The notes beneath the pieces were generated by a model, which saw only the letters and a list, made by a program, of their open reading frames with translations, was not told where the DNA came from and ran no database searches. The translations under genes were made by a program, and so were the position numbers. Of a stretch of DNA of 64,000 nucleotides, positions 1 to 64,000 are shown piece after piece. Location of the stretch: NCBI GenBank assembly GCA_965227295.1, contig OZ245742.1, forward strand, positions 1,440,001-1,504,000, given 5' to 3'. Source of the stretch: Leptonemataceae bacterium. GTDB lineage: Bacteria; Spirochaetota; Leptospiria; Leptospirales; Leptonemataceae. The first letter of the stretch is position 1. The number at the start of each line of letters is the position of its first letter.

Positions 1-706
1 ACATTACCGCGAGGCGATCGGCGTACTGGGCGATGAGCCCTAAGTTGTGCGTAATCAACAGTACGGTGGTGCCCTCTTCACGTTGCAGTTCCACGAGCAG
101 TTCCATGATCTGCGCCTGCACGGTGACGTCCAGGGCCGTCGTCGGTTCGTCGGCGATGATGACCGCAGGCTTGAGCAGGAGGGCCATGGCGATGACGACG
201 CGTTGCAACATGCCGCCGGAGAGTTCGTGGGGATAACCCGACAGGATGCGATCGGGGTCCGCGAAACCCACGCGCCGGAGCAACTCGCGGATGCGCACGT
301 CGGGATCGCCGCTGTAGGCGTGATAGTCGAAGACTTCCCGTAACTGCTGTTGGATCGTCATTAGCGGATTCAGCGCCGCCGACGGTTCCTGGAAGATCAT
401 GGCGATGCGGTCGCCGCGGAGATCGCGCAGTTCTTCCTGGCTCATGGCCAGGATGTCCGTGGCGGGTTTCGCGCCGACGCCGTCGGGATCGAAGAGGATG
501 CGCCCGGCGAGCACGCGGCCGCCGGGGGACGGCAACAATCGCAACAACGAAAGCGCCGTGACGGTTTTGCCGCAGCCGGACTCGCCGACCAATCCCAGGA
601 CCTCGCCGCGCCGCAGCTCGAAGTTCACGCGGTCCGTAATCGCGGTAACACCTTCGTCGTTCGCGAAGCCGATGGAAAGATCTTCTACTTTAAGTATCGC
701 TGCCAA
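1..706 (-). CDS. ABC transporter ATP-binding protein, DppD/OppD family (3' end beyond window start)
   Basis: Manual translation of the minus strand gives LKVEDLSIGF...GLVGESGCGKT (Walker A), MIFQEP, YPHELSGGMLQRVVIA (signature), IIADEPTTALD (Walker B), LITHNL. Start is TTG at 706 or in-frame TTG at 745. Confidence 0.93.
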   Translation of the reverse strand, partial: MAAILKVEDLSIGFANDEGVTAITDRVNFELRRGEVLGLVGESGCGKTVTALSLLRLLPSPGGRVLAGRILFDPDGVGAKPATDILAMSQEELRDLRGDRIAMIFQEPSAALNPLMTIQQQLREVFDYHAYSGDPDVRIRELLRRVGFADPDRILSGYPHELSGGMLQRVVIAMALLLKPAVIIADEPTTALDVTVQAQIMELLVELQREEGTTVLLITHNLGLIAQYADRLAVM

Positions 707-761
707 ATCTTTCTGTATCCGGTATGGTTGTCTTGCTTCTGTCAATCCGATCTTACGAATT

Positions 762-1799
762 TCATTCCACCCGTTGCCGGGACTTCGGATCGAAGGCTTC
801 GCGTGCGCCTTCGCCGATGAACGTGGCGAGCATGAGCGTGGCGAACAACGCCGCCGTGGTCGCCAGGGTGATGCGTGGGTGTTCGCGGATGACGTCCAGG
901 CCCTGCTGTAACAGCTCGCCCCAGGAGGGCGTGGGCGGCGGCAGGCCGAAGCCCAGAAAGTCCAGCGCGGTGAGCGAAGTGATGCCGCTGATCAACGTAA
1001 ACGGCAGGATCGTAATCACCGGCGTGAGTGCGTTGGGCAGGATGTGCCGGAAAAAAATGCGCACATGGCCGAGGCCCAGGGCCCGGGCGTTGCGCACGTA
1101 GGCTTGATCGCGCAGTTTCAAGAACTCGCCGCGCATGTAGTACGATAGACCGATCCAGGTAAAGAGCGACATCACGGAAACCAACACGGGGAAGCTGTAG
1201 CCGTAGATGGCGCCGATCAGGATGACCACGTAGAGGAACGGCAGCGCCGACCAGACTTCGATGATGCGCTGGACGGTAAGATCAAATACGCCGGCGATGT
1301 AACCCTGGATCCCGCCGATGATGATGCCGAGCACCGCGCTCACGAGTACGATGGCCAGCGAAAACAACATGCAGATGCGAAAGCCGTAGATGAGCCGCAC
1401 AAGTAAGTCGCGACCCAGGCGATCACTGCCCAGGTAGTGCGCGTGTTCGAAGGACGGTGCGAACGGCGGCGTGCCCGGTTGATCGAGGTCGGCGGTGTTC
1501 GGTCCGTGGGGGATGAGCGCGCTGATCATGAACGCCTGCGCGCGGAAGTCCGCGTTTTTGCGCAGGGCCGTGTAGTCCGCGGCTTCTTCGTAGGGCTGGC
1601 CGAAATCGGTGCCGGGATAATAGTAGAGCACGGGAAAGTACGACTGGCCTTTGTAGCTAATGTAGAGCGGCCGATCGTTGGCGATGAACTCACTGAACAG
1701 AGACAGCACGAAGGCGACGCTCAGGATCAGCAGCGAGTACCACGCGCGCTTGATGGCATGGAAACGCCGAAAGCGATCTTTGGTTATCTCCGAGAACAT
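762..1799 (-). CDS. ABC transporter permease (OppC/YejE-like)
   Basis: LGSDRLGRD, EAA-like loop YVRNARALG, RHILPN, LDFLGFGLPPPTPSWGELL; multiple hydrophobic helices. Confidence 0.93.
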   Translation of the reverse strand: MFSEITKDRFRRFHAIKRAWYSLLILSVAFVLSLFSEFIANDRPLYISYKGQSYFPVLYYYPGTDFGQPYEEAADYTALRKNADFRAQAFMISALIPHGPNTADLDQPGTPPFAPSFEHAHYLGSDRLGRDLLVRLIYGFRICMLFSLAIVLVSAVLGIIIGGIQGYIAGVFDLTVQRIIEVWSALPFLYVVILIGAIYGYSFPVLVSVMSLFTWIGLSYYMRGEFLKLRDQAYVRNARALGLGHVRIFFRHILPNALTPVITILPFTLISGITSLTALDFLGFGLPPPTPSWGELLQQGLDVIREHPRITLATTAALFATLMLATFIGEGAREAFDPKSRQRVE

Positions 1800-1818
1800 A
1801 CCTGTGCTACTTTTTTTG

Positions 1819-1963
1819 ACTCCGAGGACCGAGCTGCCGAGGTTTTTGGGGAGGAGCTTCGCGGTGTGAATGCGGCCTGGTTATGAGTGCTGTAATTGTT
1901 TTTTCTTTCACCTGTTCAATCTCAATCTTAACCCTCGATACCTCGGTCCTCGGAGTTAATTCT
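1819..1963. repeat. Palindromic intergenic element (MITE/REP-like), copy 1
   Basis: Perfect 15-bp terminal inverted repeat ACTCCGAGGACCGAG (1819-1833) / CTCGGTCCTCGGAGT (1942-1956); aligns by eye to the reverse complement of 2987-3130. Confidence 0.8.
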
Positions 1964-1966
1964 GCT

Positions 1967-2980
1967 TCAATCAAAACGTATCCTCGGATCGATGACGACG
2001 TAGAGGATGTCGGAAAATAGCCGGCCGAGCATGGTGAGGATGCTCACCAGCAGGATGATGCCCATCACCACGTTGTAATCCCGGTCCAGGATCGCGGTGT
2101 AGACGAGCAGCCCCATGCCGTCGATGTTGAAAACCTTTTCGATTAACAGTGCCCCGGCGAAGATTAGCGTGAACACCTCGGACAACCGCGTGGCGATGGG
2201 GATGAGCGCGTTGCGAAGGGCGTGTTTCCAGACGGCCAGATCGAACGGCGAGCCCTTCACCAGGGCCGTGCGCAGATAGTCCTTGCTGATTTCTTCGAGC
2301 AGGCTGTTTTTCATGAGCAGCGTGAGAAAGGCAAACTCCGACGCCATGTAGCAAATGATCGGCAGGAACATGTGATGCAAAAAGTCGCCGACCTGGCCGA
2401 AGAACGTCAGTCGTTCCCAGTCGTCCGAAACGATGCCGCCGATGGGAAAGAGATCGAGGTACGAACCGCCGGCAAAAAAGACGATCAGCAAAAGTCCGAG
2501 CACGTAACCGGGAATCACGTAGCCGGCAAAGATCACCGCCGATGTGCTCACATCGAACGTGGACATGTGCTTGAGCGCCTTTTTGTGTCCGAGAGGGATG
2601 CATACGGCGTAAGCCAGCAAAAACGAAGTGAGCCCGAAAAAGAGCGAGATCGGCATGCGCCGGGTGATGACGTCCCACACCGGTTCGTGATAACTGAAAG
2701 AATCGCCGAGGTCCAGCGTCAGCACGTTACCGAGCCAGATGAAGTAGCGCTGCCAGGCGGGTTTGTCGTAGCCGTAGTAGGCCTTGATGTACTCGAGTTC
2801 CTGCGCCGAGATGATGCGCGTGGTGTCGACGCCCTGGGCGCTGGCGGCCTGGCGGACGTTGGAGATGTACTGCTCGACGGGGCCGCCCGGGAGAAACTGC
2901 GTCAGCGTGAATACGAGCACCGTAATCCCGAGGAGCGTCGGGATCATGAGCAGGAGGCGTCTGAGGATGTAAGCTTTCAC
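1967..2980 (-). CDS. ABC transporter permease (OppB/YejB-like)
   Basis: YILRRLLLMIPTLLGIT, PGGPVE, LDLGDS, KDYLRTALVKG, HALRNALIP, DPRIRF; GTG start. Confidence 0.93.
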   Translation of the reverse strand: MKAYILRRLLLMIPTLLGITVLVFTLTQFLPGGPVEQYISNVRQAASAQGVDTTRIISAQELEYIKAYYGYDKPAWQRYFIWLGNVLTLDLGDSFSYHEPVWDVITRRMPISLFFGLTSFLLAYAVCIPLGHKKALKHMSTFDVSTSAVIFAGYVIPGYVLGLLLIVFFAGGSYLDLFPIGGIVSDDWERLTFFGQVGDFLHHMFLPIICYMASEFAFLTLLMKNSLLEEISKDYLRTALVKGSPFDLAVWKHALRNALIPIATRLSEVFTLIFAGALLIEKVFNIDGMGLLVYTAILDRDYNVVMGIILLVSILTMLGRLFSDILYVVIDPRIRFD

Positions 2981-2986
2981 GGAAGA

Positions 2987-3130
2987 AGAATTAACTCCGA
3001 GGACCGAGGAGACGAGGCCAGGGCGAGATTGAAAAAAGTAAAAGGAGAGTCACTACACCAGTCTTTGCCCACAAACCTTCACGCAACGAAATCTCTCCCC
3101 AAAATCCTCGGTCCCTCGGCCCTCGGAGTT
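2987..3130. repeat. Palindromic intergenic element (MITE/REP-like), copy 2, inverted relative to copy 1
   Basis: Terminal inverted repeat AACTCCGAGGACCGAGG (2993-3009) / CCTCGGCCCTCGGAGTT (3114-3130), 16/17 match; tandem (C)CGAGG sub-repeats at both ends. Confidence 0.8.
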
Positions 3131-3140
3131 CATCCAAACC

Positions 3141-4952
3141 TTAAGGCCCCTTGTAGATGACCTTATCCGGTTCGCCCGGTAATTCGCTGTTGTCTTTGAT
3201 CGCCGTTTCCAGGGCAGCCTGTTTTTGTTCGTCGTACCACCAGTATACCAGCGCCGAGTTCTCGCGGCTGTACTTGTTGATGACGTACTCCGGTGTTCCG
3301 AATTTGTTCCAGTACAGGAGACGCGTTTTGTCCGCCTGCCAGAGTAAGACGAACGGCGTGAGTTCCAGCAATCGCGCGTCCAGTTGTTTGATGAGCGTAT
3401 TGCGGCGCCCCAGGTTCGTTTCGAACTTGAGTTTCTCCAGGATGGCGTCCACTGTTTCGTCTTTTACGCCGGCCAGGTTGTACGAGGACTCCAGATCCGC
3501 GAAACGCGAGTGAAACATGGGCTCCGGATCGCGCAGGCGGGAGGCCCCGGTGTTGATCCAGAAGATGTCGAACTGAAACGAGTCCGTGCGTTTGGTGACC
3601 TCGGCCTTGGAGCGCAGCTCGATCTTCGCGTCGATGCCGACCTTCTTAAGATCTTCAATGTACAGGTTTAGATGGCGTTGGTCGCTCGCATATGTTAAGA
3701 ACGTAACCGACAACGGCTGCCCGTCCTTCCGGCGTTTGCCGCCGGGGCCGACGGCCCAGCCGGCCTCGTCCAGGAGATCCCGGGCCTTCGCCGGATCGTA
3801 GCGCACCACCGGCACCGCCGGGTTCTGGTTCTTCGGATAGAGGTCCGGGAAGTACGAGTTCAACAGAAAGTATTCGTTAAACATCAACTTTTCGTTCATT
3901 AGCGGAAGGTTGATGAGGCGCGTGAGGGCCTCCCGCACGCGCGGGTCCGCGAATTTATCGAGACGCATGTTGATGGCCAGGCCCTGGAAACCCAGCGGTT
4001 GTTTGTTGTACGCGGCCTGGCGGACGATGTGATTCTTTTGCACGGCCTCGATGTTTTGCGTCTGCTCGGCCCAGATGGAAGCCGTGTAGATGGCGTAAAG
4101 ATCGTAGTCGCCTTTCTTGAACGCTTCCAGCGCTGCCGTGCGATCTTCCATGAACTTATAGCGGATGTAATCGAAGTTGAACTTGTTTTGATTGTAGCCG
4201 CGCGCCCGCGCCCACCAATCGCCGCGACGTTCCAGCAGCACGTAACGATTGCGACGGAATTCGCGGATCTTGTACGGACCGTTTACGACCGGAAAGTCGA
4301 AGTTGACCTTGTTGAAGTCCTCGCCTTCCCAGACGTGCTTCGGGAAGGCGTAGAACCCGCCGGCGTCCCAGAAGGCACGCCAGTGTTTTTCCTTCGCCAC
4401 GATCTTTACGGTTTTTTCGTCGATGACTTCCGGACGTTCGAAGCGTTCGAGAATGGAACGCGGGATCGTCGTAAGATGTTTCGGGTTCATGATGACGTCG
4501 TAGTAGAACTGCACGTCGGCAGCGCTTACCGGCTTGCCGTCGGACCACTGCGCGTCCGGATGAATGGTAAACGTGAAGGTTTTGCCGTCGGCGCCGCGGT
4601 CCCACTGTGCGGCCAGGTCGCCCACCGGCTCTTCGCGTACGCTGTGCAGATCGATGAGCGCGTGAAACATGAGGTTGTTGATTTCGGCGGTTGTGGCCCA
4701 GTTGTCCAGCCAGGAGTTCAGGGTCTTCGGGAACGGTCCGCCCCAGAGATTGAACGTGCCGCCCTTAACGGCGCCGTCCACCGCGATGGGGTCCGCGCTG
4801 CCAGGGCCCTCGACTTCGTAGGGTTCCGTTTGCACCGGCGGAAGTTCGGTGGAAGAATCGTTTTTTCCGTTGCAAGCCAGGACGGTTCCCGCGAGAACCA
4901 GGATTGGAATGATGGTGCGGTACGTGCGGAGATCTGAGTGCAGTTTCATCAT
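3141..4952 (-). CDS. ABC transporter extracellular solute-binding lipoprotein, family 5 (YejA-like)
   Basis: Lipoprotein-like signal (IIPILVLAGTVLA-C), KGGTF, GDLA..W, WSDGKPVSAADV, DPRVREAL. Likely start ATG 4952 or 4949 rather than the ORF-track 5030. Confidence 0.9.
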   Translation of the reverse strand: MMKLHSDLRTYRTIIPILVLAGTVLACNGKNDSSTELPPVQTEPYEVEGPGSADPIAVDGAVKGGTFNLWGGPFPKTLNSWLDNWATTAEINNLMFHALIDLHSVREEPVGDLAAQWDRGADGKTFTFTIHPDAQWSDGKPVSAADVQFYYDVIMNPKHLTTIPRSILERFERPEVIDEKTVKIVAKEKHWRAFWDAGGFYAFPKHVWEGEDFNKVNFDFPVVNGPYKIREFRRNRYVLLERRGDWWARARGYNQNKFNFDYIRYKFMEDRTAALEAFKKGDYDLYAIYTASIWAEQTQNIEAVQKNHIVRQAAYNKQPLGFQGLAINMRLDKFADPRVREALTRLINLPLMNEKLMFNEYFLLNSYFPDLYPKNQNPAVPVVRYDPAKARDLLDEAGWAVGPGGKRRKDGQPLSVTFLTYASDQRHLNLYIEDLKKVGIDAKIELRSKAEVTKRTDSFQFDIFWINTGASRLRDPEPMFHSRFADLESSYNLAGVKDETVDAILEKLKFETNLGRRNTLIKQLDARLLELTPFVLLWQADKTRLLYWNKFGTPEYVINKYSRENSALVYWWYDEQKQAALETAIKDNSELPGEPDKVIYKGP

Positions 4953-4956
4953 AAAT

Positions 4957-6882
4957 ATGCTTCTGAAGACGCTGGTATGGGTCATGCCTGTGTCGGTTGT
5001 TTCGGTTGTCGGGCCGTCGTGCAATAACAATCCTTACGGATCGTACTCCGATCGCAAGGTCTTCTATACGTCTCTCGACGAAAATCCGGCTACCCTTGAT
5101 CCCCAGCGGATCAGCGACGTGGACTCGCAGTACGTCGGATCGAATATTCACGACACGCCGTACGAGTTCCACTATCTCAAGCGTCCGCTGGAGCTGCAGC
5201 CGTCCATGGCCCGGGCGATGCCCGAGACCGGCTGGAAAACCGTGGGCGGTCGCCGCGTATACTTTATGAGATTCTCGCTCAAGCGCGGCCTGCGTTTCGA
5301 CGACGACCCGTGTTTTGCTGACGGCCGCGGCCGCGAGATTACCGTGGACGATCTGATCCTGGCCATTCGTCGCGCGGCCGACGATTCCATCGAACCCTTC
5401 GGCAAGACCTTTCTGATGGACCGGCTCATCGGCTTTCGCGAGTTTCACGAGAATTTTGACGAAGCCCCGCAGGCGGCCATCGCCGGCGTCGCACGCATCG
5501 ACGATGACACGCTGGAGTTGTTATACGATGCTCCGTATCCCCAGGCGATCTACTTTCTCGCGCACGTTACGTCGTCGCCGGTGCCGGCCGAGTGCCTTGC
5601 CTACTACAACGGTGAAGACGGCCGGCCGGCGTACGACCGCGCTGCCGTCGCCAGTGGTCCGTATCGCATTGCGGAGTGGCGGGATCATCATGAACTCATT
5701 CTCGAACGCAATCCGAATTACCGCGACGACGATCGCTATCCGGAGACGGGCGTGGAAGGCGATCGCGCGGCCGGGCTCTTAGATCGTGCCGGGCAGAAGT
5801 TACCGATGCTGGATACAGTGCGTGTGTTGATCATCAAACGCGGTCCGCCGAAGTGGGAGCTGTTCGGTCAGGGGTACCTGGATTTGTATCGCAACCGACT
5901 GGACCTGCAGGAACGGCTCATGCAGAGTCCCGATCGGGCCGCCGCGTTTGAACGCAAGAACGTCACGAAGGCCGTCGAGGTGGAGCTGTCGTCGTTCGGC
6001 TGGTCGTTCAATATGCTGGATCCGGTAATCGGTAGTAATCTAAAGTTAAGACAGGCCCTCTCGCTGGCCGTGGACCGCGAGGAGATGATCCGCCTGTTTC
6101 TACCCGGCCGCGCGACGATTGCCCACGGGCCGATTCCGCCGGGCATCGCCGGTCACGATCCGGAGTACACGAGTCCCTGGAGCCGCTACGATCCAGGGCG
6201 CGCGAAAGAGCTGCTGGCCGAGGCGGGTTATCCCGGCGGTGTCGATCCGGCCACGGGTCGCGCGCTGGAGTTGCAGTTGTTCGATCGGGCGGCGCAGGGG
6301 CGTGCGGCGATTTACCGTTTTTATATTGATCAGTTCGCGGATATCGGTGTGAAACTTACGGTGGATCAGATGGATTTTCCGACGCTCATTCAAAAAATGC
6401 ATGCGAAAAACTTTCAAATCATTCACTGGGGCTGGGGCGCGGACTACCCGGATCCCGAGAATTTTTTACAGCTCTTCTACGGGCCGAACGCGAAGTCCAC
6501 GTACAACTCCAGCTCCTACCGCAATGCTGAGTACGACGCCCTCTACGAACAAATGGCGCGCATGAACGACGGTCCGGAGCGCAGCGCGTTGATCCGGCGC
6601 ATGTACGACATCCTGAACGCCGATCTTCCGAAGACGTTTTTCTTTCACCGGCAGAGCCACTATTTTACCCAGGCCTGGGCCGCGCCGGTCAAACCCAGTC
6701 CGCTGGATTATCGCGAGATGAAGTACTGGGACGTGGACATCGAAGAGCGCGAACGCAAGGTCCGCGAGTGGAACAGCCTGAGCTTTACGGCCTGGCTGAT
6801 CGTCCTGTGTTTCGCGGCGGGGGCTGTCGCGCTGATCTACCTTTCCCGGCGAAGAATGCGCCACTGGAGCCGCGGTTCATGA
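4957..6882 (+). CDS. ABC transporter substrate-binding protein, family 5, with C-terminal transmembrane helix
   Basis: Signal ending in S-C-NNNPY, TLDP, GPY, LRQALSLAVDR, GWGADYPDPENFLQLFYGPN; C-terminal hydrophobic helix followed by RRRMR. Start refined to ATG 4957. Confidence 0.88.
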   Translation: MLLKTLVWVMPVSVVSVVGPSCNNNPYGSYSDRKVFYTSLDENPATLDPQRISDVDSQYVGSNIHDTPYEFHYLKRPLELQPSMARAMPETGWKTVGGRRVYFMRFSLKRGLRFDDDPCFADGRGREITVDDLILAIRRAADDSIEPFGKTFLMDRLIGFREFHENFDEAPQAAIAGVARIDDDTLELLYDAPYPQAIYFLAHVTSSPVPAECLAYYNGEDGRPAYDRAAVASGPYRIAEWRDHHELILERNPNYRDDDRYPETGVEGDRAAGLLDRAGQKLPMLDTVRVLIIKRGPPKWELFGQGYLDLYRNRLDLQERLMQSPDRAAAFERKNVTKAVEVELSSFGWSFNMLDPVIGSNLKLRQALSLAVDREEMIRLFLPGRATIAHGPIPPGIAGHDPEYTSPWSRYDPGRAKELLAEAGYPGGVDPATGRALELQLFDRAAQGRAAIYRFYIDQFADIGVKLTVDQMDFPTLIQKMHAKNFQIIHWGWGADYPDPENFLQLFYGPNAKSTYNSSSYRNAEYDALYEQMARMNDGPERSALIRRMYDILNADLPKTFFFHRQSHYFTQAWAAPVKPSPLDYREMKYWDVDIEERERKVREWNSLSFTAWLIVLCFAAGAVALIYLSRRRMRHWSRGS

Positions 6883-7862
6883 GCGCGTATATTGTCCGGC
6901 GTTTGTTGTACTTCCTGCCCGTGTGGTTCGGGGTGTTTCTCTTAACGTTCAGCATCTTTCACTTACACGATCCCATGACGCTGGCCGCCGTGCAGTTGCC
7001 CCAGGCGCCGGAAGATCGTCTGCGTGCCTGGGTGCGCAACAACGACTATCATTTGCCGCTCTTCTTGAATCTGCCGTCCGATGCCGAAACGATTCGCGCC
7101 GACGGCGAAGTGCATCCGGAGTTCGCGGAGCGTTCGCTGTTTTATTCGCAGTTCTTCTTGAGCGTGCGTGATCTACTGCTCTTTGATTTTGGTACGGACC
7201 GTGCAAAGAAACCCATCGCGGAGTCCGTCGCCGAGCGCGTGGGTCCGACGCTTTCCATCATGTTGCCCGCGCTCGCGTTGACGGTAGTGATCAGCATCGT
7301 CGTGGCGCTACTGTCCGCGTATCTGCGCGGCACGCCGGTGGACGTCGTCGGCGTGGTCGGCAGCGTCGCGTTGCTTTCGATTGCGCTGCCGGTTTACATT
7401 CTCGCCGCCCAATACCTGTTCGGGCGATTGTTTCCGGTGGTGCCGGTGTACGGTCATGTGCTTGCGCCCATCATCATTGCGGTCTTCGGCAGTGTCGGCG
7501 CGCACGTGCGTTTTTATCGGAGCGTATTTTTGGAACAGATGGATCAGGAATTTGTGCGCACGGCTCGCGCGAAAGGCGCGCCGGAATCACGGGTCCTCGG
7601 CCGCCATGTACTGCGCAATTCCTGGATCCCGGTGCTCACGCAGGTGTCACTGTCGGTGCCGTACTTAATTACCGGTTCGCTGTTGTTGGAACAATTTTTC
7701 GGCATACCGGGCATGGGCGATCTGCTGTACTCGGCGCTGGTGGCGCGAGATTTTCAGGTGATCAAGGTGATTACGTATTTAGGTTCGTTTGTTTACATGA
7801 TGAGCATGCTCGCCACGGACATCGCGTATACGCTGGTGGATCCGCGGATTCGTTTTCGGTAA
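6879..7862 (+). CDS. ABC transporter permease (DppB-like)
   Basis: MSAYIVRRLLY, FVRTARAKG, RHVLRNS, DPRIRF; ATGA overlap with the upstream stop. Confidence 0.92.
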   Translation: MSAYIVRRLLYFLPVWFGVFLLTFSIFHLHDPMTLAAVQLPQAPEDRLRAWVRNNDYHLPLFLNLPSDAETIRADGEVHPEFAERSLFYSQFFLSVRDLLLFDFGTDRAKKPIAESVAERVGPTLSIMLPALALTVVISIVVALLSAYLRGTPVDVVGVVGSVALLSIALPVYILAAQYLFGRLFPVVPVYGHVLAPIIIAVFGSVGAHVRFYRSVFLEQMDQEFVRTARAKGAPESRVLGRHVLRNSWIPVLTQVSLSVPYLITGSLLLEQFFGIPGMGDLLYSALVARDFQVIKVITYLGSFVYMMSMLATDIAYTLVDPRIRFR

Positions 7863-7867
7863 CATTG

Positions 7868-8902
7868 ATGCACTGGTTGTTACAGAACATACTGTTGATC
7901 GTCGGTGCCGTGCTGTTCGCGGCCTGGTATCGATACATGCGCAATCGCGGCGGCCTGGCCCATGCCCGGGAGCGACTCCGCTGCGTTCCCGGGGCGCGGC
8001 TCGCAGGCATTGTGCTCGCGATCTACTTCACGATCGGCTACGTGGATTTGCTGCGCATCCCGGCCGCGGGCGAACGGCTCTTCGCCGTAAGTCCCATTGA
8101 TTTAATCTTTAGCGCCGTCCCGCAGGAACGAACTTACAGTGCTCCTTTTGCGAGCAGCGTTATTACCGCCGTGGACGAAGACCCGCAGGCGCCGCAAAAC
8201 CGCGTGCGTGGGTGGCACGTCCTTGGCACCGACGTGAACGGATACGATGTCCTGTATAACGTCTGCAAGGGCTGCGGCGTGGCGCTGCTGCTCGTCCTCG
8301 GTACCATGCTCGTAAGTTTCCCGCTCGGCTTGTTGCTCGGACTCGCGGCCGGGTACTTCGGTGGTTTCGTGGACGACGTCGTGCAGTGGTTGTATACGAC
8401 CATGGCGAGCATCCCGTGGCTCTTGTTTGTTCTGGCCTTCCTGGCCGTCTTCGGTCGCTCGCTCTTGTGGATCTGCGTGGCCTTCGGGCTCACGTCCTGG
8501 ACCGAACTCGCGCGCTTGATTCGCGGCGAAACTCTGAAACTGCGCGAACTGAATTACGTGCGTTCCGCGCGATCCGCCGGTGTTTCTCCGGCACGCACGA
8601 TCCTGCGGCACATCCTGCCGAATCTCTCGCACGTTTACATCGTAACGTTTACGATCACCGCGTCGTCGATCGTGCTGGCCGAAAGCGTGCTGACGTTCAT
8701 CGGCATCGGCGTGGAGCCGGGGCAAAGTTCCTGGGGGCGCATGTTAGTGGAGGCGCAGACGGAACTCGTACGTTCGCCGCCGATTTGGTGGGTGTTTGCG
8801 GGAGCGTCGTTTTTGGGGATTTTTCCCCTGGTGCTCGCGTTGAATGTGTTCGGGGATGCGCTAAGGGACGCGCTGGATCCGCGGTTGGATCGGCGAAAGT
8901 GA
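7868..8902 (+). CDS. ABC transporter permease (DppC-like)
   Basis: HVLGTDVNGYD, YVRSARSAG, RHILPN, SWGRML, GDALRDALDP. Confidence 0.92.
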   Translation: MHWLLQNILLIVGAVLFAAWYRYMRNRGGLAHARERLRCVPGARLAGIVLAIYFTIGYVDLLRIPAAGERLFAVSPIDLIFSAVPQERTYSAPFASSVITAVDEDPQAPQNRVRGWHVLGTDVNGYDVLYNVCKGCGVALLLVLGTMLVSFPLGLLLGLAAGYFGGFVDDVVQWLYTTMASIPWLLFVLAFLAVFGRSLLWICVAFGLTSWTELARLIRGETLKLRELNYVRSARSAGVSPARTILRHILPNLSHVYIVTFTITASSIVLAESVLTFIGIGVEPGQSSWGRMLVEAQTELVRSPPIWWVFAGASFLGIFPLVLALNVFGDALRDALDPRLDRRK

Positions 8903-8922
8903 GGGTCAGGGGGCGCCTTCCT

Positions 8923-9876
8923 TTAAGTCTCGGCGGATTTGGTTTTCGGATTGATTTCAGCGTTCCTGGTGCCGCCTTCGTCTCTTGCGGGCCCGGGATT
9001 CTCGGTGTAGAGACTGGCTTCTCGAACTCGAATATTGTGCAGTAGTTCTGTGTGTCGTGTTGGAATTTTCGAAAGAAGGGGATCCGATACATCGTTGTCG
9101 CCAAGAATGTACGGTTCACAGATCATAAGGGGATCCTTTACTGCTGCAACATATTCTTGTAGGTACTCTCGAAGGTTGCTTGCATTTACAGGTTTTCTTT
9201 CCATTACGCTTCGATAGAGTCTATTCTCCTCGGAAGCCATAGAAATCCAGATGATCGGATAGGGCTTTCCGCGCATTACTCCCTTCAGGGGTTCGGTCCC
9301 ATCAAGAAAATAGTCAAAATCCGGGTCCAATATGACGCGCGTCAGAATTAGTGCAAGTTCCACGGATATAATAAACTTACCGTCACTCGCATATTTGCAC
9401 AGGCGAAATCCTGCGTCAATGGAAGGTCCGATATAGTCGACAAGTTCTCGAATCGTATGTGTAGTCGGCTCAGTCTCAATCCTGGCGTTCACAACGGGAA
9501 AACCTGCGGTCCAGGCCGTCGCCTTTAAGGATAGTGGAAGATCTTGTCTGCGTATAATTTCTATGTAATTGGTGATACTGCTGCGGAATGCGCGAATGAT
9601 ATGTTTTGCGTGTTTCCCGTCGCTGAGCTTGACTGTATAAACTAATTCGTCTCCGAGAAGTTTCCAGAGTTCCGGAATTTGATCTGCATTCGGGTTCCAA
9701 TCGGGTATGTTGTATATTTCGGATCGCAGTTCTCTATCAAAGTCTCCGTATAAATCCTTGAAAAACTTAAGCCACGGATGTTCGTCTTTGCGTTCTTCAT
9801 GTGGATTGTTTTTGTATGCCGTGGCACCGACCACGTCGATACTGACGAAGAGTATTAGTTCTGCGTTGACAGGCAT
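8923..9876 (-). CDS. Hypothetical protein with divergent class III nucleotidyl (adenylate/guanylate) cyclase-like domain
   Basis: Motif order matches class III cyclases: LFVSIDVVGAT (first metal Asp), WKLLGDE (KxxGD), DYIGPSIDAGFRL (DxxGxxVNxAxRL-like), LKG. DNA is visibly lower in GC than the flanks. Confidence 0.65.
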   Translation of the reverse strand: MPVNAELILFVSIDVVGATAYKNNPHEERKDEHPWLKFFKDLYGDFDRELRSEIYNIPDWNPNADQIPELWKLLGDELVYTVKLSDGKHAKHIIRAFRSSITNYIEIIRRQDLPLSLKATAWTAGFPVVNARIETEPTTHTIRELVDYIGPSIDAGFRLCKYASDGKFIISVELALILTRVILDPDFDYFLDGTEPLKGVMRGKPYPIIWISMASEENRLYRSVMERKPVNASNLREYLQEYVAAVKDPLMICEPYILGDNDVSDPLLSKIPTRHTELLHNIRVREASLYTENPGPARDEGGTRNAEINPKTKSAET

Positions 9877-9896
9877 TACGCATTTCTTAGGATTTC

Positions 9897-10430
9897 TTAT
9901 TTGATTCCCAGAGTATCTGCTCGAACAGACACTGCGGCTGGCGAAACATAAAACTTAACTGCAGTTTGGCGCGGGCCGTATTTCTGGTAGTAGTCCGAAA
10001 AAGGCTGCGCGGGCATGAGGAAGGCGGCAGCAAACCAATTGGCCTCCCATTCCTCGCGAGTACTTCCAAATCGTTCCGCGCGTATTTTCATTTCACCCTG
10101 CATTGAGTGCAGGAAGTAATGACCCAACTCGTGTGCGATGGAGAATCGGTTTCTTGTCGGTCCGGTAAAATTTGATACGTATATGTCGAAATTGCATTGC
10201 TCGTGAACAACTATCGAAGCATGCGCTGTTTGTTCCCATAGAACGTAGTCTACAAAGTGGACCGTGCCACCGAATGCGTTGGCGACGGGAATAATGTCGT
10301 CGCCGGGAGCATAGCCGGCGGCTCTCGCGACTTCCTCGGCAGTGTGCTCGACGCTAGTGCGAGAGAAATTACCAGGCATCGCTTGTGGATATTCCTGACC
10401 TGGGAGGTGATTCTTTTCTGCCGCATTCAT
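9897..10430 (-). CDS. ImmA/IrrE family metallo-endopeptidase (no HTH domain)
   Basis: RNRFSIAHELGHYFLH (HExxH) and EWEANWFAAAFLMP; likely start ATG 10430. Confidence 0.88.
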   Translation of the reverse strand: MNAAEKNHLPGQEYPQAMPGNFSRTSVEHTAEEVARAAGYAPGDDIIPVANAFGGTVHFVDYVLWEQTAHASIVVHEQCNFDIYVSNFTGPTRNRFSIAHELGHYFLHSMQGEMKIRAERFGSTREEWEANWFAAAFLMPAQPFSDYYQKYGPRQTAVKFYVSPAAVSVRADTLGIK

Positions 10431-10624
10431 GGAGGTTGCCTGAATATACGTGGATAGCTTGCACACAGATGTGGCACCCGATCCCTGGTTTGCAACCGTA
10501 AAAACGCCAGGATTCTCAAGGTGCGGTGAATCATCAGGGAAAGTGTCCCTTTATGTGTATGTAGACCCTCAGAGCAGAAGCATAGTGTACATAATTCTTG
10601 ATGCAGGGCGCCAGCCGGTCCCAC

Positions 10625-16429
<5,805 letters not shown>

Positions 16430-16431
16430 GC

Positions 16432-17820
16432 TCAACCTCTCCCGGAGATGCCGGCGTAGATGTCCCGGCGGCCGGCGGGCAGGCCGGAGGGGCCCTTGGG
16501 ACCGATCTTCGTCACCAGCGTTTGAAAGATAACCATGGAGCCCTCGTGAAAACCCAGGGACACTCCGGCAAGATACAACAACCACAGCCGGTACTTTTCA
16601 GCGCCCACCAGGCGAATCGCCTCGTCTTTGCGTTCCTGTAAGTTGCGCGCCCAGTGCGCGCAGGTGAGCGCGTAGTGTTCGCGGATGGCCTCGACGTCGT
16701 GGACCTCGAAGCCGCGCAGTTCGAACTGCTCCACCTGATGGCCGATATCGTCGAGTTCGGAGCCGGGAAAAATGTACTTGAGAAGCAGGCGTTTTTCTTT
16801 CGTGATGTGTCGACGTCGATGGGCGGGTTTCGCGCGGCGGGCGATGCAATGATGCAACATTACGCCGCCGGGTTTCAGCATGTCGTACTGTTTTTGATAG
16901 TAACGTTCCCAGTTCGCGCTGCCCATGTGTTCGAACATGCCGATGCTCGCGATCTTGTCGTACGGGCCGTCGGCGGGAACGTGATGAAAGAAATCGTTGC
17001 ATTCCACGGTAACGCGATCTTCCAGGCCCAGCTCCCGAACCTTGCGCACGGCCCATTCGTGCTGCGCCGGCGACAGCGTCACCGCGTGGACGTGCACGCC
17101 GTAGTGTTGCGCCATGTGACACGTGAGTCCGCCCCAGCCGCAGCCCGTGTCCAGCACGCGCTCGCCGGGTTGCAGGCGCAACTTACGCGCGACCAGGTCC
17201 ATCTTATCGAACTGCGCCTGCGCCAGGGAATTCTCCCAATCGTGAAAGTAGGCGCAGGTGTACTGCATCTCTTTGTCGAGCCACAACGCGTAGAATTCGT
17301 TGGAAAGATCGTAGTGGAACTGAATGAACTCGCCGTGTTTCCGTTTCGCGCCGCTCCGGCCGATCTCGTCGTCGGCGTAAGCGTTCGCGTTGACATACTT
17401 GCCGGGCCACACGAACAGAAACGGCAGCAGCCGGCGCAGCACGAACCACTTGTTCACGGACTTGAGGCCGCGCTTGAACTCCGGCGTGCGCATGGACTTC
17501 AGAAAATCGATGATGTCGTCGTCGGAGAAGTCGATCTGCCCGGCGGCGTAGCGCATGAGCGTGTTTTCCAGGTTCCACGGTCGTCGCAGAATCGAACCGA
17601 CGGCGCCGGGATCGTTTACGGACAGGTGATATTGTACGGCTTTGCCGCTATGATTCAGCGGGTAGATTTTATTGTCCCAGAGTTTGAGGCCGATGGGTGC
17701 GTCCAGGCGTTCGGCCAGGTGATCCACTACGGCCCGCAGGGCATCGAGCAGTCGATCACTGCCTTTGCCGGCTGTCGCGGGCGGGAAGGCGGGCTGCGGA
17801 GCGACGGTATTGTTAGACAT
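16432..17820 (-). CDS. cfa: Cyclopropane-fatty-acyl-phospholipid synthase family methyltransferase
   Basis: HYDLSNEFY, MQYTCAYF, VLDTGCGWGG, SIGMFEH, YIFPG, HYALT..HW. Confidence 0.9.
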   Translation of the reverse strand: MSNNTVAPQPAFPPATAGKGSDRLLDALRAVVDHLAERLDAPIGLKLWDNKIYPLNHSGKAVQYHLSVNDPGAVGSILRRPWNLENTLMRYAAGQIDFSDDDIIDFLKSMRTPEFKRGLKSVNKWFVLRRLLPFLFVWPGKYVNANAYADDEIGRSGAKRKHGEFIQFHYDLSNEFYALWLDKEMQYTCAYFHDWENSLAQAQFDKMDLVARKLRLQPGERVLDTGCGWGGLTCHMAQHYGVHVHAVTLSPAQHEWAVRKVRELGLEDRVTVECNDFFHHVPADGPYDKIASIGMFEHMGSANWERYYQKQYDMLKPGGVMLHHCIARRAKPAHRRRHITKEKRLLLKYIFPGSELDDIGHQVEQFELRGFEVHDVEAIREHYALTCAHWARNLQERKDEAIRLVGAEKYRLWLLYLAGVSLGFHEGSMVIFQTLVTKIGPKGPSGLPAGRRDIYAGISGRG

Positions 17821-17901
17821 AATCCTGATACGACCTGAATAAAAATGACACTCAGGGCAGGACAGACCGAAACAAGCGCGAGAACGACGGTCAATGATTT
17901 T

Positions 17902-18612
17902 TTAGTCGAACGGTTGGCGAGTCCGATGCGGCGCTTTTGCCTGTGAAGCGGTGCGTTTTTCCGCGAGCAGGAGGTGCGGTTCCATGATTCTCTGGACGCG
18001 TTCGCGCTGCGTTTCGATCTCTTCTTCCGTCTCCGGAGTGCCGATGTCGATGGGATCTTCGTAGCGGAGGCTGACCTTTGCAAACGGCTTCGGGATCATG
18101 AAGCGATCCCAGGAATTGAAGAACCAGGCGCGGTCCGCCTCCGTGTAAAACGGAACGACGACACCCTTCGTCGCGCGGGTCAGATGAATCAGTCCCGGCT
18201 TGGCGATGCCGATGGGCCCCCTGGGACCGTCGACGATGTGCGCGGCCAGCTTCGCGCGGCGAATCTTCTTAATGACCTCGAACAAAGCCGCGGCGCCGCG
18301 GCGGGACGATGATCCGCGCACGGGCTGCCAGCCGGTACGGCGCGCCACGTCCGCGATGATCGAACCGTCCTGAGACGGGCTGATCATGATGCATGGTTTG
18401 CGTTCTTTGAAATTCTGAAAGTGGCGGATGGCCGCAAAGAACTGCTGGTGCCAGCAGGCGAGGATCACCACGCCGCCGGAGTCGAGGACCTTCAGGACCG
18501 CTTCTTCGTTCTGAACATCCATGCGGAAGGTCCACGAGTACATCCGAATCAACCGATAGACCAGCGGTTGCAGGATCTTCAGAACGATGAAGTATTTGAT
18601 CTTGCGGCCCAT
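17902..18612 (-). CDS. Lysophospholipid acyltransferase family protein (DUF374)
   Basis: WHQ, ISPSQDG, VRGSSSRRG, DGPRGP, SWDRFMIPKPF. Confidence 0.88.
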   Translation of the reverse strand: MGRKIKYFIVLKILQPLVYRLIRMYSWTFRMDVQNEEAVLKVLDSGGVVILACWHQQFFAAIRHFQNFKERKPCIMISPSQDGSIIADVARRTGWQPVRGSSSRRGAAALFEVIKKIRRAKLAAHIVDGPRGPIGIAKPGLIHLTRATKGVVVPFYTEADRAWFFNSWDRFMIPKPFAKVSLRYEDPIDIGTPETEEEIETQRERVQRIMEPHLLLAEKRTASQAKAPHRTRQPFD

Positions 18613-18627
18613 AAGAAAAGGGCCGGC

Positions 18628-19662
18628 TTAGTTTTTGATTTCGAAGACGGCCTTGTTCTTCTCGATCCACTCCAGCAACATCTCGACGCCCTTCCGCGGG
18701 GAGATGGCCGGCTTGAAACCGAAGTTCTTCGTCGCCTTGCTGATGTCGCAGATGAAGTAGCGCATGTCGCCCGGACGCTCTTCGTGGTACTCGATCTCCG
18801 GTTTGCGGCCTAAGATGTCGCCGATCATGTGAATGCATTCCACGAGGGAGATTTTGTTTTCCGGTCCGCCGCCGATGTTGTAGACGCCCGGCTCGGGTTT
18901 CTTGAACCAATCGATGAACGCCTGGGCGCCGTCGGAACCGTAGATGATGTCCCGCGTTTGTTTGCCGGTACCGAAGATGCGGCAGGGCCAGCCGAAGGCC
19001 GACCGAATGGCGAAGTTCGCCACCCAGCCGTGATCTTCGCCGCCGAACTGCCGCGGGCCGTAGATGCCGGTGAAACGAAACGAAGCCGCTTTGGTGTTCA
19101 GCATGTCCGTGAACGTGCGGGCATAGTGTTCCGCCGCCATCTTCGAGGCGTGCAGCGGAGAGATTTGCCCGACCATGGTATCTTCGTCTTCCGGAATCGC
19201 CACGGGATTGCGTTCGTAGGCGGTCTCGCCCTCGGTCAGTGTATTGTTGATGTGGTTGCCGTAAACGTGAATGGAAGACGTGTTTACGACGGGGATCTTG
19301 TGCTGGCGCGCCGCATCCAGGACGTTGAAGGTACCGAGAACGTTCGTGTTGAAGTCCAGGCGGGGATCTTCCCAGGAGATCGTCATGGCCGGCTGAGCCG
19401 CCGTGTGCACGATGTAATCGCAACCGGAGCTGTGATCCTTGAGGGCCTGCTCGTCGCAGACGTCGGCCTTGACCATCTCGCAGCCCATGCCCTTGAGTTC
19501 TTCCCAGTTAAAGTCCCGGGTCTTGTCGGTGCCGTAGCCGGTCCGGCCCAGTTCGTACTTCGTCATGTTGTCGTACGCGACGACCTCCCAGCCCTCTTTG
19601 CGAAAGTTTTCGCATACGTGAGAGCCGAGAAATCCGCATCCGCCGGTTACCAGTACTTTCAT
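18628..19662 (-). CDS. NAD-dependent epimerase/dehydratase, CDP-tyvelose 2-epimerase-like
   Basis: TGGCGFLG, HTAAQPAMTIS, PRLDF, YGPRQFGGEDHGWV, GTGKQTRD; the YxxxK position reads LHASK. Confidence 0.82.
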   Translation of the reverse strand: MKVLVTGGCGFLGSHVCENFRKEGWEVVAYDNMTKYELGRTGYGTDKTRDFNWEELKGMGCEMVKADVCDEQALKDHSSGCDYIVHTAAQPAMTISWEDPRLDFNTNVLGTFNVLDAARQHKIPVVNTSSIHVYGNHINNTLTEGETAYERNPVAIPEDEDTMVGQISPLHASKMAAEHYARTFTDMLNTKAASFRFTGIYGPRQFGGEDHGWVANFAIRSAFGWPCRIFGTGKQTRDIIYGSDGAQAFIDWFKKPEPGVYNIGGGPENKISLVECIHMIGDILGRKPEIEYHEERPGDMRYFICDISKATKNFGFKPAISPRKGVEMLLEWIEKNKAVFEIKN

Positions 19663-19732
19663 CTGATTACTCCTGAGGTGTTTCCGTAGTTCTTTCTATG
19701 ATAAACGTGTGCCGTTGCCGGCCGTAAGTATT

Positions 19733-20896
19733 TCAAAGGATTTCTTTGAGGTCTTTCGGGATCGCCGCGCCGAGGACCGGCAGTTCGCGCCCGAGTTCTT
19801 TTAAGGTATCCGCGCTGAGGCGCTGGGAAGTTTTGCCCGGACCGAAGTCCAGGATGTGCGTGACTTTCGAATCGTCCACCGCGGGTTTCATGGACTTGTC
19901 CCAGTACAGCGTGTTGATGGCCATGTCTTCGAACATCTTCACGGGAAGATTGTCTTTCTGCGCGCGCAGATCTTCGCCGTCGAAGAACGAATAGACCGGC
20001 ACCTTAAGTTCGTCGCCGGAGTACTTAAACTCGATACGCTGGACTTCCGGGATGAAGATGTCCCGCACCGGCTCCATGAGTTTGCAGTGGAACGGGCAGG
20101 TGGTGCGCAGGTAGACGAACTTGAACTTCTTCTCGTCGATGTCGGCCTTGTATTTTTCGTGAAAGGCGATGAGCGACGAACGATGCGAAGAGAGGATGCG
20201 GTTCGTCGGCGAGTTGTAAAGTGAGACGTAGATTTGTTTGTCCGCGTCGAGGCCGCCGTTGACTTCCAAAACCATCTTTTCGACCTCGGCGTGATCCAGA
20301 CCCAGGACCGCCACCATGGGCGAAGGCGTTTTCCCGCCGAGGGACTCGGACTGCGCGACTTCCTCGTCGGTGGGATCGAAGAACGGGAAGGCCTTCTGCG
20401 CGGACACGCCCAGGTACAGAAGATACTTCATGTACTTGTTTACGGCGGCGTAGTAGTCGTCGCCGGAGAGCGTGAGCGCCATGAGGGACGCGGGAATCAG
20501 GCCCTGGCTGTGACCGGTGGTGCCGAGCGTGTTCGCCATGAGATCGTTCATGGAGAAGCCGTTTTGCAAAAGATTTTCCACGTGCACGAGCTGGGTCATC
20601 TGGATCATGGCGATGGAAACCGCCGCGCAGCCCAGGTAGTCTTCCGAGGGAATCGTGGAGTCGTCTTCCAGCCAGCCTTTCACATCGATGCCGTGGGGCA
20701 GGCCGACGCTGCCTTCCACGCGGGGCCGCTCTTCTTCTACCGCGGCCAGGGCCGCGTCGAAGAATTTCTGGAAGGCCGGTTCTTTGTAGAACTTCGCGAG
20801 TTCTTTGTACCACGGGGCGCCCTGGCCGCCGAACTGAATATAAAAGCGCGCATTGTTATCCTGCGCCTGTTTGAGAAGAGCGGGAGTGTCTGCCAT
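19733..20896 (-). CDS. ACP S-acyl/malonyltransferase (FAS-I starter acetyltransferase-like)
   Basis: FGGQG, GHSQG nucleophile motif, SPMVAV, CPFH, ILDFGPG. Confidence 0.8.
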   Translation of the reverse strand: MADTPALLKQAQDNNARFYIQFGGQGAPWYKELAKFYKEPAFQKFFDAALAAVEEERPRVEGSVGLPHGIDVKGWLEDDSTIPSEDYLGCAAVSIAMIQMTQLVHVENLLQNGFSMNDLMANTLGTTGHSQGLIPASLMALTLSGDDYYAAVNKYMKYLLYLGVSAQKAFPFFDPTDEEVAQSESLGGKTPSPMVAVLGLDHAEVEKMVLEVNGGLDADKQIYVSLYNSPTNRILSSHRSSLIAFHEKYKADIDEKKFKFVYLRTTCPFHCKLMEPVRDIFIPEVQRIEFKYSGDELKVPVYSFFDGEDLRAQKDNLPVKMFEDMAINTLYWDKSMKPAVDDSKVTHILDFGPGKTSQRLSADTLKELGRELPVLGAAIPKDLKEIL

Positions 20897-20924
20897 GAGT
20901 TAAAGATCCTGTGTTGAGATTGCG

Positions 20925-21488
20925 TTATTTGTTTACGCGTTCTACGAAAGAGAAATCGCGCATGTCCACTTTGATGACGTCGCCCTGGTTGATGTAAAGG
21001 GGCACCTGAACCTCGCCGCCCGTTTCGACTTCCACACGTTTCTTCGCGGTGCCCACGGTGTCGCCCTTGATGGCGTCCTCGGCGTAGGAGACCTCCAGTT
21101 CGACGAAGGTCGGCGGAATCATGCCGATGGCGTTGCCCTCGTAGAAGGTTACCTCGACGGGAGTTTCTTCTTTCATGAACGGCAGGTATTCCTCGACCAT
21201 GTCCTTGCCGAGGTTGATCTGCTCGTAGTCGTCCCGATCCATGAAAACGATTTCGTCGCCGTCCTGATACAACAGTTGCATGTAACGCTTTTCGAGCTCG
21301 GCGTCTTCGACCTTTTCGTTGGACTTAAACGTGCGCTCGATGACGTTACCGCGCTGGAGATGTTTGAGTTTCGTGCGCACGAAGGCGCTACCCTTGCCGG
21401 GATTTACGAACTGAGCGAAGCTAACGGAAAAGAGATCTCCATCAACTTTCAGAACCATGCCTTTCTTGACATCGACGGCGTTGATCAT
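20925..21488 (-). CDS. efp: Elongation factor P
   Basis: 187 aa from ATG 21488; VNPGKGSAFVRTKLK, KGDT, VPLYI..GD. Confidence 0.97.
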   Translation of the reverse strand: MINAVDVKKGMVLKVDGDLFSVSFAQFVNPGKGSAFVRTKLKHLQRGNVIERTFKSNEKVEDAELEKRYMQLLYQDGDEIVFMDRDDYEQINLGKDMVEEYLPFMKEETPVEVTFYEGNAIGMIPPTFVELEVSYAEDAIKGDTVGTAKKRVEVETGGEVQVPLYINQGDVIKVDMRDFSFVERVNK

Positions 21489-21507
21489 ATCGGAGGGTAG
21501 GTTTTGA

Positions 21508-22725
21508 ATGACAGACCAGAGCGTCAAACACTTGTTCCAGGCGGTGCCGGACCGGCAGTCCCCCTTTCCCGCGGCCTTTGCGGGGGTGTCGCCCGAGGAC
21601 TGGAACGACTGGCGCTGGCACATGCGAAACCAGATCACCGGCCTGGCCGAACTGCAAGAACTGCTGTCCGCAGAAGCCCTGGCGGAAGCCGCGGCCTGGT
21701 TCCGGGAACCCGGCGCGCAGGAATTCCGCTTCGCCGTCACACCGTACTACGTCGCATTGTCTCGCTTTCTTGCTCCGCCGGAAACCCTGGAGTCGCCGGC
21801 CTTCAACCGGAATTCCGGGCAGGGGTGTCCGATTCTTGCCCAGGTCCTGCCGCAGACCGTCGAGCTTGCCGACCCGGTCTACGATCTCCCTGATCCCCTC
21901 GCCGAAGAAACGCACATGCCGGTCCGTGGTCTTACGCATCGCTATCCGGATCGCGCCCTGTGGTACCTCACGCATCGCTGCGCCGTGTACTGTCGCTATT
22001 GCCTGCGCAAGCGCAAGGTCAGCGCCGCGGACACCGCTCCGAACGCACACGAGCGCGAGGCCGCGCTGAACTACATCCGCGAAAATCCGCAAATCCGCGA
22101 GGTCATCCTGTCCGGCGGGGATCCGCTCGCCCTCTCCGACGCGAAGCTCGACAGCCTGCTCGGTGATCTGCGTGCCATCCCGCATCTGAGCAGCCTGCGC
22201 ATCCATACGCGCATGCCGGTTACGCTGCCGTTTCGCATTACGGACGAACTGTGCGCCGTGCTGCGGCGTCACTTTCCCATCACACTGGTCACGCACTTCA
22301 ATCATGTCCGCGAAGTCAGCGCCGACGCGCGCGCGGCGATTCGCCGTCTGCGGATGGCCGGCGTGAGCGTGTTGAATCAGTCCGTTCTCTTAAGTTCTAT
22401 TAATGACACATTAGAAGATCAGCGGGGTTTGTTGCTCGCACTCGTGGAAGCCGGGGTCGTGCCGTACTACCTGCATCGTTGCGATGAGGTGCGCGGTGTA
22501 TCGCACTTTCGCGCGCCGCTGGAACGCGGCCTGGAAATCATTCGCGGTTTGCGCGGCACGTTGAGCGGTTTCGCTATCCCACGCTACGTCGTCGATTTAC
22601 CCGGCGGCGGCGGAAAGATTGCCCTCGAACCGGAGTACCTCGTCGACAAGCGTCGGTCAGCGGATGGAAAGTTAGTGTACACTTTTTCAAACGGGGCGGG
22701 GAAAAAATACAGAGTTCACGAATAG
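21508..22725 (+). CDS. KamA family radical SAM protein (lysine 2,3-aminomutase / EpmB-like)
   Basis: THRYPDR, CAVYCRYC, LSGGDPL, RIHTR, HFNH, NQSVLL, PGGGGK; divergent from efp. Confidence 0.92.
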   Translation: MTDQSVKHLFQAVPDRQSPFPAAFAGVSPEDWNDWRWHMRNQITGLAELQELLSAEALAEAAAWFREPGAQEFRFAVTPYYVALSRFLAPPETLESPAFNRNSGQGCPILAQVLPQTVELADPVYDLPDPLAEETHMPVRGLTHRYPDRALWYLTHRCAVYCRYCLRKRKVSAADTAPNAHEREAALNYIRENPQIREVILSGGDPLALSDAKLDSLLGDLRAIPHLSSLRIHTRMPVTLPFRITDELCAVLRRHFPITLVTHFNHVREVSADARAAIRRLRMAGVSVLNQSVLLSSINDTLEDQRGLLLALVEAGVVPYYLHRCDEVRGVSHFRAPLERGLEIIRGLRGTLSGFAIPRYVVDLPGGGGKIALEPEYLVDKRRSADGKLVYTFSNGAGKKYRVHE

Positions 22726-22792
22726 GTTTTTTCCGCCCCCCTTATCTTTTTTTATTGATCCGTTTTCTCTCCCGGGCTATCGTTTGCCCATT

Positions 22793-23242
22793 ATGTCTTC
22801 TTTCCCGCACACCAATCGTCTCCGCTCCCTTGCGGGTATTGAGGACTCATTGGAGAACCTCGTCTTTCATCTTGGCCGCGTACTGGAGCCCGAACTGGAA
22901 TCCGCGTCGTCGTCGGAATCCGCGGCACAACCATCTGAAGACCAGTCGAGCCTTGCGAAGCTTCAGAGGCTCCGCCATTCTCTGGCAATCATTCGCGCCA
23001 GCTACCTGGCGCATCGTCCCGTATACGCCCTTGACTTTGCGGATCTGCGTGCCGGTGACCGTCTCGTGCTCGGTGCCGCGCCGCTTATGAACGCCCTGGC
23101 CACGGGGTTCTTTCTCTACTACGGTGCCGGCGTGGTGATTCCGTACGCCTTCTCCGCGGTTGCATGGGGAACGCTGCTCTGTTCGTTTCTCTACTTCCGT
23201 TATCGCCGCCGTCTTCGTGCGCTACGTAATAAAGAATCTTGA
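22793..23242 (+). CDS. Hypothetical membrane protein
   Basis: ORF fills the gap between genes; two C-terminal hydrophobic segments followed by a basic tail. Confidence 0.6.
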   Translation: MSSFPHTNRLRSLAGIEDSLENLVFHLGRVLEPELESASSSESAAQPSEDQSSLAKLQRLRHSLAIIRASYLAHRPVYALDFADLRAGDRLVLGAAPLMNALATGFFLYYGAGVVIPYAFSAVAWGTLLCSFLYFRYRRRLRALRNKES

Positions 23243-23263
23243 GAATCCGGAGGAATGAGCCGG

Positions 23264-24637
23264 CTACTTCTGCCCCAGCACAATCAACGTAAGATCGTCC
23301 GCAATGTTCAAATCATGGCTGTGTTGGCCGATCAACGTGGCGAAGCGCTGGAGTACGGCATCGCCGAGTTCTTTGGAGGAGGCGTGATTATCGCAGGCGC
23401 TTTCGGCCACCCAGTGTGTCCCCACGGCTTTGCCGTCGACGTTCTGCTCTTCCACCAGGGCGTCGGTAAAGAGCAGCAGGCGGGCCCCCGTTTCAAAAGC
23501 GTAGCTAGCTTCGATGTACTGGGGATCGTCGACCAGACCAATGGGCGGCCCGGCACTCGTGAGTTCCTGCACGGGGTCGGAACCGCGGCAGAGCAACTGT
23601 GCCAGATGACCGGCCGAGCAGAAGATAATATGATCCGCATACACGTCGACCACCACCGCGGAAAAGCTGATCGAATCGCCGTAGTCCCGCACCAGAACGC
23701 GATTGAATTCCCGCAAGGTCGCGGCCGGTGAACGTTTCTCCGCGTTTACACCGGCCCAGGCACCCTTGATCAACATGGCGGAGAGAGAAGCGTTGATGCC
23801 GTGGCCCCGCGCGTCCGCGAGGAAGATGCGCAGCCGATCCGGGAAGGGTCGGGAAAGATCGTAGAGATCGCCGCTGAGTTCGGCGGCCGGCAGGTGCCGT
23901 AGCGAAATGTCGAACTCGCTGACCATGTCATCATCGATGCGATACACGCGATTTTGCAGATGCTGGGCCAGGGTCAGGTCTTCGCTCATCAGCAAGCGCA
24001 GGTTTTCGACTTTGCGATACGATTCATCGTAGTTGCGCGTAACGCTGGCGAGCACCAGACTGAAGAATACCAGGGCCAGGGGCAGACCTACCACGAGGTC
24101 CCAGAACCGTTGGTCTTCGGACGCGTAGTCCACGACCTGGAGCGGTCCGTGGAAGTCCAGGTAGATCAATACGACGACGATGCCGATCATCAGCGCAAAG
24201 GCGAGGACCTTCAGTACGCCCCGCACGAGCACGGCGAGCATCGTGGCGAGGAGGAAGAAGAAGTACTGCGCGACGCCGTCCGCACCGGCGTTCTTGAACC
24301 ACAGAAAGACGAGAACCATCGTGCTGATGATCAGCATGGGCAGGGCCAGCAACTGATAGCGGTTCCGAAAACCGGCGAAGAAGCGGCTCAGATAATAAAT
24401 CAAAAAGAACGTCAACGATGCGCCGGCGAGGATCATCGCGGTACCGCCGATGCCCAGGGCGAAATCGACGAAGATAAACAGCGCGCTGATCACCCCCGCG
24501 TAGAAGGACGACACGTTCAGGATGCGATGGTCCAGCGGCAGGGCGTGTTTGGCCCCGAAGACCTGACTCGAAATTTTCCAGTATAGTTTCAGCACAATTC
24601 TTGCCGGCGAACGAAAAAATCCATGCAGTCCAGGCAC
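23264..24637 (-). CDS. Membrane-bound SpoIIE/PP2C family phosphatase
   Basis: N-terminal TM helices; LSGDLYD, FLADARGHG, SAGH, FTDAL, DDLTL. Start uncertain (GTG 24637 or 24595). Confidence 0.88.
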   Translation of the reverse strand: MPGLHGFFRSPARIVLKLYWKISSQVFGAKHALPLDHRILNVSSFYAGVISALFIFVDFALGIGGTAMILAGASLTFFLIYYLSRFFAGFRNRYQLLALPMLIISTMVLVFLWFKNAGADGVAQYFFFLLATMLAVLVRGVLKVLAFALMIGIVVVLIYLDFHGPLQVVDYASEDQRFWDLVVGLPLALVFFSLVLASVTRNYDESYRKVENLRLLMSEDLTLAQHLQNRVYRIDDDMVSEFDISLRHLPAAELSGDLYDLSRPFPDRLRIFLADARGHGINASLSAMLIKGAWAGVNAEKRSPAATLREFNRVLVRDYGDSISFSAVVVDVYADHIIFCSAGHLAQLLCRGSDPVQELTSAGPPIGLVDDPQYIEASYAFETGARLLLFTDALVEEQNVDGKAVGTHWVAESACDNHASSKELGDAVLQRFATLIGQHSHDLNIADDLTLIVLGQK

Positions 24638-24657
24638 ATGCGCAGAGTCTCGCCGCC

Positions 24658-25437
24658 ATGCCCGGGGTGCATTTTCTCCTGTTGAGCGGCGGCACCGGCC
24701 AACGCATGGGGGCCACCCGTCCCAAGCAGTTTCTAAATCTCGGTGACCGGCCCGTACTCCAGCACAGCCTCGATACCTTTCTGGCCTGGACTCCGCCGAA
24801 AGACCTGTCCGCCAATCGCGGGGGATGCATCGTCGTCGCCCCGGCGGCTTACCGTGACGAAACCATGCACGTGCTCACGCACATCCCGGCCCTTCGCGGG
24901 ATATTATCGGACCTGAGTGCGCCGCATCCCACCGGCGGCGTAACGGAAAATTCAGAAAGTGTCGCGGGGGTTGTCGAGGGCGGGACGAATCGTCACGAGT
25001 CCACGTTGCATGGCCTTGCCGCTCTGGCTCCGCATCTCCGTGACGGCGATGCCGTGTTCATTCACGACGCCGCGCGGCCGCTGATCGAGGACGCGGAGCT
25101 GACGGCGCTCTGCCGGGCGATCTTTGCGAAAGATTCGAGCGGCATCGCGAGTCTGGCCGGCCCGGTTACGGAGACGATCGTAAAGGGCAGGTCATTACCG
25201 GGGGCGTTCGAGCACAGCGTCGATCGCAATGAGTACTTCGCCATCAAAACGCCCCAGGCATTCACAACGACTGTGCTGCGCCGGTTGCAAAACTTCACCG
25301 GCAGCTTCACGGATCTTTTGACCTGGGGCGAGGCCGCGGGCATTCGCGGAGAACTCGTCCCCGCGGGCCCGCGCAACATCAAACTCACCCATGCCGCGGA
25401 CTTGCCGTACCTGGAAACCCTGCTGCGTTCTTCCTGA
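24658..25437 (+). CDS. ispD: 2-C-methyl-D-erythritol 4-phosphate cytidylyltransferase family (IspD/TarI)
   Basis: SGGTGQRMG..PKQF, GGTNRHES, IHDAARP, TPQAF, NIKLT. Start uncertain (24601 or 24658). Confidence 0.82.
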   Translation: MPGVHFLLLSGGTGQRMGATRPKQFLNLGDRPVLQHSLDTFLAWTPPKDLSANRGGCIVVAPAAYRDETMHVLTHIPALRGILSDLSAPHPTGGVTENSESVAGVVEGGTNRHESTLHGLAALAPHLRDGDAVFIHDAARPLIEDAELTALCRAIFAKDSSGIASLAGPVTETIVKGRSLPGAFEHSVDRNEYFAIKTPQAFTTTVLRRLQNFTGSFTDLLTWGEAAGIRGELVPAGPRNIKLTHAADLPYLETLLRSS

Positions 25438-25828
25438 ACCACGGAACGAACTGCACGATTCCCCAGAGCATCTCGGGCACGAGAAAGAACGCGAGCAACA
25501 CTGTGCCGCCGCCGGCAAGATAAAACACCATCCATGCGCTGAAGAGCGTGCGCCCGATCGCGTCGTAGAAGCCGTATTCCGGCAGCGGATTGCGCAGACG
25601 AATTACGGACCACAGTGTAACGATACTGCCGAAAAGATTCACGAAGAACAGATGCATCGGATCAAACGCCGGAAAGGCGCCGCCGAATCCGAGCACTGTG
25701 TGCAGCTCGCGCAGCAGATCGATTTTCAGCGCGGCGATGATCGGTACGGCGAAGCCCGCCGACAGTACGACGTCATAGAGCGCCGACCACCACACGATGC
25801 GGCGATAGTGGGAATCAGAAAGTTGCAT
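25385..25828 (-). CDS. Hypothetical membrane protein, probable target of the adjacent MerR regulator
   Basis: ATG 25828 preceded by GGGAGG; about four hydrophobic helices; lies downstream of a MerR-type promoter; 3' end overlaps ispD by 53 nt. Confidence 0.75.
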   Translation of the reverse strand: MQLSDSHYRRIVWWSALYDVVLSAGFAVPIIAALKIDLLRELHTVLGFGGAFPAFDPMHLFFVNLFGSIVTLWSVIRLRNPLPEYGFYDAIGRTLFSAWMVFYLAGGGTVLLAFFLVPEMLWGIVQFVPWFRKNAAGFPGTASPRHG

Positions 25829-25882
25829 GTTTACCTCCCGGGACGCGCGTTTCGCGCAGAACCCCTTGCCAACTTTCCGGCC

Positions 25883-25914
25883 AGTATAAACACTGGAGCA
25901 CACTCCATGGTCAA
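25883..25914 (-). promoter_or_regulatory. MerR-type sigma70 promoter with long spacer and dyad operator
   Basis: Minus strand reads TTGACC-N20-TATACT with TGGAG-tgtg-CTCCA dyad in the spacer, the architecture of ZntR-controlled PzntA. Confidence 0.85.
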
Positions 25915-25931
25915 GAGGGGGCCGCAAAAAA

Positions 25932-26303
25932 ATGCTCATCGGTGAACTCGCGGAACGCACAGGCCTGTCCCGGGACACGATCCGTTACTACGAGAAGTTG
26001 GGACTCATTCCGGTATTGGTGCGCCGGGACAACGGTTACAAGGAGTACCCGGAAGAATCGGCGCAGGCGGTGAACCTCATTCGATTGGGCAAGTCGCTGG
26101 GGTTTACGTTAGCGGAGATCCGGGCTTTCGCCGGGCGCATTCAGTCCGAGGACGTTGAGTTTGCGGATGTGCGGGATGAGATTCAGGAAAAGGTCGCCGA
26201 CATCGACGTGCGTATTCGAAACCTCAAGGCCATGCGCAAGGAACTTCTGCACATTCTGGATACCTGCCCGGCGCGCTCGCGGTTGCGCGGCAAGCTTCAG
26301 TAA
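25932..26303 (+). CDS. MerR family transcriptional regulator
   Basis: IGELAERTGLSRDTIRYYEKLGLI, NGYKEY, LGFTLAEI, coiled coil. Confidence 0.93.
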   Translation: MLIGELAERTGLSRDTIRYYEKLGLIPVLVRRDNGYKEYPEESAQAVNLIRLGKSLGFTLAEIRAFAGRIQSEDVEFADVRDEIQEKVADIDVRIRNLKAMRKELLHILDTCPARSRLRGKLQ

Positions 26304-26328
26304 TTGCGAAAAACCTGCGCGGTATCCG

Positions 26329-28038
26329 TCACTCGTCGGTATCGCCCAGGCGCATCTGCATTTTCTTCATGCGCCGGACTTCGGCTTCTTTGCATTCGAA
26401 CGAACGGTTTAAGTACCGGCGGGCAGAAGTTACGTCTCCCTGTTCTAAGGCCACGAAGGCGCGGTTAAACCACAGCAGGGAGTTGTGCGGATTGGCTTCG
26501 ATGCGGCGGCGTAGATAGTTCTCCGCCTCATCGTAACGCTTTTGGTGAATGAGATCGCGGAGGGCCTCGTCGCGATCCGGAGCGTCCGCCGCGGGCGCAT
26601 CGAACAGGGGGGCCGTCTTCGGCGCGTGCGTGCTGACGGTCTCGCCGCAATCCTTCACGCGGACCAGCAACATGGTTACGTCATCGTCCTGGGCGCGGCC
26701 ACCGGTAAAACGATCCAGGTCCCGGCGCAGCGTACGCAGAATATCCCTGGGTGGAAACTCGCGCATCTCGTGCAGTACGCGTTTGAGGCGATCGCGGCCG
26801 TACTGTTCCTGGCTGTCGTCGTTGGCTTCTTCCAGGCCGTCCGTATAAAAGAAGAGCAGCAAATCCCTGGAGAGCGGGTACTCGCGCATTTCGTAGCGCG
26901 CTTCGTCGAACATGCACAGAATGTCGCCGGCGGAGTCCAGCTCATCGATGGTGCCGTCCGGATGTACGGCCAGGGCCGGCCGGTGCGAGGCGTTGCAGAA
27001 TTGCACAATGCCCCGCGCGGGTTCCAGCACGGCGATGTAGCCGGTCATGTAGTGGTGCTCAAGCAGGTACTCCATTAAGTCGCGGTTGATGAAATCGAAG
27101 ATGCGATCCGGGCGATCGTTGCCCGCGGACAGCGCATGAAAAAACGAAAGCCGCGCCATGGACGCGATGAGCGCCGCCGGCACGCCGTGGCCGCTGGCGT
27201 CGGCCATGAAGATCGCCAGACGATCATCCTCCTCACGTCCGCTGAATTCTTTCATGACGCGCACATCGTAGAAGTCGCCGCCGACCTGTTCCATGCTCTC
27301 GTACATGCCGAGCATTTCCACGGTATCGTTGCGCGGCAGATGTTTCGGCAGGAGGTTGCGTTGTACTGTTTGCGCCAGGTTCAGGTCGCGCAGGATCGCG
27401 TCCCGGCGTTGTTTGAGTTCCTGGCGCATGCCGATGAGCCGCCGTTCGCGGTTGTAGGCGGTCAACCGGATGCGCTCACCGGCGTAGTGCATGATCGTCG
27501 TCACGAAGAAAGCGATGCAGACGTTGTTTAAGTCGTAGAGATTTTCGAGCTGATAGAGCCCGGTATCGAAAATCAACGGAACGATCAAGTACTGTGCGAA
27601 TGAGAGTGCGAGCAGGCCGGCCACGTAAAAGAACGGAAAGGGAAACAGAGCGGAGAGCAGCACCGCCAGCAGGTAACCGGAGACGTACCGGGTGTCGTAG
27701 TCCGTGAGCGCGGCCATGGCCGGGGCGACCTGGAGCATGATCATGCCGGCGGTCCCCAGGTAGAGCAGCGAGTAGCGTTGTGCGTGGCGGCGGAACAGGG
27801 AAGCGATTACGATGATGAAACCGATGGCGCTGAGACTCAGGCGCAGCGCGGCCAGCAGCCAGGCCTTCTCCGGGTGGATGAGTCCATCCATAAGCAGGAA
27901 CGGCGTCCAGCCGAAGGTGGCCATCAGGCCGGCCCAAAAGAGCAGCCGGATATTGACGGCGCGGAGATAGTCCTTAAACTCGGCGTAATTGACCCCGGCC
28001 CGTTCGGGAAAGAAGCGCTGCATCAGCGTCCGTGACAC
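26329..28038 (-). CDS. Membrane-bound SpoIIE/PP2C phosphatase with C-terminal TPR-like region
   Basis: TM region; VGGDFYD, MADASGHGVPAAL, YTDGL, DDVT; C-terminal YDEAENYLRRRIEANP TPR-like segment. Confidence 0.9.
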   Translation of the reverse strand: MSRTLMQRFFPERAGVNYAEFKDYLRAVNIRLLFWAGLMATFGWTPFLLMDGLIHPEKAWLLAALRLSLSAIGFIIVIASLFRRHAQRYSLLYLGTAGMIMLQVAPAMAALTDYDTRYVSGYLLAVLLSALFPFPFFYVAGLLALSFAQYLIVPLIFDTGLYQLENLYDLNNVCIAFFVTTIMHYAGERIRLTAYNRERRLIGMRQELKQRRDAILRDLNLAQTVQRNLLPKHLPRNDTVEMLGMYESMEQVGGDFYDVRVMKEFSGREEDDRLAIFMADASGHGVPAALIASMARLSFFHALSAGNDRPDRIFDFINRDLMEYLLEHHYMTGYIAVLEPARGIVQFCNASHRPALAVHPDGTIDELDSAGDILCMFDEARYEMREYPLSRDLLLFFYTDGLEEANDDSQEQYGRDRLKRVLHEMREFPPRDILRTLRRDLDRFTGGRAQDDDVTMLLVRVKDCGETVSTHAPKTAPLFDAPAADAPDRDEALRDLIHQKRYDEAENYLRRRIEANPHNSLLWFNRAFVALEQGDVTSARRYLNRSFECKEAEVRRMKKMQMRLGDTDE

Positions 28039-28140
28039 GGCGAGAGGTTACGACGAGCCCAGGTCCGTAGTCTACCTAAAAGTAACCGTGTTCGCCTGGA
28101 AATCGCTGTACTTTTGGTCGGGTGTGTGCTAGAGAGAATC

Positions 28141-28731
28141 ATGCGACTGTTTACCGCCGTCGAAGTTCCCGAAGACGTTTCCGAGCGCATCGCCGGAATC
28201 TGCCACGGCCTCCCCGGAGTTCGCTGGACCCCGCCCGATCAGTTCCACATGACCCTGCGCTTTATCGGCGAGGTCAGTGAGGCGCAGCGCGAGGAGATTT
28301 CTGAGACCCTCAGCGGAGTGCACTGCGACTCCTTTACGTTGCATTTGCGCGGCCTCGGTCAATTCTTGCACCGGCGGATGCCGGGGGTGATCTGGCTGGA
28401 CGTGGAGATGCAGCCGGCCCTGGAGCATCTGCATCGAAAAATCGAAAGCGCGCTGCGAGGCCTCGGCTTCCCCGGCGACAAACGCGCGTTCCAACCGCAC
28501 GTTACGATCGCCCGGTTGAAGACGGCACCGTCTTCGCGGGTGCAGCAGTACCTCGATACCTACGGCGACTTCGATGCCGGCTCGTTCGAGGTGAACGAGT
28601 TCTTGTTGCTTTCCAGTGTGCTGCGGCCGAACGGCGCCACGCATACCGTGGAGGATGTTTACGATCTGCATCCGGACTATTCCGACGGCGGCGAGCAACT
28701 GGCGCGCGAAGCGGACCAGGGCGCGGCGTGA
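28141..28731 (+). CDS. thpR: RNA 2',3'-cyclic phosphodiesterase (2H family)
   Basis: MRLFTAV start; two HxT motifs (FHMTLRFIG, PHVTIAR). Confidence 0.9.
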   Translation: MRLFTAVEVPEDVSERIAGICHGLPGVRWTPPDQFHMTLRFIGEVSEAQREEISETLSGVHCDSFTLHLRGLGQFLHRRMPGVIWLDVEMQPALEHLHRKIESALRGLGFPGDKRAFQPHVTIARLKTAPSSRVQQYLDTYGDFDAGSFEVNEFLLLSSVLRPNGATHTVEDVYDLHPDYSDGGEQLAREADQGAA

Positions 28732-29348
28732 AACCGGACCAGGCGCCGCCGTACTTCCGCGGGACGCAGTACATCGGCTCGTTTCCGTCGATTGACGACT
28801 GCCCGAATACCGGCGTGATCCCGCAGATCGCATTTACGGGCCGCTCGAACTCGGGCAAGTCCAGTTTGATTTCGGCGTTATGCGATCATCGTAATCTTGC
28901 TAAGTCTTCTTCGGCGCCGGGTAAGACTCGCACGTTGAACTACTTTCTCGTTCCGGATTCCAATGCCCCGCCGCACGGTTTGTATCTTGTTGATTTGCCC
29001 GGTTACGGTTTCGCTAAGATTCCGAAGAATGAGCGCTCGCGTTTGCGCGCCATGGTGGATCGTTTCCTGGCCGAAGCGCAGAACATGTTGCTGCTCGTCA
29101 TTGTCCTCGACGCCCGCCGAAAACTGGAAGAGGAAGAAGAGAACATTGTGCGCTACTGCCGCGAGTTCGATCAGCCGTTCGTATTCGCGCGGACGAAGTG
29201 GGACAAGTTGAACACCAAAGAGCGCGGCAAGGCGTTAAACGATTGGAAGGCCGCAGGGTTGGCGGATGTGAGCATTGCGCTGTCGTCCGTGAAGAAGAAC
29301 GCCGGGATCGTGAAGATGCTGGACCTGGTGCGCGGGAAGTTGGGTTGA
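28728..29348 (+). CDS. engB: Ribosome biogenesis GTP-binding protein YihA/YsxC
   Basis: GRSNSGKSS, PGKT, DLPGYG, TKWDK. Confidence 0.93.
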   Translation: MKPDQAPPYFRGTQYIGSFPSIDDCPNTGVIPQIAFTGRSNSGKSSLISALCDHRNLAKSSSAPGKTRTLNYFLVPDSNAPPHGLYLVDLPGYGFAKIPKNERSRLRAMVDRFLAEAQNMLLLVIVLDARRKLEEEEENIVRYCREFDQPFVFARTKWDKLNTKERGKALNDWKAAGLADVSIALSSVKKNAGIVKMLDLVRGKLG

Positions 29349-29389
29349 TGGGGCAAAAGATACGGTGACTTCTGGCGACGTGAGGGCGT

Positions 29390-29889
29390 CTAAAAATTGT
29401 CGAGGACATCCTTTGCCGCTCTTCCCGAAATCCTTTTTATTTTCAAGGCAATGTCGGTTAGAGTTTCGAATGCTTTACTGGCCCTATCGCCCACATCATC
29501 TAATTGCATATTGGCGACGCGAACACCAAGCATAATATTTTTTGCGCGATGGTATTCGCCTCGAATGTTTGCCCGTTGGACCTGGGTCAGTCTATAACGA
29601 GGCCTTGCCATTAGTTCCTCGCAGACCTGTTTCAACATGAGCGCATAGTGCTGGACGATATCGGACAAAGCTCGATTCAGGTGATGTTCAACATCTGCGA
29701 TCTGCCAGGTAATGATTGCCGGATCGGGATTGGCAGACATCGCTTCTTTTCCAGCCTTTTGTAAGTGGAATAGACAGTCTCTGACATTTGTGTAAGCGCC
29801 GCCGCTATGATTAAGAATCGTTCTTTGAATACTTCACGAAGGTATTCGTCAACATCTGCAGCATTGCGGTATTCGCGAACTACTGACAT
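29390..29889 (-). pseudogene. Probable single ~166-aa gene split by a 1-nt frameshift (ORF-track 70 aa + 116 aa)
   Basis: The frame of the 116-aa ORF stays open for 31 codons upstream of its ATG. One extra A in TTC-AAA-GAA (29824-29826) fuses the two ORFs (500+1 nt = 167 codons). Confidence 0.5.
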
Positions 29890-29895
29890 CGATGA

Positions 29896-30147
29896 TCATG
29901 TGGTGAAATCTTTCAATTCTTGCAACTCTTCTTCGGAAATTTCCGGGCTGTCAACAAAGGCCCCAGAATGACGCCCAAGTGTGATCTTGCCTTCTCCTCG
30001 TGGAGACCTCAGACTTCTGCCTAGAGTGTGCATGATTGCCGCCTTTTTTAAGACAAAGTCTGCCGTGAGTGGCTGATCAGGCTCTCGCCCCATCGTAGCC
30101 GCGTAAAGGTTGGTAAGTTGCTGAGATACTTCGTCAAATTTCTTCAT
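29896..30147 (-). CDS. Hypothetical protein (83 aa)
   Basis: ATG start; 15-bp and 6-bp gaps to co-oriented neighbours in a lower-GC islet. Confidence 0.6.
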   Translation of the reverse strand: MKKFDEVSQQLTNLYAATMGREPDQPLTADFVLKKAAIMHTLGRSLRSPRGEGKITLGRHSGAFVDSPEISEEELQELKDFTT

Positions 30148-30162
30148 GCTACACCCTGCCGA

Positions 30163-30588
30163 CTATTGCAGTTTATCCATTAACTCCTCAATTTCTCGTA
30201 ATCCGTTGAGAAGCCTGTTGTCGATTTTGCCGTCCTTTTCTGCAACCTGCGCAATGCGCAGCTTGTATTCGGAAATCTTATTGTCCAGTTCAGAGCCTTC
30301 CTGGATTTCACCTTGAATTAGAAATTCGTCCTTAATAGTCTTCAGTCTCTCCAGGAACATCTTTGAAAGTTGCTTCCGTCTCTTGATGACTTCACTCTGA
30401 GCCTCTTCCCGTAGCGAATCGGTTATCTGAAATTCATCCCGCACAAAAGATGCGAGCAAGGAGAAAATCCGAACGTATAAGGTGTCGAGATCTTCCTCCG
30501 AGGACCAGTTTTCCTCAATGATCGTTATAAGTGTAATCGGCGTAACGAACTCTTTGGTGAATTCGTTTATGTTGGCCAGTTCACCCAT
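30163..30588 (-). CDS. Hypothetical protein (141 aa, acidic, helical)
   Basis: ATG start; first gene of the co-oriented islet; no recognisable motif. Confidence 0.65.
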   Translation of the reverse strand: MGELANINEFTKEFVTPITLITIIEENWSSEEDLDTLYVRIFSLLASFVRDEFQITDSLREEAQSEVIKRRKQLSKMFLERLKTIKDEFLIQGEIQEGSELDNKISEYKLRIAQVAEKDGKIDNRLLNGLREIEELMDKLQ

Positions 30589-30969
30589 AATCCGTAGAAG
30601 AGCCTAAGGTCGGATGTCGATCGTGTAGGTCAAAGCAAATCAAGCTTTGTCGTGTTTCATAGAGACCCAGTTCACAACTGGTTTGTGTACCTTTTTCACA
30701 TTATGTCGCACAGTACCATTTTCCAGGCAAGAAGTAAAATCGGCGTGTATTTGAGGCGAGGCTTGTTCAACGATTGAACAAAAGAGTTGACTCGCGGCGC
30801 GGGGAGCGATTCTTGTCTCGTTCGCCCCTGGGACTCACCTGGCGAAGCTGTGTCCGCACGGCGTCGCGTCCCATTTGAGTAGTACCCCGGCAATTGCCGG
30901 GTGTCTCACTCAAACCCCAAAAAATTTCAACGAACTCATTCGAGAGTACACAGCATTTCAGAGGAATAT

Positions 30970-31947
30970 ATGCAAAAGACAGCCCTGATTACCGGGATTA
31001 CAGGCCAGGACGGATCCTACCTGGCCGAGTTTCTTCTAAATAAAGGCTACAAGGTTTTCGGCATGGTCCGCCGATCCTCCACGGAAAACTTCGAGCGCCT
31101 GGAACACCTGCGGGACCGTGTGGAATTGCGGCAGGGGGACTTGCTCGATCAGCTCAGTTTGATCAACCTGATCGACGACACGCAGCCGGACGAAATTTAC
31201 AACCTGGCGGCGCAGTCCTTCGTGCCCACGTCCTGGACGAAACCGCTGCTCACCGGCGAGTTTACCGCCCTGGGCGTGACTCGCATGCTCGAAGCGGTTC
31301 GCACCGTAAACAAGAAGATCAAATTTTACCAGGCTTCCAGCTCCGAGATGTTCGGCAAGGTCCTGGAGGTTCCGCAAACGGAAACGACTCCGTTTTATCC
31401 GCGTTCGCCCTACGGCGTTGCCAAGGTTTACGGACATTTCATTACGGTAAACTACCGCGAGTCGTACGATCTGTTCGCCGTTTCCGGCATCCTGTTCAAC
31501 CATGAGAGCCCGCGGCGCGGCAAAGAGTTCGTAACGCGCAAAGTTTCGGACGGCGTCGCGCGCATTAAGCTCGGTCTTACCAACGAACTGCGCATGGGCA
31601 ACCTGGACGCGAAGCGCGACTGGGGTTTCGCCGGTGATTACGTCGAAGCCATGTGGCTGATGCTCCAACAGGATTCCCCGGACGACTACGTCATCGCCAC
31701 CGGAGAGACGCATACGGTCGAAGAGCTCGTGAAGGTAGCCTTCTCCCAGGCCGGTCTGGACTGGGAGAAGCACGTCGTAATGGATGAGCGCTTCCTGCGT
31801 CCGGCGGAAGTCGATCTCCTCGTCGGTGATCCGAAAAAGGCGAAAGAGAAGCTCGGCTGGGAACCGAAGGTGAGCTTCGAAGAACTCGTTCGCATGATGG
31901 TCGATTCGGACATCAAGCTCCTCGAAGAAAATCCGCGGCGGCGTTGA
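30970..31947 (+). CDS. gmd: GDP-mannose 4,6-dehydratase
   Basis: [56 protein letters not shown] before ATG 30970. Confidence 0.97.
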
Positions 31948-31976
31948 TACAGAATTCTTCGCGTCAGCGATGTGCA

Positions 31977-32079
31977 GGGTGGCCGAAGGCCAGTCCGCGC
32001 TTCGCGCGGACCGCAGCGAAGCGGAGCCCGAAGCAGCGCGGTGCCCCGCCGCCACCGCGGCGCGGCGGGGCAGACGCCC
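31977..32079. repeat. REP-like multi-hairpin intergenic element
   Basis: Hairpins TGGCC-GAA-GGCCA, GTCCGCGC-TTC-GCGCGGAC and TGCCCCGCCGC...GCGGCGGGGCA; shares GGACCGYAGCGMAGCG with the reverse complement of 52262-52320. Confidence 0.55.
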
Positions 32080-32166
32080 AAACAAATCTTGCCGGAATTA
32101 CTATCCTTTGATTCGAGGCGTCTTTGATCTGTGCGGCTCTGAATCGCCGCGAACCAAAAGTTAATC

Positions 32167-32601
32167 ATGCCCCTCCGCGAAAACGCCAGTATTTCCGACG
32201 AATTGCGGCACGAGATCTTTCGCATTCTGAAGGATTGTCCGGATATTTCGCAGCGAGACCTCGCGGCGCGGCTGGGCGTGAGCCTCGGCAAGGCCAACTA
32301 TTGCCTGCGAGCGCTCATTCAAAAGGGCTGGATCAAGGCGCGAAACTTCAAGAACAGCAAGAACAAACTCGCGTACGCCTACTATCTGACCAGCGCCGGC
32401 ATCGAGGAAAAAGCCCGGCTTACGTTTCGTTTTCTGAAACGTAAGGTCCGCGAGTACGAGGATCTGGTCGAAGTCATTGAAGATCTGAAGAAAGAAGCCG
32501 AGGAGATGGGCGAGCTGCTCTTCGAGACCTCGGGCATTCGCATTACCGAAGAGCGGCTGGAAGAGAGCGAGGACGAGGCGCCGAAACGGAAGGCTCGTTA
32601 G
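32167..32601 (+). CDS. MarR family EPS-associated transcriptional regulator
   Basis: [41 protein letters not shown]. Confidence 0.92.
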
Positions 32602-32623
32602 CGTACGACAGGAGACGTCTACT

Positions 32624-33577
32624 ATGGAAAAGTCAGCAAAAATCTACGTGGCCGGCCATCGCGGCTTAGTCGGTTCGGCGATCTGCCGGGTCCTGGCGAA
32701 CGAAGGCTACACCAAAGTCGTGCAGCGTACGCACGCGGAGCTGGACCTGGAGTCCCAGAGCGCCGTCGAGAAATTCTTCGAACAGGAGAAACCCGAGTAC
32801 GTCTTCATGGCGGCGGCGCGGGTCGGCGGCATTATGGCGAACAAGACCTATCCCGCCGAGTTCATCTACAACAACCTGCAGATTCAGAACAACCTCATCG
32901 ACGCCTCGTATCGTCACAAAGTCAAAAAGCTGCTTTTCCTGGGTTCGTCGTGCATCTATCCGAAGTTTGCGAACCAGCCGATCAACGAGGACGAACTGCT
33001 CGCCGGCAAGCTCGAACCCACCAACGAACCCTACGCCATTGCGAAGATCGCCGGCATCATCGCCTGTCAGAGCTACAATCGCCAGTACAACACTAACTTT
33101 CTTTCGGTGATGCCTACGAATCTCTACGGCCCCGGGGACAACTATCACCCGGAAAACTCTCACGTACTGCCGGCGTTGATTCGCCGTTTTCATGAGGCCG
33201 TGCGCGATACAAAACCGGAGATCCAGATCTGGGGTACCGGCAAACCTCTGCGCGAGTTTCTCTACTCCGACGACCTGGCGCGGGCGTGTATCTTTCTCAT
33301 GAACAACTACGATTCCGGTGAGATCCTGAACATCGGCTCCGGCGTCGAGGTTTCCATTCGGGAGCTCGCCGAAACGATTGGACGAGTGCTGGGCTACGAG
33401 GGTCGCATCGTGTTCGATACCACGAAACCCGACGGCACGCCGCGCAAGCTGCTGGACTGCGAGAAGATTCACCGCCTGGGCTGGCGGCACCAGGTGGAAC
33501 TTCAGGACGGCATCCGCCTGGCTTACGACGACTTCCTCAAACGCTACAGTGATGAAACGGAGCAGGCCGCAGGTTAA
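32624..33577 (+). CDS. fcl: GDP-L-fucose synthase
   Basis: [46 protein letters not shown]. Confidence 0.96.
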
Positions 33578-33609
33578 GCAGGGTAACTGAAGCTTAGCGG
33601 ATATTAGTA

Positions 33610-34578
33610 ATGCAAGTCTCACTCATTATACCCGTCTACAACGAAGAAGATAACCTGGACGAGCTGTATGGCGAAATCCAGGAACTCTGGAAGGCTTATA
33701 AAAAGCACACGCTGCTTGAACTGATCTTTGTGAACGACGGGAGCCTGGACGGCTCACTGAAAAAGCTCAAAGAGTTGACGAAGAAGGATCGCAAGATCAA
33801 GGTCGTGAACTTCTGGCGCAATTACGGCCAGACCGCAGCACTGTCCGCGGGAATCGATGCGTCACGAGGTGACATCATCCTGTTGATGGATGCGGATTTG
33901 CAGAATGATCCCAACGATATTCCGAAGCTTATCGAAAAGCTGGAACAGGGCTACGAGGTCGCCTCGGGCTGGCGCAAGCATCGCCAGGATAATTCGCTTA
34001 CGCGAACCTTTCCGTCACGCATCGCCAACTGGCTCATCTCGCTGATCTCCAGGGTGAGCCTGCATGACTTCGGTTGCACGCTGAAGGCTTACCGCCGCGA
34101 CGCTCTCGAAGGCGTGCGCCTTTATGGCGAGATGCACCGTTTCATTCCCGTGTTCGCCAGCTGGCAGGGCGCGCGCGTGGCCGAGGTGATCGTGAATCAC
34201 CGGCCGCGCATTCACGGCGTTTCGAAGTACGGCCTGGAGCGGACGGTCAAGGTCTTCCTGGATCTGATCCTGATCGCCTTCATGCATAAGTTTTTGCACC
34301 GGCCCATGCACGCCTTCGGCGGCATCGGTGTGATCGGCATGGTGCTTTCGGTAGCCACATTCATATGGGCGATCATCTGGAAGTTCGAAGGCGTTTCGTT
34401 CATTGAGTCGCCGCTGTTAATATTTTCGACGACCTTCTTTTTGTTCGGAGCGACTTCGATTCTCATGGGACTCCTCGCCGAGATGTTGATGCGCACCTAC
34501 TTCGAAAGTCAGAACAAACATACGTATCGCGTGAAAGAAGTGCTAAACGGCGGCGGGCGATCCAGGAAAAAAGCCTGA
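33610..34578 (+). CDS. Glycosyltransferase family 2 (polyprenol-phosphate glycosyltransferase, ArnC-like)
   Basis: IPVYNEE, NDGS.DGS, NYGQTAA, MDADLQNDP, GEMHRFIP; two C-terminal TM helices. Confidence 0.92.
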   Translation: MQVSLIIPVYNEEDNLDELYGEIQELWKAYKKHTLLELIFVNDGSLDGSLKKLKELTKKDRKIKVVNFWRNYGQTAALSAGIDASRGDIILLMDADLQNDPNDIPKLIEKLEQGYEVASGWRKHRQDNSLTRTFPSRIANWLISLISRVSLHDFGCTLKAYRRDALEGVRLYGEMHRFIPVFASWQGARVAEVIVNHRPRIHGVSKYGLERTVKVFLDLILIAFMHKFLHRPMHAFGGIGVIGMVLSVATFIWAIIWKFEGVSFIESPLLIFSTTFFLFGATSILMGLLAEMLMRTYFESQNKHTYRVKEVLNGGGRSRKKA

Positions 34579-34591
34579 ACGCGTTAGGGCA

Positions 34592-35743
34592 TTGAATATC
34601 CTTTTAATCAACTACGAGTATCCGCCCATCGGCGGCGGCGCCGCAAACGCGTGCTGGTTTTTGGCCAGGGAGCTGGCCTCGATGAAACATCGAGTATGCG
34701 TGCTGACTTCGGCCTACGAAGATCTGCGCGGCCTCGCAGAAGACGAAAATGGAGTCACGGTCTTACGCGTGCCCGCGTTTCGCAGGCGCAAAGATCGTGG
34801 CAGTATTTTGCAGATGGTCGCGTTTGTTTTTTTTGCGAATCTGAAGCTACTCGGTCTTGCGAAAAATTTTGAGATAGAGAGGTCGATAGCTTTTTTTACA
34901 ATCCCCTGCGGCCCGCTTGCGCTTCGTTTGAAGCGCCGACGGGAGATCGACTACGTTGTATCCCTGCGCGGGGGAGACGTTCCCGGTCATGTTCCCCGGG
35001 TGAACGCATTCCATCGTCTGATTCGCGGCGTTCGTCGTCGTTCGCTCAAGTACGCAAAGGCCATCGTGGCCAACGGAGAGGGGCTCGCAAAGTCTTCCGA
35101 GGCCGCGGACCCGTTTCCGGTGCACATTATACCGAACGGCGTGGATACGGATTTCTTTCATCCGCCCGAAGAGCGAAATGCGTCGGGAACCGCCGACGGG
35201 CTAACTTTATTTCAGTGCCTCTTTGTGGGGCGGTTGCATCCGGAAAAGAATCTGCCGTTCTTTTTTCGGGCCGCGGCGCCCCTGATTTCGGAGCTGAAAG
35301 GCGAGGGCATTCAGTTCCAACTGCATCTTGTCGGCGACGGTTCGGACCGGGCCGTGCTTGCACGACTCGCCGATGAGCTGCAACTGGAAGTTACGTTCCA
35401 CGGCTGGTGCGAGCGGGAATCCACGGCGCGTCTATACCGTGAAGCGGATTGTTTGATCAATCCCTCGCTCTACGAAGGGATGGCGAACGTGGTGCTGGAA
35501 GGCATGGCGTCGGCCTTGCCGGTCCTCGCCAGCGATGTCCCGGGAAACGCCGGGTTGGTGCGTGAGAATTCGGACGGGCTTCTGTTTGCGCTGCATGACG
35601 AAGTGGACTTGCGTGAAAAATTGGGCGCCCTGGCGCGGGATGCCGGACTCCGTCGACGCCTGGGTGCGAACGGCCGCCGCCGGGTCGTCGAAGAATTTTC
35701 CTGGCGCAGCGTGGCGGAGGGCTATCTAAAGCTGCTTCAGTAA
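34592..35743 (+). CDS. Glycosyltransferase family 4
   Basis: EYPPIGGG, IPNGVD, FVGRL..EK, PSLYEGMANVVLEGMA (Ex7E). Confidence 0.92.
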   Translation: MNILLINYEYPPIGGGAANACWFLARELASMKHRVCVLTSAYEDLRGLAEDENGVTVLRVPAFRRRKDRGSILQMVAFVFFANLKLLGLAKNFEIERSIAFFTIPCGPLALRLKRRREIDYVVSLRGGDVPGHVPRVNAFHRLIRGVRRRSLKYAKAIVANGEGLAKSSEAADPFPVHIIPNGVDTDFFHPPEERNASGTADGLTLFQCLFVGRLHPEKNLPFFFRAAAPLISELKGEGIQFQLHLVGDGSDRAVLARLADELQLEVTFHGWCERESTARLYREADCLINPSLYEGMANVVLEGMASALPVLASDVPGNAGLVRENSDGLLFALHDEVDLREKLGALARDAGLRRRLGANGRRRVVEEFSWRSVAEGYLKLLQ

Positions 35744-35760
35744 GTATTTGCGGCGAGGTG

Positions 35761-36513
35761 TTAGTCTGCGTTCAGCCAGTACAGTCGACACGAACGCCGC
35801 GCCGCGATGCGCCCCGCGGGAATGCTTTCATCGCCGTCGAGCATGCGCCGAATCATGGCTGCTTTACCACTGCCTTTCAAAAGGAACCAGACCTGCTGCG
35901 CCGCTTCGATCACGGGGTAGTTGATGGTCAGACGCACCTGGTTGTCCTCCGGGCGCCGGGTTACCGCGGTAAGTTCGCTGCCGGTTTCCTGGCCGGGAAA
36001 GAGAGAAGCGGTGTGACCGTCGTGATCCCCCAGGCCGAGGAGGATCAACGGGAACGTCGGAAAGAGGGCGGAAGCCGAAGGCTGTCGGCGCAGCGGCAGA
36101 TGAGCCGCCAGGGACTGAGACATCATGGCGGCCGCGCGTTCCGGGTCGCCGGGATCGTTGTCCGGCGAACTGACCTGCTCCGGATCGCGCCAGCCGTGAA
36201 TGAACGGTGACGAGGGACGTAGCTCCGGCGGCCGAATGATTTGCGCCAGCGCGGTTTCGTTGCGATCGGAATGGCCGAGGGGTACCCAGCGCTCATCGCC
36301 GATCCACCAGCGCACCCCGGCAAGGGCGGGCGCAGGGGATTCGTAGTCCGCGGCCACACGCTGGAAGAAGGGCACCGGGGAGTTTCCGCCGGGAACGGCG
36401 ACGTGAAAGGTTCCGTAAGATTGTTCCTGTACCGCGGCGACAAAATCACGAAAAACATCTTCCAGCCAGGCCCCGGCGCTGTCGTATTCCTTGAGTTCGC
36501 TGCTTCGACTCAT
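35761..36513 (-). CDS. pgl: 6-phosphogluconolactonase
   Basis: PGGNSP, GDERWVP..HSDRN, LLGLG..DGHTASLFP, RLT, G..KA. Confidence 0.88.
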   Translation of the reverse strand: MSRSSELKEYDSAGAWLEDVFRDFVAAVQEQSYGTFHVAVPGGNSPVPFFQRVAADYESPAPALAGVRWWIGDERWVPLGHSDRNETALAQIIRPPELRPSSPFIHGWRDPEQVSSPDNDPGDPERAAAMMSQSLAAHLPLRRQPSASALFPTFPLILLGLGDHDGHTASLFPGQETGSELTAVTRRPEDNQVRLTINYPVIEAAQQVWFLLKGSGKAAMIRRMLDGDESIPAGRIAARRSCRLYWLNAD

Positions 36514-36615
36514 TGTCTTCCGTGTAACGTGTAGAGCGCAAAATAGGCAAGCTCATTTGATTGTTTTTGAATCTGGAGTTGTTACTACTCTAGACAGGTC
36601 TTGTTACTAAGTATT

Positions 36616-38544
36616 ATGTGTGGTATCGCCGGCTTTATTGATCCCGGAATGCGTGGTTCGCAGGCGGAATTCGCGGCTGTTATGAACCGCATGACCGACG
36701 CGATTGCGCACCGCGGCCCGGACGGCTCCGGGGTCTGGAGCGATCCGGAGCGCGGCGTATGCCTGGGACACCGGCGTCTGTCCATCATCGACATTGCCGG
36801 CGGGTCGCAGCCGATGGCTTCCAGCGACGGAGAGCTGATCGTCGTTTTTAACGGAGAGATCTACAATCACGCCGAACTGCGCGACGAATTGATCGCGAAG
36901 GGTCATCGTTTTCAATCGCACCATTCCGATACCGAAGTGCTGCTTTACGGCTGGCGCGAGTGGGGCGAGTCCATGGCCGATCGTTTGAACGGCATGTGGG
37001 CCTTTGCGATCTATGATCGCAAGCACGGTATCGTTCATCTGAGTCGGGACCGTTTCGGGCAGAAGCCGTTTTACTATACGTATCAGAACGGTGTCTTTGC
37101 GTTCGCGTCCGAGCTGAGCGGCATTGAGGCCTTTGCGAAGTCCAGCGAGTCCGTGGCCACGTCGCTTTCGCCCCGGGCGGTGCAGAAGTTCTTCGCCTAC
37201 GGTTACGTACCCGCTCCGCTGTCGCTCTACGAGGGCGTGTACAAACTTCCGGGCGGTCATTGTTTGTCCTTCGAAGTGCGGGAGGCCTCGTTTCGTATCC
37301 GTAAGTGGTGGGACTTCGTCCTGGAACCATTCGCGGGCGGTGAGATTCCGAGAAAAGCCGAAGAAGAATGGGGCGCCGAGATTCGCCGCCTGCTGGATCA
37401 GTCCGTGCGTCGGCGCATGATGTCCGACGTTCCCCTGGGGGTCTTTCTGTCCGGCGGCATCGACAGCTCGGCGATTACGGCCTTTGCTGCCAGGCACGTG
37501 GATGCCGGCAAGTTGGAGACGTTCTGCATTGGATTTGAAGAGGCCTCGTTCGACGAATCGCAGTACGCCCGGGACACGGCGCAACTCTTCGGCACGAAAC
37601 ATCACGATGACGTGCTCTCTATGGAAGGGGCGAGTCCGCTCTTAGCTGAGATTGCGAGTAAGTTAGACGAACCCCTGGGAGATTCCTCGCTGCTGCCGAC
37701 GTACCTGCTCTGCCGGTTTACGCGGCAGCGCGTAACGGTGGCTCTCGGCGGGGACGGCGGCGATGAACTCTTCGCCGGATACGACCCCTTCCGCGCGTTG
37801 CGCTACGCCAATCTCTACAAGACGCTGTTGCCCGCGCCGGTGCACGCCGGTGTGCGCATGCTGATGGCCCGGTTGCCGGTGTCCCACCGGAACATGAGCC
37901 TCGATTTTAAGATCAAGCGGACGCTGCGCGGCATCGGTTACAGGCGCCAGTTCTGGCTGCCCGTCTGGATGGGACCGCTGGATCCCGGCGGCGTGAGCGA
38001 TCTTCTGGATGAACCGGTGGACCTGGAAGATCTCTACTCCGAGGCGATTGAACAGTGGGACGCGTGTCAGAGTAAAGATATAGTAGATAAAACTTTGCAA
38101 TTTTATACGAAGCTCTACTTACAGGACGACATCCTCGTGAAAGTCGACCGTGCGTCCATGATGGTTTCTCTCGAGGCGCGGTCGCCGTTTCTGGACATTG
38201 ATCTCATTAACTTCGTGCGTCGTATTCCCTCGAACTACAAACTTCGCGGCGGGGTCACTAAGTACATCTTGAAGAAGGCGCTGGAACCGGTGTTGCCTGA
38301 GAGTATTCTGTATCGTGCCAAGAAGGGCTTCGGCGTTCCGGTGGGGCGCTGGTTCCGTGACGGTGTGCTGAACGTCGATCCGCAAAGCATGCCCGCGCCG
38401 GTGCAGGCGGATTTCGTGCGCGGGCTGAACGAACGTCATAAACAAAACAAGAGCGACGAGCGCGCCGCGTTGTGGAACGCCTGGTTGCTCGGTGAGTTTC
38501 AGAAGCGTGGTCGCAGTGTGGCGGTGCGGAGTACGGTGTCGTGA
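36616..38544 (+). CDS. asnB: Asparagine synthase (glutamine-hydrolysing) family amidotransferase
   Basis: MCGIAG N-terminal nucleophile, HRGPD, HRRLSIID, NGEIYN, LSGGIDSS, KVDRASM, R.PFLD. Glycan-cluster context suggests sugar amidation. Confidence 0.93.
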   Translation: MCGIAGFIDPGMRGSQAEFAAVMNRMTDAIAHRGPDGSGVWSDPERGVCLGHRRLSIIDIAGGSQPMASSDGELIVVFNGEIYNHAELRDELIAKGHRFQSHHSDTEVLLYGWREWGESMADRLNGMWAFAIYDRKHGIVHLSRDRFGQKPFYYTYQNGVFAFASELSGIEAFAKSSESVATSLSPRAVQKFFAYGYVPAPLSLYEGVYKLPGGHCLSFEVREASFRIRKWWDFVLEPFAGGEIPRKAEEEWGAEIRRLLDQSVRRRMMSDVPLGVFLSGGIDSSAITAFAARHVDAGKLETFCIGFEEASFDESQYARDTAQLFGTKHHDDVLSMEGASPLLAEIASKLDEPLGDSSLLPTYLLCRFTRQRVTVALGGDGGDELFAGYDPFRALRYANLYKTLLPAPVHAGVRMLMARLPVSHRNMSLDFKIKRTLRGIGYRRQFWLPVWMGPLDPGGVSDLLDEPVDLEDLYSEAIEQWDACQSKDIVDKTLQFYTKLYLQDDILVKVDRASMMVSLEARSPFLDIDLINFVRRIPSNYKLRGGVTKYILKKALEPVLPESILYRAKKGFGVPVGRWFRDGVLNVDPQSMPAPVQADFVRGLNERHKQNKSDERAALWNAWLLGEFQKRGRSVAVRSTVS

Positions 38545-39308
38545 GCGGAGGTTCGTCTCATCATGTCGGTGACGACCTGGAAGCGAAGAACGCGGACTGG
38601 TCTTTCGGTCGTGTCAGCGGCGAACGTTTTCAGAAACATCTTCGGAGATCGGTGCCGTTTTATGCGGAAGGTCACGATCTCGTCTGTCGGCTCAGTGATT
38701 TTTTTGTGCGTCAGGATTCGACGTGTTATGAGCTCGGTACATCCAACGGTGTTCTGCTGGAGCAACTCGTCCGTCGGCATTCCGTGAAGCCCGGAACGCG
38801 CTGGATCGGTGTCGATCGTGAGAAGGCCATGATCGCTTCGGCGCGCGAGCGTTTGGATACCTGCATTGATGCCCTGGTGCCGCAGCACGAACAGGGCGGT
38901 GTTCCGGATGTGCGTCTTGTTGCGGAAGATGCGTCGCAACTGGAGTTCGAAAGCACGGACTTCGTTGTAGCTTACTATACGTTACAGTTTATGGCGCCGA
39001 AGTCACGGCAGGAAACCGTGGCAAGAATCTACGAGGCACTGAATCCGGGCGGCGCGTTTCTGCTGTTCGAGAAAGTCCGGGCCCCGGACGCCCGCTTCCA
39101 GGACATTGCGAACGCCCTGTATACGGAGTACAAACTCGACCAGGGATTTTCGCCGGACGAGATTACCGCAAAGGCCAGAAGCCTCAAGGGCGTGCTGGAG
39201 CCTTTTTCCACGGCGGCCAATCTGGATCTTCTGGGCCGGGCCGGTTTCGTTGACGTGGTAAGTGTGTATAAATATATCTGCTTTGAAGGCTTTCTGGCGA
39301 TCAAGTAA
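38541..39308 (+). CDS. Class I SAM-dependent methyltransferase, CmoA-like
   Basis: WSF, RRSVPFY, ELGTSNG, YTLQF, LNPGGAFLLFEK. Confidence 0.82.
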   Translation: MSGGSSHHVGDDLEAKNADWSFGRVSGERFQKHLRRSVPFYAEGHDLVCRLSDFFVRQDSTCYELGTSNGVLLEQLVRRHSVKPGTRWIGVDREKAMIASARERLDTCIDALVPQHEQGGVPDVRLVAEDASQLEFESTDFVVAYYTLQFMAPKSRQETVARIYEALNPGGAFLLFEKVRAPDARFQDIANALYTEYKLDQGFSPDEITAKARSLKGVLEPFSTAANLDLLGRAGFVDVVSVYKYICFEGFLAIK

Positions 39309-39334
39309 GCCGACTCTCTCCAACGGAGATCAAC

Positions 39335-40387
39335 ATGAAACAACTCGTACAGGAAATTGAAATCGCGGGCCGTAAGATCGGACCCGATCATCCGCCGTTT
39401 GTCATTGCCGAGGTGGGCATCAATCACGAGGGCGAATACGATAAAGCCGTTCAGATGGTGGACGCCGCCTGTGATGCCGGAGCGGACTGCGTAAAGTTCC
39501 AGTGCCACATTACGGAACAGGAAATGATTCCCTCCGACATTCCGCCGGGCAAACTTTCGGACGAACCACTCTACGATATCATCAAGCGCTGCGAACTTAC
39601 CGAAGAAGAAGAACGTAATCTTCAGAAATACTGTGCGGATAAAGGAATCATCTATCTCAGCACGCCGTTCTCGCGCGAAGCGGCGAACCGCCTGGAAGGC
39701 ATGGGCGTGCCGGGTTACAAGATCGGATCCGGTGAGTGTAACAACTATCCGTTGCTGGAACACGTCGCGAAATTCGGCAAGCCCATGATTCTCTCCACCG
39801 GTATGAATGATGTGTCGATGATTCACAAGTCCGTCGAAGCGATCATGAAGCACAATCAACAGTTGATCCTCATGCATTGCACCTCGATGTACCCGACGCC
39901 GTACGAAAAGGTTCGCCTCGGCGCCATCAAAGAACTGCAAGAGGAGTTCGGTCTCCCGGTGGGTTTGAGCGATCACTCGATGAACGTATACACGTGTCTC
40001 GGCGCTGTCGCTCTGGGAGCGGTGGCCCTCGAAAAACACTTCACGATCACCCGGAGCTGGCCGGGGCCGGACGTTCCGATTTCCATTGAACCCCACGAAC
40101 TCAAAGAGATGGTGGACGGCTCGCGCGCAATCTTCGCGGCCCGGGGTGGAGCGAAGACGATCCTGCCGGAAGAACAGCCGGTCATCGATTTCGCGTACGC
40201 CAGTGTCGTAACCATCAAACCGGTGAAGGCCGGAGAAACCTTTTCGCTGGATAACATCTGGGTCAAGCGGCCGGGCACGGGACAACTGCTGGCCGATCAA
40301 CTCGAAAACGTGCTCGGCAAAAAAGCCGCCGCGGATCTTGAATTGAACGAACAACTGGAACCGAAACACATCGAGGGTTGGTCCTGA
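39335..40387 (+). CDS. neuB: N-acetylneuraminate synthase family protein (paralogue 1)
   Basis: IAEVGINHEG, VKFQ, STPFS, KIGSGE, LSTGM, HCTSMYP, GLSDH, EKHFT; C-terminal SAF domain KRPGTG. Confidence 0.93.
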   Translation: MKQLVQEIEIAGRKIGPDHPPFVIAEVGINHEGEYDKAVQMVDAACDAGADCVKFQCHITEQEMIPSDIPPGKLSDEPLYDIIKRCELTEEEERNLQKYCADKGIIYLSTPFSREAANRLEGMGVPGYKIGSGECNNYPLLEHVAKFGKPMILSTGMNDVSMIHKSVEAIMKHNQQLILMHCTSMYPTPYEKVRLGAIKELQEEFGLPVGLSDHSMNVYTCLGAVALGAVALEKHFTITRSWPGPDVPISIEPHELKEMVDGSRAIFAARGGAKTILPEEQPVIDFAYASVVTIKPVKAGETFSLDNIWVKRPGTGQLLADQLENVLGKKAAADLELNEQLEPKHIEGWS

Positions 40388-41109
40388 GTTTCGTTCTCGG
40401 TGTGATTCCCGCGCGGGGCGGATCGAAAGGCGTAAAGAAAAAGAACATCCGCCCCGTTCTCGGAAAACCGCTCCTGGCCCACGCGATTCGCTGCGGCCGG
40501 CGCGTAACGGAACTGGACCGGCTCATCGTTTCTACGGACAGTGAAGAGTTCGCGGAAATCGCGAGAGAGCACGGCGCGGAAGTCCCGTTCCTCAGGCCCG
40601 CTCCGCTCGCCGCCGACACCGCGCCGATGTTGCCGGTTCTGGAGCATGCCATCTTAGAAACGGAAAAGATCTATAACGACAGAGTGGAGTGCGTGGTGTT
40701 GCTCGATCCCACGGGCGTGCTTCGCATCCCTGCCGACATTGAAGGCTGCCTGAAGATGTTTCGCGAGTCCGATTGCGATTGCGTCATCTCCGGTCATCCG
40801 GCGCATCGTAATCCTTACTTTAACATGGTAACCGAGCGCGACGGTTACTTTAATCTGGTCTGTCTCGAAGGGCGCGGGGTCGGTCGGCGCCAGGACGCTC
40901 CGGTGTGCTACGATCTGAATACCGTGGTGTGGATCTGGTCCCGGGCGGCGGTCGTCGATCAAAAAGAACGCCTCCCGGAGAAAACTCTACTGTACGAGAT
41001 TCCCGTGGAGCGCGCCATGGACCTGGATCACGAGTTCGACTTCGAACTCCTGGAAATGATCCTCGATAAGAAGCGCGGCCAGGCCGGCTTTGAGTTCTTT
41101 TTCGATTAA
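40378..41109 (+). CDS. neuA: Acylneuraminate cytidylyltransferase family protein (paralogue 1)
   Basis: IPARGGSKGV.KKN, VSTD, RPA.LA.D, DLD..FDF. Start approximate. Confidence 0.88.
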   Translation: MVLSFVLGVIPARGGSKGVKKKNIRPVLGKPLLAHAIRCGRRVTELDRLIVSTDSEEFAEIAREHGAEVPFLRPAPLAADTAPMLPVLEHAILETEKIYNDRVECVVLLDPTGVLRIPADIEGCLKMFRESDCDCVISGHPAHRNPYFNMVTERDGYFNLVCLEGRGVGRRQDAPVCYDLNTVVWIWSRAAVVDQKERLPEKTLLYEIPVERAMDLDHEFDFELLEMILDKKRGQAGFEFFFD

Positions 41110-41124
41110 GTTAGCGATCTTCCT

Positions 41125-42276
41125 ATGACTGATACCTCACGACGTACTATCGCCTGTGTCACCGGAACCCGGGCGGACTATCCGCGGGTGAAGTCCGTGC
41201 TGCGGGAAATCGTCGCACGGCCGAACCTGGACCTTCGCTTGATCGTGACCGGTGCGCATCTTTCGAAGGCGTTCGGTTACACGATCACCGAGATCGAAGC
41301 GGACGGTTTTGAGATCGCGGAAAAGTTCGAAATCTACGATGAAGACGATACGCCCTACGGAATGGCGAAAGCCGCGGCCCGCTGCGCCGAGGGTACGGCT
41401 CACGCTCTGAAACGGATCGATCCGGATATTGTGTTGATCACCGTCGATCGCATGGAGACCCTGGCGGCGACGCAGTCCGCGGCGCTCATGAACTTCCCCA
41501 TCGCCCACGTTCAGGGCGGCGAGGTCACCGGTACCATCGACGAAAGCATTCGTCATGCAGTGACGAAACTTTCGCACATTCACTTTCCGGCTTCGCCCGA
41601 CGCCGCCGAACGTATCGTAAAGATGGGCGAGGACCCGCGGCACGTCCACCAGGTCGGCTGTCCGTATCTCGACATCATTACCGGGCTGGAGTACAAGAGC
41701 AAGGCCGAGATGGCCGCGAAGTACGGCTTCGATGCGGACAAACCGCTCGTCTTGTTTACGCAGCATCCGGTGACCACGGAGTTCGGCGAGGGCGGTGAGC
41801 AGGTAAAGAAAACCATCGAGGCGCTGAACGGTTTCCCGGACGTCGAGGTCTTCGCACTCTACTCGAACACCGACGCCGGCGGCCGGGAGATCGTCGAGAT
41901 CATGAAGCAGCAATCACGATATAAGATTTTTCCGAACATTGATTCGGCCGACTTTTTGAACATTATGAAGCACGCGGACCTCATGCTCGGCAATTCTTCG
42001 GCGGGTATTCGTGAGGCGCCGAGTTTCGAGCTCCCCGTGGTCAACGTCGGTTCGCGTCAGCAAGGCCGCGAACGCGCGGCGAACGTGATCGACGTGCCGC
42101 ACGAGGTCGGCGCCATTCGCGAAGCGATTCGGAAGGGATTGTCGAAGCCGTTTCGGGATTCTCTTAAGGGTGTTGTCAATCCCTACGGCGACGGTAAGTC
42201 CGCGAAACGAATCGTGGACATCCTGGAATCCGTTACGATTGATCGCGACCTGGTGCAAAAAATCATTCACTACTAA
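41125..42276 (+). CDS. neuC: UDP-N-acetylglucosamine 2-epimerase, hydrolysing (paralogue 1)
   Basis: TGTRADY, TGAHL, HVQGGE..GTIDE.IRHAVTK, HPVT, GNSSAGIRE. Confidence 0.92.
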   Translation: MTDTSRRTIACVTGTRADYPRVKSVLREIVARPNLDLRLIVTGAHLSKAFGYTITEIEADGFEIAEKFEIYDEDDTPYGMAKAAARCAEGTAHALKRIDPDIVLITVDRMETLAATQSAALMNFPIAHVQGGEVTGTIDESIRHAVTKLSHIHFPASPDAAERIVKMGEDPRHVHQVGCPYLDIITGLEYKSKAEMAAKYGFDADKPLVLFTQHPVTTEFGEGGEQVKKTIEALNGFPDVEVFALYSNTDAGGREIVEIMKQQSRYKIFPNIDSADFLNIMKHADLMLGNSSAGIREAPSFELPVVNVGSRQQGRERAANVIDVPHEVGAIREAIRKGLSKPFRDSLKGVVNPYGDGKSAKRIVDILESVTIDRDLVQKIIHY

Positions 42277-42282
42277 CTTCAT

Positions 42283-43317
42283 ATGAGCTACGATTACAAG
42301 TCCATTCTGGTGACCGGCGGCGCCGGTTGCATCGGCATGCAGGTGTGCGCGGAACTGAGGCGCCGCGGTGCGAAGGTCCGTCTGTTTGATTTGCCGGAGC
42401 AGATTTCCCGCGTGCGGGAGTTTATTCCGGAAGATGTCGACATCTACTACGGTTCGATCCTCGACATGTCTTCCCTGCGCGACGGTATGGCCGGCTGTGA
42501 CGCGGTGATTCACCTTGCCGCGTACCTCGGTGTGATGCGCACGGAAACGAATCGCCTGCGGTGTCTGGATATCAACATGACGGGCACGCGCAACGTCCTC
42601 GACTGCGCCGTGCAGCATCGCGTGGAGAAGATCGTCTTCGCATCCTCCTCGGAAGTCTACGGCGAGCCCGTCGAAAATCCGGTGCGAGAAACGACTCTGA
42701 CCCAGGGCAAGACGGTCTACGCCGTAAGTAAACTTGCCGGGGAAGAACTCTGCAAGGCCTACAGTCAGCGCTATCCGCACCTTAAACATACCGTGTTGCG
42801 CTACTTCAACGCTTACGGTCCGTATCAAATTACACAATTCGTCATTCCGAAATTCGTCTACAACGTGCAGCACGATCGGCCGCCCATTATCTACGGCACC
42901 GGTGAGCAAATGCGTTCGTTTTGTTATTCCAGCGATACTGCCAGAGGGACCGTGGACGCCCTCTACAAACCTGAGGCGGACGGGCAGACCATCAATATCG
43001 GCAACAGCGAGTCCCTGGTCTCGCTGAAGGACCTGGCGAAACTCGTCATTGAGGTCGGCGGCAAAGAGGGCAAGATCGAAGCTGTCATCAATACCGAGTT
43101 TTCGAAGACGGACCGCGAAGAAAGTCGGGAGATCCATCGCCGCTACTGCGACACTTCCCTGGCGCTGAACCTGCTGGATTTTCGGCCGCGGGTCTCACTG
43201 CGCGACGGCATTGCGAACGTTTTTTCCGAGGGGCGCCTCTTTGACCGCTGGGAATCCAGCGACATTAAGTACACCCTCGACGAATGGATCGAAGACGACG
43301 GCGGCAACGATCGCTAA
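42283..43317 (+). CDS. NAD-dependent epimerase/dehydratase
   Basis: TGGAGCIG, HLAA, ASSSEVYG, YAVSK, RYFNAYGP. Confidence 0.9.
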   Translation: MSYDYKSILVTGGAGCIGMQVCAELRRRGAKVRLFDLPEQISRVREFIPEDVDIYYGSILDMSSLRDGMAGCDAVIHLAAYLGVMRTETNRLRCLDINMTGTRNVLDCAVQHRVEKIVFASSSEVYGEPVENPVRETTLTQGKTVYAVSKLAGEELCKAYSQRYPHLKHTVLRYFNAYGPYQITQFVIPKFVYNVQHDRPPIIYGTGEQMRSFCYSSDTARGTVDALYKPEADGQTINIGNSESLVSLKDLAKLVIEVGGKEGKIEAVINTEFSKTDREESREIHRRYCDTSLALNLLDFRPRVSLRDGIANVFSEGRLFDRWESSDIKYTLDEWIEDDGGNDR

Positions 43318-43339
43318 AGTTCTTCGACTATAACTTAGC

Positions 43340-44926
43340 ATGAAAGCTCTTTTTGTAAGCCAGAGCAATTCGCTGCGGCTGTTTTTCGATCTTTACCGCG
43401 ATATGCACGGGGCCGGTAAGATCGAAGCTTGCGGATTCTACGTTTCCGGCTCGGATTTCTACCGGAAGTTCGAGCACCGGGAGGCTCTGGATCAATTGCC
43501 GCTCTTGAAAGAGTGGGAGATCCTGGAGAGGGCTTCGCAGCGCAGCCCCGACCTCGACAAACTCAGAGTGTATGAGGAACGTTACGAGGATGTGACGCTC
43601 TGGCGAGCCTTAAATGCGGATCGGCGTATTTACTTCGGACGGGACGCGACATTCATCCAGGACTATCCGGCGCGGTTCGGACACGATCGTATGCTCGCGA
43701 TTCTTCAGACCGCCGTCGAAGACATCGAAGACTTCTTCGATCGTGTGCAGCCGGATTTCGTGGCGTCGTTTATTTGCGTCACCCTCGGCGAGTACCTCAT
43801 CTATCTCGTCGCGAAACGACGCGGCGTTCCCGTGGTCAACATGCGTCCGACGCGCCTGCGGAATTACTTCTTCGGAGGCGAGACGATTTTCGAGCCGTCC
43901 CTGGACTTACAATCAGAGTACGAGAAGTTGTTAAGAGACGGCTTGCCGGAGATGCAGCGCGAAGACCTTGAGGCTTATCTGGAAGGCGTGCGCGGCAGCC
44001 ACGCCATGTACGAGGGGGTGATGCCGGTTTCCGCCGTATATCGTGCCCGCATCTTCGCAGCGATCGGCGGATTGATCAGGAGCGGCTTTCGTTTTCTGGC
44101 GCACATCCCGGCGCTCATTAGAGAATGGTACGCTTATTCGTTTGGAGAGTATCGCCATGACAACAGCCACGTCCCGCGCACCCGACTCTCGCGCTTTCTT
44201 TTGATTCTGAAACCCTACCGACGTTTGGCGGAGCGCCGCGCCCTGAACCGGCACTACGCCGCGGTAAACAAGCTTCCGGCGGGCAGCTTCGTCTTTTATC
44301 CGCTGCATAAGGAGCCGGAACAAACCATGCAGGTCTACAGCCGGCCGTTTCAGAATCAGATCGAAGTCATTCGCAATCTTGCTCTGAATCTGCCCGTCAG
44401 TATGCGGTTGGTCGTCAAAGAACATCCGGTATCCGTAGGCTATCGACCGTTAACTTTCTATAAAAAGATATTAGCCATCCCCAATGTGATGATGGCCGCT
44501 CCGGAGACTAAAAGCAGCGCGCTCATCGAAAAAGCGAAGCTCGTGGCGGTGATCAGCGGTTCCGGCGCCCTGGAAGCGATTATGATGCGTAAACCCGCGT
44601 TGCACCTGGGGCGAGTCCCGTTTTCCATGCTGCCGGATTCCATGATCTCTCGGGCGGTGGACCTGTTTGAACTCGGCGAACTCATGCGCCGTATGATGCA
44701 TGAGCACAGTCACGACGAGGAAGCGTTGCTTGCTTATCTGGCCGCCGTGCAGAATCTTTCCGTTTCCGTAGATTGGTATACGCGCCTGCTGGGACGCGGC
44801 GAGGGTTTTCGCTTCGGCAACGGAAAGGAAAGCGCGGAAGAGTCGCGGGCAGCGCGCGCACAACAGATTCGCGATCTCGGAGATTACATATTGCGTCGGG
44901 CCGGCGTCAACAATGTGAGCGTTTGA
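43340..44926 (+). CDS. Capsule biosynthesis protein (KpsS-like), candidate nonulosonate transferase
   Basis: C-terminal YPLHKEPE, VKEHP, SG..ALEA pattern of the KpsS/Capsule_synth family; follows a neuBAC module. Confidence 0.62.
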   Translation: MKALFVSQSNSLRLFFDLYRDMHGAGKIEACGFYVSGSDFYRKFEHREALDQLPLLKEWEILERASQRSPDLDKLRVYEERYEDVTLWRALNADRRIYFGRDATFIQDYPARFGHDRMLAILQTAVEDIEDFFDRVQPDFVASFICVTLGEYLIYLVAKRRGVPVVNMRPTRLRNYFFGGETIFEPSLDLQSEYEKLLRDGLPEMQREDLEAYLEGVRGSHAMYEGVMPVSAVYRARIFAAIGGLIRSGFRFLAHIPALIREWYAYSFGEYRHDNSHVPRTRLSRFLLILKPYRRLAERRALNRHYAAVNKLPAGSFVFYPLHKEPEQTMQVYSRPFQNQIEVIRNLALNLPVSMRLVVKEHPVSVGYRPLTFYKKILAIPNVMMAAPETKSSALIEKAKLVAVISGSGALEAIMMRKPALHLGRVPFSMLPDSMISRAVDLFELGELMRRMMHEHSHDEEALLAYLAAVQNLSVSVDWYTRLLGRGEGFRFGNGKESAEESRAARAQQIRDLGDYILRRAGVNNVSV

Positions 44927-44930
44927 TCTT

Positions 44931-46001
44931 ATGAACGAACCAGGCACAGTTCAGATCGGTGATGCGGTAGTCGGTCCCGGGCGGCCGTGCTTCGTCATTG
45001 CCGAGGTGGCTCAGGCCCACGACGGTTCGCTGGGTTTCGCGCACAGCTACATCGACGCCGCGGCGGACGCCGGGGCGGACGCGATCAAGTTTCAGACGCA
45101 CATCGCCGGTGAAGAGAGCACCCGGGACGAACAGTGGCGCGTTAAGTTTTCGTACGAAGACGACAGCCGCTACGACTACTGGAAGCGCATGGAGTTTCTG
45201 CCGGAGCACTGGGTCGGCCTGGCCGAGCATGCCCGGAAGCGCGACCTTGTCTTTCTCAGCTCGGCCTTCTCGAAGCAAGCGGTGGAGTTGCTGGAGCGCC
45301 TGGAGATGCCGGCCTACAAGGTCGCCTCGGGCGAAACCGGAAGCGCGGCCCTGCTGGATATTATGATTCGCACGGGCAAACCGATCCTGATCAGCACGGG
45401 TATGTCGCCCTGGTCCGAGATCGACGCCTGCGTGGAGCGGGTGCGGGGCGCGGGCAACGCTGCGGCCGTGTTCCAGTGCACCAGCAAGTATCCGACGCCC
45501 CTTGATCAGGTCGGCCTCAACGTGCTCGAAGAAATAACGACGCGCTACAGTCTTCCGTCCGGTCTTTCGGATCATACGGGCACGGTGCATCCGGCTCTGG
45601 CCGCCATCTCAGCCGGTACGGCGCACCTTCTGGAAGTGCATGTTACCTTTCACCGGGGCATGTTCGGCCCGGATGTGCCGGCCTCCTTAACATTCGAAGA
45701 GTTAAAGCTAGTATGCGATCATCGTAACGCCGTCGAGCGTATGCGCCGGAATCCCGTGGATAAGGACGCCCTGGCCGCGGAGCTGGCGACCATGCGGGCG
45801 CTGTTCAACAAGAGCGTCGCGCTTAAAGAGGATCAGCCGGCGGGTACGATTCTAACCGAAGACATGCTCACAATCAAGAAGCCCGGTTCCGGCATCCCCG
45901 GCGGGCGCCTGCGTGAAGTGATCGGGCGGAAGCTCCGCGCTCCGGCGGCGGCGGATATGCTACTGGATCCGGCGCAGCTCGATCCGGAAATGCAATTATG
46001 A
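44931..46001 (+). CDS. neuB: N-acetylneuraminate synthase family protein (paralogue 2)
   Basis: IAEVAQAHDGS, IKFQTH, KVASGE, ISTGM, QCTSKYP, GLSDH, EVHVT, KKPGSG. Confidence 0.92.
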   Translation: MNEPGTVQIGDAVVGPGRPCFVIAEVAQAHDGSLGFAHSYIDAAADAGADAIKFQTHIAGEESTRDEQWRVKFSYEDDSRYDYWKRMEFLPEHWVGLAEHARKRDLVFLSSAFSKQAVELLERLEMPAYKVASGETGSAALLDIMIRTGKPILISTGMSPWSEIDACVERVRGAGNAAAVFQCTSKYPTPLDQVGLNVLEEITTRYSLPSGLSDHTGTVHPALAAISAGTAHLLEVHVTFHRGMFGPDVPASLTFEELKLVCDHRNAVERMRRNPVDKDALAAELATMRALFNKSVALKEDQPAGTILTEDMLTIKKPGSGIPGGRLREVIGRKLRAPAAADMLLDPAQLDPEMQL

Positions 46002-47197
46002 CAAACACCGACACCTCAGGTTCGCGACCGAGACGAGTTTGCGTGGTTCTGACTGACCGGGCGAACTACGGTCGACTATGGCCGGTGATGCGTGCCATTG
46101 ACAACGACGATCGCCTGGAGATGGTCACGGTCTGTACCGGCACCATGCTGTTGGAACGATTCGGCAAGGCTGAACGGATCGTGGAGCAGGACGGCTTCCG
46201 GATCGACGGGCGCATCTACATGGAACTGGAAGGCAGCGTTCCGGAGACCATGACTAAGTCCATCGGCTTCGGAATCAGCGAGTTTTCTTCCGAGTTCATG
46301 CGGCTGAAGCCGGACCTGGTCCTGGTGATCGGTGACCGCTACGAGGCCCTGGCCGCGGTGATTGCAGCGGCGTATCAAAACATCTGCATCGCGCACATTC
46401 AGGGCGGCGAGGTCAGTGGTTCCATCGACGAGAGTACCCGCCACGCGATAACGAAGTTCGCACACTATCATTTTCCTGCTACGGTACGAGCGGCGGAGTA
46501 CATCGTACGGATGGGGGAGAATCCCGATCATGTCTTTCATGTCGGCTGCCCCTGTGGCGATTTCATTCGTCCGCTGGAAGCCGATTTACCGGAGGATTTA
46601 TTTCAACGGACGGGCAGCGGGGCGACGTTGAGCCCGAACAAACCGTTCATACTCGTGATCTTTCATCCGGTTACGACCGGCTTCGGCAGTGAACTTCCGC
46701 AAACCGAAGAACTGCTGGCGGCCCTGTCCGGGCAAGAACACTCCGTGGTCTGGCTGTGGCCGAACATCGACGCCGGGGCCGATCATATCAGCAAAGCGCT
46801 CAGGCAGTATCGCGAGAAAAACAAGTCCGACGACTGGCTTTACTTCGCGAAGAACTTCGATCCGATCACGTTTCAAAAATTACTCAAGCGCACCGTCTGC
46901 GCCGTGGGCAACTCTTCGTCCTTCGTACGCGATTCGACTTTCTCCGGCACGCCGGTTGTGTTGATCGGTAATCGCCAGGAAGGCCGGGAGACCGGGAGCA
47001 ATCTTGTACACGTTAGACCGGAACGGGCTGAGATCAAAGCCGCCATCGATCGGCAATTGCGGCACGGTCGTTACGAACCGGATTCGTTATACGGAGACGG
47101 CAACGCCGCAGAACGCATCGCGGAGCATCTCAGAGAATTGAAGCTCTTCACGCAGAAACGTTTGCATTATATTTACGATGAGGGCGGTTCCGCTTGA
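45998..47197 (+). CDS. neuC: UDP-N-acetylglucosamine 2-epimerase, hydrolysing (paralogue 2)
   Basis: DRANY, GDRYE, HIQGGEVSGSIDESTRHAITK, HPVT, PNIDAG, GNSSS. Confidence 0.9.
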   Translation: MTNTDTSGSRPRRVCVVLTDRANYGRLWPVMRAIDNDDRLEMVTVCTGTMLLERFGKAERIVEQDGFRIDGRIYMELEGSVPETMTKSIGFGISEFSSEFMRLKPDLVLVIGDRYEALAAVIAAAYQNICIAHIQGGEVSGSIDESTRHAITKFAHYHFPATVRAAEYIVRMGENPDHVFHVGCPCGDFIRPLEADLPEDLFQRTGSGATLSPNKPFILVIFHPVTTGFGSELPQTEELLAALSGQEHSVVWLWPNIDAGADHISKALRQYREKNKSDDWLYFAKNFDPITFQKLLKRTVCAVGNSSSFVRDSTFSGTPVVLIGNRQEGRETGSNLVHVRPERAEIKAAIDRQLRHGRYEPDSLYGDGNAAERIAEHLRELKLFTQKRLHYIYDEGGSA

Positions 47198-47931
47198 GCG
47201 CCTCGCAGTCGTCTCCGGAAGGCGCCGTGCTTGGATTGATTGTGGCCCGGGGCGGATCGAAGGGGCTGCCCGGAAAAAACGTGCGGGACCTGCTCGGCAA
47301 ACCGCTCATCGGCTGGGTGAGCGAGAGTGCCGCAAACAGTGAGCGCATCGACGAGGTCGCAGTCTCCACCGACGACGATGACATCCGTACCGCCGCCGTG
47401 AACCACGGAGCCCGGGCGCCGTTTGTGCGGCCGCCCGAACTGGCAACGGACAGCGCTCTCGTGATCGACGTTATTCTGCATGCCCTGGACTGGTTCGAAG
47501 AGCACGAGCAAAAATTTTTTAAGTATGTCTGTCTCGCGCAGCCCACTTCTCCGGTGACCTCCGCCGGGGATTACGATCGAGCCATTGATCTCGCGTTTCG
47601 CGAAAATGCCGACACGGTTATATCGGTCTACCCGGTGGACCATCATCCGCACTTTCACTTTACGCTCGAAGAAACTACGTTCCGGGCGCAGTGGTTGTTC
47701 GGCGCCCCGGACGGAGCCATGCGTCGCCGTCAGGACCTCGGCGAGATCTACGCGCGCACCGGCAATGTCTACGTCTTTCGTACCGCGCTCTTGCGAGAGA
47801 AACGTTCTCTGTACGGCGATCGGATTCACGCCGTCATCGTTCCCAGGGAACGAGCAGTGACCATCGATACGGAGTACGACTTCGCGGTGGCCGAGCTGCA
47901 AATGAAACGCTACCTGGAACATCAAACATGA
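47194..47931 (+). CDS. neuA: Acylneuraminate cytidylyltransferase family protein (paralogue 2)
   Basis: ARGGSKGLPGKN, VSTDD, RPPELATD, QPTSP, IDTEYDF. Confidence 0.9.
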   Translation: MSASQSSPEGAVLGLIVARGGSKGLPGKNVRDLLGKPLIGWVSESAANSERIDEVAVSTDDDDIRTAAVNHGARAPFVRPPELATDSALVIDVILHALDWFEEHEQKFFKYVCLAQPTSPVTSAGDYDRAIDLAFRENADTVISVYPVDHHPHFHFTLEETTFRAQWLFGAPDGAMRRRQDLGEIYARTGNVYVFRTALLREKRSLYGDRIHAVIVPRERAVTIDTEYDFAVAELQMKRYLEHQT

Positions 47932-49433
47932 ATGCCGGCAACAACGGGGACTCACCGGCGGGGCCGGTGATCTTAATCGCCACCAGCCGAAACTTTACGA
48001 TTCGCTATCTGCTCTACTCGGACATCATGAGCACGCTGGAGCAGGCGGGAGCGCGTTTCGTCCTGGTGTTGCGAGACGGGGACCTGGACTACTACAGAGA
48101 AAAATTCAGCGGCCGTAACGTGGTGTTGGAGCCGCTGATGATCAATGCCAGTCGGAGCCTCATTCGTAGCACCGCCTTCGGCCGCATCTTTACGATGGCC
48201 CGGGGTATCATGAACGGCGGCGGTGGGGAAGTGAAGAATACCACCGTCGGCGTGCGGCGCAGTCAGATTCAACTGAGCGGAGCGATCGGTGTTCGCGCGC
48301 TGTTGGAACGTTTCACGGCCATCGTCCTCGGCAGCCTGGGAAGCCGCCTGCGCTTCCTCCGGAATTTCTTCGTTCGTCTCGAAGGATGGCTTATGCCGGG
48401 CCGCAATTACGATGACCTCTTTCGCCGGCACGCTCCGGACACGGCCATTGTTTCTTCGCTCGGTTTCGGAATCGATCCGTTGATCATGCGCAGCGCGCGG
48501 CGTAACGGATGTCCGGTGATTTCGATCATCCACAGCTGGGACAATCCGTCGACGAAAGGCTATCGCGGGGCCGATGCCGATCTGGTCATCACCTGGAACG
48601 AGGCCATGAAGCAGGAATTGCGTTACTTTCACGACATTCCGGAGCGCAACATAGAAATCGGCGGTGTGGCGCATTGGGACTTTTACTTCGACGGCCGGTT
48701 CGAAAAGCAAGCCAGCAGCCGTGACGAGTTCTTTCGCCGGTACGATCTGGATCCGCGGCGCCGGCTCTTGTTTTACGGTGCGGGCAGTAACAAGAATTTT
48801 CCGCGAACCTTTGATGTGATCGAAGGGCTCCTCGAACGCATGGCGGCCGGAGAGCTTGCGGAGCCCGCTCAGGTTTTGATGCGGCTGCATCCCGCGTACC
48901 TGGACCGCGGTCGTGTTCTCAAAGATGCCATCGTCCTGGACGAGTACAGAGATCGCATGGAACAACTTTCCCGGCGCTTTCCGGAGTTGGTTCGATTTAA
49001 CATTCCCCGGATGAAAGTGCTGACCGAAGACATCGACATGCCGCCGGAAGATATGCAGGACCTCGCCGAGATGATACACTTCTGCGACGCGCTCCTCAAC
49101 GAATACTCCACGCTCATGATCGAAGGCGCCGTTTTTGACGTGCCGGTCATCAATGTGGGCCTGTTTCATTTTCGAGATACGAATCTGCCGGCGAAGCATT
49201 TCGAAGAGTACTATCACATTCGACGCATTCTCGATACCGAAGCCTTCGACGCGGCGTACTCCTTCGAGGATCTGGTCGACCGGATCAACAGCGCGTTTCA
49301 AGATCCCGGGGCGCGGCAGGCCGGACGTCGGCGCCTGGTGGATCGCGAGTTGGCCTGGAATCGCGGAACCGCGGGGCGACGGATTGCATCGATGATCCTG
49401 GACCGGGTCGGTGCAGGTGGTAATAAATCGTGA
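47928..49433 (+). CDS. CDP-glycerol glycerophosphotransferase-like (GT-B) protein, candidate ulosonate transferase
   Basis: SWDNPSTKG, TWNE, RLHP, STLMIEG..FD.PVI. ATG 47928 overlaps the upstream stop (ATGA). Confidence 0.6.
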   Translation: MNAGNNGDSPAGPVILIATSRNFTIRYLLYSDIMSTLEQAGARFVLVLRDGDLDYYREKFSGRNVVLEPLMINASRSLIRSTAFGRIFTMARGIMNGGGGEVKNTTVGVRRSQIQLSGAIGVRALLERFTAIVLGSLGSRLRFLRNFFVRLEGWLMPGRNYDDLFRRHAPDTAIVSSLGFGIDPLIMRSARRNGCPVISIIHSWDNPSTKGYRGADADLVITWNEAMKQELRYFHDIPERNIEIGGVAHWDFYFDGRFEKQASSRDEFFRRYDLDPRRRLLFYGAGSNKNFPRTFDVIEGLLERMAAGELAEPAQVLMRLHPAYLDRGRVLKDAIVLDEYRDRMEQLSRRFPELVRFNIPRMKVLTEDIDMPPEDMQDLAEMIHFCDALLNEYSTLMIEGAVFDVPVINVGLFHFRDTNLPAKHFEEYYHIRRILDTEAFDAAYSFEDLVDRINSAFQDPGARQAGRRRLVDRELAWNRGTAGRRIASMILDRVGAGGNKS

Positions 49434-49451
49434 GTAGAAGTTAGAGAGCTT

Positions 49452-50201
49452 ATGCTGAAGTCCAGGCTGAAAAACAACGAGCAAACCATCGGATCCTGGG
49501 TCACGCTGGCGCATCCGCTCGTGCCCGAACTGCTGGCCCACGGCGGTTACGACTGGCTCTGTGTGGATCTGGAGCACAGCTCCATCGAACTCGGGGATCT
49601 CCTGCCGTTGCTCATTTCCATCGAAGCGAAGGGCATGGTTCCCCTGGTGCGCGTCGGTGAGAACGATGCGAATTTGATCAAACGCGTCATGGACGCCGGT
49701 GCTCACGGCGTGATCGTGGCGAACGTGCGCACGCCCGACGAAGCGAAGCGAGCCGTCAGCGCGGTGAAGTATCCCCCCAAAGGCAGGCGCGGTGTCGGTT
49801 TGTACCGCGCCCAGGACTACGGTCGGCGTTTCGATGACTACATTCGCTGGATGGAAGACGAGAGCGTGGTCATCGTGCAGATCGAACATATCGACGCCGT
49901 CGAGCATATCGACGATATCCTGAGCGTGGACGGGGTGGACGCGTTTATGATCGGGCCGTACGATCTTTCGGGTTCTCTGGGGATGCCCGGTAAATTAGAC
50001 GCACCAGAAGTTAGCGGGGCTGTCGAGCGCGTGCTGGAAGCGGGCCGCCGCCTGGGTGTGCCCGCCGGGTATCATGCCGTGCAACCGCAGCCGGACCTGG
50101 CCCGTTCGTGCATGGAACGCGGCTTTCGTTTCCTGGCCTACAGCACCGATGCGATCCTCCTGAGCACAGCCGCGGCTAAATCTATGGAGGGTCTGCGCTG
50201 A
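49452..50201 (+). CDS. HpcH/HpaI pyruvate aldolase family protein
   Basis: IGSW, DLEHS, LVRV, DAGA.GV, YPP.G.RG.G, QIEH, IGPYDLS. Confidence 0.92.
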   Translation: MLKSRLKNNEQTIGSWVTLAHPLVPELLAHGGYDWLCVDLEHSSIELGDLLPLLISIEAKGMVPLVRVGENDANLIKRVMDAGAHGVIVANVRTPDEAKRAVSAVKYPPKGRRGVGLYRAQDYGRRFDDYIRWMEDESVVIVQIEHIDAVEHIDDILSVDGVDAFMIGPYDLSGSLGMPGKLDAPEVSGAVERVLEAGRRLGVPAGYHAVQPQPDLARSCMERGFRFLAYSTDAILLSTAAAKSMEGLR

Positions 50202-50209
50202 GCCGTCCG

Positions 50210-51133
50210 TTGATCCGCGTCACGGCCAACGCGTTCTCGAAGAACGAAGCGTTGCGCGCACGGCTCGCCGATGCTTTTCCCGGTTGCGCCTTTAATGAAA
50301 CCGGGAAGCGTTTCACTCGCGGCGAGTTGATCGAGTTTCTGAGCGAGGCCGACGGAGCCGTCGTAGGTCTGGACGTAATCGACGACGACGTGCTTGCGGA
50401 GTTGCCGAAGTTACGCTGCATTGCGAAGTACGGTGTCGGACTGAACAACATCGACCTCGACGCCGCAAAAAAACGCAACGTCAGCATTCAATGGCGCGGC
50501 GGGGTGAATCGTCGCTCGGTGAGTGAACTGGCCCTGGCCTTCATGCTCGGCCTCGCGCGCAATGTCTTTCGTACCGGTTATCAGTTAAAGAGTGACGGCA
50601 CCTGGAATAAAAGCGGCGGCTTGCAGTTGAGCGAGAAAACCGTCGGCATCATCGGTTGCGGTTATATTGGAACGGACCTTTTGCAATTGCTGCAAGCGTT
50701 TCATTGCAACGTCTTGATCCACGACATCGTCGATAAGAGCGAAACGGCGACGCGCTTCGGTGCGCGGCTGAGTTCTTTCAACGATGTTTTGCGCAGCGCG
50801 GATTTCGTAACGTTGCACGTCCCGCTTACGAACCTGACGCATCACATGATCCGTACCGAAACGCTGGAGATGATGAAGCCGACGGCGTACTTAATTAACA
50901 CGGCCCGGGGCGAAATCGTGGACCAGGCGGCGCTGAAAGCGGCGCTTCAGAACGGGACGCTCGCCGGGGCGGCGTTGGACGTCTTTGACGAAGAACCTCC
51001 GGGAGATCTGGAGTTTCTGGCGTTGCCGAACCTCATGGTGAGCCCGCACATCGGCGGCAACGCTCGCGAAGCCGTGCTGGCCATGGGCGAGGCGGCCATC
51101 CAGGGGCTGCAAGATTATTTTTCGAATGACTGA
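50210..51133 (+). CDS. D-isomer-specific 2-hydroxyacid dehydrogenase (phosphoglycerate dehydrogenase-like)
   Basis: GVGLNNID, GIIGCGYIG, LHVPLT, INTARG, LDVFDEEP, PHIGG. Confidence 0.92.
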   Translation: MIRVTANAFSKNEALRARLADAFPGCAFNETGKRFTRGELIEFLSEADGAVVGLDVIDDDVLAELPKLRCIAKYGVGLNNIDLDAAKKRNVSIQWRGGVNRRSVSELALAFMLGLARNVFRTGYQLKSDGTWNKSGGLQLSEKTVGIIGCGYIGTDLLQLLQAFHCNVLIHDIVDKSETATRFGARLSSFNDVLRSADFVTLHVPLTNLTHHMIRTETLEMMKPTAYLINTARGEIVDQAALKAALQNGTLAGAALDVFDEEPPGDLEFLALPNLMVSPHIGGNAREAVLAMGEAAIQGLQDYFSND

Positions 51134-52193
51134 CTCGCAAACTTCAAATAATCAAAAGCTAAGAACAGGCATTGCGGGATTCGGCGTGGTCGGGTCCCGA
51201 CGCAAAACCTTTCTGGATCGAAACGCGGACTTCGAAGTCGTCGCGGTGTGCGATCAGAACTACCGGGAACGCACCGCGCTTCCGGAGCACGGCGGTATTC
51301 CGGCCTATCCGAACTACGAACAACTGCTTGAGAATCACGACCTGGACGTGCTCTTTGTTTGCCTTCCTAACAATATCGCGGCAGAAGTTACGATTGCAGG
51401 TCTGGAACGGCGCATGCACGTCTTCTGCGAGAAACCGCCGGGGCGCACCGTCGAAGATATTCGGGGCGTTATTGCTGCCGAACAAAGTCAAAGCGGCGTG
51501 AAGTTGAAGTACGGCTTCAATCACCGCTATCACGATTCGGTGCGAGAAGCGTATCGCATCATTCGCAGCGGGGAACTGGGCCGCATCATCAACCTGCGCG
51601 GGGTCTATGGGAAGTCGCGCATCGTTCCCTTTCACGGTAACTGGCGATCGGAGCGCAAGTTCGCCGGCGGCGGCATTCTGCTGGACCAGGGCATTCACAT
51701 GGTGGATCTCATGCGGCTCTTCTGCGGGGAGTTTGTCGAGGTGAAGAGCTTTGTCAGCAACGACTACTGGAACGAGGACGTCGAGGACAACGCCTACGCC
51801 CTCATGCGCGACGATCAGGGCCGTTTCGCGATTCTGCACAGCACGGCAACCGAGTGGGAGCATCATTTTTCGCTGCACATTTCTCTAACGGAAGGTTATT
51901 TAAAGTTACACGGCCTGCTTACCGGCTCGAAGAGTTACGGCGAGGAGGAACTGACCATCGGCCGCCGCGACGAGGAGACGGCCACCGGCAGTTCGCGCAA
52001 AGAAACGGTGAAGTACCTCGAGGACAACTCGTGGCGCGACGAGATCGCCGAGTTCGGTGACGCGATTCGCGGCCGCGGTGAGATCCAGAGCGGTAGCAGC
52101 GCCGACGCCCTGGCCACGATGCAACTGGTGTATCGCATCTACTGCGCGGACCCGGCCTGGAAACAGCGCTATGATATTGCGGAGCCGGGCTGA
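51126..52193 (+). CDS. Gfo/Idh/MocA family oxidoreductase
   Basis: GFGVVG, HVFCEKP, GFNHRY, GGGILLDQGIH. Confidence 0.92.
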   Translation: MTDSQTSNNQKLRTGIAGFGVVGSRRKTFLDRNADFEVVAVCDQNYRERTALPEHGGIPAYPNYEQLLENHDLDVLFVCLPNNIAAEVTIAGLERRMHVFCEKPPGRTVEDIRGVIAAEQSQSGVKLKYGFNHRYHDSVREAYRIIRSGELGRIINLRGVYGKSRIVPFHGNWRSERKFAGGGILLDQGIHMVDLMRLFCGEFVEVKSFVSNDYWNEDVEDNAYALMRDDQGRFAILHSTATEWEHHFSLHISLTEGYLKLHGLLTGSKSYGEEELTIGRRDEETATGSSRKETVKYLEDNSWRDEIAEFGDAIRGRGEIQSGSSADALATMQLVYRIYCADPAWKQRYDIAEPG

Positions 52194-52261
52194 CTTCCTC
52201 TATATCTTCGCGCCAGGGATTGGGATTCAAGAAGATAACTTTTATCCAGGAAAGATTTACA

Positions 52262-52320
52262 AGGGCGTTCCCCTCGCTGCGCTACGGTCCTCCGGGCTGC
52301 GCCCTCGGGACGCGCGCCTA
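52262..52320. repeat. REP-like GC-rich intergenic element
   Basis: Reverse complement contains GGACCGTAGCGCAGCG and ends ACGCCC, like 31977-32079. Confidence 0.4.
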
Positions 52321-52330
52321 ATGCAAGAAA

Positions 52331-53074
52331 ATGCAGCTAAGATTCGAAAACAGAACCGCGCTCGTGACCGGCGGCAGTCGCGGCATCGGTGAAGCCGCGG
52401 TAGAGGCTTTGCACGCGGCCGGGGCGAACGTCATTGCCACGGCCACCGGCGCGGACGCCGTCGCGAAACTCAACGAAGAACGCGGCGGGGAGCGCTTAAC
52501 ATACGTTGCACTGGACTTCAGGGACGAGGCGTCCGTCACGAAGGCGTTCGGAGAGTTCAAGGAGCTGCGGCGCATCGACGTTCTCGTAAACAATGCGGGC
52601 ATTAATAAGATTAATCCGATCACCGAGATGGACGACGACGACTGGGATCGCATCTACACCGTGAATCTGGAAGGAGTCTACCGGCTTACGAAGCTAGCGG
52701 CAAAAAAGATGAGTGCGCAGAAGTACGGTCGCATCGTGAACATCTCTTCGATCTTCGGCGTGGTGAGCAAGGAACAGCGCTCCGCGTACTCGGCGACAAA
52801 GTTCGGTCTGCTCGGATTTACGAAAGGAATCGCCCTCGATCTGGCGCCGGCCGGTGTGCTGGTGAACTGCCTTGCCCCCGGCTTCGTGGACACCGAGTTG
52901 ACGCGCAGCGTCCTGGGTGATGAAGGCATGGCGCAGATGGCCGCCCAGGTTCCCCTGGGACGATTGGCGCAACCGACGGAGATTGCCGACGCGATTTTGT
53001 TTCTCGCTCACGAGAAAAACAGCTTTATTACGGGGCAGAACATCGTTATCGACGGAGGTTTCGTCAGTGCCTGA
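52331..53074 (+). CDS. SDR family oxidoreductase
   Basis: TGGSRGIG, NNAG, SS, YSATK, PGFVDT, ITGQ...IDGG. Confidence 0.93.
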   Translation: MQLRFENRTALVTGGSRGIGEAAVEALHAAGANVIATATGADAVAKLNEERGGERLTYVALDFRDEASVTKAFGEFKELRRIDVLVNNAGINKINPITEMDDDDWDRIYTVNLEGVYRLTKLAAKKMSAQKYGRIVNISSIFGVVSKEQRSAYSATKFGLLGFTKGIALDLAPAGVLVNCLAPGFVDTELTRSVLGDEGMAQMAAQVPLGRLAQPTEIADAILFLAHEKNSFITGQNIVIDGGFVSA

Positions 53075-54149
53075 GAGCATTCAGATCAAATCGAACATCC
53101 AGGATTACGGCGTCTCGTTTTCGCCGGACTTCACGCAAGAACTCGCGCGGGACATCGCCGGAGACGCCGGGGCCGTGCTCATCGACGCGAAGGTTTACGA
53201 TCTTTACAAAGATCGCCTGGAAGCGGTACTCGGGGATTTCCCGACGCTGCGCATCGAGGCGACGGAACGCAACAAAGGTCTGGCTTACGTCGAGAACGTC
53301 GTGGACTTTCTCATGCGGTCCGGCTTCAAAAAAAGCAAGGCCCTCATTGCGATCGGCGGCGGCATCATCCAGGACCTTACGTGTTTTACGGCGTCGACAT
53401 TGTTTCGCGGCATCGACTGGATCTTTTATCCGACGACTCTGCTGGCTCAGTGCGACAGTTGCATCGGCAGCAAGAGTTCCATCAACGTCGGTCCGTACAA
53501 GAATCAACTCGGCACGTTTTATCCGCCGCGCCACATCGTCATCGATGTCGGGTTCACGCGCACCCTGGATCCGCGAGACGTCGTCTCCGGCCTCGGAGAA
53601 GCCATCAAGGTTCATTATCTCGACGATCAACTGCGCAACGAAGCGATCTTTCAAAAATACGACGGCTACGCGGACCCGGCGGTGCTCGAAGAAATCATCT
53701 ACGACAGCCTTCTGATTAAGAAAGACGTGATTGAGAAAGACGAGTACGACCGCGACTATCGCAACATCATGAATTACGGGCACACCTTCGGCCATGCCAT
53801 CGAGAGCGCGTCGAACTACGGACTGCCCCACGGCGTGGCGGTCAGCGTCGGCATGGGCCTCGCGAACAGTCTGTCCCGGGAGCTGGATTTGCTCTCGCAG
53901 GGCGACTACGAAAAGATGGACGGTCTCATCCGCAAGAACGTCGGCGATACGAAGATCGCGAGCTTCGATTACCAGGCCTTCTGGTCTGCCATGGCGCGGG
54001 ACAAAAAGAACGTGGACTCCCGGGTTACGTTCATTCTCACGCGCGGTTTCGGTCAAATGTTCAAGAACCGCCTGGAGCTGGACGATCCGCTCAAGGGTTC
54101 TATTCGTAACTATCTGGAATCGTACGTTAGCCTGGTCGAAACGAAATGA
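53067..54149 (+). CDS. 3-dehydroquinate synthase-like sugar-phosphate cyclase
   Basis: GGGIIQD, PTTLLAQCDSCIGSK, KNQLGTF, NYGHTFGHAIE, HG.AV, DKK. GTG start 53067 overlaps the SDR stop. Confidence 0.85.
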   Translation: MPESIQIKSNIQDYGVSFSPDFTQELARDIAGDAGAVLIDAKVYDLYKDRLEAVLGDFPTLRIEATERNKGLAYVENVVDFLMRSGFKKSKALIAIGGGIIQDLTCFTASTLFRGIDWIFYPTTLLAQCDSCIGSKSSINVGPYKNQLGTFYPPRHIVIDVGFTRTLDPRDVVSGLGEAIKVHYLDDQLRNEAIFQKYDGYADPAVLEEIIYDSLLIKKDVIEKDEYDRDYRNIMNYGHTFGHAIESASNYGLPHGVAVSVGMGLANSLSRELDLLSQGDYEKMDGLIRKNVGDTKIASFDYQAFWSAMARDKKNVDSRVTFILTRGFGQMFKNRLELDDPLKGSIRNYLESYVSLVETK

Positions 54150-55444
54150 TTGTATTCGTACTGCGTCGCTACAACGACGTCGACCACGTCGTGCCGGTGA
54201 TCGATCGCCTGGTGCGCGACGAGGGTCCCGACGCCGTGCGCGTTTTTTCCGCGAATCCGCTGATGGATGTGGACGCAGACTTTCGGCTGGCGCATCTTAA
54301 GAAACTCGGTGTAAACGTTGGCTACCTGTACGCGGTCGGTCGGCGCGGGTTGATGCATCGTTTTTCGGCATGGTGGGGCCGCCGCCTGTTGATCGGACAC
54401 ACGGAGAAACGCGGCCGTTTGCGAGAAGCATTGTTGCAGATGCTCATGAATCGCAGCAAATGGTTCAGCATACGCTGGGCCGAGTCGGTGCTGGAAGAGT
54501 GCAATGCTGCGACCCTGGTCTACGACTGGCACCGTCCGCGCACCCGGGCGACGATGCAACTTTTGCGTGCGGCGCGGCGCAAAGGTGTGCGCAGTTGCAG
54601 TTTGCCCCACGGCATCACACTATTCTCGAATGAACTGGTAAACGTAAAGGCCGTGCGTCGCGGCAGCGATCAGGACTACGCCCGGGACTGGAAATATTAC
54701 GATACCAGCGTTGTGAACTCGAAGGCCATGTTCGATCGTGTTACCGGTGCGGGACTGTCCGCCGGGCGTGTGCGCGTGATCGGCAGCGCGCGTTACTGTA
54801 GCGAATGGCGGCGGAAGTACGAAAGTCTTTGTCCGCCGGAACATGTGGAGTCCGATCCGACCAGGAAGCTTCGGCTGGTGTTCATGGATCATGCGGCGGC
54901 CTATCGCCACGACGTCGAGCGCACCCTGGAAAGCATCCGGCGCATTCAGACCCTGGGTTTCGTGGACTTAATCGTAAAACCCAGCACCGCCGGCCTGCTG
55001 AGCCCGAAAATCGGCCGCAAATCAATGACGTCGCACGAGATCTATCATCTGGCCCGGGTCGAAGAACAACTTTCCTCGTACCGGCTCATTGAATGGGCCG
55101 ATGCAATCCTATGCGCCACGTCGAGCATTTGCGTGGAAGCGTTGCAGCAAAACAAGGTCTTTCTGTATCCCTCTTACTTCGTCGAGAATACGATGATCTT
55201 CGACGAACTGAATGCTTGCTGGCGTTTGAACGACGAGGACGAACTCTTAGAAGCCCTTCGGCGTTTGAGCGAAGATCCCGGTTATCGCCCGTACCGGGAT
55301 GCGGACGTGGAACGATTCATCGTCGAAACGATCTACGGCGGGCGCGCCGACCGGGACGTCCTCGGTGAGTTTCTCGACGTCATTCGCGGAGAAGAGCAAA
55401 CCACTGCGGGCTCTAATGTACGCTATACAGAGATTAGTGAATGA
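54146..55444 (+). CDS. Hypothetical protein, possible GT-B glycosyl/ulosonyl transferase
   Basis: Translationally coupled on both sides; LPHG, GSARY, LIEWAD...SSICVEAL resemble a GT-B C-terminal domain. Confidence 0.55.
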   Translation: MIVFVLRRYNDVDHVVPVIDRLVRDEGPDAVRVFSANPLMDVDADFRLAHLKKLGVNVGYLYAVGRRGLMHRFSAWWGRRLLIGHTEKRGRLREALLQMLMNRSKWFSIRWAESVLEECNAATLVYDWHRPRTRATMQLLRAARRKGVRSCSLPHGITLFSNELVNVKAVRRGSDQDYARDWKYYDTSVVNSKAMFDRVTGAGLSAGRVRVIGSARYCSEWRRKYESLCPPEHVESDPTRKLRLVFMDHAAAYRHDVERTLESIRRIQTLGFVDLIVKPSTAGLLSPKIGRKSMTSHEIYHLARVEEQLSSYRLIEWADAILCATSSICVEALQQNKVFLYPSYFVENTMIFDELNACWRLNDEDELLEALRRLSEDPGYRPYRDADVERFIVETIYGGRADRDVLGEFLDVIRGEEQTTAGSNVRYTEISE

Positions 55445-56196
55445 AAACCGTTGCCATGATCCCCGCCCGGATGGCGGCCACTCGCTTCCCGAACAAACCG
55501 CTCGCGCCGATTTTGGGCCTGCCCATGATCGAACACGTCCGCCGGCGCGTGGCCTTGTGCGAGGATCTCGACGAGGTCATCGTGGCCACCTGCGACGACG
55601 AGATTCGCGCGGCTGTCGAGCAATACGGCGGGCGGGTTGTGATGACCGGCGATCACCACGAGCGCTGCACGGATCGTATCGCCGAGGGCGCGGAACATCT
55701 GAAGGGCTTCGACATCGTCGTCAACGTACAGGGGGATGAACCTCTGGTCATTCCCGAGGCGATCAGCAGCGTTGTGCGTCCCCTGCTGGAAGATCCGGGC
55801 CTGGTTTCCGCGAACCTCGCGGCGCCCATCCTGAGCGACGAAGAGTTTCAGGATCCGAACGCGCCGAAACTGGTGCAGAACCTGGCCGGTGATTTGCTCT
55901 ACATCTCCCGTGAGCCCATTCCGTCGCGCAAGAAGTATCACAGCGACGATTACAAAAAGCTCAAACAACTCGGCATCATTTCGTTTCGCGCGGACTTTCT
56001 GCAAACGTTCAGCAAGCTGGAGCCCACTCCCCTGGAACAGATCGAGTCGTGTGACATGATGCGTGCCGTGGAGCACGGCTATCGAGTGCGTGTGGTGGAG
56101 TTTGTCGGTGAGTTTATCGGCGTCGATCTGCCGCGGGACATCGATCGCGTGGAAGCGAAACTGCGCAACGATCCGCTCCTCCCGCGGTACGCCTGA
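55441..56196 (+). CDS. 3-deoxy-manno-octulosonate cytidylyltransferase family protein (KdsB-like)
   Basis: IPAR..ATRFPNKPL, VATCD, CTDR, NVQGDEP, SREPIP, LEQIE, VD.P.D. Confidence 0.9.
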   Translation: MKTVAMIPARMAATRFPNKPLAPILGLPMIEHVRRRVALCEDLDEVIVATCDDEIRAAVEQYGGRVVMTGDHHERCTDRIAEGAEHLKGFDIVVNVQGDEPLVIPEAISSVVRPLLEDPGLVSANLAAPILSDEEFQDPNAPKLVQNLAGDLLYISREPIPSRKKYHSDDYKKLKQLGIISFRADFLQTFSKLEPTPLEQIESCDMMRAVEHGYRVRVVEFVGEFIGVDLPRDIDRVEAKLRNDPLLPRYA

Positions 56197-56269
56197 ACCA
56201 GTGTTCTCCTTGACAGGGCGTCGGCGGGGAAAACCTTACCAGATCTCCGGACACCTCGACTTTGTATTC

Positions 56270-57133
56270 ATGCACGTACCCGACACAAACACGGTCGAAG
56301 GCCTGAACGAAAAGGACTTCGAACATGTCCTGCGCCCGGCCAAACGCGTCAGTGCGCCGAACCTTGCGGACCTCTGGAGATACCGCAGCCTCGTGTACAT
56401 GCTCGTCATTCGAGAGGTGCAGGGCAAGTACCGGCAATCGGTCTTAGGATTTGCCTGGGCGTTCATGCCTGCCTTAACGCAAATGCTCATCTTCACCGTA
56501 TTGTTCGGTGAAGTGGCCCAACTCGGGCCGGACAACATTCCGTATCCCATCTTCTCCTATGCCGCGCTGTTGCCCTGGACGTTCTTCGCGACGGCGCTCA
56601 CTTCCGCCGGGGGGAGCGTTGTTTCCGGTCGCGGCCTGTTTACGAAAGTATACTTTCCGAGGCTGGTCCTTCCCCTCGCGGGAGTCTGCGCCGCCCTGGT
56701 CGATCTCGCCATCTCGTCGGTGATCATGGGACTGCTGATGCTCTACTTCGGAGTCGTTCCGGGGATTGAGATTCTGCTGCTGCCTGTGTTTATTCTAATT
56801 GCGATTGGAACTGCGCTGGGTGTCGGGCTGTGGCTAACCGCGGCCAGCGTAAAGTACCGTGATGTGAAGTTTGCAACTCCGTTCATGGTGCAGATCTGGA
56901 TGTACATAACACCGGTCATCTTTTCCCTGGATAAAATTCCCGAGGAATATCGTTACCTGCTCTGGTTGAATCCCATGACCGGCGTCATCGAAGGCTTTCG
57001 CTGGGCCCTGGTCGGTCAGGCGCCGCCGGAGTGGTCGCTCATGGGCCTGAGCCTCGGCGTGATCGCGGTGATCTTAATCGGCGGCGTCATTTACTTCACG
57101 TCCTTCGAACGCAAGTTCGCCGACATCGTATAA
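56270..57133 (+). CDS. wzm: Polysaccharide ABC exporter permease
   Basis: LWRYR.L, YRQSVLG.AW, KVYFPR, YRD, LNP...IE.FR, FADIV. Confidence 0.92.
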   Translation: MHVPDTNTVEGLNEKDFEHVLRPAKRVSAPNLADLWRYRSLVYMLVIREVQGKYRQSVLGFAWAFMPALTQMLIFTVLFGEVAQLGPDNIPYPIFSYAALLPWTFFATALTSAGGSVVSGRGLFTKVYFPRLVLPLAGVCAALVDLAISSVIMGLLMLYFGVVPGIEILLLPVFILIAIGTALGVGLWLTAASVKYRDVKFATPFMVQIWMYITPVIFSLDKIPEEYRYLLWLNPMTGVIEGFRWALVGQAPPEWSLMGLSLGVIAVILIGGVIYFTSFERKFADIV

Positions 57134-57134
57134 C

Positions 57135-60279
<3,145 letters not shown>

Positions 60280-60306
60280 ATCATTAGCTTTGGTTTACAT
60301 AAACTT

Positions 60307-61497
60307 ATGAAACGATTCACCGATCTTGAAAAAAAATACGTCCTCGAAGCCCTGGAGAACGAGTTTCAGACTTCGAAAAACGGCATCTACAATCGTCGCC
60401 TGGAAGACGCCTTCGCCGCGAAGTTCGGTGTCGGTTACGCCCTGGGCCACGTCAACGGAACGGCCACCATGCATACGGCGTTGGCCGCCCTGGGCGTGAA
60501 GCCCGGCGACGAAGTCATCGTGCCGCCGCTGACCATGTCGGCCACTTCCCTCGCGGTCTTGCAAAACGGATCGATCCCGGTCTACGCTGACGTGGACCCG
60601 GACACGTGCAACATCGACGCGGCTTCCATCGAAAAATGCGTCACCGATAAAACTCGCGCGATCATTAGCGTCGCCCTGTTCGGCCTCGCCCCGGATTACG
60701 ACGCGATCCTGGCAGTGTGCCGCAAACATGATCTCTTCTTAATTGAAGACAACGCCGAGTGTTTTCTGGGGATGTACAAAGGTAAACCCGCCGGATGTTT
60801 CGGCGACTTCGCGAGCTACTCGTTCCAGGCGAGCAAACACATGACCTGCGGCGAGGGCGGCATGTTGATTACGGACAGCGAGGAGCTTGCGGATCGCGGG
60901 CGGCGCTTCAGTACCCTGGGCTACGCCAACGTCAGTTCGAAGGTGAACAAGATTTCCAAAGAGGACATTCAGTCGCCGGACTTCGATCGTCACGTGGCGC
61001 TGGGATTCAATTATCGTATGTCCGAGCTACAGGCGGCCGTGGCCCTGGGCCAGTTGGAACGACTGGACGACCTCGTGGCCGCGCGCGTACATGCTGCGAA
61101 GCTCTTTGATCAGGTCCTCGCCGAAGAGAAGGTCTCGTACCTGCGCCGTCAGGCCGAACCCGAGGGGTACGTAAACTCCTACTGGGCCTGGGCGGTGGTG
61201 CTCGAAACCACGAAACCGGAAACCGATTGGTTTACGTTTCGTAAGATTTTTCGCGGCCACGGCGGCGACGGTTACTACGCTGCCTGGAAGCTTTCGTACA
61301 TGGAGCCGTACTTCAAGAACGACGTGCAGAAACTTCCCGGCGTTACGCAACAGTACGCGCCGGGTCTCTGTCCGAACGCAGAACATCTACAGTCTCGACT
61401 CAAGCTGTTCAAAACGAATTACTGGGACCCGGCCGAGGCCGAGGCCCAGGCGGAAATTTTACGCAAGACCGTGCGGGAGTTCGCTCCCGAGGATTGA
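60307..61497 (+). CDS. DegT/DnrJ/EryC1/StrS family aminotransferase
   Basis: NGTA, PGDEVIVP, EDNA, SFQASKHMTCGEGG, GFNYRM. Confidence 0.92.
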   Translation: MKRFTDLEKKYVLEALENEFQTSKNGIYNRRLEDAFAAKFGVGYALGHVNGTATMHTALAALGVKPGDEVIVPPLTMSATSLAVLQNGSIPVYADVDPDTCNIDAASIEKCVTDKTRAIISVALFGLAPDYDAILAVCRKHDLFLIEDNAECFLGMYKGKPAGCFGDFASYSFQASKHMTCGEGGMLITDSEELADRGRRFSTLGYANVSSKVNKISKEDIQSPDFDRHVALGFNYRMSELQAAVALGQLERLDDLVAARVHAAKLFDQVLAEEKVSYLRRQAEPEGYVNSYWAWAVVLETTKPETDWFTFRKIFRGHGGDGYYAAWKLSYMEPYFKNDVQKLPGVTQQYAPGLCPNAEHLQSRLKLFKTNYWDPAEAEAQAEILRKTVREFAPED

Positions 61498-61503
61498 ACG
61501 CGC

Positions 61504-62409
61504 ATGCGAATCCTCGTCACAGGATACACCGGGATGCTCGGCCGGCGCGTGCGCGAAAGCCTCGGCCGTGCCGGAGGCGGTGTCGAGGTCTTCGGCGCGT
61601 CTCGTTCGCCTTCGGAGGATCTGCCGAAAAATCGCAGCTTTCAGGGAGACGTCTCCGATCCGTCCTTTATGCGTCGGATCATGATTGATCTGCGCCCGGC
61701 GGCGGTGGTGCACTGTGCGGCACTCACGGACGTGAACGCCTGCGAGAGCCGGCGCGACGAAGCCTGGCAACTGCACGTGGACAGTACGCAAATCTTAGCC
61801 GAGTATAACTTAAAGTTAGTCTACATTTCCACGGACTCCGTTTTTGACGGTCGCCGGGGCAACTACCTCGAAGGCGATGAAACGAATCCGTTGAACCACT
61901 ACGCGGCCACGAAGCTGGCCGGCGAAAAAGCGGCCGCGGGAGACCAGGCCGAGGCCGTCATCTTGCGTACGAACATTTACGGTTCGCATTCGGCGCGGCA
62001 TCCAGGCAAGTCCCTGGCCGAGTGGGCCCTGGGCGCGCTGGAGAAACAAGAAGAGATTCGCGGCTTTCACGACGTTTACTTTAACCCCCTCTACACCGGC
62101 CAGGTGGCCGAACTGGTGCACGAGGCGGTCATCGGCAAACGTTTCCCGGCGGGTACGTACCACGCCGGGAGCACGCAAAGCATCAGCAAGTACGAGTTCC
62201 TTTGCGTCCTCGCCCGTTGCTTCGGCTACGACGACACATTGATTCAGAGCGTTTCCATCGACGAGATGGGCTTCGATGCCGAACGGCCGAAAAACACCGT
62301 GCTGAACATCGAGCGTATGTGCGCGCATCTTTCCGGTTCGGAGGCCCTGGATCTACGCAGCGGCCTGGATCGCTTTCGTGCGGACTATCAGCAAGAACGC
62401 GGCGAGTAA
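61504..62409 (+). CDS. RmlD-like NDP-4-keto-sugar reductase (SDR)
   Basis: TGYTGMLG, HCAA.T.V, YISTDSVFDG, YAATK, RP....L. Confidence 0.87.
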   Translation: MRILVTGYTGMLGRRVRESLGRAGGGVEVFGASRSPSEDLPKNRSFQGDVSDPSFMRRIMIDLRPAAVVHCAALTDVNACESRRDEAWQLHVDSTQILAEYNLKLVYISTDSVFDGRRGNYLEGDETNPLNHYAATKLAGEKAAAGDQAEAVILRTNIYGSHSARHPGKSLAEWALGALEKQEEIRGFHDVYFNPLYTGQVAELVHEAVIGKRFPAGTYHAGSTQSISKYEFLCVLARCFGYDDTLIQSVSIDEMGFDAERPKNTVLNIERMCAHLSGSEALDLRSGLDRFRADYQQERGE

Positions 62410-62442
62410 CTTGTAAGAAGCGCCGGCTACAGGAGAAAATCC

Positions 62443-63513
62443 ATGACGAACACCATAAACATCGGTAAACGCAAGTTAGGCCCCGGGCATCCGTTGTACT
62501 TTATTGCGGATGTCGCCGCGAATCACGACGGCGATCTGGACCGCGCGTTTCGATTGATTGAACTCGCGAAAGAAGCGGGGGCGGACGCGGCGAAGTTCCA
62601 GAACTTCAAGGCGCCGAAGATCGTATCGCGCAAGGGCTTCGACAGCCTGGGCGGGCAACTGTCGCACCAGGCATCCTGGAAAAAGTCCGTCTTCGAAGTG
62701 TACGAGGACGCCAGCGTCGCCGACGAGTGGACGACGAAACTCAAGGCGAAGTGCGACGAGGTGGGCATCGACTACTTCACGTCGCCGTACGACTTCGAGT
62801 CGGTGGATCATGCCGACCCGTACGTGGATGTTTATAAGATCGGCTCAGGCGATGTTACGTGGTTGGAGATCATCGAGTACATCGCGCAAAAGGGCAAGCC
62901 GGTGATCATTGCCACCGGAGCTTCGACCATGGACGACGTGGATCGGGCCATGGCATCTTTGCAAAAGCATACGAACGACATTGTGCTCATGCAGTGCAAC
63001 ACGAACTACACGGCGAGCCCGGAGAACTTCAAGCACATCAATCTGAACGTGTTGCGTTCGTTCAAAGAAAAATATCCGGACGTGATCCTGGGGTTGTCGG
63101 ATCACACCCACGGTCACGCCACGATCCTGGGCGCCGTGGCTCTCGGCGCGCTGGCTTTTGAGAAACACTTCACGGACGACAACAATCGCGAGGGCCCGGA
63201 TCACAAGTTCGCCATGAATCCGAAAACCTGGCGGGAGATGGTGGATCGTTCCAACGAACTGTACGCGGCCCTGGGCGACGGCGTGAAGCGCATTGAGGAC
63301 AACGAGAAAGATACGGCGAGCATTCAACGCCGCGGCCTGCGTTTCGCGAAGGATCTGCCGGCCGGCCACGTTCTTCAGGAAGGCGATCTGTTCCCGCTGC
63401 GCCCCATTCACGACGACGGCGTGCCGCCGTACGAGGTCGTTAAGTTCATTGGAAAGAAACTTAAAGTGGCCCGCAATGCCGACGACCACCTGGTCGCCGC
63501 CGATGTGGAATAG
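62443..63513 (+). CDS. N-acetylneuraminate synthase family protein (paralogue 3, in a PseB-containing module)
   Basis: IADVAANHDG, AKFQ, TSPYD, KIGSGD, QCNTNY, GLSDH, EKHFT, GPDH; SAF domain. Confidence 0.9.
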   Translation: MTNTINIGKRKLGPGHPLYFIADVAANHDGDLDRAFRLIELAKEAGADAAKFQNFKAPKIVSRKGFDSLGGQLSHQASWKKSVFEVYEDASVADEWTTKLKAKCDEVGIDYFTSPYDFESVDHADPYVDVYKIGSGDVTWLEIIEYIAQKGKPVIIATGASTMDDVDRAMASLQKHTNDIVLMQCNTNYTASPENFKHINLNVLRSFKEKYPDVILGLSDHTHGHATILGAVALGALAFEKHFTDDNNREGPDHKFAMNPKTWREMVDRSNELYAALGDGVKRIEDNEKDTASIQRRGLRFAKDLPAGHVLQEGDLFPLRPIHDDGVPPYEVVKFIGKKLKVARNADDHLVAADVE

Positions 63514-63564
63514 GCGGCGCCGGGCGGCCGCGAATCCCTGCCCGGAATAGACAGGCATAACAAA

Positions 63565-64000
63565 ATGTTAAAAGGAAAGTTAGTAGGCATCACCGCCGTG
63601 GAGCGCGAGGATCTGCCGGACCTCATGCGCTGGCGGAACAATCCTGATTTGCGCAAGCACTTCCGGGAGTTTCGTGAGTTGAACAGTGACATGCAGGAGT
63701 CGTGGTTTACCGAGAAGGTCATCAAGGACCCGACGACGATCATGTTTTCGATCCGCCGGCTTTCGGACAACGAGCTGCTCGGTTGCTGCGGCCTGGTGTA
63801 CATCAACTGGGTGCATCGCAACGCCGACCTGTCGCTGTACATCGGCTGGAACGACGCCTACATCGACGACGAGGGCTACGCCGAGGAAGCCTGCCGCCTC
63901 ACGCTGCGCTACGGATTCAACGAGCTGTGCCTGCACCGAATCTGGACGGAGATCTACGTCTTCGATGAACCGAAGAAGAAGCTCTACGACAAGTTCGGCT
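63565..64000 (+). CDS. GNAT (RimJ/RimL/PseH-like) N-acyltransferase, partial
   Basis: Manual translation MLKGKLVGITAVEREDL...WRN...INWVHRNADLSLYIG...YGFNELCLHRIW; open to the window end. Confidence 0.85.
   Translation, partial: MLKGKLVGITAVEREDLPDLMRWRNNPDLRKHFREFRELNSDMQESWFTEKVIKDPTTIMFSIRRLSDNELLGCCGLVYINWVHRNADLSLYIGWNDAYIDDEGYAEEACRLTLRYGFNELCLHRIWTEIYVFDEPKKKLYDKFG

Follow-up and report, generated by a model that had tools for sequence, protein, structure and literature searches.

Here, we describe a two-gene operon that is, in our assessment, most likely an uncatalogued defence module of the toxin-antitoxin type. It encodes a minimal M78 zinc peptidase and a 317-aa protein with the modelled fold of a very divergent class III cyclase, and lies in a window of 64,000 nucleotides, which is the whole stretch of Leptonemataceae DNA that was analysed. 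Both enzymes have intact catalytic residues, their genes are near-obligate neighbours, and the pair recurs in mobile, phage and defence-island contexts. With a probability of about 0.45, we propose that these two genes form a self-contained conflict module, of the toxin-antitoxin or abortive-infection type, that spreads horizontally and whose effector would be the cyclase-like protein.

Genomic setting of the pair

The first-pass annotation of this DNA had described two co-oriented genes, 20 bp apart and more AT-rich than their flanks, with neither a Pycsar-type effector nor an HTH repressor adjacent. The ORF list and the composition agree with this description: GC is 0.445-0.480 across 9000-10199, compared with 0.56-0.63 across 5000-8999 and 0.57-0.63 from 10600 onwards (400-nt windows), and the window shows no such effector or repressor gene next to the pair (Table 1). 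Alignments of the peptidase relatives begin at about residue 24-31 of the long form of 189 aa. A consensus scan of 10431..10624 found no promoter-like site on the minus strand.

Table 1 Features of the peptidase/cyclase-like pair in the window
Feature	Position	Strand	Details and basis
M78 zinc peptidase gene	9897..10430	minus	ATG at 10430, 177 aa; ORF list and Pfam
Alternative GTG start of the peptidase ORF	9897..10466	minus	189 aa
Spacer, peptidase stop to cyclase-like start	9877..9896	minus	20 bp; one operon
Gene of the 317-aa cyclase-like protein	8923..9876	minus	ORF list
Cyclase-homology domain, residues 1-216	9229..9876	minus	Structure model, Foldseek, hhalign
Family-specific C-terminal helical extension, residues 217-295	8992..9228	minus	Model and alignment
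Disordered, poorly conserved tail, residues 296-317, and stop codon	8923..8991	minus	pLDDT 48-60
Intergenic region upstream of the pair, presumed promoter site	10431..10624	minus	By position only

Within the window, the neighbours of the pair are housekeeping-type genes rather than a defence island: an ABC permease gene (BPD_transp_1, E 8.7e-28) has its end at 8902, and the gene of a 1986-aa Pkinase/AAA_16/GAF/Guanylate_cyc protein has its end at 10625. A search around the pair yielded neither flanking repeats nor att-like sites. The permease gene is common to the same-genus genomes (69% amino acid identity), in which neither the pair nor the kinase-cyclase gene was found within 10 kb downstream of it. 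The pair is distributed patchily, occurring in 7 of 40 relatives, in neither of the 2 same-genus genomes and in 12 of 301 genomes of the phylum, which, together with the low-GC islet, fits a mobile module.

Fold and catalytic residues of the two proteins

Peptidase_M78 was the sole Pfam match of the 177-aa protein (E 3.2e-18), and the Pfam search found no HTH family in it, which bears out its initial description as an HTH-less HExxH metallopeptidase. The protein is the catalytic domain alone, with neither an HTH nor a GAF domain. Its HELGH motif is encoded at 10119-10133, and among 47 peptidase relatives H100, E101, H104 and H108 are invariant, while E127 and E129 are nearly so. The best PADLOC match is capP (E 1.2e-21, covering positions 4-145 of the 242-position model); the RmrA models of PADLOC match with their peptidase part only (E from 3e-14), at about positions 106-294 of models that are 357-400 positions long. 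The structure model (pLDDT 92.4) has its best fold matches in CapP (7t5t, E 3.2e-6, TMt 0.36) and PprI/IrrE, with TMt values of 0.36-0.41 against CapP/PprI chains of 240-278 residues.

The 317-aa protein has no match in Pfam, NCBIfam or PADLOC (no Pfam family and no PADLOC model at E<=1). It scores under every Pfam threshold, and the 51 PF00211 matches in its genome, which is rich in class III cyclases, do not include it. A profile search of the PDB gave weak cyclase matches (1ybt, E 0.12; 1wc0, E 1.1), and the profile of the protein compared with a single cyclase domain reached a probability of 2%; compared with 29 cyclase domains from the same genome, hhalign gave a probability of 89.8% (E 1.8e-6, 169 columns). 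The first-pass annotation had suggested a structure search, which, with a model of pLDDT 88.3, did return the class III cyclase fold: Foldseek matched CyaC (1wc4_B, E 3.7e-10) among 186 PDB hits at E<=1e-3, and VIA matched CyaB (3r5g_B) with Z 16.4 and an rmsd of 2.9 over 184 residues. All structure matches are confined to residues 1-216. We conclude that the model has a class III cyclase fold, and a very divergent one.

The motifs on which the cyclase had originally been recognised (SIDVVGAT, KLLGDE, PSIDAGFRL and LKG) are all present in the translation, fall on invariant columns of the family and align to catalytic motifs of the 29 bona fide cyclase domains. The two metal-binding Asp residues, D14 and D76, are kept in 74 and 76 of 77 sequences, R158 in 75 and K198 in 68 (plus 4 with Arg), and these four residues align with the invariant D, GD, R and KG of the 29 domains. 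The base-specifying positions hold K72 and D147 as a Lys/Asp pair, whose retention likewise falls within 68-76 of 77 sequences. The replacement of the transition-state Asn by Asp, likewise noted at the outset, proved to be a family trait, as this column holds Asp154 in 74 of 77 sequences, Asn in one and a gap in two; such a change might mean a poor cyclase. Further residues of the cyclase-homology domain are specific to the family (E77, K118, W122 and N130), and the invariant Glu directly after the second metal-binding Asp creates a G-D-E hairpin, which we take to resemble GGDEF. Together with the hairpin, the invariant Asn-to-Asp change offers a natural experiment on cyclase chemistry.

A conserved PYPIIW block immediately precedes the C-terminal extension, for which helices are predicted at 216-225, 232-246 and 273-292 (block pLDDT 78-96). 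In the family alignment, P207 is invariant and P255 nearly so, and the tail of residues 296-317 varies in length and sequence. No recognisable sensor domain is present in the protein. Some homologues are longer and carry a C-terminal extension, up to 528 aa in phage phiCD27; one long homologue (P0051) has a NUDIX match below the cut-off (E 0.0055), and one phage record carries the annotation 'putative Nudix hydrolase'. Fused forms of 556-2000 aa were not found in a search that is weak evidence.

Pairing, distribution and mobile context

The cyclase-like family comprises 1,623 clusters at 50% identity, and its members are hypothetical or unnamed in the databases examined. PHROGs labels it 'unknown function', and its ESM Atlas neighbours are unnamed except for one cluster auto-named 'Adenylate cyclase, class 3', which we regard as a lead only. 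A family of about 1,600 clusters for which Pfam, NCBIfam and PADLOC hold no model represents a class III cyclase branch tied to a peptidase partner. The first-pass annotation had proposed to survey the homologues for conserved pairing and for defence islands or prophages, and both were encountered. Of the outcomes that it had listed as refuting its reading, neither a missing cyclase fold nor a lack of co-occurrence with the peptidase was observed. A contig search gave 80 loci from Spirochaetota, Verrucomicrobiota, Planctomycetota, Alpha-, Beta- and other Pseudomonadota, Armatimonadota and Campylobacterota. In 73 of them, the peptidase gene is the immediate upstream neighbour in the same orientation; of the seven loci without it, three have less than 400 nt of upstream DNA. 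In the genomes of relatives, it lies upstream in all eight places, the last of them with a weak match of 33 aa, and four or more of them being records already included among the 80 loci.

The 80 loci comprise 929 ORFs, in which no families other than these two recur (in 75 and 59 loci), the next cluster being found in 6; a third conserved gene family, an HTH gene included, was not found across the 80 loci. Of 55 pairs, 52 have ORFs that overlap or are separated by 35 nt or less, where negative distances are partly due to over-long ORF starts. The two proteins also show correlated distance matrices over the 55 pairs, with r 0.66, compared to a maximum of 0.16 in 500 shuffles.

The pair is found in two temperate phages with its catalytic residues kept. 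In Leptospira phage LE1 (gp81/gp80) its neighbour is the CI repressor; in Clostridioides phage phiCD27 (gp38/gp37) it has the lysis genes on one side and the integrase on the other. It also occurs in seven plasmid records. Defence or mobile genes are often adjacent. For 23 of 74 loci, the four nearest ORFs include a gene matching a PADLOC model, a figure that is descriptive only, as it comes without a background rate, from two batches with different E-value limits, and includes kin loci that are not independent. The models concerned are type I, IIG and III RM, Kiwa, PD-T4-3, HEC-06/GmrSD, PycTM-like, MADS, PDC-S05, PDC-S15 and CapH+CapP. Transposases or an integrase flank four further loci. 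Many other loci have housekeeping neighbours only, and most loci of the pair lie outside prophages.

Possible wiring and comparison with known systems

But how might a minimal peptidase and a divergent cyclase act together? We suggest that in uninfected cells the peptidase holds the cyclase-like protein harmless by binding it, and probably also by cutting it, in the manner in which the Zn-peptidase antitoxin RmrA is thought to restrain its toxins. The minimal M78 peptidase, with no adjoining HTH substrate, would act on the cyclase-like protein directly. Phage infection or another stress would then break this control, and the unleashed effector, which would most likely bind ATP via its Lys72/Asp147 pair, would consume ATP and/or make a nucleotide product, leading to arrest of the cell. 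A predicted 1:1 complex of the two proteins scored 0.25 against a mark of 0.32, which speaks neither for nor against an interaction. This Rosmer-type reading draws on the match of the peptidase part to the RmrA models and from the fact that Zn-peptidase antitoxins with varied toxins are an established kind of defence (in the available text of 10.1101/2022.05.11.491447 and PMC10440598). If the pair is active against phages, its effector would be a new addition, a nucleotide enzyme working without a receptor, and ImmA/IrrE-type peptidases would prove able to control an enzyme directly, beyond repressors. The pair is small (1.5 kb) and readily testable in E. coli.

Cleavage could instead switch the enzyme on, the mechanism raised in the first-pass annotation, which had a cyclic nucleotide as one possible product. 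The C-terminal extension would then auto-inhibit the cyclase until the peptidase, having sensed infection or DNA damage, cuts it off. Such a mechanism would suit the conserved, structured extension of ~80 residues and the variable tail behind the cyclase domain, and also the relatives CapP, IrrE and ImmA, which are signal-activated peptidases (in the available text of PMC13228613). The HExxH and E-x-E-A-N motifs, invariant or nearly so in the 47 aligned relatives, point the same way. Of 61 upstream ORFs read, 54 retain the catalytic motif, so that in most lineages selection acts on proteolysis, not on mere binding. However, the C-terminal GAF domain that forms the ssDNA groove of CapP and IrrE (10.1101/2022.04.27.489752 and PMC13228613, in their available text) is missing here, and with it the inter-domain groove, so that the analogy to ssDNA-activated switches drawn in the first-pass annotation does not transfer. 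Moreover, two diverged sphingomonad lineages, whose cyclase-like proteins are 39% identical, have an M78-derived partner that lost its HExxH, yet keep all catalytic residues of the cyclase. Under activation by cleavage, these cyclases could never be switched on, and control by binding fits them better. We consider activation by cleavage unlikely.

Alternatively, the protein may be no cNMP cyclase at all. The invariant Asp at the Asn position and the G-D-E hairpin could mark a new branch of palm-domain nucleotidyltransferases, which would make a new nucleotide product or, as a stand-alone effector, burn ATP without a receptor and would be gated post-translationally by a minimal M78 peptidase recognising the enzyme itself instead of an HTH repressor. 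This is an unlikely reading; if true, it would reveal a new class of ImmA/IrrE substrates and a nucleotide-based form of immunity that has no receptor and occurs in more than six phyla and their phages.

We find it rather improbable that the pair serves outside of conflict, be it as an accessory pair for cAMP-type signalling or for regulation, or as a phage lysis-lysogeny helper whose peptidase would cleave a repressor encoded elsewhere. The abundance of PF00211 proteins in the host genome, the CI repressor and integrase near the pair in LE1 and phiCD27, respectively, and the many loci with housekeeping neighbours only would agree with such roles, but no HTH gene is conserved beside the pair, most loci lie outside prophages, the distribution across phyla is patchy with a low-GC islet in the present genome, and the family has split from canonical cyclases beyond the reach of Pfam. 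Least probable is a reverse wiring, in which the cyclase-like protein would be the sensor and signal maker and the peptidase an effector that, upon synthesis of the nucleotide, cuts proteins of the host or the phage, comparable to the cyclic-nucleotide-activated proteases of type III CRISPR: the catalytic residues kept in both enzymes and the lack of another conserved effector gene nearby would permit it, but a peptidase of 177 aa is too small to include a nucleotide-binding domain, its partner has no recognisable sensor domain, and the HExxH-less partners speak against an effector role.

Returning to the toxin-antitoxin-type module that we favour, we found no description of an M78 peptidase paired with a cyclase-like protein in the available text of the literature (PMC9519451, PMC10440598, PMC2701414, PMC7159879, PMC11224242, 10.1101/2022.05.11.491447 and 10.1101/2022.04.27.489752); such a pair might be listed in supplementary tables, namely the systems of Millman et al., the operons that Lau et al. 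associate with CapP, or NetFlax Dataset S1. With PF00211 cyclases (CyaB of P. aeruginosa, CyaC of Spirulina and mammalian AC C2), the 317-aa protein shares the fold (Z 14.7-16.4), the two metal-binding Asp, the base-specifying Lys and Asp, the transition-state Arg and the phosphate-binding Lys. It differs from them by Asp at the Asn position, by the extra invariant K118, W122 and N130, by the invariant Glu after the second metal-binding Asp, by the lack of a sensor domain and by its private C-terminal extension.

Pycsar, too, has a stand-alone class III cyclase fold at the heart of a mobile module that occurs in defence contexts. Unlike in Pycsar, the partner is a peptidase, Asp replaces the Asn, and the Lys/Asp pair suggests a purine rather than a pyrimidine substrate, in contrast to PycC. 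Membership in Pycsar was rejected, as the 317-aa protein has no match to a PycC model of PADLOC and no cyclic-nucleotide-binding effector (PycTM/PycTIR) is adjacent in the window or conserved across the 80 loci; PycTM-like genes stand at only 2 of 74 loci (L045 and L059), convergent and on the opposite strand. With CapP/CapH, IrrE/DdrO and ImmA/ImmR, in which a peptidase activated by ssDNA or damage cuts an HTH repressor, the peptidase described here shares the zinc site of HExxH and a downstream Glu. Unlike CapP/CapH, it has no HTH partner gene or repressor substrate and no central HTH-like linker, and CapH/CapP membership was rejected since the M78 domain comes without GAF domain and neighbouring HTH repressor. 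One locus (L025) contains a complete CapH+CapP pair upstream of the peptidase/cyclase pair, as a separate regulator.

The initial claim that the pair matches no recognised system is therefore right as regards Pycsar and CapH/CapP, but it left the closest kind unnamed. The closest known systems are RosmerTA, composed of the toxin RmrT and the Zn-peptidase antitoxin RmrA, and the ImmA-protease antitoxin hub of NetFlax (node D25). RmrA has an N-terminal Xre HTH, whereas the peptidase described here has 177 aa, no HTH and its best PADLOC match in capP, the peptidase of a transcriptional regulator, instead of RmrA; the available text of PMC10440598 and 10.1101/2022.05.11.491447 names no cyclase-like RmrT, and the gene order here is almost always peptidase first. 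What the pair has in common with RosmerTA and D25 is the two-gene operon of an M78/ImmA-type zinc peptidase and a variable, often unannotated partner, and the occurrence of such modules in defence islands and phages.

The islet and its peptidase

The first-pass annotation had described a low-GC two-gene islet at this place, and ORF listing, spacing, GC content and flanks bear it out in every detail; the feature is real and the lead was a good one. Two minus-strand ORFs, encoding an M78 peptidase and a cyclase-like protein, are spaced by 20 bp and together fill the low-GC stretch (GC 0.445-0.480 over 9000-10199 vs 0.56-0.63 on either side, 400-nt windows). The host genome has an unusually rich cAMP/cGMP signalling repertoire, with PF00211, the class III cyclase domain, matched 51 times, one of them in the 1986-aa gene adjoining the islet.

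Features of the islet and of homologous loci (L, loci from contig searches; G, genomes)
Feature	Location	Strand	Description
Peptidase ORF	window 9897..10466	-	189 aa from GTG; 177 aa from ATG at 10430
Cyclase-like ORF	window 8923..9876	-	317 aa
Left flank	window		second of two ABC permease genes (BPD_transp_1)
Right flank	window 10625-16585		1986-aa protein (Pkinase/AAA_16/GAF/Guanylate_cyc domains)
Exonuclease gene	L084:5226-5948		RNase_T (DEDD), Pfam E 2.9e-24
Sphingomonad partners	L089:5416-5940; L091:5258-5935		M78-derived, upstream of the cyclase-like genes
Sphingomonad cyclase-like genes	L089:5956-6990; L091:5932-7086
Copies with in-frame stops	G180:C47:28474-29337; G291:C3:1067-1930		cyclase-like gene
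Clostridioides phage homologue	L097:3839-5425		phiCD27 gp37, 528 aa
CapH + CapP	L025:3588-5045	same as pair	E 9.6e-12; E 6.6e-51
Type IIG model ends	L069:4810-5313; L069:7278-7616		model positions 3-151; 846-908
KwaA + KwaB	L093:7010-8432		E 1.7e-38; E 1.9e-65
PycTM-like 2TM genes	L045:7079-7618; L059:7254-7865	convergent to pair	right after the cyclase-like gene

Peptidase_M78 is the sole Pfam match of the peptidase (E 3.2e-18). Its best PADLOC match is capP (E 1.2e-21), covering just positions 4-145 of the 242-position model, followed by fifteen RmrA models, matched on the RmrA peptidase part only. In an alignment of 47 relatives, H100, E101, H104 and H108 are invariant and the block E-W-E-A-N-W-F-A...L-M-P is nearly so. 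The closest folds to the structure model (pLDDT 92.4) are, in this order, CapP 7t5t (E 3.2e-6), PprI/IrrE and a mycobacterial HTH-M78 regulator, with TM scores normalised to the targets of only 0.32-0.41. The peptidase consists of the catalytic domain alone.

The cyclase-like protein

Searches of Pfam, NCBIfam and PADLOC up to E 1 left the 317-aa protein unmatched, and it is absent from the host genome's own PF00211 matches. All 51 clusters of its family at 90% identity are 'hypothetical' or unnamed, and its PHROGs entry (phrog_18024, E 1.3e-47) is of 'unknown function'; at 50% identity, the family counts 1,623 representatives at E<=1e-3 and 158 at E<=1e-30. Foldseek gave 186 matches at E<=1e-3 for an AlphaFold model built from a 50-sequence alignment (pLDDT 88.3, pTM 0.86), with class III cyclases at the top: CyaC (1wc4_B, 3.7e-10), CyaB (3r5g_B, 4.2e-10) and mammalian AC C2 (1cjk_B, 9e-10). 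The VIA alignment (Z 16.4, rmsd 2.9 across 184 residues) covers model residues 1-216. Residues 217-295 are modelled with good confidence as three more helices and 296-317 as disordered, and residues 217-317 had no structure match. Profile-profile comparison with 29 cyclase domains of the same genome (probability 89.8%, E 1.8e-6, 169 columns) places the motifs in register.

The canonical positions are taken by D14 (first metal Asp), K72-x-x-G-D76 (K-x-x-G-D hairpin with the base-specifying Lys and the second metal Asp), D154...R158 (the transition-state pair, canonically N...R) and K198-G (phosphate Lys). Among 77 sequences, D14 is kept in 74, K72, D76 and E77 in 76 each, R158 in 75 and K198 in 68 (plus 4 Arg), while D154 occurs in 74, with one Asn and two gaps. 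E77, K118, W122 and N130 are private invariants of the family. Since the catalytic residues are kept across these sequences, the protein looks like an active enzyme that departs systematically at one position, where Asp replaces Asn. D147 sits seven residues ahead of D154, at the position of the adenine-specifying Asp in mammalian cyclases, and this Lys/Asp pair (K72/D147) at the base-specifying positions suggests ATP as substrate. The putative enzyme may make cAMP or, as the Asp and G-D-E hairpin hint, another product, or it may simply use up ATP.

Pairing, spread and neighbourhood

Homologous loci were searched with two peptide patterns seeded on the cyclase-like protein only, and in 73 of the best 80 of 91 confirmed matches the peptidase is directly upstream on the same strand (tblastn). 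The misses are three loci with upstream DNA under 400 nt (L061, L096, L088), a Magnetococcales locus with an exonuclease gene in the peptidase's place (L084), one with an unknown 148-aa protein encoded upstream (L035) and two with an M78-derived partner lacking HExxH (L089, L091). The same gene order recurs at eight places in six relatives' genomes, one being a weak 33-aa match only and at least four being records already in the 80-locus set. When the 929 ORFs with a length of 70 aa or more were clustered all against all, only the two pair families were recurrent (75 and 59 loci; next cluster, 6 loci). The two ORFs overlap or lie <=35 nt apart in 52/55 pairs, and pairwise distances of both proteins correlate with r = 0.66 (500 shuffles: mean 0.00, maximum 0.16), as expected of genes that move together. 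Of 61 upstream ORFs picked by script, 54 have HExxH; those without it are L042 and L088 (cut by contig ends), L028 and L044 (the picked ORF differs from the tblastn match), L084, L089 and L091.

The pair is mobile across phyla, plasmids and temperate phages. By record title, its hosts include Leptospira, Magnetococcales, Verrucomicrobiota, Planctomycetota, Bradyrhizobium and other Alphaproteobacteria, Burkholderiales, Campylobacterales and Armatimonadota. Its occurrence is patchy in the window's lineage (7/40 relatives; 0/2 same-genus genomes, each 93% complete) and in the phylum (12/301 sampled genomes, 6/126 genera). Two of the cyclase-like copies in this phylum sample, both from same-order genomes, have one in-frame stop each (TGA, TAA) and are probably decaying. 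Seven plasmid records carry the pair, and so do 12 phage records (Leptospira phage LE1, three; five Clostridioides phages, nine). LE1 encodes gp81 then gp80 next to the CI repressor; in phiCD27, between lysis genes and integrase, gp38 ('metallo-protease') overlaps gp37, whose cyclase-like part is N-terminal. Both phage peptidases have HELGH; gp80 keeps 21/21 key positions, and in gp37 the two base-specifying positions are taken by Arg and Glu. The Clostridioides phage homologues, gp37 among them, are 528 aa long, belong to phrog_6174 and have ~200 extra C-terminal residues. One phage record labels the gene 'putative Nudix hydrolase', and a 510-aa metagenomic relative (P0051) matches NUDIX at E 0.0055, below cut-off.

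The neighbour scan took in up to two ORFs to either side at 74 loci with the pair. PADLOC-model neighbours were found at 15/42 loci in a first batch (E<=1e-8; L027, L029 and L036 weak or regulatory) and at 8/33 in a second (E<=1e-12), L062 being in both; kinase, QueC, FtsK and rRNA-methylase matches were set aside as look-alikes. The types include type I, IIG and III restriction-modification, Kiwa KwaA+KwaB, PD-T4-3, HEC-06/GmrSD with a PIN_8 gene, PycTM-like 2TM proteins, MADS genes, PDC-S05 and PDC-S15; transposases or integrase (Pfam) adjoin the pair in L017, L034, L037 and L054. In a Bradyrhizobium locus (L025), complete CapH and CapP (model positions 8-242 of 242) lie directly upstream, and the cassette may be cargo of this switch. 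In L069 the pair is flanked by ORFs matching the N- and C-terminal ends of a single type IIG restriction-methylase model, as though the cassette had taken the place of the gene's middle part, and in a Planctomycetaceae locus (L093) a complete Kiwa follows immediately downstream. At two alphaproteobacterial loci, PycTM-like genes are preceded on their own strand by a 305-aa unknown ORF (L045) or a DUF5677 gene (L059), and may be part of another system next to the pair. As these are raw counts, and as ordinary genes surround the pair at many loci, including that of the window, the link with defence and mobile genes is only suggestive.

Neutralisation or activation, and known systems

A near-obligate, translationally tight and mobile two-gene set with no third partner is the signature of toxin-antitoxin or abortive-infection systems. 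Zn-peptidase antitoxins with toxins of many families are described for RosmerTA and the NetFlax ImmA-protease hub (10.1101/2022.05.11.491447; PMC10440598). From this signature and these antitoxins, we suggest that the cyclase-like enzyme would be the effector and the peptidase its direct controller.

The main rival reading is activation, in which the peptidase would cut the C-terminal extension off an auto-inhibited enzyme; that most partners outside L089 and L091 retain HExxH is in line with this. However, these two sphingomonad partners have lost the metal site while keeping the C-terminal '..LMP..F....V....R' block, and every catalytic residue is kept in the enzymes beside them. The partners match the profile of the window's peptidase in a two-sequence search (E 2.6e-6 and 4.5e-10) and are, by their sequences, likely pseudo-peptidase regulators. 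The two lineages are diverged, their enzymes sharing 39% identity and their partners 24% across 112 residues. Moreover, in contrast to CapP and IrrE, the window's peptidase lacks any of their sensor parts. For both reasons we favour that the peptidase would neutralise the enzyme.

We found no description of the M78 peptidase and cyclase-like pair in the main texts or by full-text search of the literature, and supplementary tables of toxin-antitoxin and defence surveys may list it. COG2856 operons of phiC2 and LE1 were noted in 2009, but tied to Xre HTH proteins (PMC2701414). Set beside these systems, we read the pair as a Zn-peptidase-partnered conflict module whose cargo is a new class III cyclase branch.
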